From the NCBI GenBank assembly GCA_013239625.1, contig MU053762.1, positions 85,424-149,423 of the forward strand: 64,000 nucleotides of DNA, read 5' to 3'. The notes below the pieces were generated by a model, which worked only from the letters and a program-made list of their open reading frames with translations, was not told the DNA's origin and searched no databases. Positions 1-64,000 of this stretch are shown piece after piece; the first letter of the stretch is position 1, and every line of letters begins with the position of its first letter. Position numbers and translations under genes: made by a program. Source of the DNA: Lama guanicoe. Its lineage: Eukaryota.

Positions 1-639
1 AAATTAGTTAAGGCTGAGAAAAATGTATTGTAGAATTTATATTAAGCCTTCCTCTCTTGTACACCATATATAGGCCATTTAAATACTACGCATTTTTAAA
101 AAGTCTGCATAATAAATTTTTTAATTATGTATTAAATAATCATAATAGTTAAAATTCTTTAAATGCGTACTATTGCTTCAGCACACATCTATTTTTCTAA
201 ATCCTCACAATCGCCCTGTGGGGAAGGTAACGTTATATCTCTTTTACATATGAGGAAATAGAGCCACTGGGAGATGATGCAATTTGCCCCAAATGAAGCA
301 ACTATTAAGTGAAAGAACTGAAATACCCAAAGAGCCCAAAGACACACTAACTGTAGAGCAATGCCTACTACATGGTGTGTGAAATCAATTCTGATTCATT
401 TCAGAACATTTACAAACTGGACACATTTCCATTATCCTTCCAAGCACTTAATGGGTTCAGTATTTCTTAAGAAACAGGAAAGCTTTCCATTCTCCTTCCT
501 CAAGTTTCTTCTTACATATCATCTATTCTGATCATAATTTTAATATTTGCTCATTAAAGAAAATTTGAAAGTACTCAGTAGTGGACAGAACTGCTGTCCT
601 GGATCTGTCCCCAGTCTTAGAAGAGGACCCAGATTTTGC

Positions 640-1095
640 TTTAGGATAAATAACCTCCCTTCTATATTTAGTCCTGTGATTTAAGCTCGATTGACCCATT
701 CTTTCTGAAGCACCAGAGGTAGATCTTAGTTGGTTTAAGACAAATAATACCCCTCATTGGCCTCGCACATGATTTGAGAATTGGCAAATAACCCATTAAG
801 AGCCACTGTTGTCACGAGATACGTGCTGGTGCCCATGTGAATGATGAGCTTCCTCTATCAAGACAGGAAGCTGCCAAAAGAGACCTCTCTTGGCTTGGAT
901 GGATGTGTGATCTGGGATGCTGTGTGCCTAGAAGCAGCATGCTGAGACACCATTGGACACAGAATGAAGACAGGACAAAACCAGCCCTTGACATCATCTG
1001 GGCTACAGTATCTCTCCTTGACTGAAGCCAGACCTCAGACCTGAGGTTTTCATTTACAGGAACCAATAAATACCATCCATCCCCATTTTTTGGTT
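640..1095 (+). mobile_element. Old MaLR (MLT1-like) LTR remnant
   Basis: Typical 3' motifs tgaagccagacc...ttttcatttacaggaaccaataaat. Confidence 0.55.
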
Positions 1096-2390
1096 GTTGT
1101 TTAAATACATTGGAGATTGATTTTGTCATATACAATCAAAAGACTCCAACTCTGAAAATGAATAAAAAATAAAATAAGAAAAATTCTTCTACATATAGAT
1201 ATAATTCCTTCAGGACTGTTCATTGTTTGTATATTAAAAATCATTTTATATATTAATTTTATTCTCAAGCCTATCATAAGCATAACACTTTGACATGTCA
1301 TAAAATATTTCCATGGACACACTTTTTCATGGCTGCATAATATTTTACTATGTGAAGGGTTGGAAGAATATTTTGGCTGAGATTTTATATATATATATAT
1401 AAAAATATGCCTGTGACTTAGATCCATACTGACTTTTCCCTGCCATTTTGAAATACTTCCTGATTAAAAGTTTTTCAAAGCTGAATTAGTGGATTAAAGC
1501 ATATGAATATTTTTGACTCTTGAGATGAACTGCCAGACTGCTTTCTAAGAAGGTTGGAGGAGTACACCGGAAACAAATACAGCACTGTAAATCAACCATA
1601 CTTCACAAAAAATATCCAGCAGCCTAGGCATGGGATTGGTGATTACTGGCACTTCATCCTCAAACAGAGCTATGTCACTTGAGAGGTGGAAAACTATTTC
1701 ATTTTGATGTGCACTGACTGAATTACATTGGAGCCTGACATCTACTTATTTCCTTTGTGAATGTGTGTTCATCTTTGACTTCTCCACTTCTGAGATTTTT
1801 TTGGTGTTATCTTTGAAGTGATCTGAACTCTCTATGTATTAAAGGAATTAGTCCCTTGTCGGATTTGTTAACAAATAACATCCTCTGGTGTTTTGTTTAA
1901 ACTTAGGATGCTTCTGAGGCATGGAAATCTTTATATATTTTCCTCTGAATTTTATTACACATCTAGAGGTTGTATATTCATCCATATTTATTTCTAGTAT
2001 TTTTCTAATTGTGTTACTTTTTTAAATGTTTCTGGAATTTGTCACAATATATAATTCACTGTATGATTTCAATATTTACATTTTCCCCCAAATAGCTAAT
2101 AAGTATTCCATTTATTGAATAACCTTTATTTACCTCCCTGATTTGTAATTCCTTCCATCTTGCATATTAAATTATTATTGATATCAGAGCCCATATTTGG
2201 ACTTCCTGTCCTATTCTCTAATCTGGCTATTCTTGAGCTAGTGAAACACTCATTATCTTATTATTATTTACTAATATGATTTTATTCACAATAAACCCCA
2301 AGTCAATTTTATAAGTTCTGATATTTTGGAGATATGGTCTTTTAATCTAGAATCATGTGTTTATAGTATCTTTTATGTCTTTCAGTAGTA

Positions 2391-2439
2391 CGTATGCAAG
2401 TATGTATGTATGTATGTATGTATGTATGTATGTATGTAT
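2391..2439. repeat. (TATG)n microsatellite
   Basis: Direct reading. Confidence 0.95.
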
Positions 2440-2869
2440 TTTGATAGTTCCTATTATCCTTTGGTTAGGCTATTCTTAGACATTTTACCTTGGTTGTTAC
2501 TCTTGGAAAATTTTAGAATTCTTAGTGCCTCGTTCTGTTCTCTTAATCAGACCCTGAAGAATCCTAAACCACTGATCTGACTTGAACAAATGAGGTGAAA
2601 AGAATTGGGGGAAGCACTGTGAGCAGAAGACACTGTGGAACTTCCAGAGTGGCTCCCTGTGTAGGCACAGATGTTCTCCGGAAACAGCTTCCTCTATGAG
2701 ACTACATAGTTCCCAGCTTGACTTTCAGTTTTCTCAGCATTTCACATTAGATTTTAAAAAGTCTATGGCAGGTTCTTACCCAGAAAAAGAGCACTTGCAT
2801 AAAGTGTTATAGGTATACACTTTCCCCAGGTGGTAAATGGAACATGCTCTTCTTCCTAATTAAAAATGG

Positions 2870-3148
2870 ATACAGGACAGAAATAGACTCACAGAGTATA
2901 CAGACTTGTGGTTACCAGGGGGGTGGAGGGTGGGAAGGGATAGATTGGGATTTCAAAATTGTAGAATAGATAAACAAGATTACACTGTATAGCACAGGGA
3001 TATATACACAAAATGTTATGATAACTCACAGAGAAAAAAAGTGACGAGTGTGTATATGACCATGAATGACTGAAAAATTGTGCTGAACACTGGAATTTGA
3101 CACAACATTGTAAAATGATTATAAATCAACAAAAAATTTTTTAAAAAT
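2870..3148 (+). mobile_element. Short L1 3'UTR fragment
   Basis: Nearly the same sequence as the 3' ends at 8760-9030 and 28200-28480, ending in an A-rich tail. Confidence 0.9.
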
Positions 3149-3149
3149 C

Positions 3150-6100
3150 TATACATAATAGGGGCTCCAGAAGGGGAAGAAAGAACAAAGGGGATTGAAA
3201 AGGTATTTGAAGAAAGTATGACTGAAACCTTCCCAAACTTAAAGAAGGAATCAGATATCCAAGTTCAGGAGGATCAGAGGGTGCCAAACAGGGAGAACAC
3301 AAACAGACACACACCAAGACATATCCTAATCAAGTTGGCCAGAGTCAAGGATAGAGAAATGATCCTAAATGCCTTCAGGCAAGAGGAAAACAAAGAGAGA
3401 GTTACAATGGAACCCCTTAAGGCTCTCAGCGGATTTCTCTACACAAACACTACAGGCCAGAAGGGAGTGGCAAGATATATTGAAAGTCCTGAATGAAAAA
3501 AAAAATGCAGCCTAGAATACTATATCCAGCAAAGCAATCATTTAGAATAGAAGGAGAGATAAAGATCTTCACAGACAAGCAAAAACTCAAAGAGTTTATC
3601 AACATTAAACCCATGATAAAAAAAAATTGATAAGTCTGCTCTAAATAGAAAAGAAGCAGGATGCTACAAAAATGAGAAACTCATAACCAGAAAGGTGATA
3701 ACCACCATGCTTTACAAATTCAATAAAAACAAAATTGTAAAAGAGGACTTCTAAATCTTTAAGAGTGGGAAAGGGAAGCAAGAAAATATGAAGTATTTTC
3801 TTTCTCTTTTCTTTTAACATTTTTATTGATTTATAATCATTTTACAATGTTGTGTCAAATTCCAGTGNNNNNNNNNNNNNNNNNNNNNNNNNNNNNNNNN
3901 NNNNNNNNNNNNNNNNNNNNNNNNNNNNNNNNNNNNNNNNNNNNNNNNNNNNNNNNNNNNNNNNNNNNNNNNNNNNNNNNNNNNNNNNNNNNNTTATCTA
4001 TTCTTTTGAAATCCCAATCTATCCCTTCCCACCCTCCACCCCCCTGGTAACCACAAGTCTGTATTCTCTGTCTGTTAGTCTATTTCTGTCCTGTATTTAT
4101 GCTTTGTTTTTGTTTGTTTGTTTGTTTTTGTTTTTGTTTTAAGATTCCACAAATGAGCGATCTCATATGGTATTTTCATTTCTCTTTCTGGCTTACTTCA
4201 CTTAGAATGACATTCTCCAGGTGCAAACACGTTGCTGCAAATGGCATTATGTTGTCAGTTTTTATGGATAAGTAGTATTCCATTGTATAAATATACCACA
4301 TCTTCTTTATCCATTCACCTGTTGATGGACATTTAGACTGTTTCCATGCTTTGGCTTTTGTAAATAGTGCTGCTATGAACATTGGGGTGCAGGTGTCATC
4401 CTGAAGTAGATTTCCTTCTGGATACAAGCCCAGGAGTGGGATTCCTTGGTCATATGTTAAGTCTATTCCTAGTCTTTTGAGGAATCTCCACAGTTTTCCA
4501 TAGTGGCTGCATCAAACTGCATTCCCACCAGCAGTGTTGAAGGGTTCCCCTTTCTCCACAGCTTCTCCAACATTTGTCATTCATGGATTTCTGAATGAGG
4601 CCATTCTGATGGTGTGAGGTGATACCTCATTGTAGTTTTGATTTGCATTTCTCTGAGTATTTTCTTTTCTTTCTTTTGTGTAAAAGTTTTTTTAATCTCT
4701 GTAGGATGGGTTTGAGATTATATTACTATCTATTTAGTACACACAGTTACAGTAATAAGTTAATAGACTTACAAAAAAGGGTAACCACAAGTCAAAAACT
4801 TACAAGGGACTCACAAAAACTAAACACAATCCAAGATAATACAAAAGAAAATTGCCAAGCCACAAAAGGAAGAAGAATGGAGCAAAGAGGAAATACCAAA
4901 TCAAATGCAAAAATAAGTTCAAAATACAAATAAACACTGATCTATTATTAATTACAGTAAATTTTAATGAACTAAATGCTCCAGTCAAAAGATGTAGAGT
5001 GGCAGACTGGATAATAAAGCAAGAACTTTCAATATGCTGCATAAAACAGACACATTTTTGGGAGAAGGACACATATAGATTGAGAGTGAAAGGATGGAAC
5101 AGGATATTCCATGCAAATGGAAAAGCCAAAAGAGCAGGTGTAACAGTACTGATTTCAGACAAAATGCACTTTAAAACAAGGGCCATAAAGTTAAATAAGG
5201 ACATTTTATAAAGATTAAATGAGTAATACAAGATGAGGATATTATAATCATCAATATATATGCACCCAAAATAGGAGAACCTAAGTACTTAAAAGAACTA
5301 CTAACAGAGATAAGGGGGATATTGATGGGAATACAATCATTGTCAGAAATTTTAACACCGCATTATCATCACTAGACAGATCTTCCAGACAGAAAATAAA
5401 TAAGGTAACAGAAAAACTAAATGGTACAATAGAAAAATTAGATTTAGTGGATATTTTCAGAGCATTATGCCCCCCAACAATAGGATACAAATTCTTTTCA
5501 AGTGTGCATGAAACATTTTCTAGGATTGATCATGTACTTGGGCACAAAAGAAGCCTCAAGTATTTTAAGATAGAAATTATCTCAGGCATCTTTACTGAAC
5601 ACAATGCCATGAAACTAGAAATCAACTACAGAGAAACAAAGAAGAAAAAAAGGAAAGCATGGAGATTAAACAACATGCTATTAAAAAAATGGGTCAATGA
5701 GGAAATCAAAGTTGAAATTAAAAAATACCTTGAGACAAATGAAAACGAAAACACAACCACACACAACTTATGGGATGCAGCAATGTCAGTGCTAAGAGGG
5801 AAGTTTAGGGTGATGCAGGCCTTCCTCATAAAAGAAGAATAAACAGTCTAATCCACCAGTTAAAAGAACAAGAAAAAGAAGAGCAAAAACACCCAAAAGT
5901 CAGCAAAAGGAAGGAAATAATAAAGATCAGGGAGGAAATAAATAAAATAGAGATTTTAAAAAAGCAGAAAAATATCAATCAAACCAAAAGCTGCTTTTTT
6001 GAAAGAGTAAATAAAATCCACAAACCTCTGGTCAAACTCACAAAGAAAAAATAAAGAGCACAAATAAGCAAAATAGGAAAGGAAAATGGAGAAATTACAA

Positions 6101-9035
6101 AAAATATCATAGAAATACAGAATATCATACAAGAATATAATGAAAAATGTATGGAACCAAAATGGATAACATACAAGAGATGGACAAGTTTCTGGAAACA
6201 TACAGTCTACCAGGACTCAATCAAGAAGAAACTGACCACTTGAACAAAACAATCACTAGAAATGAAATCATATTAGCAATAGAAAACCTCCCTACTAATA
6301 AAATTCCAGGACCGGAAGGCTTCACCAGGGAATTCTCCCACACATACAAAGAACTCATACCAGTCCTTCTCAAACTCTTCCAGAAGACTGAAAAACAGGG
6401 AAAACTCCCAAACTCATTCTATGAAGCCACCATTACCCTGATATCAAAACCACCATTACCCTGATATCAAAACCACAAAAAAAGAGAATTATAGACCAGT
6501 ATCACTAATGAACACAGATGCAAAAATCCTTACCAAAATACTAGCAAATAGAATCCAACAGCACATAAGAAAGATTATACATCATGGTCAAGTGGGGTTC
6601 ATCCCAGGGACATAAGGATGTTTCAACATATGCAAACCAATAAATGTAATACATCACATCAACAAGACAAAGGACAAAAACCACATGATCATCTCAATAG
6701 ATGCAGAAAGATCTTATGATAAAATTCAATACCCATTTATGATAAAAACTCTCACCCAGGTGGGTATAGAGGGAACATATCTCAACATAATAAAAGCTAT
6801 ATATGACAAACCTACAGCCAGCATAGAACTCAATGGTGAAAAACACAAAAGCTTCCCACTAAAATCTGGGACAAGACAATGTTGTCCAATATCACCATTC
6901 CTATTCAATATAGTCTTGGAAGTCCTGCCCACAGCAATCAGGCAAGAGAGAGAAGTAAAAGGGATCCAAATTGGAAAATAAGACATAAAAGTGTCATTAT
7001 ATGCCGATGATACATTACTATATATAGAAAACTCTAAAAGGTCCACAAAAAAATTACTAGATGTGTTTAAAGAATTCAGCAAGGTAGCAGGTGACAAGGT
7101 TAACTTTCAAAAATCAGTTGCATTTCTTTACACTAATGATGAATCAACAGAAAAAGAAACTAAAGAAACAATCCCCTTTAAAATAGCACCCAAAGTAATA
7201 AAATACACTGTAATAAATATAACCAAGGAGGTGAAAGAATTATACACAGAAAACTATAAACCATTGATGAAGGAAATTAAAGAAGACTCTTAAATATGGA
7301 AAGATATCCCATGTTCTTTGATTGGAAGAATCAATATTGTGAAAATGGTCACACTGCCCAAGGCAATCTACAGATTTAATGCAATCCCTATCAAATTACC
7401 CAGAACATACTTCACAGAACTAGAACAAAGAATAATAAAATTTATATGGAACCATCAAAGACCTAGAATTGCCAAAGCATTACTGAAGAGAAAGGAAGAG
7501 CCTGGAGGAATAACTCTCCTAGACTTCACACAATACTACAGAGCTGCAGTCATCAAGACATCATGGTATTGGTACAAGAACAGACATGTAGATCAATGAA
7601 ACAGAATAGAGAGCCCAGAAATGAACTCAGAAACAGTTGGTCAACTCATCCTGGACAAAGGAGGCAAGAATATACAATGGAAAAAAGACAGCCTCTTCAG
7701 CAAGTGGTGTTGGGAAAACTGGACAGCAACATGTGAAGAAATGAAGCTAGAACGCTCCCTTACACTGTACACAAAAATCAACCCAAAATGGATCAAAGAC
7801 TTAAATATAAGACAAGATAAAATAAACCTCCTAGAAGAAAATATAGGCAAAACATTATCTGACATGCATATCAAAAATGCTCTCTTAGAAGAGTCATCTC
7901 AAGCAATAGAAATAAAATCAAGAATAAACAAATGGGACCTTATGAAACTTACAAGCTTTTGCACAGCAAAGGAAACCATAAGTAAAACAAAAAGACCTAC
8001 AGAATGGGAGAAAATTTTTGCAAAGGAAACCAACAAAGGCTTGATCTCCAGAATATATAAGCAGCTCATATGACTTAATAAGAAACAATCAAACAACACA
8101 ATCCAAAAATGGGCAAAAGACCTCAACAAGCAATTGTCCCAGGAAGACATAGAAATGATCAATAGGAACAAGAAAAAATACTCAATATCATTAATTATCA
8201 GAGAAATGCAAATCAAAACTACAATGAGGTATCACCTCACGCTAGTCAGAATGGCCATCATTCAAAAATCCACAAATGCCAAATGATGGAAAGGCTGTGG
8301 AGAAAGGGGAGCCCTCCTACACTGCTGGTGGGAATGCAGTTTGGTGCAGCCACTGTGGAAAACAGTATGGAGGTTCCTCAAAAGAGTAGGAATAGACTTA
8401 CCGTATGACCAAGTAATCCCGCTCCTGGACATATATCCAGAAAGAACTCTACTTCAAAACGATACCTGAACCCCAATGTTCATAGCAGCACTATTTACAA
8501 TAGTGAAGACATGGAAACAGCCTAAATATCCATCAACAGGTGACTGGATAAAGAAGATGTGGTATATTTATACAATGGGATACTACTCAGCCATAAAAAC
8601 CGACAACGTAATGCCTTTTGCAGCAACGTGTTTGCATCTGGAGAATGTCATTCTAAGTGAAGTAAGCCAGCAAGAGAAAGAAAAATACCACATGAAATCA
8701 CTTATATGTGGAATCTAAAAAACAACAACAACAACAACAAAAATGAAGCATAAATACAAAAGAGAAATATATTCATAGACATAGAGTACAAACTTGAGGT
8801 AGCCAGGGGGACGGGGGTAGGAAGGGACAAAGTGGGATTTCAAAATGTAGAATAGATAAATAGTATTGTGCTGTGCAGCACAGGGAAATATATATAGGAT
8901 CTTGTGGTGCTCACAGCAAAAGATAATATGACAGTAAATATATGTATGTTCTGTTATAACTGAAAAATTGTTCTTTACACTGGAATTTGACACAACATTG
9001 TAAAATGACTATAACTCAATAAAAAAAGTTAAAAA
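3150..9035 (+). mobile_element. 5'-truncated LINE-1 (partial ORF1, disrupted ORF2, 3'UTR)
   Basis: ORF1 piece (ETFPNLKKESDIQVQE), endonuclease (VNFNELNAPVKR), RT (SLYADD at ~7000), C-terminus and aataaa/A tail; many stops. Confidence 0.97.
3806..4655 (-). mobile_element. Antisense L1 3' fragment nested in the inter-ORF region of the host L1
   Basis: Minus-strand QDDTCTPMFIAALFTKAK; flanked by near-direct repeats agtattttcttt at ~3792 and ~4656; contains gap 3868-3993. Confidence 0.92.
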
Positions 9036-9208
9036 TCAGTATTTATTGTAGTTGTTACTTCTAGAGTGTAAAGTGAGAGGATGAAATTCAACATAGTACT
9101 TTGTGGGTAACAGTTATTTTCTTTTCCTTAAACTGGGAGACAGCTTAAATATATTTTCTACTCTTTTGAATCTACTCAGTATGGAATAAAATTAACTGAA
9201 AATATTTA

Positions 9209-9290
9209 GGGGGTAGAGCTCAGCAGTAGAGTGCACACTTAGCATGCACAAGGTCCTGGGTACAATCACTAGTACCTCGAACAAAAAAAT
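9209..9290 (+). mobile_element. tRNA-derived SINE (Vic-1-like)
   Basis: gggggtagagctcagcagtagag...agcatgcacaaggtcctgggtacaatc: A/B-box, tRNA-Ala-like head, A tail. Confidence 0.8.
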
Positions 9291-10618
9291 AGATTTAAAA
9301 TGTATCTAAAATGCATATATTTTAAATACAACAATTCTATTTAAAAATTAAATAAACAGAGCTCAAATAGTTTTGAGTACAGGGAGATTATCCCCAAGAC
9401 ACCCCATACCTCTGTCCTTTACATTTTGTGTAAATTAATCTGTGTCAAAGAGTAGGAAATTTGTGGTGTGACTATCATTTCCTAAAATGAACTGTAATGA
9501 GAACAACTACCATGCAAGAGCCTTATAAAAATACTACCTTTTCACTTTGTCCCTGTATTTCTGAGATGCCTTTTTCTGGTTGGAACAATATACAAAACAA
9601 TGGAGAAGCCAAAGACAATTTAGGCAAAAGACATCAATATTCAGCTTTTGGCCCTAAACTATTTTTCGGTGAAGAGAGGAGAGTACTTCAAAGACCATCT
9701 GCAGCTTTCTAGCTAAGAAGCCATGGGGGGCACACACTCTCAGAATTCTGTTAAACAGAATGAATAATTATGCCTATATATTACACAGAGCTGCCGTGTA
9801 AGCTTCTGTCTGTGGAGCCAGTCAATAGGCTCAGGGCTAGAGAAATCTGGTCAGCAGCTCATCGCTGGTGCCCAGAAATGTGGATCCGGCCATCACAGCT
9901 GGACAGAGGCCAGATGAACAAGAGAAAATGCCTGATTCGGTGTTGCACCCCTCTGGAGGTTGAGGCCACCAAAAGCAAAGGACTAATAACACAATTCAGA
10001 GCAGTGGTGGTGATATTCAGTGTTCTGCCACCCACGTATTTCCCTCCAGACAGTGCAGCTGGTACTTTAATTTCGAGATCAAGCCCAAACTAATTATTTA
10101 TCACTTTTTTGCCTTCCTAACACTGTAAGGGCCTTTTTTTTTTAAAGAAAAACAATAATAAAATATTGCTGATTTCAGTTTTTGAACATGTATTTCTCCG
10201 TATATATTAAGAAATCATTTCTAAACACAGAAAATCACCAATTTTGCCATTGAAACCCTGAAGAAATCAGGGCTGCACTTGGCCCACATCTGTAGGGCTA
10301 AGTGAAGCATTCCTCTGCGGGCCAGAAGTTCAAGGATGATCTTCCCTCGAGACCTCCTTTCTTTTTCAAACAAAGCCTCGTCCTAAGATATTGGAGTGTT
10401 CCCTAAGGGTAATATTCCTGTCAGAGGCTGGGCTACAGTATCTAAGATTTTTTTTTCATTTCACTTAGTTATTATCCTCAGGACAAAAGGGATATATCAT
10501 CCAAAGCAGGATGTGCTCTGCAATGAATCTTCTTTTACTAAGCCAGTCAGAGACCCTGAAAATCAATTTTTGTCTAGTCAAATTTTCAGCACGGTAACAA
10601 GAAGTTAAGAGAACTTAC

Positions 10619-10742
10619 CTCCAGGTAGTTATTTTGATTAAAATATCCATACAGAAAGCAAGCCACCCCCACAACTGCTGCCATGAGGAGCATCTAAGTG
10701 TAATAGCCCAGCCAAGCAAAGTAGATTCTGACCTTCTCTATC
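10619..10742 (-). pseudogene. ANO6: ANO6 pseudo-exon (human exon 8 equivalent, TM1-coding, 124 bp)
   Basis: tctttctgcag|GATAGAGAAG...CTGGAG|gtaagt; [37 protein letters not shown]; TAG stop plus small deletions at both ends. Confidence 0.93.
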
Positions 10743-10807
10743 CTGCAGAAAGACAAAATGTAGTTTCAGAAGACACATAATCATTCTGTAGCTTCATCCT
10801 CATATCA

Positions 10808-10938
10808 TTTTTTAATTTTTCTTTTTTGGGGGGCACAATAAGGTTACTTATTTGTTTTTTAAATGGAGCCATTAGGGTTTGAACCCAGGACCTCATACAT
10901 GCTAGGCATGCACTCTGCCACTGAGCTATACCCTCCCT
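10808..10938 (-). mobile_element. tRNA-derived SINE (Vic-1-like)
   Basis: Reverse complement reads gggagggtatagctcagtggcagagtgcatgcctagcatg...ggttcaaacc. Confidence 0.85.
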
Positions 10939-13371
10939 CCATCATATTAATTTCCGACACTAAATCAAGGGGGCTTTAAGTTTAAACCTATGACTCAATT
11001 CACACTTAAAACATACGCGTTTTCATAGCAGACCCCAAATTCTACTATGAAATAAGAAGTATTTTCTGTATCATAGAAGTACTGATCACTGGTTAACCTG
11101 CTGAAGCAAGATAAATGAGAACAGGGCAAAGGAGGGGACAAGGCCAACTCCGGAGCAGATGCAGGGGATCATCACCACTCAATGGAAAGACTGGCACATT
11201 CAACAAATCCCCCTAAAGATCGTTCTTAACAAGTGTGACACGAGTGTACGTCAACAACTTGCTCAGTCATCTGCTCCTGCCTTATCTCGGGAACTTCCCA
11301 GGAGTAAATGCATCGTAAACCACAGATAATAAGAAAGTGGCTGATAATGATAACAACTGGGAGTGCAATGTCTCTCTGACAAAATATTTATAAAACTCAT
11401 TATGAGAATGGGAGAGAGCAGGAGGTATGTGACTGAGGAAGTTACCGCCCTGTATCCTTTGTATCTAGCACGTCTGTTGTTCCTAGGTTTTAAAAACTCT
11501 TCAGTGTTTCTTAGTTAATCTGGAGTAGATGGAAAAGGCCAGGTAGGCAAGATTAGAAGAAAGGGGGCAGGGCATGAAGCGGTGCCAGGCTGGTCCTGAA
11601 AGGGAGACAAACACAGACAGGCAAACACAGAGGGTTTAGGGATGATGGGGAACAATGAGACGGCGGCTCAGGTGTGTCTTGTTGCTGATACTTCCCTCAA
11701 CTGGCTCACTCCTGACTCGGCAGTGCTGGGTAAAACCTGTGGATTTCCTCAGCTCTGAGTTCTCTCTAAGGCTTCCGGCTCAATCTGGAGCTGAGATGAG
11801 TTCCGTGGGATTAGCCTAGGGGAGACTCAGCTCTAAGAACAGCCTGGAGTCCTGGAAAACTTCAAGCAGGAACCCCCTTGGGCTGGACCAGCACTCACAG
11901 AGAAGCTGTGAGACCAGCTCCATCGTCAGAGACCTGGGCGTGGACCAATCCATGGGGAAAAGTGCTGAACCCGATGCCGAATCAGATAGGAGGGACAAAG
12001 TGTGTTTATTCTCATGTGACTGGGCTTTGTGGCCTGGCTCACGGATGGCAGGCTCAGGATGGTGTCTGGCAGAGAAAACCCGGGCAATGGGTTTCAGATG
12101 TCTTGGACTCTTTCTTGTTAAGCTTTCTGTAATACATTCTTATCAACTATCCCTCCTGAAAATGCCACATTCAAAACTGAAAGAATGTTAGAAGTTGCCT
12201 GCTCCAACTGCCCAATGGTAAACACACCCTGCTACAGTTAGAGAGCTGGTCAGGCAGCCTCTGCCTGGATATTTACAGTGACGGGGAGTTCATTACTTCC
12301 GAAGGTTACATGTCGGCAAGAAGGTCAGAAAGAATTTTTGAGCCTTAAACAGATGTCTGCCTCCTAGTCCTTGCTGAAAGGCTAAGAATAATGAGGATCC
12401 CTTCAAATGTAGTTTTGTCTGATTGTTATCTCTCTCTGTCAAAAACACCCCAATTCTTAACATCAATTTTTTCAAAATTCAGTTTTGATTTCTTTTTATC
12501 AAAATTATACCATACATTCATTAAAGTGTCAAACTGTTCTAAAACACCTATTGTAAAAAGGAGCAGTCCCCAACAACCGCCCCCATTTCCTGGCTAGAAG
12601 AAAACACGTTCAGCTCCTACTGCTGACTCTTGGAATAATTACCCCCCTATCTCTGACTAATATCCTTGTAGCACAGCCTACTGACTTTTTCAGCTTTATG
12701 TATCACTTATTTGACTTTTTATTTTGGAAGATGAGGATTAAGCTCTCTTTCAAACCCCATCTCATCTACACACCCAAACCTTCATTCTTCCAACCTTTGG
12801 GCATGATTACATTATAATTTTGATCAGCTCAATATCCTTGGGTTGCATTATTAGGACTCTGTACAGACTGTTCACAGCTGTAGCAAGTTGTCTTCTAGGC
12901 TTATTTTTTTCTTCCCTACTTTATTTATCCTGGAGTTAATAATTGGCTTGGTGGTTCATAGCTTAGTTTGCTGTGAATTTAACAATTCAACCCCAGACCT
13001 TCTTCTAATGAATAACTTTCTCACTACTTTCTAATACATTGTCTACAAATTTCACCTCCTTGAATAAATCTCTTCTGATCTCCTTCGACCTGGATTAATG
13101 ACATGCTAGTCTTGTCACAGATCTCAAGGGGTCACTAGTCGGAAACAACCAAGGGACCAGGAGCAGGGAACAGATCAATGTATTTTCCTTAGCAAAACAT
13201 ACTTAAAATAATTGGAAAATTGTTTTTTTACAAACACAGACATACACACATACCCTAAAAGCCCATAAAGAATGATTAAAGAGCCATCGAACCCATCGCC
13301 CTGCCATCAAATACTGTATAACATAAAACAAAAATAACAGAAGGAAAACATCATATAAATATGAGTCTCAA

Positions 13372-13483
13372 GGGGGGTGGGGTACACTCAGTGGCAGAGT
13401 GTGTGCTCAGCATGCATAACGTCCTAGATTCAATCTTCAGTACCTCCATTAGAAAAAATAAATATTTAAAAAGAAAAGAAAAA
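13372..13483 (+). mobile_element. tRNA-derived SINE (Vic-1-like)
   Basis: ggggtacactcagtggcagagtgtgtgctcagcatgca...ttcaatcttcagtacctcca plus A-rich tail. Confidence 0.8.
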
Positions 13484-14292
13484 TGTATCAACTTTAAATA
13501 TTTACACATGTACAAACATCCTCTTTGAAAACTGTTCTACTGGATAACCCGGGTTAATGAGAAAGTGCCTTTCCTTGACTGTGATCCTGCTGACAAATGA
13601 AGGAGGAAATTAGAGTATGGCCAGATGAAATAAAATCCCTTATGAAATAATGATCCAAGATGACAATCATTACTGGCTCCCATCACAATAAAGAGTCAAC
13701 TGGACATTATGTGCCTTGTGACAGGAGAACAAAACTCCACGTAACAAGTATTCTTGCACAAAGTTGAATCTCAAGCTTTTAGGGGAGGATCAAATCACTT
13801 AGCTAAAGCAAATACATAGGATGGAGAAACAAGTCTAACACCACAGGGAAGAATGAATTCAGCCAAACAGAAAACACAGAAGCCCCTCTACAATTTCAAG
13901 GAAAATGAGAAACAGGAAAATTATAGATTAGAACCCACTTGAGAGATATGCTAGCAGCAATGTCTGAACCTAGTCTATATCCTGATTGCAGTCCAAAAAT
14001 TACTTAAAAATATATTTTTGGATAATCAGGGAATTATTTTGTGACCCTAAAAGAAAGGACTATTTCAATTGTGTTTAAAGAGATCTTGACATTTCACTAA
14101 TGAGAGGTTAAGCTATGTAGGATTGTCTTCAAAATGATCCCATAGTGGGGGAGGGGGAGGCGGAGAGAAAATATGGAACAACAGTGACTCTGAGTTTATA
14201 ATTCTGGAGCTGGGTGACCGCTACAAGCAGGCCGGCTGTACTGTTCTCTCTACTTATGTACATGTTTGAAACTTTCCATAAAATGTGAAACA

Positions 14293-14372
14293 TGTATGAC
14301 TGAAAAATTGTGCTGAACACTGGAATTTGACACAACATTGCAAAATGATTATAAATCAATAAAAAAGTTTTT
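14293..14372 (+). mobile_element. ~80-bp extremely truncated L1 3' tip with target-site duplication
   Basis: tgtatgactgaaaaattgtgctgaacactggaatttgacacaacattg matches the local L1 3' ends; flanked by aaatgtgaaaca / aaagtgaaaca. Confidence 0.85.
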
Positions 14373-15289
14373 AAAAAGTGAAACAAACAAAAACACTTCA
14401 CAGTGTTTTAAAACTCTCACTTTGAAGGTTAAAAGGTTTGCCCAAGTAGGTGGGCACCTGCATGGGGCACTGAGATTAGAAAGAACAGGCACCTGGCTCC
14501 ACGCCGACCTGGGGCTACATTGACCCTCCTCTTCTCCTCTCCATCCACAGCCAGCCCATTACTGCATCGTTGCAGCTCCACTACCCAAATGCATTCCACC
14601 CTGGCTCCCACCATCTCCAAGAGCCTTCTACCTGATCTCCCTGCTTCCTGGGTCCCTGAAATCCATTCTCCACATTATCTTTGCAAAACGTGAGTGAGAG
14701 AAAATTACTTTAGTGCTTAAACTATCATGACTGCTTCTCATGGCACTTAGAGTCTACACTCCTTTCTGTGCTCCTGATGCCCTTCTAAACCTCGCGTCTC
14801 ATTATTCTCATCAGCACTGGCTCCAGTATCTCCTAAAACCGGCCAAATGCATTTGTGCCTCGAGGCCACTGGACAAGCTGCCTCTATCCCTGGGATGACT
14901 TTTCCCAGATCCTCAAAGTCTGGCCTCCTTATGACCATCCACATCTCAGCTCACATGTCACCTACTCAAAGATAGCTTTCTTGACTCACTTCCCCCAACG
15001 TCTCCCCATCTCAACACTGTGTTATTTCCTTCATTTCAATCAGACGTTTTGTTTCCTTATATGTCCAATTATGTTTGTTTGCTCAGTTATTCTTGGCCTC
15101 CCTCTCCCCAGCCGCCTTGCCCAAACAGCATAAGCTGCCGGGGAGCAGCCAGCACTGGTGCTCTGAGAAGACCCACGCTGAGTGAGACGTTAACAGTCAC
15201 ATGGTGTAGTGGGATGGTGTCACATAGCAAATACAGTGAAGCAGTGAGAATTTCTATCTCTTATTTTATAATTTAAGTGAAATCTAAGA

Positions 15290-15745
15290 TTTTCTCCTGT
15301 TTAATGAAGAATTTGGTAGGTCTTTGGTCCCAGTTCCTGGATGGCAACCTTTAAAGCCTTGAAATTTCCCAAGATAGGAGTGTCTTTGTTATGCATGGTA
15401 GACCCTTGGATGGCTTATGTTCATGAGATCACTCAGGATGGGGACTGGCCAGCCAGAGACACCAACCATGTGATTAGAGGAGTGGGGCTATGAGCTGTGT
15501 GACAGGTGAGTGACCACCAGGAGAGGAAGGGGCTCAAGGGTTAGGGCTAAGGACAGGTTTGAGTTAGTTAGGGTTTGGGTTAGCCATGTCAGTAGTGACT
15601 CAATCAATCATGCCTTTGTAATAAAGCCTCCAGTAAAATCTTGGGGCAATGAAGCTCAGAGCTCCTGTGAGCTTCCTGGTTGGTAACGCTCTTGGAGGAC
15701 TGTCACACTCAGATGCCATGAGGACAACCCTGAGCCCTTCCCACT
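15290..15745 (+). mobile_element. MER21-like ERVL LTR remnant
   Basis: Recalled MER21 motifs: cccagttcctgg, gataggagtgtctttgttat, accaaccatgtgattagagg, caatcaatcatgcct, gagcttcctggttgg. Confidence 0.65.
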
Positions 15746-15769
15746 GGGGTGCTCTCCACAACAGCTCAC

Positions 15770-15884
15770 CTGATGAGACCTAAGGGCTGCTGCTTGTCTG
15801 TGCTTCGAGGAGGAGCCCATTCCCTGTACAGAAGGCCCTGTTCGCTGGGGCAGCTGAGGTCCTCTGACGGAGACTGAAGTTGCA
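15770..15884 (-). pseudogene. ANO6: ANO6 pseudo-exon (human exon 7 equivalent, 115 bp)
   Basis: cttcccat|TGCAACTTC...CTCATCAG|gtgagc; CNFSL(frameshift)SEDLSCPSEQGLLYREWAPPRSTDKQQPLGLIR; acceptor AG mutated to AT. Confidence 0.9.
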
Positions 15885-16019
15885 ATGGGAAGCAGAAGCA
15901 AACAGGTGAATGTCACAATCACCACGTGTTCACATGTTCTGTTGGTAAAAATGTTGTGCTAACACTTCGTGGTCAAGGGGGCCCTCACTTGCCAGAAGGG
16001 ATGGAAGCACCATATAGTT

Positions 16020-16235
16020 TTTCATAATTCTCACCCGGGGCTAATACTAACCCCTTGAGGGTCATTTGCAAACGTGGGTGGAAAGGAACGCTTGGATGTT
16101 ACAGTCCTGGGAGCACCGTGGGTACCTGGGGAGAGCCCTGCAGATGCTTAATGTCCTAAAAGTGGGCCAGTCTTACACAGCAAAAAACTAGGCCACCCAA
16201 GTGCCCAAACTGCTGCAGTGGAGGGACACCTGACG
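16020..16235. mobile_element. MER20-like hAT MITE
   Basis: Recalled MER20 layout (gggtcatttgcaaa...gatgcttaatgtcct...cccaagtgcc...gtggagggacacctg). Confidence 0.5.
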
Positions 16236-17664
16236 GTCCAGCCCCCTCCTTGGACACCCAGGAGGAACCTGGACTCTGGCTGGCTAGGGGCAGGGTCAAT
16301 TCTAAAACCCAGGCTTTTTTGTCCCCACAATTCAGTAGTTATTCTGTGACAGCACATGGAATATAAACAACAAAGAAACTTGACATACTGTTATATATTT
16401 AGCTTACTCAAGAAACAAAGTTTAAATCCAGTCATTCTCCTTCCCACCTAACCTACATTCCTTCCTCCTGTACTAGAACCAGATTATCACCCACCCAGCC
16501 TTAACATGGGTCCTTACTCCACTTACCTCCCTCCCAAACACTGCATGAGATTATTCCTCAGCCCGGGTGTGGGACCAGCAATTACAACAGGCTTTATTGG
16601 AAAAGAAATCGTTGTGTGCAGATGCTAACTACACACTATAGAATCCTGGTGTCCCACATTAGTAATCATGACAGCTGTTTGCAAGTGTCCCCAAAGTTCA
16701 TTTCAGGCTCTCACTGCTAATTTTGCTGGGGCACAAATATAAAACATGTGGACTGCCGGGCTGGACTGCTATGCTGGGTCTCTGAGCCAGGAAGCTCAGT
16801 GACTGCTCCATGCACCCAGCTCCCTGTTCTGTTCATGCATGTGTATCAAGCAGCTGTTTAGTGTCCTCGTTTTGATATCTTATACAGTACACTTCAGTGT
16901 TGTCTTCATCCACAAATATGTGTACCACATAGTACTAATGATCAATCTCAGTCTTTGCTTTCTTTGATCTTAGAGAGTCAGATAAATGGATAGCTAAGAT
17001 AACAAAGCCATAGAGTGCTATAATATAGTATTTCCTTTACTTCAATGACAGAATTTATTTAAAGAGATTAGATATAATGTTCTTGCATTTATGGCATCAT
17101 TAAGCATCTGAAGCAGTCACATTTTAGCAACTTCATTTCATTAGAGATGTTATCAGTTAGAGAAGTGTTTCTGAATTTGAGGAGTTGCTGTCATCTCAGA
17201 GTCCCCCAAAATAGTCAACACTCTGTGGTATTGCCATCATGACAAGAACTCAGACAGATGAATTTTGGAAAGCTCTGTGACATTCTACCTAGTGAACAGC
17301 TAGAAAATGTTATTTCAGAGGGATAAAGCCTGAATTACAGAAAATGATAAATGAAATGGTCCAACATGCATTTCTCTTACAAGGAACTAATAATTCTTTG
17401 GTTGATAATAACATCTGTCAGTTATTATGAAAAGAGCTGACAGATACATAGTACTCACGATAAGCCAGGGCTGTCCTAACATTGACATGGATTCATTAAT
17501 TCCCACAGCAACTCTACAAGATGGGTACTATTATTACCCCCATTTTATTGATGAGGAACTTGATAAACAGAGAGGCTAAATGACTTTTGCAAGGTCGACA
17601 GTGAGAAACAAGCACAGATGTTCCAGCCTGAGTGTACGCTCTTCGCCACTGCTCCCTTTTATCT

Positions 17665-17833
17665 CTTTCTTTTCTTTTTTTGGGGGGGTGGTGGGGAGGT
17701 AATAAGGTAATTCTGGTGGGGGGTGGGGAGGTAATTAGGGTAATTTATCTATTTTAGAGAAGGTGCTGGGGGCTGAACCCAGGACCTTGTGCATGCTAAC
17801 CATGCACTCCATCACTTGAGCCGTACCCTCCCC
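17665..17833 (-). mobile_element. tRNA-derived SINE (Vic-1-like) with duplicated tail motif
   Basis: gctgaacccaggaccttgtgcatgctaac...cttgagccgtaccctcccc; tail motif ggggaggtaat occurs twice. Confidence 0.85.
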
Positions 17834-18113
17834 TCTAGAGTCGATGCTCTTAGCTGCTAATCCTCACTGCCCCGCACGGTAGCTCTGGGGGAACTACAGT
17901 TCATTCATTCACTCATTTAAACTCGGCCTTCCCGGTGCCTGGGATTCAGCAGTAAAAAAGACAACCTGGTTCCTGCTCTAAATGAGCTTGTAGCCTTCTG
18001 ACATATTATCTTCATTTTACCCAGGAAGAAACAAATTCAAGAAGATTAGCCCTTTCCTGCTAACCCTGGATGAGACATGAGGTGCTTTATTTCATTTCTG
18101 CCATTTGACTTAC

Positions 18114-18227
18114 ACCATGGGGAGGGAAAGCTGCCTTGCAGGTCCTGGAGCTCACAAGCCTGTTAATCCTGAATTTTTTAACATTGACCCTTACTTGATA
18201 CTTGATCTGAGAAGGGATGAAATAAAC
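18114..18227 (-). pseudogene. ANO6: ANO6 pseudo-exon (human exon 6 equivalent, 114 bp)
   Basis: ccttttag|GTTTATTTC...CATGGT|gtaagt; VYFIPSQIKYQVRVNVKKFRINRLVSSRTCKAAFPPHG vs human VYFILSRVKYQVINNVSKFGINRLVNSGIYKAAFPLHD. Confidence 0.93.
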
Positions 18228-18460
18228 CTAAAAGGATTCTATAAGAGAGTGTGTGGCTTATACAGGGTAACAAACCAGCCACTATTTACTATCCTAACAG
18301 GAATCTGTAGGTATACTTCTTTTCTTTCTCTTTTTTCCTTTTTTTTGGGGGGGGGCAGCTTTTAAAAACCAAACCAAACCAACCAAACCGAATCACTGAT
18401 AATTCAACAGAAGGTTCTAAATCACCCCCAAGACAGCAGTAAAACTTGGCTTAGACTTAC

Positions 18461-18749
18461 AATCTAGCCTCTGGTGGCTGAATTGAAGAATGTGTCTCTA
18501 TCCTGAATATAAAAGACATTCATGCAATTCTTCTCAAATGGGGCGGTGAAAAACTCTTGCTCTGGCTTGATGATACTTTCATCCACTTGGAGGACTTTCA
18601 TAAAACAGCTGAAATTATCAAAGTCTGAGGACCAGGTTTTCAGATCATTGGGTTTCAGAGGCAATTTTATGTGCAGTATCTCAGCATATGTACACAGCAC
18701 TTTCCACACGGTGTGTACTTTTACAAATACAAGCTTGTCATCCAAAAAC
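18461..18749 (-). pseudogene. ANO6: ANO6 pseudo-exon (human exon 5 equivalent, 289 bp)
   Basis: atatag|GTTTTTGGATGAC...GGCTAGATT|gtaagt; LDDKLVFVKVHTVWKVLCTYAEILHIKLPLKPNDLK...DRDTFFNSATRG*I. One extra T after the acceptor and a TAG just before the donor. Confidence 0.95.
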
Positions 18750-19640
18750 CTATATTTGGAGAATGAAAACACAAACCAGGAAACTATTTTCACATTTTTA
18801 GTAAACAGATTTTTCTTACCTTGTTGGTAGTTAAAGCATGTGTGCAAACACACACACATATGACACTGGTAAAAGTAAAGATATAATAAAAATAGATTTG
18901 CAAACCATCATACACTTTTGCCTTAAAGATAATTTCTTTATTGAAATTACTGAAAAATTAATTAAAATCCTTACAGTTCATTCATAAAATTACCAATGTT
19001 TTAGATGAAGAAAAGCAAACTTGTTAATATTTAGTCCAAATTAGTAACTAAAAATAAAAACACTAAAATAATCTTTGCAGTGGTATTGTAATGACAATTT
19101 TAAAAATTTCTCAAATCTAGAAGAGAATTATTTACATATTTGTTCAATATAGTGTTAAACAGCCATTAAAAAGGATTTAAAATAATTGTATTTATTGATA
19201 TGGAATATAAAATAAAAGGAAAAAGCAAAAAGTTGTGAAATAATAATTTTCCTTTTTGGAAGGGAAAAATATCTACATTTGAGCAAAGAAAGTTTAGAAG
19301 GATTTTAAGATTGTTTATGGATAATTAAGGTATAGATGATTTTTAATTCCACTATTCTTACATTTTCAATTTTGGGGGGTAAATTTTTATAATAAAAAAT
19401 TGTTAAAAAGATTCTTGCATAAATACATTGATAGATATATTTATGACTACATCCTTTGGTTATTAAAAAAGATCTCCTTGCTTTGGATCTGAAACATACA
19501 TTCTGTAATGCAGATTATGCCTGACTCCCCTCCCAGCCCACAGTGAAGGCATAGCTGGGGTGACATGTTTCAAATGCCATTCCAGCATTCCAGTAACATG
19601 CAGGATCCTGGCTAATGGCTGCAAAGGTACTGACACTCAC

Positions 19641-19706
19641 TGATCTGGTTGCTTCTAGCTGCAGACCATCACAGATGTGGTTAGATTCATAGGCTTATGT
19701 TTTTCT
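19641..19706 (-). pseudogene. ANO6: ANO6 pseudo-exon (human exon 4 equivalent, 66 bp)
   Basis: tttcttttgacag|AGAAAAACATAAGCC...ACCAGATCA|gtgagt; translates RKT*AYESNHICDGLQLEATRS (human RKRQAYESNLICHGLQLEATRS); Gln codon is now TAA. Confidence 0.93.
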
Positions 19707-20430
19707 CTGTCAAAAGAAATCAGAAAATGTTAGGCTTTTACCTTCAACAAGGGAACAAGAAGTTGTTTGATTATTTATGCAAAAAAAAAAAAAAACTAAT
19801 TTGAACCTGATGAAAAGACATTTGTTCAAAACAGCACAATATCAATGAAGGTGCTCTGGCAGCAGGAACTTGTTAGATTCCTGTGGGTGCTGGACTCCTA
19901 ACATGGAATTCCCTTGGCACTCCAGAAGGCCCATAGTTTTCCCCATGGGTTTGTGGCCATTTGTGGTGCACAGAAGTCTCTGGGTTTGCCACCATTCTAA
20001 GGCCTTTTATGGCTTATGAAAGGTTTTGCACTCAAATGGAGTTTTTTTTTGAGTCCCACTCACTGATGTCATTTACCAGAGTTATAGTCCAGATCTGACA
20101 TTCTAGACTTTTAAAATCTTGCAGACATTCAAATGGTTCAGGTTTGGATGTGTATTCACCTCTGCATGCCCAGACCAAATTCGGTAAAACCACCCAGACA
20201 AGTTCAGCAAAATGCAAAGAAATTTTTCTATCTGCAAGACTGAAATGTCTGTGAAGCTATAAAAACTTCTACATCTACAAAAATAGGTAACTAACTCATC
20301 AATAACACATCTATCCATATTACATGGCCATTTAAAAAAATACTGTATTTACTGCTATTAAATTCTACCTGGCTTTTGCCAAGTTGTGTCCTAAACTGTA
20401 AGGGAAGTATATGAAGGTAGAGACTTTTTG

Positions 20431-21060
20431 AACTTTTAAGAGAAAAAGAAACCCTCCTCCACGGTTGGTGGGATTGCAAATTGGTGCAGCCATTATCGGT
20501 GACAATATAGAGGTTCCTTAAAAAACTAAAAATAGACTTCCATGTGATCCAGCAATCCCATTCATGGCCATATGTCTGGAGGAAAATATAATTCAGAAAG
20601 ACACATGCACCCCGATGTTCATAGCAGCACTATTTACAATAGCCAAGACATGGAAACAACCCAAATATTCACTGACAGATGACTGGGTAAAGAAGGTGTG
20701 GTATATTATATATATATATGTATATATACATATATACATACACACACGTATATACACACTCACACACACAATGGAATACTGCTCAGCCATAAAAAATAAA
20801 ATAATGCCATTTGCAACAACACGGATGCACCTACAGGGTATTATGCTAAGTGAAATACGTCAGAAAAAGAAAAACAAATATTCTACGTATTAACTTATAT
20901 GTATATCTAAAAAATAAAACAAATTAAAGACTATAACAAAACAGAAATAGATTCACAGGAACACAGAACAAACTGGTGGTTACCATCTGGGAGAAGGAGG
21001 AGAGGGGAGGCAGGCTGGGGGTAGGGGCTTGAGAGGTACAAAGTACTACATATAAAATGG
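20431..21060 (+). mobile_element. Older L1 3' end (left half of host element)
   Basis: ORF2 C-terminus (KDTCTPMFIAALFTIAKTWKQPK) and 3'UTR, interrupted at tataaaatgg. Confidence 0.9.
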
Positions 21061-24000
21061 AGGAAGGAGGTCAAGACAGCGGAGTAGTAGGATGCACGTA
21101 GCTCACCCTCTCCCAAAGATGCACCAAGACTCACATCTATGGACCCTCTCCACCAACCAGAGCACCTAAGGAACTCCAAAAGAACATTGTCCTCTTCAAA
21201 AGACAAAGACACCAAAAATCTGGTAGGAAAAAGGCAAAAAAAATAAAAGGTAGGTGGAAAGGCAAAGCAGAGCGGGACGGTTCCCGCAGGGAGGGAGTGG
21301 CAAAGGACAGCTGGCGCTCGCTCGCTGGGTCTCCCCTCTCCAATGGAGAGGACAGCAGGACGGAGGGGGAGCCTCAGAGGCTCGGATCTGTAAGGAGCAG
21401 CCCTTGACCAACAGAACTAAGTGAAACGGGCACAGATGGTCCCTGCGACACCCAGGCCGAGACCCGAGCCAGAAGCTAGTGGCTGGGACAGGCCACCAGG
21501 GCCAGGTGGAGGACGGAGACGGCTGCGCTGAGGCAGCCCTGGGGGACTGCAGGGGGCTGCGCGCTGTGGCTGTGGGTGCACACGGCAGAACAATCTAGGC
21601 CTCCATGAAACAGCATGGCTAATGTGCCCTGCGGGGAAGGATGCACACCCCCATCTCTGAAAACCCAGGGAAGGTTTTCAGCGGGGAGAGGCGGGGCTGA
21701 AGCACAGACGCCATATCCTCCGGCGCTTGGCACTCGGGTTGGGACGGGGGCGGGGGCGAAACCTGGGTCCGCGCCTGGGGGCTTGGCAGCCTCGGAGTCC
21801 AGACAGTGACTTGTTTGCAGCCCGAGGCAGATAGGATCCTTCCGCCCTGGTTCCTGGCAAAGTTCGCGCTGCCAGAAGAAACAAGGAGCTGAGTTTGGAC
21901 ACGGAGCAGGAACGGAGGTGTTTCTCAGCCTTCCTGGGGCCCGCCTGCGGAGTGCCGACCCGGGGCAGAGCGCACGGCAGGCCGGAGCTGCAGAGCAACC
22001 GGCGCCGGGAGATGGCGGGTGGCCCCCGCCTTTCCAGCAGGATCTCTGTGCTGGGAGGGGGCGCGATCTGCGTGCCGACAGGCACTGGGAGCAGCACAGA
22101 CGAGGGCGCCAACAAGAGGTCCTCGTGAAACAACAAACTGAGCCCTCGAAACAGGGCGAATACAGAAAGACTTCTCATTCAGAGCGCACATTCTCCAGGA
22201 GAACACCCACTCCCCCTTTTGAGTTTTTTGATCTTTTTTTGCCTGCTATATTCTCTGTTAACTTTTTGATTTTTGCTTTTTAAACAGCTGTATCCTCTCA
22301 GTTTTGGTCCCTTTTGAATTTTGTTTTTAAAATGGAATGGTTGTTATTTAGAAAGGTACACGTCGTGTCATTTTTCTCTCTCTTGGTTTTGATCACCTGT
22401 TGTTGATTGTACACAGGTTTCAAATGTTTTTGTCCTCTTTTATCCTATTTTGGAGTTTTTGGGAGACGTCACAACCCGATTGCTGTTCTGCTTCAATTTA
22501 CTCTTCAGTGGTTTACTGTACGCTATTTTCAGGCCTTTATTTTCCTCCTCTTTTTCAGAATTCTCTCTTCATCATATTTTTTTTTGTCTGTTCTATTTTT
22601 TATTACCTTTTTCATTTCTAAATTCTGGAAGGTTGTGTATGCTTCTAGTTGTGGTTCCTTTTTGAATTTTTCTTTCTAGACAATTGTGTGTGCTTCTAGT
22701 TTTGATTCCTTTTGGGTATCTCTCTTAAAGTAGTTATATTATTGTTTTTTAAAGAGAATCCACTTGATTGCATTTTCACTTCTTTTGGGTTTGATCTCCT
22801 GCTGTTGTTTGTAAATGGATTTTAAGTGTCATTTTTAGATCTTTTTTCGTTTTAGCTTTCTTGAGGGTTTTTAAAAAGATCTCAATTCGAATGCTACTCT
22901 AATTCAAATTGCTCTTCTATAATTGATACACAGTTTTCAAACCTTTACTTCTCCCTTCTTTTAAAGTTCTCTCTCTCCTTTTTTTTTTCTTTTACTTTTT
23001 AAGTTTTATTCCTACATAGGCATTAGATAGATAAATAAATAAACTCCTTTAGGGACCAAAATAAATTACTGATACTCCATAAGCCACAGCACCAGAGATA
23101 TACGAGCAAGATGAAGAAGCAGAGAAACCATTCCCAATTAAAAGAACAAGAGAAATCCCCTGAAAGAATGACCAATGAAATAGACATTGAGAGCCTAATA
23201 TATCAAGATTTCAAAAAAGGAGTGATCAAATTGCTGAAGGAACTAAAAGAGATAGTGTATAGATATAAAATATGTCAAAAATGAAATTGGAGTTATAAAG
23301 AGCCAAGTAGAATGGGTAAACTCATTGAATGAGATGAGGAATTATCTAAAAGCTGTGCAAAGCAGAGTAGAAAATGCAGAGGAACTAATTAGTGACCTAT
23401 AAGACAGGACAACAGGAAACACACAATCAGAAGAGCCACAAGATAAACAAATAAAAATAGCATAAGAGACCTATGGGTTAATATAAAGCATGCCAGTTTT
23501 CGCATGATAGAGGTCCCAGAAGGGGAAGAAAGATCAAAAGGGATTGAAAAGGTTTTTGAAGAAATCATGACTGAAAACTTCCCAAACTTAAAGAAGGAAT
23601 CAGATATCCAAGTACAGGAAGCTCAGAGGGTTCCAAACAGGAAGAACACAAATACACCCACACTAAGACATATCATAATCAAGATGGCTGGATACAAGGA
23701 TAAGGAAATGACTCTAAAGGCAGCAAGAGAAAAGCAAAGAGTAAGTTACAAGGGAAACCCCATAAGGCTCTCAGCTGATTTCTCTACACAAACACTAGAA
23801 GCCAGAAGGGAGTGGTAAGATATATTCAAACTCCTGAATGAAAAAAAAGATGCAGCATAGGATACTTTATACAGCAAGGCTATCTCCTGGGATAGAAGGA
23901 GAGCAAAAGAATTCCACAGATAAGAAAAATCTGCAGGAGTTTAGCAACACTAAACACATGCTAAAAGAAATATTGAAAATTGTACTCTAAATAGAAAAGC

Positions 24001-27000
24001 AGCAGGATGCTACAGAGATGAGAAACTCACAACTGGAAAGGTGATAACTCATGAATTACAAATAAAATAAACACAAAATTATAGAAGACATACAAATCAT
24101 TGAGAATGGCAGAGGGAGGCAGGGAAATATAGAATTATTTTTTCTCTTTTTTTAAATTTTTTGTTCTCGGTATGATGGGTTTGAGGTAATGTTATTATCA
24201 GTTTAATAGAAAACAGTTATAGTAAGGGGCTAATATGAAAAAGGGCAACCACAAGCCAAAAACTTACAAGGGAGTCATAAAAATTAAATAAAATCCATGA
24301 TAACACAAAGGAAAGTTACCAAACCACAAAAGGAAGAAGAAAAGGAACAAAGAGGAAATACCAATTCAACTGCAAAGATAAGTTCAAAATGGCAATAAGC
24401 ACACACGTATCATTAATTTCTGTAAATGTTAATGGACTAAATGATCCAGTCAAAAGACATAGAGTGCCAGACTGGGTAATAAAGCAAGAACCTTCAATAT
24501 GCTGCATAAAAGAGACCCACTTTAGGGAGAAGGACACATATAGTTTGAGAGTGAAAGGATGGAAAAGGATATTCCATGCAAATGGATAAGCCAAAAAAGC
24601 AGGTGTTGCAGTACTGATTTCAGACAAAATAAACTTTAAAACAAAGGCCATAAAGATAAAGAAGGACATTTTATAATGATTAAAGGAGTGATACAAGATG
24701 AGGATATTACTTTCATTAATATATATGCACCCTATATAGGAGCACCTAAATATAAAGAACAATTGCTAACAGAGATACAGGTGATATTGATGGGAATACA
24801 ATCATAGTTGGAGATTTTAACACTGCATTAACATCACTAGACCAGTCTCTCAGACAGAAAATAAAGAAGGTAAGAGAGAAATAAAACAATACAATAGAAA
24901 AATTAGATTTGGTGGATATTTTCAGAGCATTATATCCCCGAAAATAGGATTTATGTTCTTTTCAAGTGCACATGGAAAATTTTCCAGGATTGATCATGTA
25001 CTTGGGCACAAAAGAAACCTCAACAATTTTAAGAAGATAGAAATTATCTCATGCATCTTTACTGACCACAATGCTATGAAACTAGAAATCAACAACAGAG
25101 AAACAAAGGAGAAAAAAAAAGCATGGAGATTAAACAACATGCTATTAAAAAAAAGGGTCAATGAGGAAATCAAAGCTGAAATTAAAAAATACCTTGAGAC
25201 AAATGACAATGAAACCACAACCACTCAAAATCTGTGGGACACAGCTAAGGCAGTGTTAAGAGGGAAGTTTATAGCAATACAGGCCTTCCTCAGAACACAA
25301 GAACCAACTCAAATAAACAATTTAACCCACCAGCTGAATTAACTAGAAAAAGAAGACCAAAAAAACCCAAAAGTCAGCAGAAGGAAGGAAATAATAAAGA
25401 TTAAGGAGGAAAAAAAGAAAATAGAGATTAAAAAAAATGAAGAAAAAACAAACAAACCAAAGCCTCTTTTTTTAGAAAAAGTAAATAAAATCGACAAACC
25501 TCTGGCCAAACTCACAAAGAAGAAAAAAGAGAGAGGACAAATTGGCAAAATAAGAAAGGAAAATGGAGAAATTACAACTAATACAATAGAAATACAGAAT
25601 ATCATACAAGAATATTATGAAAAATTCTATGGAACCAAACTGAATAACCTAGAGGAGATGGACAAGTTTCTGGAAACATACTGTCCACCAAGACTGAATC
25701 AAGAAGAAACTGACCACTTGCACAAACCAATCACTAGAAATGAAATAGAAATAGCAATTAAAGCATTCCTACAAATAAAAGTCCAGGACCGGATGGCTTC
25801 ACCGGGGAATTCTACCAAACATACATAGAAGAACTCATACCAGTCCTTCTCAAACTCTTCCAGACGATTGAAAAGGAGGGAATACTCCCAAACTCATTCT
25901 ATGAAGCCACCATCACCCTGATACCAAAACCAGGCAAAGACACTACAAAAAAACAGGATTATAGGCTGATATCACTGATGAACATAGATGCCAAAATCCT
26001 CACCAAAATATTAACAAAGAGAATCCAACAACATATAAAAAGGATTATACATCATGACAAAGTGGGATTCATCCAAGGCACACAAGGGTGGTTCAACATA
26101 TGCAAATCCATCAATGTAATACATCACATCAACAAAATAAAGGACAAAAACCACATGATCATCTCAAGAGATGCAGAAAAAGCTTTTGATAAAATTCAAC
26201 ACCCATTTATGATAAAAACTCTCACTCAAATGGGTATAGAGGGAACATATGTCAACATAATAAAAGCTATATATGACAAACCTACAGCCAGCATAGTACT
26301 CAATGGTGAAAAACACAAAAGCTTCCAACTAAAATCTGGGACAAGACAAGAATGCTCACTATCACCACTCATATTCAATATCATCTTGGAAGTCCTGGCC
26401 ACAACAATCAGACAAGAGTGAGAAATAAAAGGGATTCAAATTGGAAAACAAGAGGTAAAAGTGTCACTCTATGCCAATGACATGTTACTATATATAGAAA
26501 ACCCTAAAAGGTCCACACAAAAGCTACAAGAGCTGATCAAAGAATTCAGCAAGGTAGCAGGCTGCAAGATTAACGTTCAAAAATCAGTTGCATTTCTTTA
26601 CACTAACGATGAATCAACAGAAAAATAAACTAAAGAAACAATCCCCTTTAAAATTGCACCCAAAGTAATAAAATATCTGGGAATAAATCTAACCAAGGAG
26701 GTGAAAGTATTACACACAGAAAACTATAAACCATTGATGAAGGAAATTAAAGAAGACTTTTAAAAATGGAAAGATATCCCATGCTGTTGGATCGGAAGAA
26801 TCAATAATGTGAAAATGGTCACACTGTCCAAGGCAATCTACAGATTTAATGCAATCCCTATCCAATTACCCAGGACATATTTCACAGAACTAGAACAAAG
26901 CATAATAAAATTTATATGGAACCATCAAAGACCTAGAATTGCCAAAGCATTACTAAAGAGAAAGGAGAGGCTGAAGGAATAACTCTCCCAGACCTCAGAT

Positions 27001-28570
27001 AATACTACAGAGCTACAGTCATCAAGACAGCATGGTATTGGTACAAAAACAGACATATAGACCAATGGAGCAGAATAGAGAGCCCAGAAATGAACTCACA
27101 AACATTTGGTCAACTCATCTTCAACAAAGGAGGCAATAATATACAATGGAATAAAGACAGTCTCTTCAGCAAGTGGTGTTGGGAAAACTAGACAGGAGCA
27201 AGTAAAACAATGAAACTAGAACACTCCCTTATGCCATGCACAAAAATAAACTCAAAATGGATCAAAGACCTAAACATCAGACAAAATACAATAAAACTCC
27301 TAGAGAAAATATAGGCAAAACATTATCTAACATATATCTCAAATCTTTCCTAGAAGAAATAAATGCAAGAATAAACAAATTAGACCTAGTGAAACTTATA
27401 TAAGCTTCTGCACAGCAAAGGAAACCATAAGTAAAACAAAAAAAACAACCTACGGAATGGGAGAAAATTTTTGCAAGTGATACCGACAAAGGCATGATCT
27501 CCAGAATATATAAGCAGCTAATGTGACTTAATAAGAAACAACCAAACAACAGAATACATAGATGGGCAAAAAAACTGAAGAAACAATTCTCTAAGGAAGA
27601 CATAGAAATGATCAATAGGCACATAAAAAATGTTCAATATCACTAATAATCAGAGAAATGCAAATCAAAACTACAATGAGGTATCACCTCACACCAGTCA
27701 GATTGGCCATCATTGAAAAATCCACAAATGACAAATGCTGGAGGGGCTGTGGAGAAAGGGTAACCCTCTTACACTGCAGGTGGGAATGTAGTTTGGTGCA
27801 GCCACTATGGAAAACAGTATGGAGATTCTTCAAAACACTAGGAGTAGACATACTGTATGACCCAGGAATTCTGCTCCTGGTCTTATATCCAGAAGGAACC
27901 CTACTTCAGGATGACACCTGCATCCAATATTCATAGCAGCACAATTTACAATAGCCAAGACAGGGAAACAGCCTAAATGTCCATCAGCGGATGACTGGAT
28001 AAAGAAGATGTGGTATATTTATGCAATGGAATACTATTCTGCCATAAAAACTGACAACATAATGCCATTTGCAGCAACATGGATGCTCCTGAAGAATGTC
28101 ATTCTAAGTGAAGTAAGCCAGAAAGAGAAAGAAAAATACCATATGAGATTGCTCATATGTGGAATCTAAAACACAAAAATAAAAAGACAAAGCATAAATA
28201 CAAAATAGATATAGACTCATAGACATAGAATGCATACTTGTTGTTGCCAAGAGGGTGGAGGGTGGGAAGGGATAGACGGGACTCTATAATTGTATATCAG
28301 GTAAACAAGATTATTCTGTAAAGCACAGGGAAATATACACAAGATCTTATGGTAGCTAACAGAGAAAAAAATGTAACAATGAATACATATATGTTCATGT
28401 ATAACTGAAAAACTGTGCTGAACATTGGAATTTGACACAACATTGTACAATGTTTATAAATCAATAAAAAATTTTAAAAAAGAGTGAATGATCACATCAT
28501 ACTGTATACCAGAAACTTAAAACTGATTATATGACATTAAAAATAATGTTAAAAATGTGAAAAAATTAAT
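21061..28570 (+). mobile_element. Full-length LINE-1 (~7.5 kb), inactivated, nested in an older L1 3'UTR
   Basis: CpG-rich 5'UTR from 21061, T-rich tract, ORF1 remnant from ~23111 (..ENFPNLKKESDIQVQEAQRVP..), ORF2 from 24389 (MAISTHVSLISVNVNGLN..), RT motif altered to YAND at ~26470, many stops and frameshifts, 3'UTR and A-rich tail. Confidence 0.97.
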
Positions 28571-28574
28571 AAAA

Positions 28575-28745
28575 AATATAATGGATAGTTTACAGAGCTG
28601 TATCATACAGCACAGGGAAATATAGCCATTATTTATGGTGACTTTAAGTGGAATATAATATATAAAAATGTTGAATCTCTTTGTTGTACATCTGAAACTA
28701 ATATTATAAAAATCAACTACTCGATTACAAAATTTTTAATAAAGT
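28575..28745 (+). mobile_element. Older L1 3'UTR (right half of host element)
   Basis: Resumes aatggatagtttacag...cacagggaaatatagcc...tgttgtacatctgaaac, the expected continuation of the 3'UTR broken at 21060. Confidence 0.8.
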
Positions 28746-28772
28746 TCATATTTTTTGCAATAAGTTAGAAGC

Positions 28773-29063
28773 CAGCATGGTCCAATAGAAACATAATGCA
28801 AGTCACAATTTTCCAGTAATTCCATTTAGAAAATAAAAATAAACAAGTGAAGTTAATTCCAGTAATAGTTGTAATTATCCCACAATATCCAGTATACTAT
28901 CATTTCGTAAGTGTGATTAACATTTTTAAAACTTATTAATAAATATTTTATATTCTTTATGTTGTACTAAGTCTTGAAAATCCATTATGTATTTTCTACT
29001 TATAGAACATCTCAATTCACAACAGCCACATGTGGCTGGTGGCTACCATAGCAGACAGAGCAG
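28773..29063. mobile_element. MER33/MER3-like hAT-Charlie MITE
   Basis: cagcatggtccaatagaaacataatgcaag...gccacatgtggctggtggctacc termini. Confidence 0.65.
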
Positions 29064-29234
29064 ATTACACCATTCACATTTCTGATAATTTACCTGCTCT
29101 CTTACTTGCAGAAAAGGCTTTAGATATTCCCTATCTCAAGCAAAGCAACCTTGATGGGTGGGGAATATCTTCATTACAATGTGAAAAAGAAAGTTAAGTG
29201 AGCCATGGTTACATGTATGTTAATGTAACAATAC

Positions 29235-29359
29235 CTTCTTAATTCATTCAGGACTTTACATTTTTCTTCATATGCCAAGGATTCACTGTCACTGGGCAAT
29301 GTTTTTCACTATTATCATCTTTGGCATTAAGAGGTTTCTGATGACCCTTCTTTGTGCAT
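29235..29359 (-). pseudogene. KLHL2: Isolated KLHL2 (Mayven) exon 2 copy with intronic flanks, frameshifted
   Basis: ttttatgtacag|ATGCACAAAG...AATTAAGAAG|gtatt; CTKKGHQKPLNAKDDNSEKHCPVTVNPWHMKK(frameshift)KVLNELR vs human CTKQGHQKPLDSKDDNTEKHCPVTVNPWHMKKAFKVMNELR. Not in the ORF track. Confidence 0.92.
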
Positions 29360-29415
29360 CTGTACATAAAACAAAATAACAAAACAGAGGAAAAGACCTT
29401 ATTAAAGATAATTTA

Positions 29416-29575
29416 GGGGGGAGGATAGAGTGCAAGTCAAAGAGCATATGCTTAGTATGCACAAGGGCCTGTGTTCAATCCCCAGTACTTCCTCTAAAAA
29501 TAATATAAATAAATAAAAACCTAATTACCACCCCCATGCAGAAAATTAATTAATTACTTCAATTAAAATTTTAAA
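29416..29575 (+). mobile_element. tRNA-derived SINE (Vic-1-like)
   Basis: ggggggaggatagag...gcttagtatgcacaagggcctgtgttcaatccccagtac...cctaattacc. Confidence 0.8.
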
Positions 29576-32500
29576 AAAGATTATTTTGTGCAGGCTTATC
29601 AGGCTACAAGAGCTACAATGAATGCCCCTCCCACCCATTTAGAGGAAGTCTCACAGTATTTCCCAACATAAAGGCTAAAATGTAATTCAGAACACTTTCT
29701 GATGGTTAGCATGATTTTAACAAACAAGTAGATAATTACCGCCCTGGTGTCAAAGCTCTGTCAGAGACGGGCACAGAAAATTTAGTAAAAATGGTTTTGC
29801 AACTACCTTCAAAAGAAATGCTGAGAAATGGTCTTTTCTGCTGGAAGTTAACCTGCTTTTACATTCTGCAGTAGGCATTTTTAACAATAAAGTCCTTTGT
29901 ACAGTTTTTCAATTGCTATGTGACTTTGTGTCAGTCTCTCACTCAGAAGCAGAAAGGAGTACCAGGAAATGACACATCATGTCTAAAACTACAGATGTGG
30001 AAGATGAACGTACACCAGGAAACAGCTAAGTGGGAGGGTAAGGTTTAACTTTTAAGTTACCGTAAGTGCAGTTACACCTTCTCCCTGCTTCCCCTGTGAA
30101 GTGAAGTGCTAGTCTTTTACAGAAAAGCTCTCATTCTGAGAACTGTCTTCTTTAAAATATTTGGAGATTCTTTTTTAAGGTTCTTTCACTTTTAAGTCTT
30201 TCCCCAACTCTACATCCCATAACCAGGATTAAAATTATCCAATAGCATATTGTTACAGAACATGCTCCACATGAGCTGAGCTTTCCCAGGGTTTGGATCC
30301 CAGAACTCTGCTATCAGATAATCCTAAAGCCTTCCATCCATAACTGACTCTTCTGCCAATTCCCAGCTGCAGGCAAGGTCGGCTTCTCAGACCAGGTAAC
30401 TTTCTAACTCTGCCTACGAACACTCTACTGTCAGTAAGAAACTCTCAGACAGGAAACAAAGCCCTTAATGAGGGCTGCCTCCTTCAAACAATCAAGATGC
30501 CATCACCAAGAAAATATTTAAACCTACTGCAAAAATTCTGAAGACATCTTACAAATAATATAGTTTCTCTAGATGCATACTATTTGCTCTGGAATAGTGA
30601 TTTCCAATGGAGGGAACAAAGGACCACATGACCCAAGCAATTTTTTAAAAATGCACATAACCACCCCTCTTTATGCGAGGATTCAGGCAAGCCCTTTTTA
30701 CAGGTCTATGTACAACAGAATGACAGCACCTCTGGGAGAAGGGTGAAAAGCAGCTAGGTAGACTTTTAGTGAAAGGGGGTGATGTAATTGGCCCCATCGC
30801 CCACTTGCCTCCCACCACAGACAATCATCTCAGATCGAGAACAAACACTTTAGGAAACAAAGGTTATGTTTTTATGGTTTTCTGGTGGAAATAATGCCCT
30901 GGGTGTGTCATGTGAAGTTGTGGCTGCAAAACTGAATAGGGGACCAGACATTTTCACATTCAAGACACAAATACTCAGCCCCCAGGTGGCCACCATCTCT
31001 GCTCTCCCCTTTGCCTGTTCACCCCAAAAGCTTCAGTTCTCCCCTGCTTGCAATGAGTCACCCACCTCTTCTCACAAATTTCTGCCAAGTTCACGTCAGC
31101 AGCTGGTGGTGTCAAAGTCACCATTTGTACTGCTCTGAAGTCCCTCCATTACTTTATATCCCTTCTAGTTTCTCTGTTGTCTTCCTAGCTACACTTGCAT
31201 TCAGAAGCTGGTTACCGTACTAACATTGTCTCTGTAATCAGTCCAGGATATAGGAAGCAGAGATACAACTGTAACCAGTCCCAGGACACTTGTCATGCCA
31301 TTCTAGTTTCCCAACAAAATACTCTGGCATCCCTCATCTCACTCAAAGAACCACCGCATTGCTTAGTTTGTAAAAGTAGAGGGCTTTCTCCTCTGGGAAC
31401 ACTGTGGCTTGTGGTAGTTGTGATTTCAGTTTTTGCAACTAGTTACAGGCAAAAAGATATGTTCTGCAAATTTTCTTCAAGTGTTTGGAATTTAAACTTT
31501 TATTAGATACAGAGCCAGTGGACTAACTGTAATCTATGAACATATGGTCATATTACCAAATAAAGTTCCTGTCTGCCCAACAGACATGTAAGAACTTGAA
31601 TTACACCTGCATCATGTAGGACTTTAGAATTGGATGTGAAGCATCCTGTGAGATAAAAAACCTCCTATCCAGTCACAGAACACCTTACAGACAACATCAC
31701 ATTAATGCCACTGAATACATTAGTAGAGTCCATGTATGGTTAAGTTACATCTCCAATTTCTCAGAGCTGGAAAGGAGATGTCTAGAAAAGCTGGAAAAGC
31801 CTAATTACCAAAACAGCTCAAAAGTTAAAGCACACTCCTGCACCTCCCAGAGCGGAGGGCAGAGGGTGCATTGCCCACCACCCTGTCCTCCCCCAGGACG
31901 TGGCATGTGGGGAAGCAGGCAGGAGTGGGTGGCTGGGACTCAGAGGTGGAGAGGTGATTAAAGCAGGAGTGGAACTGCTCTGGTCCTAGAACAACAGGGC
32001 TGTAAAAATCTCGGCTTCAGTACATTCCACTCCCTCTCCCACTTTCCCTCCCACCTATGTGACAAACAGAGCAGAGTCAGGCACTTTCTGTCCATGACGG
32101 TGACTACTAGCAGGAAAGAGACCAGGGTAAAAGCATGTCCTATAAAAGATCAGTCTGATTTTAAAGACCATGATATAAACAATGAACAGCACTGTCAGAT
32201 TGGGACACATGTGAGGCGCTCAAGTAGGGAGGAGGAGGTTGAGGATCCATTTCCAGCACTTCCATGTCTTTTATCACTCCTATTTCTGACCTTTCCTTTG
32301 CCACTTTTTGCAGCACTGCCATCACCGGCAGGTAAATGGGCAGCAGTGTGACTTGGCCGTTTGGCTGATGGGGCTACATTTCCCAGCAGTGGAATGAAAA
32401 GGCACTGGAAGAGGATCAGCTGGAAGATGTGAACTGCGGTCCTGGCCTGTGCCAAACACTAACCAGGTGACCCTGGGTTAGGCTCTTAGTCTCTCTGGGC

Positions 32501-33654
32501 TTCCGGCTGTTTACTTATAAAAGAAGGTTTTGTCATTGCACAAATATATCCAATATGAAATGTAATGTGAAAGTCAAACATAATAAGATCTCACCTGCTT
32601 GCCTCAGGGAACTGTACAAGCACTGAACACTATGTGTATGTAAACACAGAGTTAAGAAAACTATTGACGTAAAGTGCTAAACTGAACATGGAGATAAAGT
32701 TTTATGGATTTTCTTGGCTTTCTTTTTTAATTGCAACACTGAATTAATAGTTATCAGCTGTACCCCATACCAGCACCCCTGTGAATAAATAAAGTAGGTA
32801 AGCACTGCCTGGATGCCTGCTATTGCCAAATGCTAAGCAGGTTGAGGGGTATAAAGGACGCTGAACAAGGGAGTCTTCTCCAGTTACCAGCTAAGTGTGG
32901 AGACACATTGGAAACCACCCGGGAATGGTACCAAGTCAGTATTCAAAGCCAAGATTACAGGCTATCGATCATAAAGAGTGCAGGAATACAAAGAGGAGCT
33001 AGAAGTATTTGGAGTAAATAGGGAAGACTCTATGAAGGGGGTGGGGCTCCAACTAGTTCTCAGGGCAATTCTAAGCTGTTTTAACTGAGGACTGGAAAGG
33101 AAAAGGCTGGAAACTCCTGGCTTTTGATAAGGCACAGGTTACCCTAGGGGGTTAAGACACATAATGATTGGAACACATAAGGTAAGGCCAAAATGATGGA
33201 GGGTCGAGACTACCTGGCTGAGATCTGGTTGTGGTAAGTCTTTGACTTGACTCTAGATGTTGGAGGGTGAAAACTTTAGGTTGAAAGAAAGGGGGGCAGA
33301 GAATATCCAAGAATTCAACAGAAGGAAAAATTCATGTATCATAGATGAAAGCTCTTCATCAGAGTATCAGCAATCAGGAAAGACACATGAAACCAAAAAC
33401 ATACAGTTCCAGAAGCTGACAAAATGTGGAGGGTGGTGACAGAAAGATAAATCAAAGACCATTCCAAGCCTTTGGGTATTCAAGACCGAAGAAATGATTG
33501 CCCCATTGAATGTGGAGACATTGCAAGAAAAAGATTATGAAACCAGATTTAGACATGTTGAATCTGACATATAAGCTAAAAGTAGGTGTTCTCTAAGAAG
33601 CTCAAAATTCAAAACTGAAGCACAAATCTAGAGTACAGGCTTTAGATGCAGATA

Positions 33655-34790
33655 GACAAGACCATGATAAATCTCCTGAAAGAAAACATAGGCAAAACAT
33701 TATCTGGCATAAATCTTAGCAACGCTCTCCTAGGGAAATCTACCCAGGCAATGGAAATAAGAGCAAAAGTAAACAAATGGGACGTAGTTAAACTCATAAA
33801 TTTCTGCACAGCAAAGGCAACCATGAGTAAAATAAAACAACAACCTATGAATGGAAGAAAATATTTGCAAATGATACAACAAAGGCTTAATTTTCAGAAT
33901 ATATAAACAGCTCATACAACTTAATACCAAAGAAATAAACAACTCAATCCAAAAATGGGCAGAAGACCTAAACAAGCATTTCTCCAATGAAGACACAAAT
34001 GGCCAATAGACACATGAAAAAATGCTCAATATCACTAATAAACAGAGAAATGCAAATCAAAGCTACAATGAGGTATCAGCTCACACCAGTCAGAATGGAC
34101 ATCTCTCAGAAGTTCATGAGTGATAAATGCTAGAGAGGCTGAAGAGGGAAGGGAACCATCTTACACTGCTGGTGGGAATCCAGGTTAGTTTAGTCATTAT
34201 GGAAAGCATGGAAATCCCTCAAAAAACTAAAAGTAAACTTACTCTATGACCCAACAGTCTCACTTCTTCATATATAACTGGAAGGAACTCCAATGTGAAA
34301 AGATACCTGCATCCCAGTATTCATAGCACCACTGTATACAATAGCCGAGATTGGAGGCAAGCTAAATATATCAACATATGACTGGATAAAGAAGTTGTGG
34401 TATATTTATACACTGGAAAACTACTCTACAATGAAAAGGACAAAATAAAAATATTTGCAGCAACATGGATGGACATAGAGATAGTCATTCTAAGTGAAAG
34501 CAGCCAGAAACAGAAAAATACCAAATGACACCACTCATATGTGCAATCTAAAAAAAGAGAGAAAAAGACACTGTGAACTCATCTACAAAACAGAAACAGA
34601 CTTGCAGACTTAGTAAACAATCTTAAGGTTACCAGTGAAAGGGGGTGGGAAGGGATAAATTTGGGAGTTTGAGCTTTACAAATGTTAGCCACTATATATA
34701 AAAATAGATTTTAAATGAAGTTTCTTCTATATAGAAGAGAAACCTATGTTCATTATCCAGCAATAATCTATAATGAAAAAACCAATACAG
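33655..34790 (+). mobile_element. 5'-truncated L1 (ORF2 C-terminus + 3'UTR)
   Basis: [31 protein letters not shown], then 3'UTR. Confidence 0.92.
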
Positions 34791-34859
34791 CCACCAACTG
34801 AGGAAGCAAGAGAAGAAAAGAGATTTAGTTTTGCTGGGCTACAGCCAACTTCTAAAGAC

Positions 34860-35700
34860 CTTGTCAGCCACTGAGGCTGACCCGAGTACACTGAGCCCTC
34901 CTCCCAGGGACAGGCTGACATGTCATGCGTCCTGCAAACCTGGGGTAACAGAGGCCATCCCCAGATCTGGCCCTGGGGAAGATGGGAGCAAGTCCACCTG
35001 CTCCCCCTGGGGCAGCACCCATCCCCACAGCCCCCGCCTCCAGACCGCACCACGCCTGACTCTCAGGAACACACTGACGTGAAAACAAGTGATCCATGAA
35101 CCTGGGGTAGCAGCGGGGAGATGGGCAGCGACCTGGCAAGCTTGTCGATTTGCCCCCATCTCCCCCAAGGCCTGTCCTGGGCTCGGCCTCTGCTGCTCCA
35201 GGCATGGTCCCCAGGTCAGCCTGCTCCCAGGAGGAGGGCGTGGTGTGCTCGAAGGCACTGGCGGGTTATGGGGTTTGCCCATGGGAGCCTATGGATTTGC
35301 TTCAAATTCCCCAGTGCATGGCCTGGGCTTGGCCTCTGCTGCCCCAGTTTCGTGGAACTCAGGTTACAGGTCAGCCTGCTCCTGGAAGGCGGGTGCTGTG
35401 CTGTCAGGGAATGGCGGCGGCTGCGATGGCGGGATTGGGGCTGCCCTGTGAGAGCGCGGGGGTTGCGACCATTTCCCGCTGTTGCTGCAGCCATCCCAGC
35501 ACACTGATCGCACTGCGCCCACCTCCCAGGAGCAGCCTGACCTGTAACCTGAGTCCCACGAATCTAGGGCTTTAGAGGCCGCCCCCAAGGTCAGGCCACG
35601 GGGAAGATGGGAGCAAACCCAGGGACTCTCGTGGGACAGCCACCATTCCATCCAAGGCCCCGCGACCGCACCGCACCCGCCTCCCAGGAGCAGCCCATCG
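34860..35700. repeat. Diverged GC-rich ~150-160-bp unit array with inverted central units
   Basis: cctcccaggagcag at 35522 and 35680; reverse-oriented ggtcagcctgctcc at 35214 and 35369; ggggaagatgggagcaa at ~34975 and ~35620. Confidence 0.8.
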
Positions 35701-36300
35701 TCTGAGGGCCAGTCGGAGATACTCCGGAGCCGTGCGGCGCCCTCCCAACTCCCGGGGCTGTACTTGCTCTCCTAAACCCGGGTACAAGCGGCGGCAAAAA
35801 CGCGGGGTTCAGAAACTACTAATAGCGGGGTTACCACGAACCACAGCAGCTGCTGGGACCCGCCTCAGTGTCGTAATGGGACGCGCGGCCTAGACCTCAC
35901 CTCCTGTGCTCCTCCCCAGCTGCACAGCCCAGGCGTCACCCGCCGGCTCCCCGGGCAGCACGCCCACACCAGCGCCCCCTTGACTGCCCGGCAGCAGCAG
36001 CCGAGCCGAGGGCAAGCCGTGGCCAAGACCCCAGGCTGTGTTCCTCTTCCAGGAGCTGGTCCAGGAGCTACCAGCTCCCGCCAGCTTCCACGCGTTCTGG
36101 GCGGGTTCCGGGGTCCGCGCGTCTGTCCGTCTGCGCGTGCGCGCCCCTCCTCCTCCCGCCTGCAGCGCAAACTGCTCGCGTGGGTCTCCTGCTTTACCGG
36201 ACCTGGCCACTGGGGCCGGAAGGAGCCAGGTGGGGCCCCTCCTGCTCGTCCCGCCGGGTCTCCATCCCCAGAGCCCTCACCCCGCCACAGACTGGGTCCT
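35700..36300 (-). promoter_or_regulatory. CpG island with NRF1-like motif and a minus-strand splice donor (first-exon-like)
   Basis: Dense CpGs; tgcgcgtgcgcg at ~36132 resembles the NRF1 site; GC boxes; minus-strand GAG|gtgagg donor at 35901/35900. Confidence 0.6.
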
Positions 36301-37440
36301 GGCACTGAACTAGAACCAACCCCACTTCCCCTGCTCAACTTCCCCTCCCTGTTACTACCCTCCCACCCCTGGCCAGGCCCAGTCTCCCACTAGACCTTGA
36401 AGACAGGGTTCCTTCTCCTCGCACCGAGGTCCCTGCCCTGACACTCCATCCTGCTAGTTCCTAACCTATGGCCCCTACACCCACAAGCTTACCCCTCATG
36501 CCTCAGCACAGGACCCCCAACATCCTGAAATTGTCCCCCTCACCTCTCAGCCAGGTCAGTTCCACTCTGAGCGGGCCCCACACCACTTGTACCCCCTCAC
36601 AATGGGATCCCCTTCACTCTGAGTGCACCCATACCCTGAGCTCACTCCCTTACCCCTCACCCTGTGGTTGGGGTGGGGAAATCCGGGCTCCAGTAATGAT
36701 GACTACTGCCACCAGTGGGGGATCCAGCCTAGTGTGCACCTTCATAGTTAATGTCTGAGGCTACAGGGCGAGGCAGGCTGGGCTGAAGGAGGTTCCAATT
36801 CCCGCCCTGGCACCCTGATCCCCGCACCCTGTGCCTCAACTGATCTGATGGGTCAGGGTGATCCCAGGCTGCCAGACACTGGCCTGTGGGCCTTGGGTGG
36901 TTGATGGTCTTGATGGTGATCTGGACTCCTAGGGCGGAGGCACTGGGCACGTGGACCTTTGGGGTGGGGGAGTTCAGAGGGTGCATTGAGCCCAGGGGTA
37001 GACAGTGGTGGGCTGTGTGCATGGGGCTGTGTGCGTGGCCTGGGCTTAGCCCAGGTGGGTGCAGGGACCTTGTTCATTCACACCAGGCCAGAGGGAAGAG
37101 GGACAGGAGTTTTAAAACATCAAAGTTAGGAAGCCACGGCTGGAGAGCAAAGTAGGAAGGTGCACTGGCCAGGCCACCATGCATCCCGCCGCGACGCTGG
37201 CCCCTTGCATCAGGGGAGGCTGGCAGTTGAGTGGCCAATGAGACATCCCCTACTGTGGTATAGTTTACAGGCAATTGAAGGGATTTTGACAAGTAATTTT
37301 AATCCAATAATTGTCACTTTCTCTGCGGGAGATCAGGTCCAAAGTCATGGTGAATCTGGCAGGGATCCTGCCTGAACTCGAGCCTGGGACAGTGGAGGAC
37401 CCTCCCAGGAATCATCCTCTTAGCTCTCACCAAAAGGCAC

Positions 37441-37860
37441 TGTAATATAGAAGAACAAGCCTAACTCCATATTGGATCTGTTCCTTTTCTTTAACCTTCT
37501 GCCCTGTTTTCTAGGCTTAGCCTTGCTAGCTCTGCACCTTTTGTAAAACAATGTTGCCTTTAGCCTGAAATAAACAGGAGAGCCTATTCTCAAAACTCTG
37601 ACCTTTAAGGATATTAACACTTTTGCACTCCTATAAAGATAACAAGTTGCAGAAGAGAAAAAATTTGTTTTGTTGCAGGTTTTACAGGAACACCATGATC
37701 TGACCCATGTGGACAGCTGCAAAGGATTCCAAGAACAAAGAAATTCTACACCAAGAAGTTTGCAACAACCAACTACAGCCCCTCCCCTTTTTAGTAGAAA
37801 GGAGCCTGAAGTCTGACATGGGAAAGATGGTTCTCCAAGATATTAGTCTGCCATTATCTT
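37441..37860 (+). mobile_element. ERV LTR fragment (5' part, TG start)
   Basis: Starts tgtaatatagaag; LTR-like composition; a second copy lies inverted immediately downstream. Confidence 0.7.
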
Positions 37861-37864
37861 GATC

Positions 37865-38149
37865 TGCAGCTGTCTACGTAGACCAGGTCATAGTGTCTCT
37901 GTAAAACCTCTAACAAAACAAAAGTTTTTCCTATTCTGCAACTTGTTGTCTTTATATAAGTGCAAAAGTGTTAATATCCTTAAAGATCAGAGCCTTGAAA
38001 TTTGGCTCTCCTGTATATTTCAGGCTAAAGGCAACATTGTTTTACAAAAGGTGCAGAGCTAGTAAGACTAAGCCTAGAAAAGAGGGCACAGGTTTAAAGC
38101 AAAAAGAACAGATCTTCTATGGAGTCAGATTTTTTTCTTTTCTATTATA
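37865..38149 (-). mobile_element. ERV LTR fragment, inverted copy of 37441-37720
   Basis: Reverse complement aligns to the left arm; the ORF track gives GSPVYFRLKATLFYKRCRASK on opposite strands of the two arms. Confidence 0.75.
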
Positions 38150-39165
38150 GTATATTCTGTTTTTGTTTTAAGTTTATAAGAATAAAGTTTAGCCTTTTCC
38201 CATTTTAAATTGTGCAATTTTAAGGAGCAGTTAGTGCATTCACAATGCTGTGAGACCAACATCACTGGTTTCAGACTATTTCCTTCCTCAAGGTAAAAGC
38301 TTGCATCCAAATCACACCCCACATCCTACCTCCCCCAGCCCGTGATGAGCCCTAATCCCCTTACTCTCTCTATGTCTTTACCTATCCTGGAGGTTCCCTA
38401 CCAAAGAAATCATATAAAAGGTGGCTTTTTTATTTTTTGTCCGCCCATATATCTTAAATAGGGAAGGGTGAATTTTTTGTTTGTTTTCATGTGAATTAGC
38501 ATTTTTGTATTTTGAGAGGAAAATCCAGATGGATTAAAGATGAGACGTACCAAATGAAGCCCTCTTAATAACTCTGTGCATAATCTCGGGGTAGGCACTG
38601 CTGTTCTAAGTGTGAAACCAGAGCCAGAAGGGAGATGCTTAGCTCTTCTTGTAGCAAAATAAAGCCAAACAAAAACAGAAAACAAAGGCCAAGAAAGACA
38701 GCTGGAAAGACAAATCACAGCCTGGAAAAAGCGTTCCTCATGACCCAAGGTCGGAGTAAAGCTTCACATCCCTGTGGTCCAAAAACCTCTTGAAGCCCAG
38801 TGTTCTGAAAAGAAATAAAACACACACAGTCAGTTCCAACGACAGGCAGTGCAGGTGGCCAGTGTGTGCTAGAGATGTTAGACCTCTCAGGTGAGGACAC
38901 AGGCAGACGGACAGACTGCAGAGACAGCATTGGCCACCATCACACTGGCAGGTCTTTAGTCCGGTGACAACTAGCCCTGGTGGCAACGTGAGCAGGCAGA
39001 GGCCCCAGGATGTCCCCTGGAGGGAAGAGCAAATGGACGCTCCTCTGTGGCAGAACAAGGTGCAGGACACATCAAAGTGACACAGTTGCATCCCTTCCCT
39101 AGCAGTGCTGATCCTTAGAGGAGATCCCACCAAAGTTTTTGCACAATTTTCAAAGATAATTTTTC
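38150..39165 (+). repeat. Diverged ~1-kb direct repeat, copy A
   Basis: Collinear with 41805-42820 (aactctgtgcataatctc, cagaagggagatgcttagctct, gacctctcaggtgag, cccctggagggaagag shared). Confidence 0.9.
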
Positions 39166-40300
39166 TTCAGTAACATGAATTCAAAATAATCAATATGTCA
39201 ACAAGGGATTTTCAGAAGTGACCTGCCGTGGGCCCGAACAATACACACACATAAATACACCAATATACACATAAATATATACACACATACATACAGGAAA
39301 AGAGACAGACAGACTGAAACACAGAGAAGCAGGGGGAGACAGAGAAACAGAGAGAGAGGGAGGCAAGTCAGAGAGAGAGGCACTGAGAGACAGAGAGAAG
39401 GAACACTGCAGCTGGTAAAGAGTGGAATTCATGCACATTTTCACAAGTCAGTCTACATGTGAGAGCCTGGTCCCAAAGTCCATCCACCCTCCAGGGGAGG
39501 GTGTGGGGGTCACACAAGGACGTGGGAACAGAAGGCAAAAAATAGGAAGCCATTGTGGGGCAGCCCAACACAGAGGCCGAGATGGGACACTGGGCCTGTA
39601 TGTCAACATGACAGAATGACCTAGGAGGTTGTATGCCAGGGTGGACCATGTCAGAGTTGTATTTATTTTCAGTCTCACGACTGGGAGCTTGGAAGCAAGC
39701 AGCAAGGAATGTGACTTAATCCAGACCCCAGGGCAGACCCCGGCCTGTGTGGCATGTGCTCTGCGCTCCGCCAGCCCTCTGTGGGGTCCTTCCTTTGCTG
39801 AGTCTGTGCATGAGCTCCCTGTGATGCCAGCCCATGGGGGTGACAGATGCAGTAGGTGTTTCTAGGTGTAGGGACAGGATGGCTTCTCTAGGAAGCAGGA
39901 GCCAGAATGATCCCCACTGTGCCGATGAGGGATTGGGGAGACACTGAGAGGCACGTGGCTTGTCCAGGGTAATAGCACTGCTGAGTAGGGGGAGCCAGGT
40001 CTGAACCCAGCTGTGTCATCAGAGCTGCAGCACTGGCTGCATCCAGGCCTCCCCAGGGCTATGGGGGCAGCTGAGTTGGTGTCACTGTGTGTGAATATGG
40101 CATGGAGTGAGAAATGAGAGATCGGCAGCCCAGAAAGGCCCTTGAGGAGCATTGTGTCAGGAGGAAGCTTGGATAAGTGGACTCCAGGAAGTGATCTCAC
40201 TTCCCTGGCAATAGAACCCAATAGAACTTGGAACCGATGTCACCAGGCACCCACTCTGTAGAGAAGTCCCTACGCAGCTCACTGGTTTGGAGGTAGAGGC

Positions 40301-41843
40301 ATGATCTGCTGCATCCCAATATCCCGAGGCCGCAGCCTCCGGAAAGCCCGCAGCGAGGGGCTGTACCAATGCGGCCGACGCTGGGTCAGGTCTCACTCAA
40401 GGCGCCTCTGGTCTTTTGGCCAGAGGAACCCAAAGGTAATACAGGGAGGCCCAGGGCAGGCCCGCCCAGGCCGGGCCACCACTCAGATCCCACCCAGGTA
40501 GCTCCACGGCCCCTTCCTGACTGGTGGAATTGGAGCAGTCATGTTGGGGATGGGTTTCTGCCTCAAGCAAAAGCAGGTCAGAGGCCTGGGGGGCCAGTCA
40601 CATCCACAGCCCAGGTCAAAGCTGGCTGGCTGGGATGTGGAGAGCCGGGGAAGGGTCCTGCTGCCCGAGGTGGAGCCCATGCTCTCTGGGTAAATCTTTT
40701 CCTTCCCGGGTGTCTGAGCTGAACAAGGTCCCAGTCTGATCTGGCAGCAGAGGTTCGAGTGGACAGAATCAGGAGTGCTCCTGGCCGGGCAGGGCTCTGA
40801 GACTTCTGGGCCAGGTCAGCTGATGATTACTGTCATTGCAGAGCCAGATACCACATATTGAATAGAAGCTGATGAATAAGAACACCAACGACCCCTCCCC
40901 AAGTGAAGGGCTGTTGTGTCACTCTTCTGAGGGCCAGCGCAGGCTCCAGGTGGGTCTGGATATGGAGGGGTCCCCACCACCATGGCCGAGAAATGAATGG
41001 GGCAGGCCTCTGACCCAGACATCACCCAGGGCTCTCCCAGGGACCTGCCCGGGGATGACAGGTAGCTCAGCACACCCGGCTCTGACCTGGAGCACCGTGC
41101 CCACCTCGCTGCAAGTCAGGTGGAGGACCAGGATCCCCTGAAGAAAAGCCCGAAGGTCAGAAAGGCAGGGCTGTGCGTGTGTGTAGGTGAGGGAGGGGCA
41201 ATGGCTGGGCCACACAGGGAGGTGTCCCCAGAGGCTACTGTTGGGACCAGAGCAAAGAATGGCCTCAGATCACCTGTCTGAAAATATTCAGTCACAGAAC
41301 ACATCCTGTGGGCACTTTCTGGGTGGGAGCTGTCTGGAAAGCTCAGGGAAGTTTTCTGCCCTTGAAGAGGCACATGGAAAGGGAGGCAGGTGGGTAAATT
41401 TTTCCTCTCTCACAGCATGAGCTCGTCCACAAGACTTAGAACTCTCTCCACATCCAATAGTTACAGAGGAGGCAGGGGCAGGGGAAGATGTCAGAGACCA
41501 AAAAAAGGACGATCTGGATCCAGCAGGAGACCTCGAGCTCCCTCCTGCCACTCCTGCAGCTCCTCCTGAAACTGCTTCTGCACCTGGGTGGCTGGGCAAC
41601 GGAGAACCAGTTCAGGCATCACCACCACCTGGGGCAGAGCCCCCTCTGCACCCACCCACAGCTTCTTCTCCAAAATGTTCTCCAAAATCCCACCATCAGT
41701 CCCCTCCCCCTCCCCCTGTCAAACTTGACGTCCCTTCCGCTGGAGATGTTGTTGTTTGGTTTTCTTTAGTTTCCTTTGTTTGTTTCACATCATTTATGGC
41801 GTCCTTTATTTTTCTTTTTAGAGTTTCATGTAATAAAATATAG
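40301..41843 (+). pseudogene. Disrupted 4-exon gene: RalGDS-like family N-terminus, Pro-rich region, hydrophobic C-terminal tail, no RasGEF domain
   Basis: Phase-0 GT-AG exons 40301-40435 (MICCIPISRGRSLRKARSEG..RLWSFGQRNPK), 40842-40949 (SQIPHIE*KLMN..GQRRLQ; cf. RALGDS SSTQEIGEELIN..GQRWLG), 41120-41155 (VEDQDPLKKSPK) and 41416-41843 (Pro-rich after a 2-bp CA insertion, ending VVVWFSLVSFVCFTSFMASFIFLFRVSCNKI*); AATAAA at 41832. Confidence 0.7.
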
Positions 41844-42820
41844 ACATTTCCCCTTTTAAATTGTGCAATTCAGGAGCATTAGGGGCATTCACAATGTTGT
41901 GCGACCATCACTACCATCTAGTTTCACACTATTTCTTTTCTCAAAGTGAAACCATGGATCCAGAGAGCGCACTCCCCTCCCTCCTCACCCAGCCCCTGAC
42001 AACCCCAAGTCCTCTTTCTCTCTACGTGTCTTTACATCTCCTGGGTGTTCCTTGTCAATGAAACTTTAAAAAAGTTGTTTTTTTGTCCCTGCCCACATGT
42101 TTTAAGCTGGGGCTGGTGATTTTTTGTTTGTTTGTTTTCACTTGAAACAGCGTTTTTATTATTTTAAGGGGATATCCAGGGGGATTAAAGATGTGACGCA
42201 CAAAATGAAGCCCTTTTAGTAACTCTGTGCATAATCTCAGGGTCAACACTGCTGTTCCCCCTGTGACACTACAGCCAGAAGACAGAAGGGAGATGCTTAG
42301 CTCTTTCTGTGGCAAAAACAAAACCAAACAAATAAAAAAATTAGCAAAAGCCAAGAAAAACTGCTTGAAAGACAAACTGGAAAAAGCATTCCTCATAACT
42401 CAAGGTTGGCGAAGGGTTTCCCATCCCTGTAGTCCAAAAACCTTTCAAAACCCAGTGTTCTAAACAGAAACAGAACAGACATGGGCAGTTCCAATGAGAG
42501 GCAATGCAGGTGGCCAGTGTGTGTTAGAGATGATTGACCTCTCAGGTGAGAACACAGGCAGATGGAAACACTGCAGAGACAGCACCAGTCACTATCACAC
42601 TGGCGGGTCTTTAGTCAGGTGACAACCAGCCCTGGTGACAATGTAAGCAGGCAGAGGTTCCAGCAGATCCCCTGGAGGGAAGAGTGAAGGGACGCTCCTC
42701 TTCAGGAGAACAGGGTGCAGGATGCATCAAAGGGCCACAGATGCATCTCTTCCCCAGAAGTTCTGATCCTTACAGTTAATCCCACTAAAATCCTTACACA
42801 CCTATTCAAAGATGCCTTTT
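41805..42820 (+). repeat. Diverged ~1-kb direct repeat, copy B
   Basis: Same anchors as copy A at an offset of ~3650 bp. Confidence 0.9.
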
Positions 42821-43873
42821 CAAGGGTGTTCATCACAGCACTGGGTGAAACAGTCCAAATTAAAGCAACACTAATGTTGATGGAAAGGGGATGGTATCCA
42901 TTCGTTCTGGTTCATGTGGATGAATGAATGCTGTGCAGTTGGAAAAGTGGGTGCCTGGTCTCAACCCAATGTCAAGGGAGGCCTCAGGGTGGAAGTATGC
43001 AGACCCACTGTCTGCACCCAGGGTCCCATCTGCAAGACCACATATGTGTGAAATCAACATAGATGTAAATTGATCTGATTGCCAGTGTGTGAGACACAGA
43101 CATGGAAAGAGACATACTGAGAGACACAGAGACTGAGACATAAGAACCAAATCATTCATGACAGTCACCTCTGTGGGTGAGAATTACAAATCTCTTCTCT
43201 TTTAGGCAATATTTCAATTTTTTGTAATGTGTCTGTATTACTCTACTAATTCTAAGAGGATTAAAGTCCTATGTTATTGTAACCCATTCATTACTCATCC
43301 ATGGAGTAATTGTACACTAATCCTATTTTTAAAAGAATTTAAGTCCTTCTCAGGACTCAATTCCATGTCAGCTCAGTGGCAGCAGAGGTTCTCCAGGAGG
43401 TCGTGTCTCTTCTGAATCACCATCCAATAGGGTTGAGGAAGAAGTACCAGACTTGGGCACTGAAGACTACAGTAGAATAGAGATACTGTGGAGAGAAATT
43501 AAGACCAACATTCACAGAGAATAATCCCAAATTCATGGAGAAGAAGGCTTCATTCTACTAAGATGACAATAGTCCACGAATAGATCTAAGGATTCAAAGA
43601 ATGCATACCCAAATAGCAGGTGCTGTTCTGAAGGAACTGACAATCAATCTAAAATTCACGTGGAAAACCCTGGTGCTCAGAATACATGAGTGTATCTTGA
43701 AAAAGAAGAACAAAGTTCGAGGAATGGAAAGTCAGATGGAACCCACGGTTAATACAAAAGCACTTTAAGCTGAAGAAACTTGAGATCCAATAGATGTAGA
43801 AGAAAATCTGTCATGGAAGCCAATTCTCTCCTCTCCCTTTGCCCTATTAAGTTAGGTTGATAAAAAGACTTTA

Positions 43874-44160
43874 NNNNNNNNNNNNNNNNNNNNNNNNNNN
43901 NNNNNNNNNNNNNNNNNNNNNNNNNNNNNNNNNNNNNNNNNNNNNNNNNNNNNNNNNNNNNNNNNNNNNNNNNNNNNNNNNNNNNNNNNNNNNNNNNNNN
44001 NNNNNNNNNNNNNNNNNNNNNNNNNNNNNNNNNNNNNNNNNNNNNNNNNNNNNNNNNNNNNNNNNNNNNNNNNNNNNNNNNNNNNNNNNNNNNNNNNNNN
44101 NNNNNNNNNNNNNNNNNNNNNNNNNNNNNNNNNNNNNNNNNNNNNNNNNNNNNNNNNNNN
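43874..44160. other. Assembly gap (others at 3868-3993 and 61853-61927)
   Basis: N runs. Confidence 1.
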
Positions 44161-44668
44161 GTTGTCTTTCTGCCTAACAAGACGCTATTTGCAAGGTTTT
44201 TTGTTCTTTTTTTAAAGATTCTTACCCTAAAACAAAAACCCTATCTAAACCTCTTGGAAGATCAAATAGAAAGAAGAAATGAGAATCATGTCTGGCCTAA
44301 GAAAACTTCCATAACAAAACAGAAGGACAGAATCAGATTCAGAGCAAAAACTAAAATACATTTATACCATCAACCCTCCCACTCTTTTGTACACTTTCCT
44401 CATGTAATCTGCCAGATGGTGCCCTGGAGAAGGCCCTTTGCCAGGAACTCGTGCTCATTTTCAGAGCTCAGCCAAGCGGGAAGTTGGTCCCCAGGGCCTG
44501 AGAGGGTCTATTTGTGAAATCTTCTCTGCTGAGACCCACCGGACTGAAGGGAACTGTGTGCTCTGAGGGAGAGAGAGCACACTGAACTTCTGTGGAGGCA
44601 TCTCTGAGGTCATCCCAAAGGCACACAGCTCTAACTCTCGACACGGGAATTTTTGACTGGCATCTTAC

Positions 44669-44812
44669 TTGAAAATCTCCTCCTGGATAGAAAGAAGCAA
44701 ATTCAAGATGTTGCAATTGGATGGGCAGGTCGGCCTCTTGAATTTGTCGATGAGGAAGACACGCAATTCTCCGCAGAAATAGGAACACCAATCCCTGCTC
44801 TGCTGACTTCAT
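44669..44812 (-). other. Unidentified 144-bp exon-like segment
   Basis: gtctctttctctgtag|ATGAAGTCAG...ATTTTCAA|gtaaga. One frame is fully open (MKSAEQGLVFLFLRR...); another reads *SQQSRDWCSYFCGELRVFLIDKFKRPTCPSNCNILNLLLSIQEEIF. Parent gene not recognised. Confidence 0.5.
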
Positions 44813-45698
44813 CTACAGAGAAAGAGACGCGGCTCTAGGGGGAATTAAACACCCACCAACACTTCTTACCGACGTTAACGTCCCCACTTTATTCTCCTGT
44901 CAGGTCTCTGCACAAAAACTGTGACTCTGCTCCAAATATCACATACCCATCACCCTGAACCACTCTGTGTCTGTATGCAACTCGAGCATTAATGCCTGTG
45001 ACCATTACTGTCAAATCGTGTCCCCCTTTCAGCCCGTCTCCGGCCATCATCCCAGCCCAACCTCGGTGTCTCTCTCCAGGTCAGCAGCACTCTTCCCACT
45101 GGCTTCCCATCAGCTTACCTTGCCCTGCTTCCATTGTTTATTCCCCATATGTTACCCACAACGGTCTTATTAAAGTATGAATCAGATCAATTTGTTCCGC
45201 TTTGCAAAATACTCTCGTGATTTTCCATTGTATTCAGAAGGATATCCAGAGTCCCTACCGAGGTCCCGTGTGACCTGGTCCCTCACCCGTCTCTGCAGCC
45301 TCAGTTCTCACCGTTCTGCTCCAGCCCATTTTCACCGCCCAGACGGTCCCCACCAGGAAGCTGTGTTTGTAACTCCAAGTCTCGTACTTACACTTCTCCC
45401 GGCCTGGGAGGCTTTTCTTGTCTGTTACCTACGTGGCTTATTGTTTTGCTTCATTCAGGACTTTGTTCAAATTATTTTACCCTCAGAGAGGACTTATCTG
45501 ACCACATTATTTAAAATAGCATGCACATAGTTCCTATTCAATCATTTTCTCCCCTAATATGCTTTATGTTTCTTTGTGGCAACTATTTGTACCTGGCAGT
45601 ACATAATATATTTATTTGCTTACTGGTTTATTGTCTATTTTTCTTACTAGACTTATATTCATGGAAGCACAAATAACTGTTTTAACCAGTAACTTTCA

Positions 45699-45941
45699 AA
45701 CTGCCTTTAAATGAATTCTCTTATAAAATGAGAATTTCAGAGGCTTCCACGGGTTGCTTAGGGGAAAAAAGAGAAAGGATTCAGGTTGAACTAGGTTATT
45801 AAGGACCTTGGATTTTGTTGTTAACTGCCTTTAATTCTCTTATAAAATGAGAATTTCAGAGGCTTCCACGGGTTGCTTAGGGGAAAAAAGAGAAAGGATT
45901 CAGGTTGAACTAGGTTATTAAGGACCTTGGATTTTGTTGTT
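45699..45941 (+). repeat. Near-perfect tandem duplication (124 + 119 bp)
   Basis: aactgccttt...ggattttgttgtt twice; identical except for a 5-bp indel. Confidence 0.95.
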
Positions 45942-48479
45942 TATTTTATACATAGTAGTGTGCACCTGTTAATCCCAAACTCCTAATCTAGCAAAAGACC
46001 GAGCTGACTACTACTATTAAAAGACATTTTTTTCCTTTTAAAACTTGGGTTGTTTGAGATCTCTTTTCTTCTTTGTTCTTTTTTTTTTAAAAGAATTTTT
46101 CTTATTTTTTTTTTACATTGAGGTACTGCGAATTAAACCCAGCACGTACTCTACGCCTTGAACTCTACCCTCCCCTCCAAAGACAATTATTTTTATACTT
46201 TGACAATACCATAATGAATTAAGATGTTTTGTTCCATTTTCCCTTCATAGAGTTTATAACTGAGGGAGAGAGTCAGAGGAAGCCCTGGGCCATCCCTTCC
46301 TTCTCAGCGGGGTACTACACAGCAGAGGAGCTAGGCTGTCGCCAGGACCAGCTCACCTTTCTGCTCTGAGGGCCGACTCAAGCCACTTCTCTAAACAGAG
46401 GCGTGTTAGAAGCAGCAGAAAGTTAACTAGCGAGCAACAATGACAAAACTGACCCACCTGCAGTTGGACATTATCTGCTCTGAAATGAACATCTTAAAAC
46501 TCTTTTCCCTATTAGTGGATGGTTTTCAAAAATATTCCCAAGGAGATGAATCTCACTCTATTTTTCTGGATTTCTTGGGCCTTCTATGACTTTAACTGTG
46601 GCTTGATTTTCTGCAGAACGTCTGCAGGGAAGCCAGGCAGAACACGTGAACAGACCCTGTAGGCCACGGCTGAGGCCTCCGGTCAAAGCATCCTTGTTGT
46701 GCAGAGCCTACGTTCATGGGACCATTTTCATGAGTGCTGTAATTACTTCTCATCCAAGTGTCCCACCGAAAATGTTTCTAGATGGAAGGTGGTCTGACAC
46801 AGGTGAGCAGTGGGGATGTGGGATGCAGATGGCAGACAGACTGGAAGGAGAGAAGGGAAATGTTTCCTCAGGCTTCAGTTTGGAAGATTTATGATATTTA
46901 TATGAACATTAAATTGGGTCAGGCTGAAGTGCCGTTTGCTCTAAGATGGGGTGATATACACGTATCCCTACAACTTCTAAAAAATATGTTGAAGCTGGAC
47001 GTGACAGCCTAGGGGACACACAGCTTAGAGTGACACCTACGTTCCAGGATGCCTATGATCTCTGGCTCACAAAGAGGAAAGGAATACACATATTTTGCCT
47101 GTGTAGTTCTATGTGAAATTATTTTGACCCTTGCCGAATGGTGTAAGATCAGAAATCATGTAGTCTTTCTTACATCGCAAAGACGACAATTCTTCTTGAT
47201 GAGTCAGCAGACTGTTTCCGATGGCCCGGGGTCTGTGCCAGACATTAGCTGTCTAGACAAATACCACACAGCCCCCCATCCCTCAAGGAGATCACAATGT
47301 GTCATGGAAGAGGCAAAATTAAATAGGTTTTCAAAACAGTGTGGTAAGAGTCACTTGGCATCATGTATACTGTATGTTCAGAGGGGCTCTTGCACTGCCT
47401 GGCACAGGGTTCTAGAAGGTAGGGAAAGTATCAGAGAGGAAATGCTTTCTGCACTGACATCTGAAGGATTCCAGCAAATCTCTAGGCCAGGAGAGTGCGT
47501 GGTGGGGACGGGATTCTCGGCAGCTTTCATGTCTCGTGCAGAGGCCTGGTCATGTCTAAGAGCACTTTGCACTTAGGGAAGGAAGGTCAGTGAGACTAGA
47601 GGCTGTGAGGAACTAACGGAAGCTGAGGCTGAAAAAAAAGCAGCAACTAGCTGATGAGAAGGTGTAACTTTCAATCAGGGAGCGTGGACCTCCTCACATA
47701 CGCAGCGGGGAATTCTTTGGGGTTTTAAGGAGGAGAGTGACACAGATTAGTCATTAAAAGTGAGCAAGGTGGATTGTTCACTCTAAAGAACAGCACTGGG
47801 GAGACTAGCAAGGGGTGTGAGTTAACGCAGTGGGGAGCGAGGGGCAGGGACTTAGCTGGGGGACATTAAGGAATAGAATTGTAATACTTATGGGGGTGAG
47901 GGAGTGGAAAAGTAAAGGAAAACTCCCAGATGTATGGCACGGAAAACAGATGGGATAGTGATGCCATTGTTTGAAGAAGTAAACCTAGTTCTGAGCGAGT
48001 GTAAATCCAAACATACAGAGCTTGATATTTTTATGGGCTAATCAAGTGGGAATGTCTACTTGTCAATTACAAGTATATTTCTGGGACTGAAATTAGATGT
48101 CCTTGCTGGAAAAGATTTGACAGTTAATCAGTAGGACCGAGAGCAGTTGAAGCCATGGGAATAAATGCAACCCACTGACAGTTTATCAAAGAAAAGGGAA
48201 GGAGGGCACTTCTGGTTCAGAAAATATGCCAGACCAGACTTGAAGACCCACTCACTGAAGACACATAAAAACGTAGGACACAATGCCGCCAATCTTTTCT
48301 TTTCTTTTTTTTTTTTTTACAGGCACCTTTATTGTGGTATGATTCCTGTACAGTAAACTACACATATATCACATGTACTATTTGATGACCTTGATAGATG
48401 TCTACACCCAGAAAACCATCACCAAAATCAAGATAGCTAACATTCCCATCACTCCCCAAGAGGGGCACTTTTCGAATTC

Positions 48480-48945
48480 CCGTATTTATCCCTTCCCATC
48501 CCCTTCTCTCCCTGGTAACCGTAAGTTTGTTTCTCTATGTCTGTGGGTCTGTTTCTCTTTTGTAGTTAAGTTCATTTGTGTCTTTTTTTAGATTCCACAT
48601 ATAAGTGATATCATATGGCATTTTTCTCTTTTTCTGGCTTACTTCACTTAGAATGACTATCTCTACGTCCATCTATGTTGCTGCAAATGGCATTATTTTG
48701 TTCTTTTTAATGGCTGAGTTGTATTCCTTTGTATAAATATACTACTACATCTTTATCCAGTCAACTGTCGATGGTTACTTGCGTTGTTGCCATGTCCTGG
48801 CTATTATAAATAGTGCTGCTGTGAGCATTGTGGTGCATATGGCTTTTTGAATTAGAGTTTTCTTCTGACATATGTCCAGGAGTGAGAAGGCTGGATCATG
48901 AGTTAAGTCTATTTTCAGTTTTTAAAGGAAATTCCACACTGTCTT
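48480..48945 (-). mobile_element. Antisense L1 3' fragment
   Basis: Reverse complement of L1 ORF2 end/3'UTR (gattccacatataagtgatatcatatgg..., aaatagtgctgct). Confidence 0.85.
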
Positions 48946-49166
48946 CTCTAGTGGCAATGCAGCCCGTTTTGTGGAATAAAGCAGAGCCATGCTCAGAAAG
49001 TAAAGGGTATTTCCAGGGGCCAGACATGAAGTGCAGTGAGTGTGGCCTGTTGAAGAATCAGAGGGCAGTCTGGCAGGGCTGGAGGAGAGTGAAAGCAAGA
49101 GTGTGGTACAGGCAGCATTCAGACCACGTGGGGACCTGACAGGCTGGGATAAGGAGCCTGGACTTC

Positions 49167-49628
49167 CAGTCATCCCTTGGTAACCATGGGGCACTGGTTC
49201 CAGGACTCCCCCCAGACGTCAACATCCATGGATGCTGACGCCTCTTGTATAAAATGGCATAGGATTTGCATGGAACTTATGTGCACCCTCCCATGTACAT
49301 TTTCTATAAATATACACAAACTTTTTTTTATGGAGTTATAGTCATTTTACATTGTTGCATCAAATTCCAGCATAGAGCACAATTTTCAGTTATACATGAA
49401 TATACACGTACATTCATTGTCACATTCTCCTTCGCTGTGTCCTCCTGTGTACTTTAAATCATCTCTAGATTATTCATGGTATCTAATACAACATGAATGC
49501 TATGTAAGTAGTTGCCAGTGTATGGCAAATTCAAGTGTTGCTTTTTGAAATTTTCTGATTTTTCCCGAATATTTTCAATCCACAGTTAGTTGAATCTGCT
49601 GGATAGGGAGCCCCTAGACACGGAGAAC
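49167..49628. mobile_element. MER2/Tigger-like DNA transposon interrupted by a small antisense L1 3' tip (~49322-49440)
   Basis: cagtcatcccttgg...ggttccaggac...ccatggatgct at the left and aatccacagttagttgaatc at the right; the insert matches the reverse complement of the local L1 tail. Confidence 0.7.
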
Positions 49629-50759
49629 CCCCAAGCTCTTCCTTTCCACCTCCGAAATTTCCACTGCAAGCACTGAAGGGATCCAAACATAGAAGAGCGC
49701 CATCTACCTGCTGGAAATGCTGAGGAACTCCTTCAGCGTATGCAGCGCAGGAGAGAAGGTTTAGGGCCAACTAGTGGGAAAGGAGGGCCTGCTTGGAAGG
49801 GAAGGAGGAAGGACCGCAGTGGAAGCCATCTCGTACCCTGAGTGGAGCTAGCTGAAAGCAGTGAGGGACGCCGAGGAACTGGGGACACGTCACGTGGGGG
49901 GTGATCCTGGCCACCAGGTGCAGGGTTCACATAGCTGGGACCCAGTTTGCAAGATCAAAATAACAAGGGGGGAGAGGGGCTGCCTCAGCCCCGGGATCCT
50001 GACAACAGCCACAGCGCCGTGACCCCAGCTAATGCGGCTCCCCTAGTAAGCCAGAAAAAGGAAACTCTGAGCCAAGATATTGCAGATTCCACAGCAGCCA
50101 CACGGATAACTAGATCTCTAAGCTGACAAAATGTAACCACCAGAAACAGGAATCTTTCCTTTTCTCTTCCACTTTGGACCTCAGGGAGCCACACATCTCT
50201 GACGGGAACCATCTTTAATCCGATAGAGAGCTCACTTATTCAGGAATAAGCATGGAGAAAACGAGTGGGGTGATGGTTTAAAGCGGAAGTCAAAGCAGAA
50301 GCCCATCTGAGAAATGGTAAAAACATGCATCTCAATGAATCCGAGATATGGCGAAAAGAAGGAGAAAGGTTAAGGAAATCTCTATCCACCAGACAAGACT
50401 AGCCAGTCATGAAAAGACAGGACTTTAAATCAAGAAAACTTTTTTGTTTTTTTGGTGATGAAAAACAATGCCATATTTTAAAACAAGGCTTGGGCCATCA
50501 ACAACACGCTGAGAGTTGTTGAGGAGGAGAACATAAAGCTGCATATAGACATGTAAGTGTTCCAAGTCCACTGCTCGAAAAAACTTAGCCAATCTTCTGT
50601 CCAGTTGATTTGAAAATCCCTATAAGTAAATAACTCAAAAGTGGGAAAGACATGGGATTAAATAGTGGTAGTGAGCAATGAAATCCAAGAAGTTTATACC
50701 TATATTTTCATTGTTAATATAACAAACTGAAAGCAACTGTCTAAGTAGTAACTGGAGGA

Positions 50760-50762
<3 letters not shown>

Positions 50763-50797
<35 letters not shown>
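50763..50797. repeat. (CA)n microsatellite
   Basis: Direct reading. Confidence 0.95.
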
Positions 50798-50800
<3 letters not shown>

Positions 50801-51809
50801 TGGAACAGCAGAGAGGTAAAATATGCTAAATTTATCATTATTGAGGAACGGGATCTAATAGATTATTTCATTTTTGAGACTGTTATAGAAATACTGGTCC
50901 AATTACATATAAAGTTATGAACTTAGAGATGATTCATAAAAATTTAGAGAGAATTTTCATTAAAAGGCAATATAGCTTCCAAATCATTGAAGAGAAAATT
51001 AACAATAAAAAAAGTAATCAATCCAGCTAATATGGAGTAACAGAGACAATATTTACCATCCTAAAATAAACCACAAATTGGATACAATATATGAAGCAAT
51101 GATTTTTAAACCACGTGAAAAAGATCCTCCACTAGGACCCTGTCCTGTCACCTCCATAATAAGGCTGCTAGGCCTCCTACTGCCTTCACCAAGGATGTCC
51201 ACCAGGAGGCGACATTTCCTTCCTCTGCTCCTACTGCAGAGCCAGTCCTGAGCAGTCCTTTTCCAGGTTTTGGCAGGCAGCTTCCAGAAGTGCTCTCGTG
51301 GGCCTTGGTCCCTTTTAGCCACCAGCAAAGGGATCAAGGGTGAGCAGTAAGCCTCCTTACTCATCCAAGACCTAGGAACCTATCTGATTTCTGAGCAGCC
51401 TTTCACTCTTGTCTGCTGTCTGGTACTCTCCGCCTGGCTTCCCGAGTCCCCAGGTTCGGCAGCCTGCACACTGGCCCCGGCCCATCAGAATCTGCTCCCC
51501 ACCAAGAGGCCACGCGTGATCATGAGCAGGGCTCCAGGCCTCTGGAGCAGCGTGGCTTGGACTGCGTCCTGGACCTGGGTGCCCGAGCTCCATGCCCTTG
51601 GTTGAGTCAGTTGACATCTCTAAGCTACAGTTTCCTCATCAGTAAAATGAAGACATAATCAATATGGAAAAAAAAATCAGAATCTGGGGGGGAATAAATT
51701 TCTGGTGATTGAAGATTATTTTAATTTTGAGTTATACAGCAAAGGACATCACACAATTTTTACTACTTCAGAATTCTAAAGGACAGCTTCTACTGTTAAA
51801 ACTAATGCA

Positions 51810-52056
51810 TGCACGTACACACAAACACAGGTGCAGACACACTGGCTCTGCTCCACATACATCCCCACACGCACACACACATGGACTCATGTACCACACA
51901 CACACATACCATACACACAACCACACACGTCCTCAGGCGCACACACTCACATAACACACACAACAACATACATCCACAGGTGCGAGTGCACACACACACA
52001 GTCATGTACCACACACGTCCCCAGGTGTGCGCGTGCGCACACAAAGTCATACACAC
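51810..52056. repeat. Degenerate CA-rich low-complexity tract
   Basis: CA-rich, with the internal repeat tcatgtaccacaca and cacacacgtcc. Confidence 0.85.
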
Positions 52057-55000
52057 CTTTGGCGTTATTCTAAATCAATTTACAATTGAGGGTCTCAGTG
52101 TCCATTGTTGTATACGCTCAGAAGATCCTGACTTCGGAGCGTGAAGCAGGAGCCCCTCCTCTCTGGAGACAGTCTTTGCCACTTACAGTCTCAGTAGAGC
52201 CAACATAACTGCTCTGGACCTTTGGAAGTGCAGGGCCAGAGCATACCTGGGAGCTCACATCCTATATATTTAATCATGTTAAGTGCAGTAGGTTCTAAAG
52301 TCCTGCCTTTACAAATATACATTCATTATAAGGGGGAAGGCCACCAGGTTCAAGAATTCCCAGACACAGGGGAGTCCTGCAAAGAAAGTGAGCGTGTGGG
52401 GAGAGCTGATTCCCAGTCTCTGATCACTAGCCTGACCCTTTTCTTCCCAATGCTGGGTCCATCCTTGCCACAAGTGGCCTTGGATGTGCACAGGGGACCC
52501 TCAGACTTCATATCTGGGCTCTGCCTGTACCCTCCATGCAAACAGCTGCCCTTTGGCCTCTCTGTGAGTCCTGGGAATCTGAACTCCGGGGAGAGCCGGT
52601 GCAGGCACTAGAAATGGGTCAGGGGCTACTGGGGCAGGGCATTCGGGGTTCTGGGTTTCCAGAGCATGGGATGGAGCCAATGACCATGTGCCCTTGGCCC
52701 TGCTGACCCCACCCCATGGAAGGCATGGCCAGAGGAAGTGTCAGGGCCAGGGGGACCCTCTGTAGTGCAGGACCCAGGGCAGCGGGCCCCCTTGCCAGGG
52801 TCTAAGGGCAGAAGCACTAAGGAAAGATCTGAGGAGGCTGTAAGGTATCTTCATTCCCATTAATTAAAAAAACAAAAGCTCACCACAGGCGTGAGTGGGA
52901 AGGGTTTTGTTATAACAAGGGAAGGCACTTGCCAAGCTCTGGCCATAGAGGGCTGGTGGGCTTGCCAGGTTGATGAGGAACCGAGAGGCCGTTAGCCTCC
53001 CCTGGGTCTAAACACCGCCTGAACTCCTCCAGGTGACACTGAAATGCAGTGAGACATGGCACCCTCTGAAGTTGTTAAAATCTTCGTGGCGAGCCATTCA
53101 ACTCTCTCCTCATTCTTGGCTATGAAAGCACGATAAACACAGGCGGGAAACTCATCAGCCTGTTGGATGGTTCACTGTCCATCTGGTGCCCCCTCTTGTA
53201 GGAGCCTTTATCACATCACCCAGGGCTGACCCGACTCAGGATTACAGCTGATTTTCCGCAGGTGGCATCACTTGCTGGTGACACGAAGGAGGCATGTTAG
53301 CCACCTCCCAAACACTGAGGCTCCTCCTGAGAGGAGCCGGCAGGTCCCCAGTACAGCCTCTGCCCCACGATGCTCCTCAGTGCCACTCCCGTCTTGCTGC
53401 CCTGGCCTCTAGCTCTGGCCAGAACCTTGCTGGATTGTTGATGTCACCCATGCACCACGTCTAAGCTTGGGGTCCAGATGTGACTATGGTTCTTATTTTC
53501 TTCCCATCGATGGATTGTTTGATCTTCGTGTAATCGTGTTGACAGGAAGGCCAGTACCGCCCTCTTGAGGCCTCCCCAAGCCGCCTCTGTCTATAACTGT
53601 CCTAGCGCCCCAGGGGATCGGGTCTGAAGCCTGGCACACAGACACGAGGATGACAGCTGGAGAGACAGGAATCCACTCCTGCTGTGGCTTCTGCTGAGGC
53701 CCGATGTGGCCATACAAACGGATCCCACAGGCCCTGACATCACTTGACTCGCTGCAGGGATGCTCCCACACTGCCCCGTTCCCCCCAGAGACCGCGGGCT
53801 TTCTGCTTGTTCCCGAAGGCCCCACCCCTGAGGGGGCACTGGGTCCAGTGGAGCGTCCAGCCTGGTTCCCCGCCAGCCCTTAGGGCCTTGGTGGGGCCTG
53901 GAACATCAACTACCCTCCCCTTAGGGGCCCATTTGTCCTTTCCAGCCAACAGACCTGGGTCATAAACACTTTAACTCACCTGAGGGTGTTTTCCTCACTT
54001 CAGGGGCAGTGAGGACTGGGCTTCTTGACACCCCAAGTGCCCCAGGTCTGGATACATACAGCCTGGCTCTCCCCTCAGTCCTGCAGGTCCCGGCCACACC
54101 TGCTGCTTGTCCCTGAGTCTGTGCTGTGTTCGCTTCCAGGACAAGAGGTGCACTCTGCCCCCCGCCCCGCCCCCACCAGCGGTGGCAGAGGCGGCGGACA
54201 GGCAGGTGAGCTGGGGCCTGAGAACGTGCCCGCAGATCAGTGCCCCAGAGGCCGCTGGTGACTAGAGGGACCATGAGGCAGAAGCCAGCATGGGATGGGA
54301 GGAGGAGGAAGGTTCAGGATAAGGAGATGAAAGGGGGAATGGATAGCACTGTGAGGACCTCGGCCATGAAAGGGAAGAGAAAAGACAATGACAGCTGGAG
54401 CGGTGTCGGCGTTAAAAGCTGCGGGCGTTTTTATTTAATTTTACTAATTACCATTATATATAGTGACAGATTTCCTATTTTATTAAAGATTATGTGCCAT
54501 GTCATATAACAAGATATAGTATGTTATTATTTATTAAATAATATATAATAATAGATATACTAGCATATTATGTTCTGTTTATTAGCAGATAGTATATAAT
54601 ATATATGTAGGTGTTTATATACATAATATATAATTCATGCATCTATATAATATATAACACATAATGTAAGATTATGATTAATATATTTTATAACAAGATT
54701 ACATAACAATAATGATGTAATATTACCCTTTGTATGTCTTGGTTCATGACACATTCTCATCTTAGGTGCCTGTCAGAGGCATTTGTGTATTAAAATTAAT
54801 ATTATAAGAAACAGTTGTGAACGTATCACCCAGCATCAGAACAGGACTATTGACAGTGACATACTGTGTCCTCTTTCCCTATCCTGCTCATGGCCTCTTC
54901 TCACAGGAAGTAACCAGCATCCTGAATCGTGGCTTACCCTTCTCTTGTGTTATTTTCACAAACTGATTTAAGATCAGTTAAAACAAATGAACTGCAGGTA

Positions 55001-57984
55001 CATGCAATGAAATGGATGAATCATACACTCTCTGTTAAATTGAAAAAGAAAGCCCTAGAAGGCAGCCTATAGTATGCTATTCTTTTAACTGTGTATATAT
55101 GTAAACTAAACTCACTAAATTAAGAACTACAGCTAGAGTCCAGGTGGGAGAGGGACAGATAAAAGGTGAGGTGAGCAGATTTGCTGCAGGTGAGCGAGTT
55201 CCTTTCCAGTAACATGTCATTCTCTCTGAAGCAGGAGGCAAGGCCATCTGCTGGGAGTCAGGGAAGAGACAGAGGGAAGCTTAGAGGTGTGCAGAGAGCA
55301 GAGAATGTTGACACCACTGAGTGATAAGTGGGGAAATGTGCTCACTAGAGAAATCCTGGAGGATTGCCTGGCAGTGGCAGCATGGTAGGCTTTGATTTGT
55401 AGTCTTAGAAATCTGTGCTGGGAGAGCCTGCTGCCTGCAGCCTCAGAACAAATAGAGCTGGGTGAACCGAGATGGAAGTCGTCCCGGTGAGGAACTGAAA
55501 AGATCAAGGGTCAAGGGGGTTTTGTCATAAAGACAGTGCTGACTGTGGATGCAGAGCTGGAAGGTGGGGAAGTGGAAGTAAGAGGAACGTGGACAGGCAG
55601 GAAAGCAGAGGAGTCAGCACATGATGCCCCAGTGAGGGTGAAGGAGGGCCAGGGAGGCTGGTGGAGAAGCAGCTGGACGGCTAGAAGTGGGCACTTAAAG
55701 GAGAGAGGCTGGAACTGGGGTGGAGACACGCCCGAGTATGAGCCCGGGGGTAGGGTGAATGGGGGTGGCTGGCTCAGGCTGACAGAGAAGAAGACCCTAA
55801 AATGACCATACTGGGTGGTGGAGGGAGGATCAACTTTGACGTCTTGATGGTAGGAGGTGAGTCAACACAGGCTGGTGGTCCAGGTGCCCCTGACTGAGGC
55901 AGATGAGCAGGGAGGCCAGGGTGGCAGGCACTGCAAGGAAAGGATCTGGGTTTTTCCAGGTGCTCCCAAGAGAGGAGGAGCAATGATATGAAGGTGGAAA
56001 GTGAGAACAAGGAGGTCAACCCAGGCTCCTGATCAAACAGGGGGTGTGAGGGAGCAAAGTGTCAACTCCAGAGATGGTTGCCCAGGAAGCAGGGACCACG
56101 GGTGAAGTGAGGGGACACTCAGAGAAGAGAGTGACAAGAGTCTTCTGGGTGTAGGGGGAAGAGAGGCCCCGGGAGCACAGAGGCAGTGATGAGGTTGGAT
56201 TGGCTCCATGGTCACACTGCGGAGATGGCTGGATCTTTGTCCTGAGGGCTTAGGTTGGGGGGGCTACTGGCCTCATGAGGACTCCCCTCTCTGCAGCCTG
56301 GACAGAGGCTCCCGCTCCTGAGAGCTGTGTGGCAAGCACTGTTCCCAGAGGGGCTCTTCCTCCAACTTCTCCTATCAGACTTTCCTGCCCAGCCCCCGAC
56401 AGCCAGCGAGGGAGCCTGGGCCTCACAGCTGCTTCCTGTGGAGGGACACAGGCTCCTTGGAGAAGCAGGCTGATCTTACTTTTCTCCGTAACCCAGGGCC
56501 TAGCAAAGCGCCAGCCCATGGGTGGGCCATGTAGGGGCCCGGATACTTACTAAACTAACTCAAAGCAGTAGAATAGCAGAGCTGGAGGAAGTGACCACTG
56601 AGCTCACAGAGTTCACTGCCCACACCCCCATTCTACAGATGAGGAAACAGAGACCAAGCGGTGAAGTGGCCTTGGCCATGATCACGCTGCTCTTAAATGC
56701 TGGCCTGTGTTGGGCATGCCAAGTAATGAGCTGCAGTGAAGGAGCTCAGAGGGGGCTCTGGGGCCAGACAGCTTGGGTTCAAGTCCCAGCTCTGCCATTT
56801 ACTAGCCATGTGATTAATGAATGTCCTTACCTGTAAAGTGGAACTCATAGTGGTGCCACCTCATTGGGTTGTCGTGAACACAGCGTTCCTGGCACAGCAG
56901 GACAGAGTTCTGTGAGAGTTTGCTGTTGCTTTGGTTGCTATTATTATCACCAAGTGAACCCTGAAATGAAGAACAAAGGCAGCAAGAATTTTTATTTTAA
57001 AGGATTTTAAAATCCTCTGATGAATGTTTCATTTCATCTATTCAAGTTTGCATTTGACACTTATTAACAACTACACAATGGATGACCTTTGAGGCAATCT
57101 TGCTTCATGTCTTTCTCACTAGCGACACAGGCTATTCAACAGGCAGCAGTTTCTTTTCCAGGAAGAGGGACATAAAGTTTAAAATAACTCAGTGACTCTC
57201 GGCCCCCAGTGAGGTGGTTGTGATCTGTCAACCCAGCTGTAGGGAAGTGCCCGCTCCCCCTGGGCTCGCTGCGCTGCCCCGCGGGCTCCAGGGGGCGCCG
57301 TACCCCCACACGAATCCAGTCTTTTGGTTCCTATCTTTGCTTCAGATCCCTCAAGGACTGCCCATGCCACAGGGCCCCATCTGCCCTGCCAGCCTCGCCT
57401 GCTGGACTCCAAAACACCATCCTGGGTCTCAACCATCCTCTGTTCCTACACCCGCCCCACTACTCTTCACTTTGTCCTTCAAGTGTGGGCTCCTGTGGCT
57501 TGCCACCCAGCAGGGGTCTCCCTGTCCTCCACCTCGGGTACCTGCAACGTCCTGCACGTTGCCTAGTGAACCCGTGTGGAGAAAGGAAGAATACCGAACA
57601 ACAGGGGCTCAGAGGGGCTGCCTTTCCCACTGCAGGGGCCCTGGAGAGCTTTCTCCCGGCTGGTTATTCACAGGCGCTGAAGCTGTGGAATCTCGACCTC
57701 ACCAATTTAAAGGGCATCATCATTAATTACAAAAGCAATCATTTCTTCAGCAGCAAAAGGAGAAAAGACTTTGTGTTCCCCAACTCCAACTTTTTTCCTC
57801 CATCTTCAGATGTTTCTCATCTCTGGGCAAGGGTAGAAAGCAACACACAGAATATGATTTTTCAATTTTTTTCCCACTCTGAAGATTGCTTTCACAGAAC
57901 CGATGAAGGCTAGAATGGTTTGGCTTTCCTGGACTGAGGATTCAGAGGCGTGTGGGGGGAGGGGGAGGGGAGATAACTCAGCAA

Positions 57985-59610
57985 TATTGAATCTAACAGA
58001 GACATTAAAAGGTTCTACTCTAAACAGAAAGGAAGCAGGATGCTATAGAAACAGGAAAACCATAGTTGGAAATGCAATAACGAGCTACAAGAGATTAAAC
58101 ATGAAGATGTAAAAAAGAAAAAGGACATCAAAATAAAAAAAGGTGGGAATGGGAGGGGGGAGCAAGAAAATACAGATTTTTTTCTTTCTTTTTTTTCTTC
58201 ATTATGCTTAGGATGTGTTGGAGCCTACGTGATTATCAGTCTAAAGGAAATAGATATAGTAATGGGTTGATATAGTTGAAAAATAAGGTAACCACAAATC
58301 AAAAGCATACAATAGAGTCACAAAAAATCCAAAAAGAAACAAACTCAAAATGGCTTAAAGACTTAAACATTAGACAAGACACTGTAAACTTCTCACAAGA
58401 AAACATAGGCAAAACATTATTTGACATACATCTCAGCAGTGTTTTCCTAGGGCAATCTAAGCAACCCAAGCAACAGGAATAAAAGCCAAAATAAACAAAT
58501 GAGACCTAATTAAACTTATAAACTTTTGCACAGCATTAGAAACCATAAGCAAAACAAAAAGACAACCTATGGAATGGGAGAAAATATTTGCAAAAGATGA
58601 GACTGACCATGGCTTAATTTCTAGACTATATAAATAGTTCATACAACTTAATAAGAAAAAATTAACAACCAAATCCAAAAATGGGCAGAACAACTAAACA
58701 AGCAATTTTCCAATGAAGACACACAAATGGCAAATAGGCACATAAAAAAATGCTCAGTATCGCTCAATTATCAGAGAAATGCAGCTCAAAACTACAATAA
58801 GTTATGATCTCACACCAGTCAGAATGGCCATCATTCAAAAGTCCACAAACCATAAATGCCGGAGAGGCTGTGGAGAAAAGGAAACCCTCCTACATTGTTG
58901 GTGGGAATGTAGTTTGGTGCAGCCACTGTGGAAACAGTATGGAGATACCTCAAAAGCCAAAAAACAAACAAACAAAAAAAAACAGACTTATCACTTGATC
59001 CAGCAATCCCACCCCTGGGCATATATCCAGAGGGAACCTTAATTCCAAAAGATACCTGCACCCCAATGTTCACAGCAGCACTGTTTACAATGGCCAAGAC
59101 ATAGAAACAACCTAAACGTCCACTGACAGATGACTAGATAAAGATGTGGTATTTAGATATAACAGAATATTACTCAGTCATAACAAAGAAGGAAATAATG
59201 ACATTTACAGCAACATGGATGGACCTGGAGATTATCACACTAAGTGAAATAAGTCAGACAAAGACAAGTATCATATGATATCATTTATATGTGGAATTTT
59301 AAAAAATGATACAAATGAACTTATTTATAAAACAAAAACAGACTCACATAATTAGAAAACAAACTTAGGAATTTGGGATTAACAGATACAAATTACTATA
59401 TGTTAAACAGACAAACAACAAGGATTCACTGTAAAACACATGGAACAATATTCAGTATGTTGCAACCTATAATGGAAAAGAACCTGAAAAAGAATAGACT
59501 ATGTATATGTACAACTGAATCACTATGCTGTATACCTGAAACTAACAAAACAGCTGTATATCTGAAACTAACAAAACATTGTAAATTAACCACATTTCAA
59601 TTAAAAAAAT
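57985..59610 (+). mobile_element. Internally deleted L1 (inter-ORF region joined to ORF2 3' part + 3'UTR)
   Basis: ORF1-end/inter-ORF sequence to ~58335, then directly aaactcaaaatggcttaaagacttaaac (late ORF2), 3'UTR and A tail. Confidence 0.88.
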
Positions 59611-60076
59611 GATAAGCTCTAAATATGTTTATTCAAAGAAAATCTTCAACTCTTCCCTCTTACAAAACTTAAAATGGGAAGCTTGAGCAGGATCAAATTA
59701 TACTGGATGGGCAGTTACATATCTTCTCCAGCACATGGCCCATGCTACACACACATCGTGTTTTCCTACAGGTAAGAACGGCCCTGTCTGAACAGGGAGC
59801 GAGTCCTGCTGGGACAAGGCCTCTTTAGCAGTGGCCTCCTTGTCAGCACTCCATCTCACCAGGAGGCCAGAGTTTTCAGAGGTGAGGGGACATAGAGCTC
59901 ATGCACTTCAAATCAATTTCCTGAGAAAAACTATGGAAAGACCAAATTCACCTGCAGTGCGGGAAACATGAGCAGGGCCCCTAAGCAGACCAACAAGCCC
60001 AAAGTAAGATGGCCCGATGTTCACATCAGAACCAGAACAACGACCACTGGCCCCAGTTAAATGTCCACCAACTCAC

Positions 60077-60326
60077 CTGCAATGAACTGTTCGTACTCAA
60101 TGTCAGGGATGTTTCTGTTGAGACTTGGGCGATCAAAGAAGTCGGACCAGAGAATTCGGACCTGGTTGATGTCAGGGCTCTGCCAGCGGTAGAGGTGGCC
60201 CCAAGAGGGTAGCACCAGTACTGACTCCTCCATCTTCAGCAGGGTCTTCAAGAGGAAGGCAACGTGGATGCAGATGTTCCTACGAGCCTGAAGCCCTCTG
60301 GAGGGTTGATGTCACACAGAAGGTAC
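60077..60326 (-). pseudogene. POFUT2: POFUT2 pseudo-exon 2 (250 bp, frameshifted)
   Basis: cttcctgccag|GTACCTTCTG...ATTGCAG|gtgagt; [12 protein letters not shown](frameshift)[69 protein letters not shown], matching POFUT2 [43 protein letters not shown]. Confidence 0.95.
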
Positions 60327-60587
60327 CTGGCAGGAAGCAAAGGAGAGCGGGTCTTCAGGGCCAGGCCTCTGCACAGGAATCCCGGCTTAGAACAGATTGA
60401 ACAGGAATCCCTGCACAGCCCATGGCCTAGACTCCAGACACATTCAGCAGCTTCTGGTTTGTAAAGTGGAGGCACTGCCCACCCATCTCCATGTGGCCAA
60501 TTACTTCGAGTCCGGGAGAAGTTGCGGAAGACATCTTGGCATCCGTCTAACACCACCGCTAAGCACTAGCACCTGAGCACCCGTTCT

Positions 60588-61060
60588 CCAGGGACTCTCA
60601 AACTTCTTGGTCTACAGAACCCTATACACTCTTAACAATTACTGAGAACTCCAAAAGGCTGCTATTTATGTGAGTTAAATCTATCAATAGGTCCTGTGTT
60701 AGAAGTTGAATAAGAACTTAGAAAAAGCGTATGAATTCACTTAAAAATATTAACAATCTACTATATATTACCATTAATACTCTTAAACAAAAAATAAGTC
60801 TATTTTTCAAAACAAAAATCATTAGTGAGAAGAATAGCAGTGATTTTAATTTCTGCAAATCTCTTTTGGACTGGTGAGAGCTGAATTCTCCTATCTGCCT
60901 CTGCATTCCCTGTTTTGTGATATCACAGGCCAGGTTTTCCCTGGAAAACCCCACAGGAACTCGGGAGAACAAGAGTGTGCAAAAGGCAGGTGACACCCTG
61001 GCGTTTCTATGAAAATGGTCTTGCACCTCAGGGGCCTTGGATACACTTTGATAACTGCTG
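60588..61060. mobile_element. hAT-Charlie MITE (MER119-like) in POFUT2-derived intron 1
   Basis: Imperfect TIRs cagggactctcaaact / actttgataactgctg. Confidence 0.6.
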
Positions 61061-61679
61061 CCCTATCCTAGGCGAGACTCTTCTACACAAGAGCCAGGCA
61101 AGCGTCCTGGACTCTGTAATGAGTTACCGCCGCCACACCCCTCCCTTCTCTGTGTGTTTCCTCATAACATCCATTACTGCAGATGAGGATGTAATCCTCA
61201 ACTGGGGCCTCTAATCCCAGAAGACTGCTAACTTCGAGAGGGAGGGTCCCATCTACCATCCCTACACCCCGCACAGTCGATTTTGGATTTTGAGTCAAGC
61301 CCTAGATAACTGCTAATCGGCACTGACCCTTGTGTCTTATCCCTGAGGTTGACTGAAGGAACCAACATGTGAATGGAACTGAAATTTACCTGCAGATAAA
61401 CAAGGCTGATAAACCACCCCATTCCAACATCTGATTCTGGGGCTCTTCAAAACCTGGGTAAGGCCCCGCTTCATCTAAGAGGGGCCCTCCGCCTGCCCTT
61501 CCCGGGGGGTTCTGGGAGGCTGCGGCCACCCAGGGCGACACAGACTCGTGGCCCCAGCCCTAGGGCCTGAGGGGGAGGAAAGCCTGAGGCTGTGCCCCAG
61601 CTCTATCACCCCCAACCCAACCCGCTCCCTGGCACCACAGCCCCTCCCCAGCCACCACCCCAACCCTGATCCCACCCCG

Positions 61680-62450
61680 GTTCATGTCCACTGGCCCCGC
61701 CAATGGCGCGGACGTACGTTTACCGTCTGTGGGACTCAGCCCCAGACAGGATGTCGGCCGCCGACTGACCAGGCCAGAACTAGTCGCTGGGCCGAGCAAG
61801 CCGCCATCCCCAGCAGCAAGCACTGCCACGGTCCCGGGCAGCTGCACACTTCNNNNNNNNNNNNNNNNNNNNNNNNNNNNNNNNNNNNNNNNNNNNNNNN
61901 NNNNNNNNNNNNNNNNNNNNNNNNNNNCGCTTGCGTCTCCTCCCGAGTCTAGATGTGCGAGGGCAGAACTTGCGGAGCCAATGGGAGCCAGGGCGCGGTC
62001 AGGACGGGGGTGGGGGCAGGCTTATGGGGCAGCTGGGCGGTTCCGGGGCTGGCGGGGCCGCGCGGATGTCCTCAGCTGCAGGTGGCGCCGGCCGGAGGCT
62101 GGGGCGGTCCTGCCACCAGTGGGCGGGGCAGCGGGGCAGCGGCACCCCCACCTGTCCGTGTGCGGGGCTCAGCCTGGGCTCCGTGGCCTTCGCTTGCACC
62201 GGACGTGGACCCAGGCTGCCGGTGGACAAGATAGAGGACTGAGCCCAGGCACGCACGGCTGTCCAGGTAGGGCACATGAAGTGCAGATCCGCCAGGCCCG
62301 CTGCCGGCCTTGAATTCGCGCTGCTGGGCAGTTTCCAAGAAGACAAGGTCTGTCCCAAGAGGGGAGGTAGGTCAGGGGTGCCAGATGCCTGGTTGGGTGC
62401 GGTCTCACAGGAGAGCCACGGTGAGAGGGCGCAGAGCGGCCCCTGTGTTG
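61680..62450. promoter_or_regulatory. CpG island / promoter of the POFUT2-derived block
   Basis: High GC and CpG density around POFUT2 exon 1; CCAAT near 61700 and 61978, GC boxes (gggcgg); interrupted by gap 61853-61927. Confidence 0.75.
61724..61829 (-). pseudogene. POFUT2: POFUT2 pseudo-exon 1 (coding part)
   Basis: Ends [19 protein letters not shown]|gtaaac (human [20 protein letters not shown]); Glu codon is now TAG, the apparent start is GTG and the signal peptide carries deletions. Confidence 0.92.
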
Positions 62451-63202
62451 GCGGGGCTAGGAATTTGGGGTATGGGTTGGGGATGGTGTGTGCCATGCTC
62501 TGTGGTTTCCCCAAGAACTCTCACCCCCGAGCAAGGGACCCTGCTCCCTCCACCCTTCACTGCATCCCCTGCCTACCCCAGCACCACCGCCCCTGCACCC
62601 GGAGTCCCATGACCTCTGTCCACACCAGGTACTGTCCCTGTTACAGGTACTGAGCTCCTGGTGGCTCCAGCCCGAGGGTGGGGGCTGTATCTGATCAGTT
62701 AGGACACCTGAAGCCTTTGTATGAAACCTCAGACCATAATGCAGGCGTGCACAGAGGCCCCTCAAACAGGATTCCCTGCATGGCCCTCCCCACCACGCAC
62801 CCACAGTGCAGCTGCCACACCAGGCCAAGCCTGCCGGAGGACCGCTGGTCCCTCTCCTCCTGTCCCTGATCAAGAGTGCACCGCCCACACTGCTGGGTAT
62901 TTAGGGGGTCTTAGAAGAGCAGCTGGTATTTTCATGGGCAAATATAAAATATTTGCTGGGAAGATTTGAGTGCAAAGGGATGTAGGGTATGCTTTTTCTG
63001 TTGCCCTGGAACTGGTGACTAGGATGCAAACTTAAAGTCAAAGCAGTTTTTAGAGAGAGCCACAAAACATCTCACAACCAAAGATCACTGTTCCCCAACA
63101 AAGGCAAAACCACTTGGCGGGTGGGGGACCTGGCCCCTCTTTCTGGAGGTTGGGGTTTGCACCCTTCAGCTGGGACAGAGCCCAAAACAGCTCTGAACAT
63201 GC

Positions 63203-63735
63203 TCCAACAGGCTTTTCCTATACAAACTGCCTTTCTTTTGAATCTGGGTGAAGGAACCAGCTGAGAAATCTGGGTAAGTCTTCCTGGGTGTAATCTTGCC
63301 TTTTATGCTAAATGAAAGAGCGGCTCTCCACATGCTAACATCTTAGAACTGTCGAAGCCTTCATGCATGTAGCGTGTTGGGAACAGCGTTTCATGGTGAG
63401 GGGAACTATATAACTTACATGTGTATGGGGAAGCCCTCACTCCAACAGGCTTTTCCTGTGCAAACTGCCTTTATTTCAGAATTGGCTCTTGCTGAGAAAT
63501 CTTGGAAAGTGTTCCTGGGTGTAACCATGCCCATTATGCTGGATGAAAGAGCGGCTCTACACTTGTTCACATCTCAGAAATGAATGTGTGTTGAAGCCGT
63601 CATTCATGTAGCGTGTTGGGAACACAGAGTTTCGTGGTGAGAAGAACTATGTAAATTACATGTCTATGATGAAGCACTCGCTCGAACTGGGTATTCCAGC
63701 ACATACTGCCTTTATTTCGAAACTGGCTTCTCAGA
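63203..63735 (+). repeat. Diverged ~240-bp tandem repeat, ~2.2 copies
   Basis: Units start at 63203, 63441 and 63682; tgaaagagcggctct and catgtagcgtgttgggaaca shared. Confidence 0.9.
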
Positions 63736-64000
63736 AGACCTGTGGTCTCCACTGCAGGTCTGGCTCCAAGCCCAGGGCCAGCATGGTGACTCTGCTCCCT
63801 CTGTCCATTCTGGGAGGTCTAGGTGTCCTCCATGGCCCTTCCACCATTGTTTCTTTTGGAAACACCCCACAGATGAAATGGGCCTGAGAACAGGAGAGCG
63901 GGATGCCAACAGCGACTGCCCAGCGTGTGGCCCCTGGGAGGGGTATCTCCTCTCCGTGGGCTCTGATCTCCCCTCCCCTCTCCCCCACCCCCACCCCTCT

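What the first reader, a model, noticed from the sequence alone, without database searches (positions are those of the whole stretch)
40301..41843. RalGDS-derived 4-exon gene that replaced the GEF domain with a Pro-rich region and a hydrophobic tail
Seen: four phase-0 GT-AG exons followed by AATAAA. Repairing one TAG (exon 2) and one 2-bp insertion (41428) gives a ~230-aa protein with a Cys/Arg-rich N-terminus (MICCIPISRG), an acidic/Pro-rich middle and a 24-residue hydrophobic C-terminus. Known from recall: exon 2 resembles RALGDS SSTQEIGEELIN..GQRWLG, and the M-x-CC..SRG..RLW-x-F start resembles multicopy 'RalGDS-like' genes of laurasiatherians. Inference: a lineage-specific, GEF-less, possibly membrane-anchored offshoot family; this copy is dead but intact paralogues may exist.
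Basis: partly seen in the sequence, partly recalled or inferred. Interest (0 to 1): 0.75.

Follow-up and report, generated by a model that had tools for sequence, protein, structure and literature searches.

The report
Dead copy of GEF-less camelid family
This is a disabled copy of a multiplied camelid gene that descends from a Ras-pathway exchange-factor gene and has lost the catalytic part; intact alpaca and bat relatives are predicted to encode a floppy, membrane-anchored protein that likely acts as an adaptor, so the copy is ordinary but the family is unstudied.

Summary
Real gene remnant, wrong exon model. The exon 1|2 join, the TAG, the AATAAA and the lack of any RasGEF exon in 64 kb hold. 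But RNA contigs splice into 41461, not 41416, so the '2-bp insertion' is intronic. All 20 alpaca RefSeq relatives read through 'intron 2', making a three-exon gene. Against them this copy has five lesions (two stops, three 1-bp deletions), one shifting the tail's frame. Eight of the 20 end in a hydrophobic tail; AlphaFold gives disorder plus one C-terminal helix. Bat proteins share the same internal deletion and, in 11 of 36, a P-x-K-P-P-R-type motif; primate CDRT15L2 has the same plan through a different deletion. The last exon lies in the published alpaca satellite VpaSat05-8550, and read depth hints at very many copies. Likely mechanism of intact copies (inferred, about 40%): a cytosolic adaptor held by an N-terminal Cys-Cys/basic patch and a tail anchor. 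dN/dS and tissue could not be tested. This scan found the family three times before on other DNA, satellite link included; my paper searches found no description.

The parts
40301..40435 (+). Exon 1, 45 codons, open: Cys-Cys start, 12 K/R against 1 D/E
   Evidence: 64-71% identical to alpaca relatives; E 4e-10 to a profile of 23 RalGDS-like/RGL4-like proteins
40842..41155 (+).
   Evidence: (records 4, 9); acceptor confirmed by one RNA contig
40863..40865 (+). TAG stop, shared by most close copies and by a spliced RNA contig
   Evidence: no variant row in the uncut table 3 (10% threshold, 4 runs)
40950..40951 (+). Old exon-2 donor; still used in RNA of close copies but joined to 41461, out of frame for the Pro-rich/tail reading
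   Evidence: loose ends behind 40949 in X15 and X18 match 41461 onward (11 of 11 and 28 of 30 letters by eye)
40995..41035 (+). Decayed site of the family's P-x-K-P-P-R motif, followed by a 1-bp deletion at about 41032-35
   Evidence: an extra base behind 41035 in 11 contigs
41063..41137 (+). Remnant of the end of the RasGEF_N (REM) exon, starting with a TAG at 41063-65
   Evidence: score 55 against P0143, shuffles max 40, 0 of 2000; T>C at 41063 in all RNA depth
41136..41139 (+). 1-bp deletion just before donor 41156
   Evidence: 6 of 6 distinct readable junction inserts are one base longer than the window (table 5c, 12 of 18 rows shown, one row not interpretable)
41461..41837 (+). Last exon: acidic, Pro/Ala-rich stalk (shorter than in the alpaca relatives), hydrophobic tail, AATAAA 41832-37
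41744..41818 (+). Tail segment, 60% T, hydrophobic in two of three frames; frameshift at about 41761-64 against P0028/P0029
41570..41925 (-). Collinear match to the first ~400 nt of alpaca satellite VpaSat05-8550
   Evidence: exact shared 21-mer found in the supplement; collinearity by eye
38181..39165 (+). 77% copy of the gene's 3' flank (41832-42821), starting at its own AATAAA, 3651 nt upstream: trace of a tandem unit

Best explanation
The locus is a disabled copy of an amplified three-exon camelid gene derived from a RalGDS-like/RGL4-type gene by loss of the GEF domain, and its intact paralogues likely encode a disordered membrane-bound adaptor. Shown: the dead state, the family, the GEF loss, the exon use. 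Inferred: deletions removed most REM exons and all RasGEF exons; the old exon-2 donor is read through, which brings in a P-x-K-P-P-R motif; the last exon runs into T-rich sequence that gives a single C-terminal helix. Predicted working (about 40%): the Cys-Cys plus basic N-terminus is S-acylated and binds the cytosolic membrane face, the tail inserts after translation as a tail anchor, and the cytosolic middle presents an SH3-domain ligand. Tandem amplification (the unit is part of a macrosatellite) gives birth and death of copies; this one and most close copies stop in exon 2.
For: Five lesions against P0028/P0029 at about 62% identity. RNA junctions. 20 alpaca proteins in 7 clusters on contigs of 7 different lengths; no Pfam hit in those scanned (P0003, P0004, P0029). 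Only exon 1 (E 4e-10) and a weak REM-end hit (E 0.75) in six frames of 64 kb. KD19 >= 1.8 within 15 residues of the C-end: 8 of 20 alpaca, 9 of 36 bat, 1 of 3 anteater; anywhere: 13 of 21 CDRT15-named primate proteins, 0 of 22 GEF-bearing. AlphaFold of P0029: one helix, 296-320, pLDDT 82-96, rest mostly under 55. Motif in 20 of 20 alpaca, 11 of 36 bat, 0 of 46 others. Satellite match. S-acylation of N-terminal Cys-Cys/basic ends (GAP-43) and SH3 ligand consensus are recalled, not tested.
Against: 12 of 20 alpaca models lack the tail. The tail's frame differs between copies and T-rich DNA gives such stretches freely (140 in this window). The proteins are computed gene models; no peptide evidence, no dN/dS. 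The stop at 40863 is shared by most close copies, so most of the amplification is non-coding. The alpaca set is 82-100% alike in residues 1-150, so 20 of 20 is nearly one observation. The motif is absent from 25 of 36 bat proteins. Three long RNA contigs leave the window after 41530 with unknown continuation.
Confidence: 0.7

Rival explanations
1. The camelid family is a satellite passenger: transcribed, with open frames left by recent amplification, but no working protein; the tail is a by-product of T-rich DNA.
For: Stop shared by most close copies and very high DNA depth; 12 of 20 models tail-less and frame switching in the tail; by eye the satellite consensus has stops in the tail frame; 140 chance hydrophobic stretches.
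Against: The exon-2 read-through region aligns end to end between alpaca and bats (6 of 7 bat proteins with 0-12 of 1000 shuffles as high; best score 104 against max 69); indels between window and intact relatives outside the five lesions are in frame; tails sit at the same place in bats.
Confidence: 0.3
2. The working part is only the N-terminal Cys-Cys/basic peptide or the RNA; even stop-bearing copies (52 residues) could make a small membrane-binding peptide or regulatory RNA that competes with GEF-bearing RGL4-like proteins.
For: Exon 1 is open here and is the one part kept in all groups; spliced RNA bearing the stop exists.
Against: A stop this far before the last junction would be expected to trigger nonsense-mediated decay (recalled); stop-bearing contigs are of low depth; exon 1 here departs from the family consensus at several conserved places.
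Confidence: 0.12
3. Intact family members are 5' parts of longer GEF-bearing genes whose further exons the models missed.
For: Contigs of 3100, 3053 and 1390 nt leave the window after 41530; several alpaca models have other C-ends.
Against: No RasGEF exon in 64 kb; an RNA contig runs on to 41844, past the AATAAA site (record 27); no camelid GEF-bearing protein among the 120 of 148 hits listed; the REM exons are deleted.
Confidence: 0.07
4. The breaks are assembly errors and this copy is intact.
For: No run holds more than 34% of the stretch's words; the window has 488 N.
Against: The TAG at 40863 is the common allele in two DNA runs; T at 41063 is about 40-45% of depth; the extra base at 41035 is in only about 1-2% of DNA depth.
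Confidence: 0.03

Closest known systems
Alpaca RefSeq 'uncharacterized protein' set, UniRef label 'Skin secretory protein xP2-like' (XP_072816817.1, XP_072796879.1, XP_072821441.1, XP_072807712.1)
   Same: Collinear over the whole length, about 59-62% identity; same first and last junctions.
   Different: This copy has five lesions, a shorter stalk, and keeps short in-frame stretches that the alpaca set lacks.
Bat GEF-less proteins (Molossus, Myotis, Eptesicus, Cnephaeus, Saccopteryx; e.g. A0A7J8EF98, A0A7J8EFF9)
   Same: Exon 1, exon-2 read-through, P-x-K-P-P-R-type motif, REM-exon end, Pro/Ala/Glu stalk, often a hydrophobic end.
   Different: Several bat tails have two hydrophobic segments; tail homology only suggestive (13-28 of 2000 for P0029, not for P0028) and the joint clade is unsupported (19/87).
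Primate CDRT15 / CDRT15L2
   Same: Homologous exon 1, no GEF, acidic Pro-rich middle, hydrophobic segment in 13 of 21; multi-copy with frameshifted cDNAs (PMC10403009, Discussion read).
   Different: Reads through intron 1 and lacks exon 2; middle no better than shuffles (500 of 1000); hydrophobic segment 34-77 residues from the C-end and unrelated (645 of 2000).
RGL4 / RalGDS-like GEFs of horse, Old World monkeys, chinchilla
   Same: Exon 1, REM-exon end, start of the intron-2 read-through in a macaque model (12 of 1000), position of the Pro-rich linker.
   Different: They carry PF00617 or PF00618 and no hydrophobic tail (0 of 22).
Alpaca satellite VpaSat05-8550 (PMC13751797)
   Same: Its first ~400 nt are the reverse complement of a paralogue of the last exon and 3' flank.
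   Different: Both primers are absent from the window at up to 3 mismatches; the window shows a 3.65-kb partial duplication, not an 8.55-kb array; the paper's main text does not name RalGDS or RGL4. Works like the gene-bearing macrosatellites RS447/USP17 and D4Z4/DUX4 (recalled).

Membership tests
RGL4/RalGDS-like GEFs | Homologous Cys-Cys/basic first exon | tested here: met
RGL4/RalGDS-like GEFs | RasGEF (CDC25, PF00617) domain | tested here: not met
   none in six frames of 64 kb; none in P0003, P0004, P0029
RGL4/RalGDS-like GEFs | REM (PF00618) domain | tested here: not met
   only a 24-codon end remains
   RALGDS was not fetched; exon 2 was not significant against 4 RalGDS-like/RGL4-like proteins or the anteater protein, and 9 of 2000 against a bat protein
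Camelid 'xP2-like' family | Collinear three-exon structure with exon-2 read-through | tested here: met
Camelid 'xP2-like' family | Open reading frame | tested here: not met
   two stops, three frameshifts
CDRT15/CDRT15L2 | Exon 1 homology and no GEF | tested here: met
CDRT15/CDRT15L2 | Same internal structure and same membrane segment | tested here: not met
Bat GEF-less family | Shared deletion architecture | tested here: met
   6 of 7 bat proteins beat all but 0-12 of 1000 shuffles
Bat GEF-less family | One clade with camelids; homologous tail | tested here: inconclusive
   support 19/87; tail tests mixed
Tail-anchored proteins | Single hydrophobic helix at the C-end, no earlier one | tested here: met
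   predicted for 8 of 20 alpaca proteins
Tail-anchored proteins | Post-translational insertion, cytosolic N-terminus | not testable with these tools
   needs cell assays
VpaSat05-8550 | Sequence shared with the monomer | tested here: met
   first ~400 of 8550 nt only
VpaSat05-8550 | Tandem 8.55-kb array with primer sites | tested here: not met

The most novel reading that the evidence does not exclude
RGL4-type GEF genes have repeatedly shed the catalytic domain and gained a membrane anchor: once in a common ancestor of bats and camelids (exon-2 read-through creating an SH3 ligand), and separately in primates (CDRT15L2) and anteaters. The result is an unrecognised class of doubly anchored adaptor or decoy proteins. 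In camelids the gene rides a macrosatellite with very many mostly dead copies. This would give human CDRT15L2 an origin and a testable function.
Probability: 0.3. Interest if true: 0.68.

Novelty: new variant of a known kind. Interest (0 to 1): 0.38.

Why it matters
The locus itself is a pseudogene. The family matters modestly: it links an unannotated alpaca gene set, bat multicopy genes and human CDRT15L2 to one parent, suggests repeated loss of a catalytic domain with gain of a membrane anchor, and shows that a published camelid satellite carries a transcribed gene. Function remains inferred.

Tried and rejected
No own genome is held, so no copy count and no dN/dS. Word-index search with exon 1 alone found nothing; ESM Atlas gave no usable hit; Pfam gave nothing real for the exons; PDB search with a donkey RalGDS-like protein gave 0; our-findings search by sequence gave 0. 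P0001, P0009 and P0015 look like repeat-driven matches and were left out of the counts; unnamed Logan/ENA open frames and horse GEF-less models were not in the groups. I tested whether the tail derives from the first RasGEF helix: not supported (105-781 of 2000 shuffles as high). The tree on about 80 residues cannot join bats and camelids. Filing it as a CDRT15 orthologue was rejected. Tissue: two RNA runs are labelled 'reproductive system metagenome' but hold 10-13% of the words, are contigs, cover introns too and no silent control stretch was laid, so no tissue or level is claimed. Depth is a hint, not a copy number. No complex prediction was run. Paper searches (listings seen, 40 of 63 for CDRT15 and 20 of 624) showed no description of the family.

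Full report
Observation. No whole genome is held, so I tested the model with public RNA and DNA contigs and with protein relatives.

RNA. Four RNA runs laid at 80% gave 130-311 contigs each, mostly 80-95% alike and covering introns as well, the sign of a many-copy family. All four show joints that resolve to donor 41156 and acceptor 41461; none of the 15 joints shown (of 33) goes to 41416. The six distinct readable junction inserts are each one base longer than the window, so the real lesion is a 1-bp deletion near 41138, and 41428 lies in the intron. Two spliced contigs keep 40950-41138. At 88% one contig joins exon 1 to 40842 and three join 40949 directly to 41461; no RNA joint 40949-41120 was seen, though 24 of 48 loose ends were not shown and diverged copies fall below the threshold. 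The TAG at 40863 has no variant row in any of the four runs, so it is the common state of close copies.

Relatives. An HMMER search with exon 1 gave 21 hits, among them alpaca RefSeq models at 64%. Follow-up gave 20 alpaca proteins in 7 clusters, on contigs of 7 different lengths. A frameshift-aware alignment gives about 62% identity to P0028 and P0029 and five lesions: TAG 40863, -1 near 41032, TAG 41063, -1 near 41139, -1 near 41761-64. The locus is dead.

Origin. The exon-1 profile found 148 proteins, 120 listed: 22 RasGEF-bearing horse RalGDS-like and monkey RGL4-like proteins, many bat proteins, anteater proteins and primate CDRT15/CDRT15L2. A profile of 23 GEF- or REM-bearing relatives finds only exon 1 (E 4e-10) and a weak hit near 41060-41147 in the 64 kb. 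That stretch matches the end of the REM exon of chinchilla P0143 (0 of 2000 shuffles), though it was weak or nil against three other relatives (52, 309 and 1081 of 2000). Exon 2 was not significantly like GEF-bearing relatives, and RALGDS itself was not fetched.

Breadth. The alpaca middle region aligns end to end with 6 of 7 bat proteins tested (0-12 of 1000 shuffles; one at 131), but not with horse, CDRT15L2 or anteater. A P-[PQ]-[KE]-P-[PL]-R motif is in 20 of 20 alpaca and 11 of 36 bat proteins and in none of 46 others. This points to one origin for bats and camelids, but the tree gives only 19/87 and tail homology is mixed; two read-throughs of the same parental intron could also look alike. 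CDRT15L2 reads through intron 1 and has an unrelated hydrophobic segment, so it has the same plan but is not the same gene.

Membrane anchor. Tails within 15 residues of the end: 8 of 20 alpaca, 9 of 36 bat, 1 of 3 anteater; no segment of that strength in 22 GEF-bearing proteins. AlphaFold gives P0029 one confident helix, 296-320, and otherwise disorder. Against: 12 of 20 alpaca models lack it, the DNA is 60% T and hydrophobic in two frames, and the window has 140 chance stretches of that strength.

Amplification. Summed DNA depth over most of 40820-41140 reaches about 25,000-240,000 in X1 and 6,000-72,000 in X2, against 17-59 for the lowest long contigs; the tool warns this is no copy number, so I take it only as a hint of very many copies. 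In PMC13751797 (abstract, Methods, first part of Results, passages and the one readable supplement seen) the first 400 nt of VpaSat05-8550 match the last exon and 3' flank on the minus strand: an exact 21-mer, collinear by eye. The cell is cut at 400 of 8550 nt and the figure supplement could not be read, which may bear on this. Its primers are not in the window; the paper reports PCR products only in South American camelids and a probe signal at all centromeres that it calls possibly non-specific, and its main text names neither RalGDS nor RGL4. In the window, a 77% copy of the 3' flank lies 3651 nt upstream.

Mechanism. Intact copies most likely make a cytosolic disordered adaptor, held by an S-acylated Cys-Cys/basic N-terminus (11-12 K/R in exon 1; GAP-43 analogy recalled) and a tail anchor, presenting an SH3-type ligand (consensus recalled). 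I put this at about 40%, a non-coding passenger at 30%, an N-terminal peptide or RNA role at about 12%. The dead-copy and family assignment is about 90%.

Literature and scan. Eight paper searches (listings only unless stated) showed no description of the family. PMC10403009 (Discussion and passages read) gives CDRT15 three exons, frameshifted cDNAs and no known function. PMC13477028 (passages) lists rat Ralgdsl11 and Cdrt15l2 42 kb apart, so the kinship may already be implicit in gene naming. This scan reported the family three times before, twice with the satellite link; I saw those two after finding the link myself.

Verdict: an ordinary pseudogene of an unstudied, amplified, GEF-less offshoot; new variant of a known kind; interest 0.38.

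Noticed in passing
window 60045-60330 (-): Frameshifted exon of an O-fucosyltransferase gene (PF10250, E 7e-9); POFUT2 exon 2 by recall. Looks like a decayed partial duplicate.
   Followed up: partly
window 35927-35939, CpG-rich 35000-36400: A 13-mer from RNA loose ends lying before 41037 (X17, X18) occurs once here (0 in 100 shuffles): possible alternative first exon spliced to the AG at 41039-40 in paralogues.
   Followed up: partly
window 37440-38150: Two inverted arms of about 187 nt, 88% complementary, 245 nt apart, standing where the upstream unit's gene end would be; LTR-like by eye.
   Followed up: no
window 40843-40929: In RNA contigs of all four runs this exon part is under 80% alike while the flanks on both sides are about 84% alike: short indels or fast evolution.
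   Followed up: partly
records 5, 11, 25: RNA-library contigs of 3100, 3053 and 1390 nt keep the last intron and leave the window after 41530; their continuation is unknown.
   Followed up: no
P0002, P0047 (Molossus nigricans): Models made of tandem repeats of exon 1 plus exon 2 (five units in P0002): a further kind of amplification or an annotation artefact.
   Followed up: no
window 35324-35587 and 61850-62400: Inverted repeat of 101 nt inside the first CpG-rich stretch; a second CpG-rich stretch beside an N gap upstream of the fucosyltransferase piece.
   Followed up: no
window 4100-9000 and 23500-28500: Two long L1-like elements about 19.5 kb apart, 85-88% alike.
   Followed up: no
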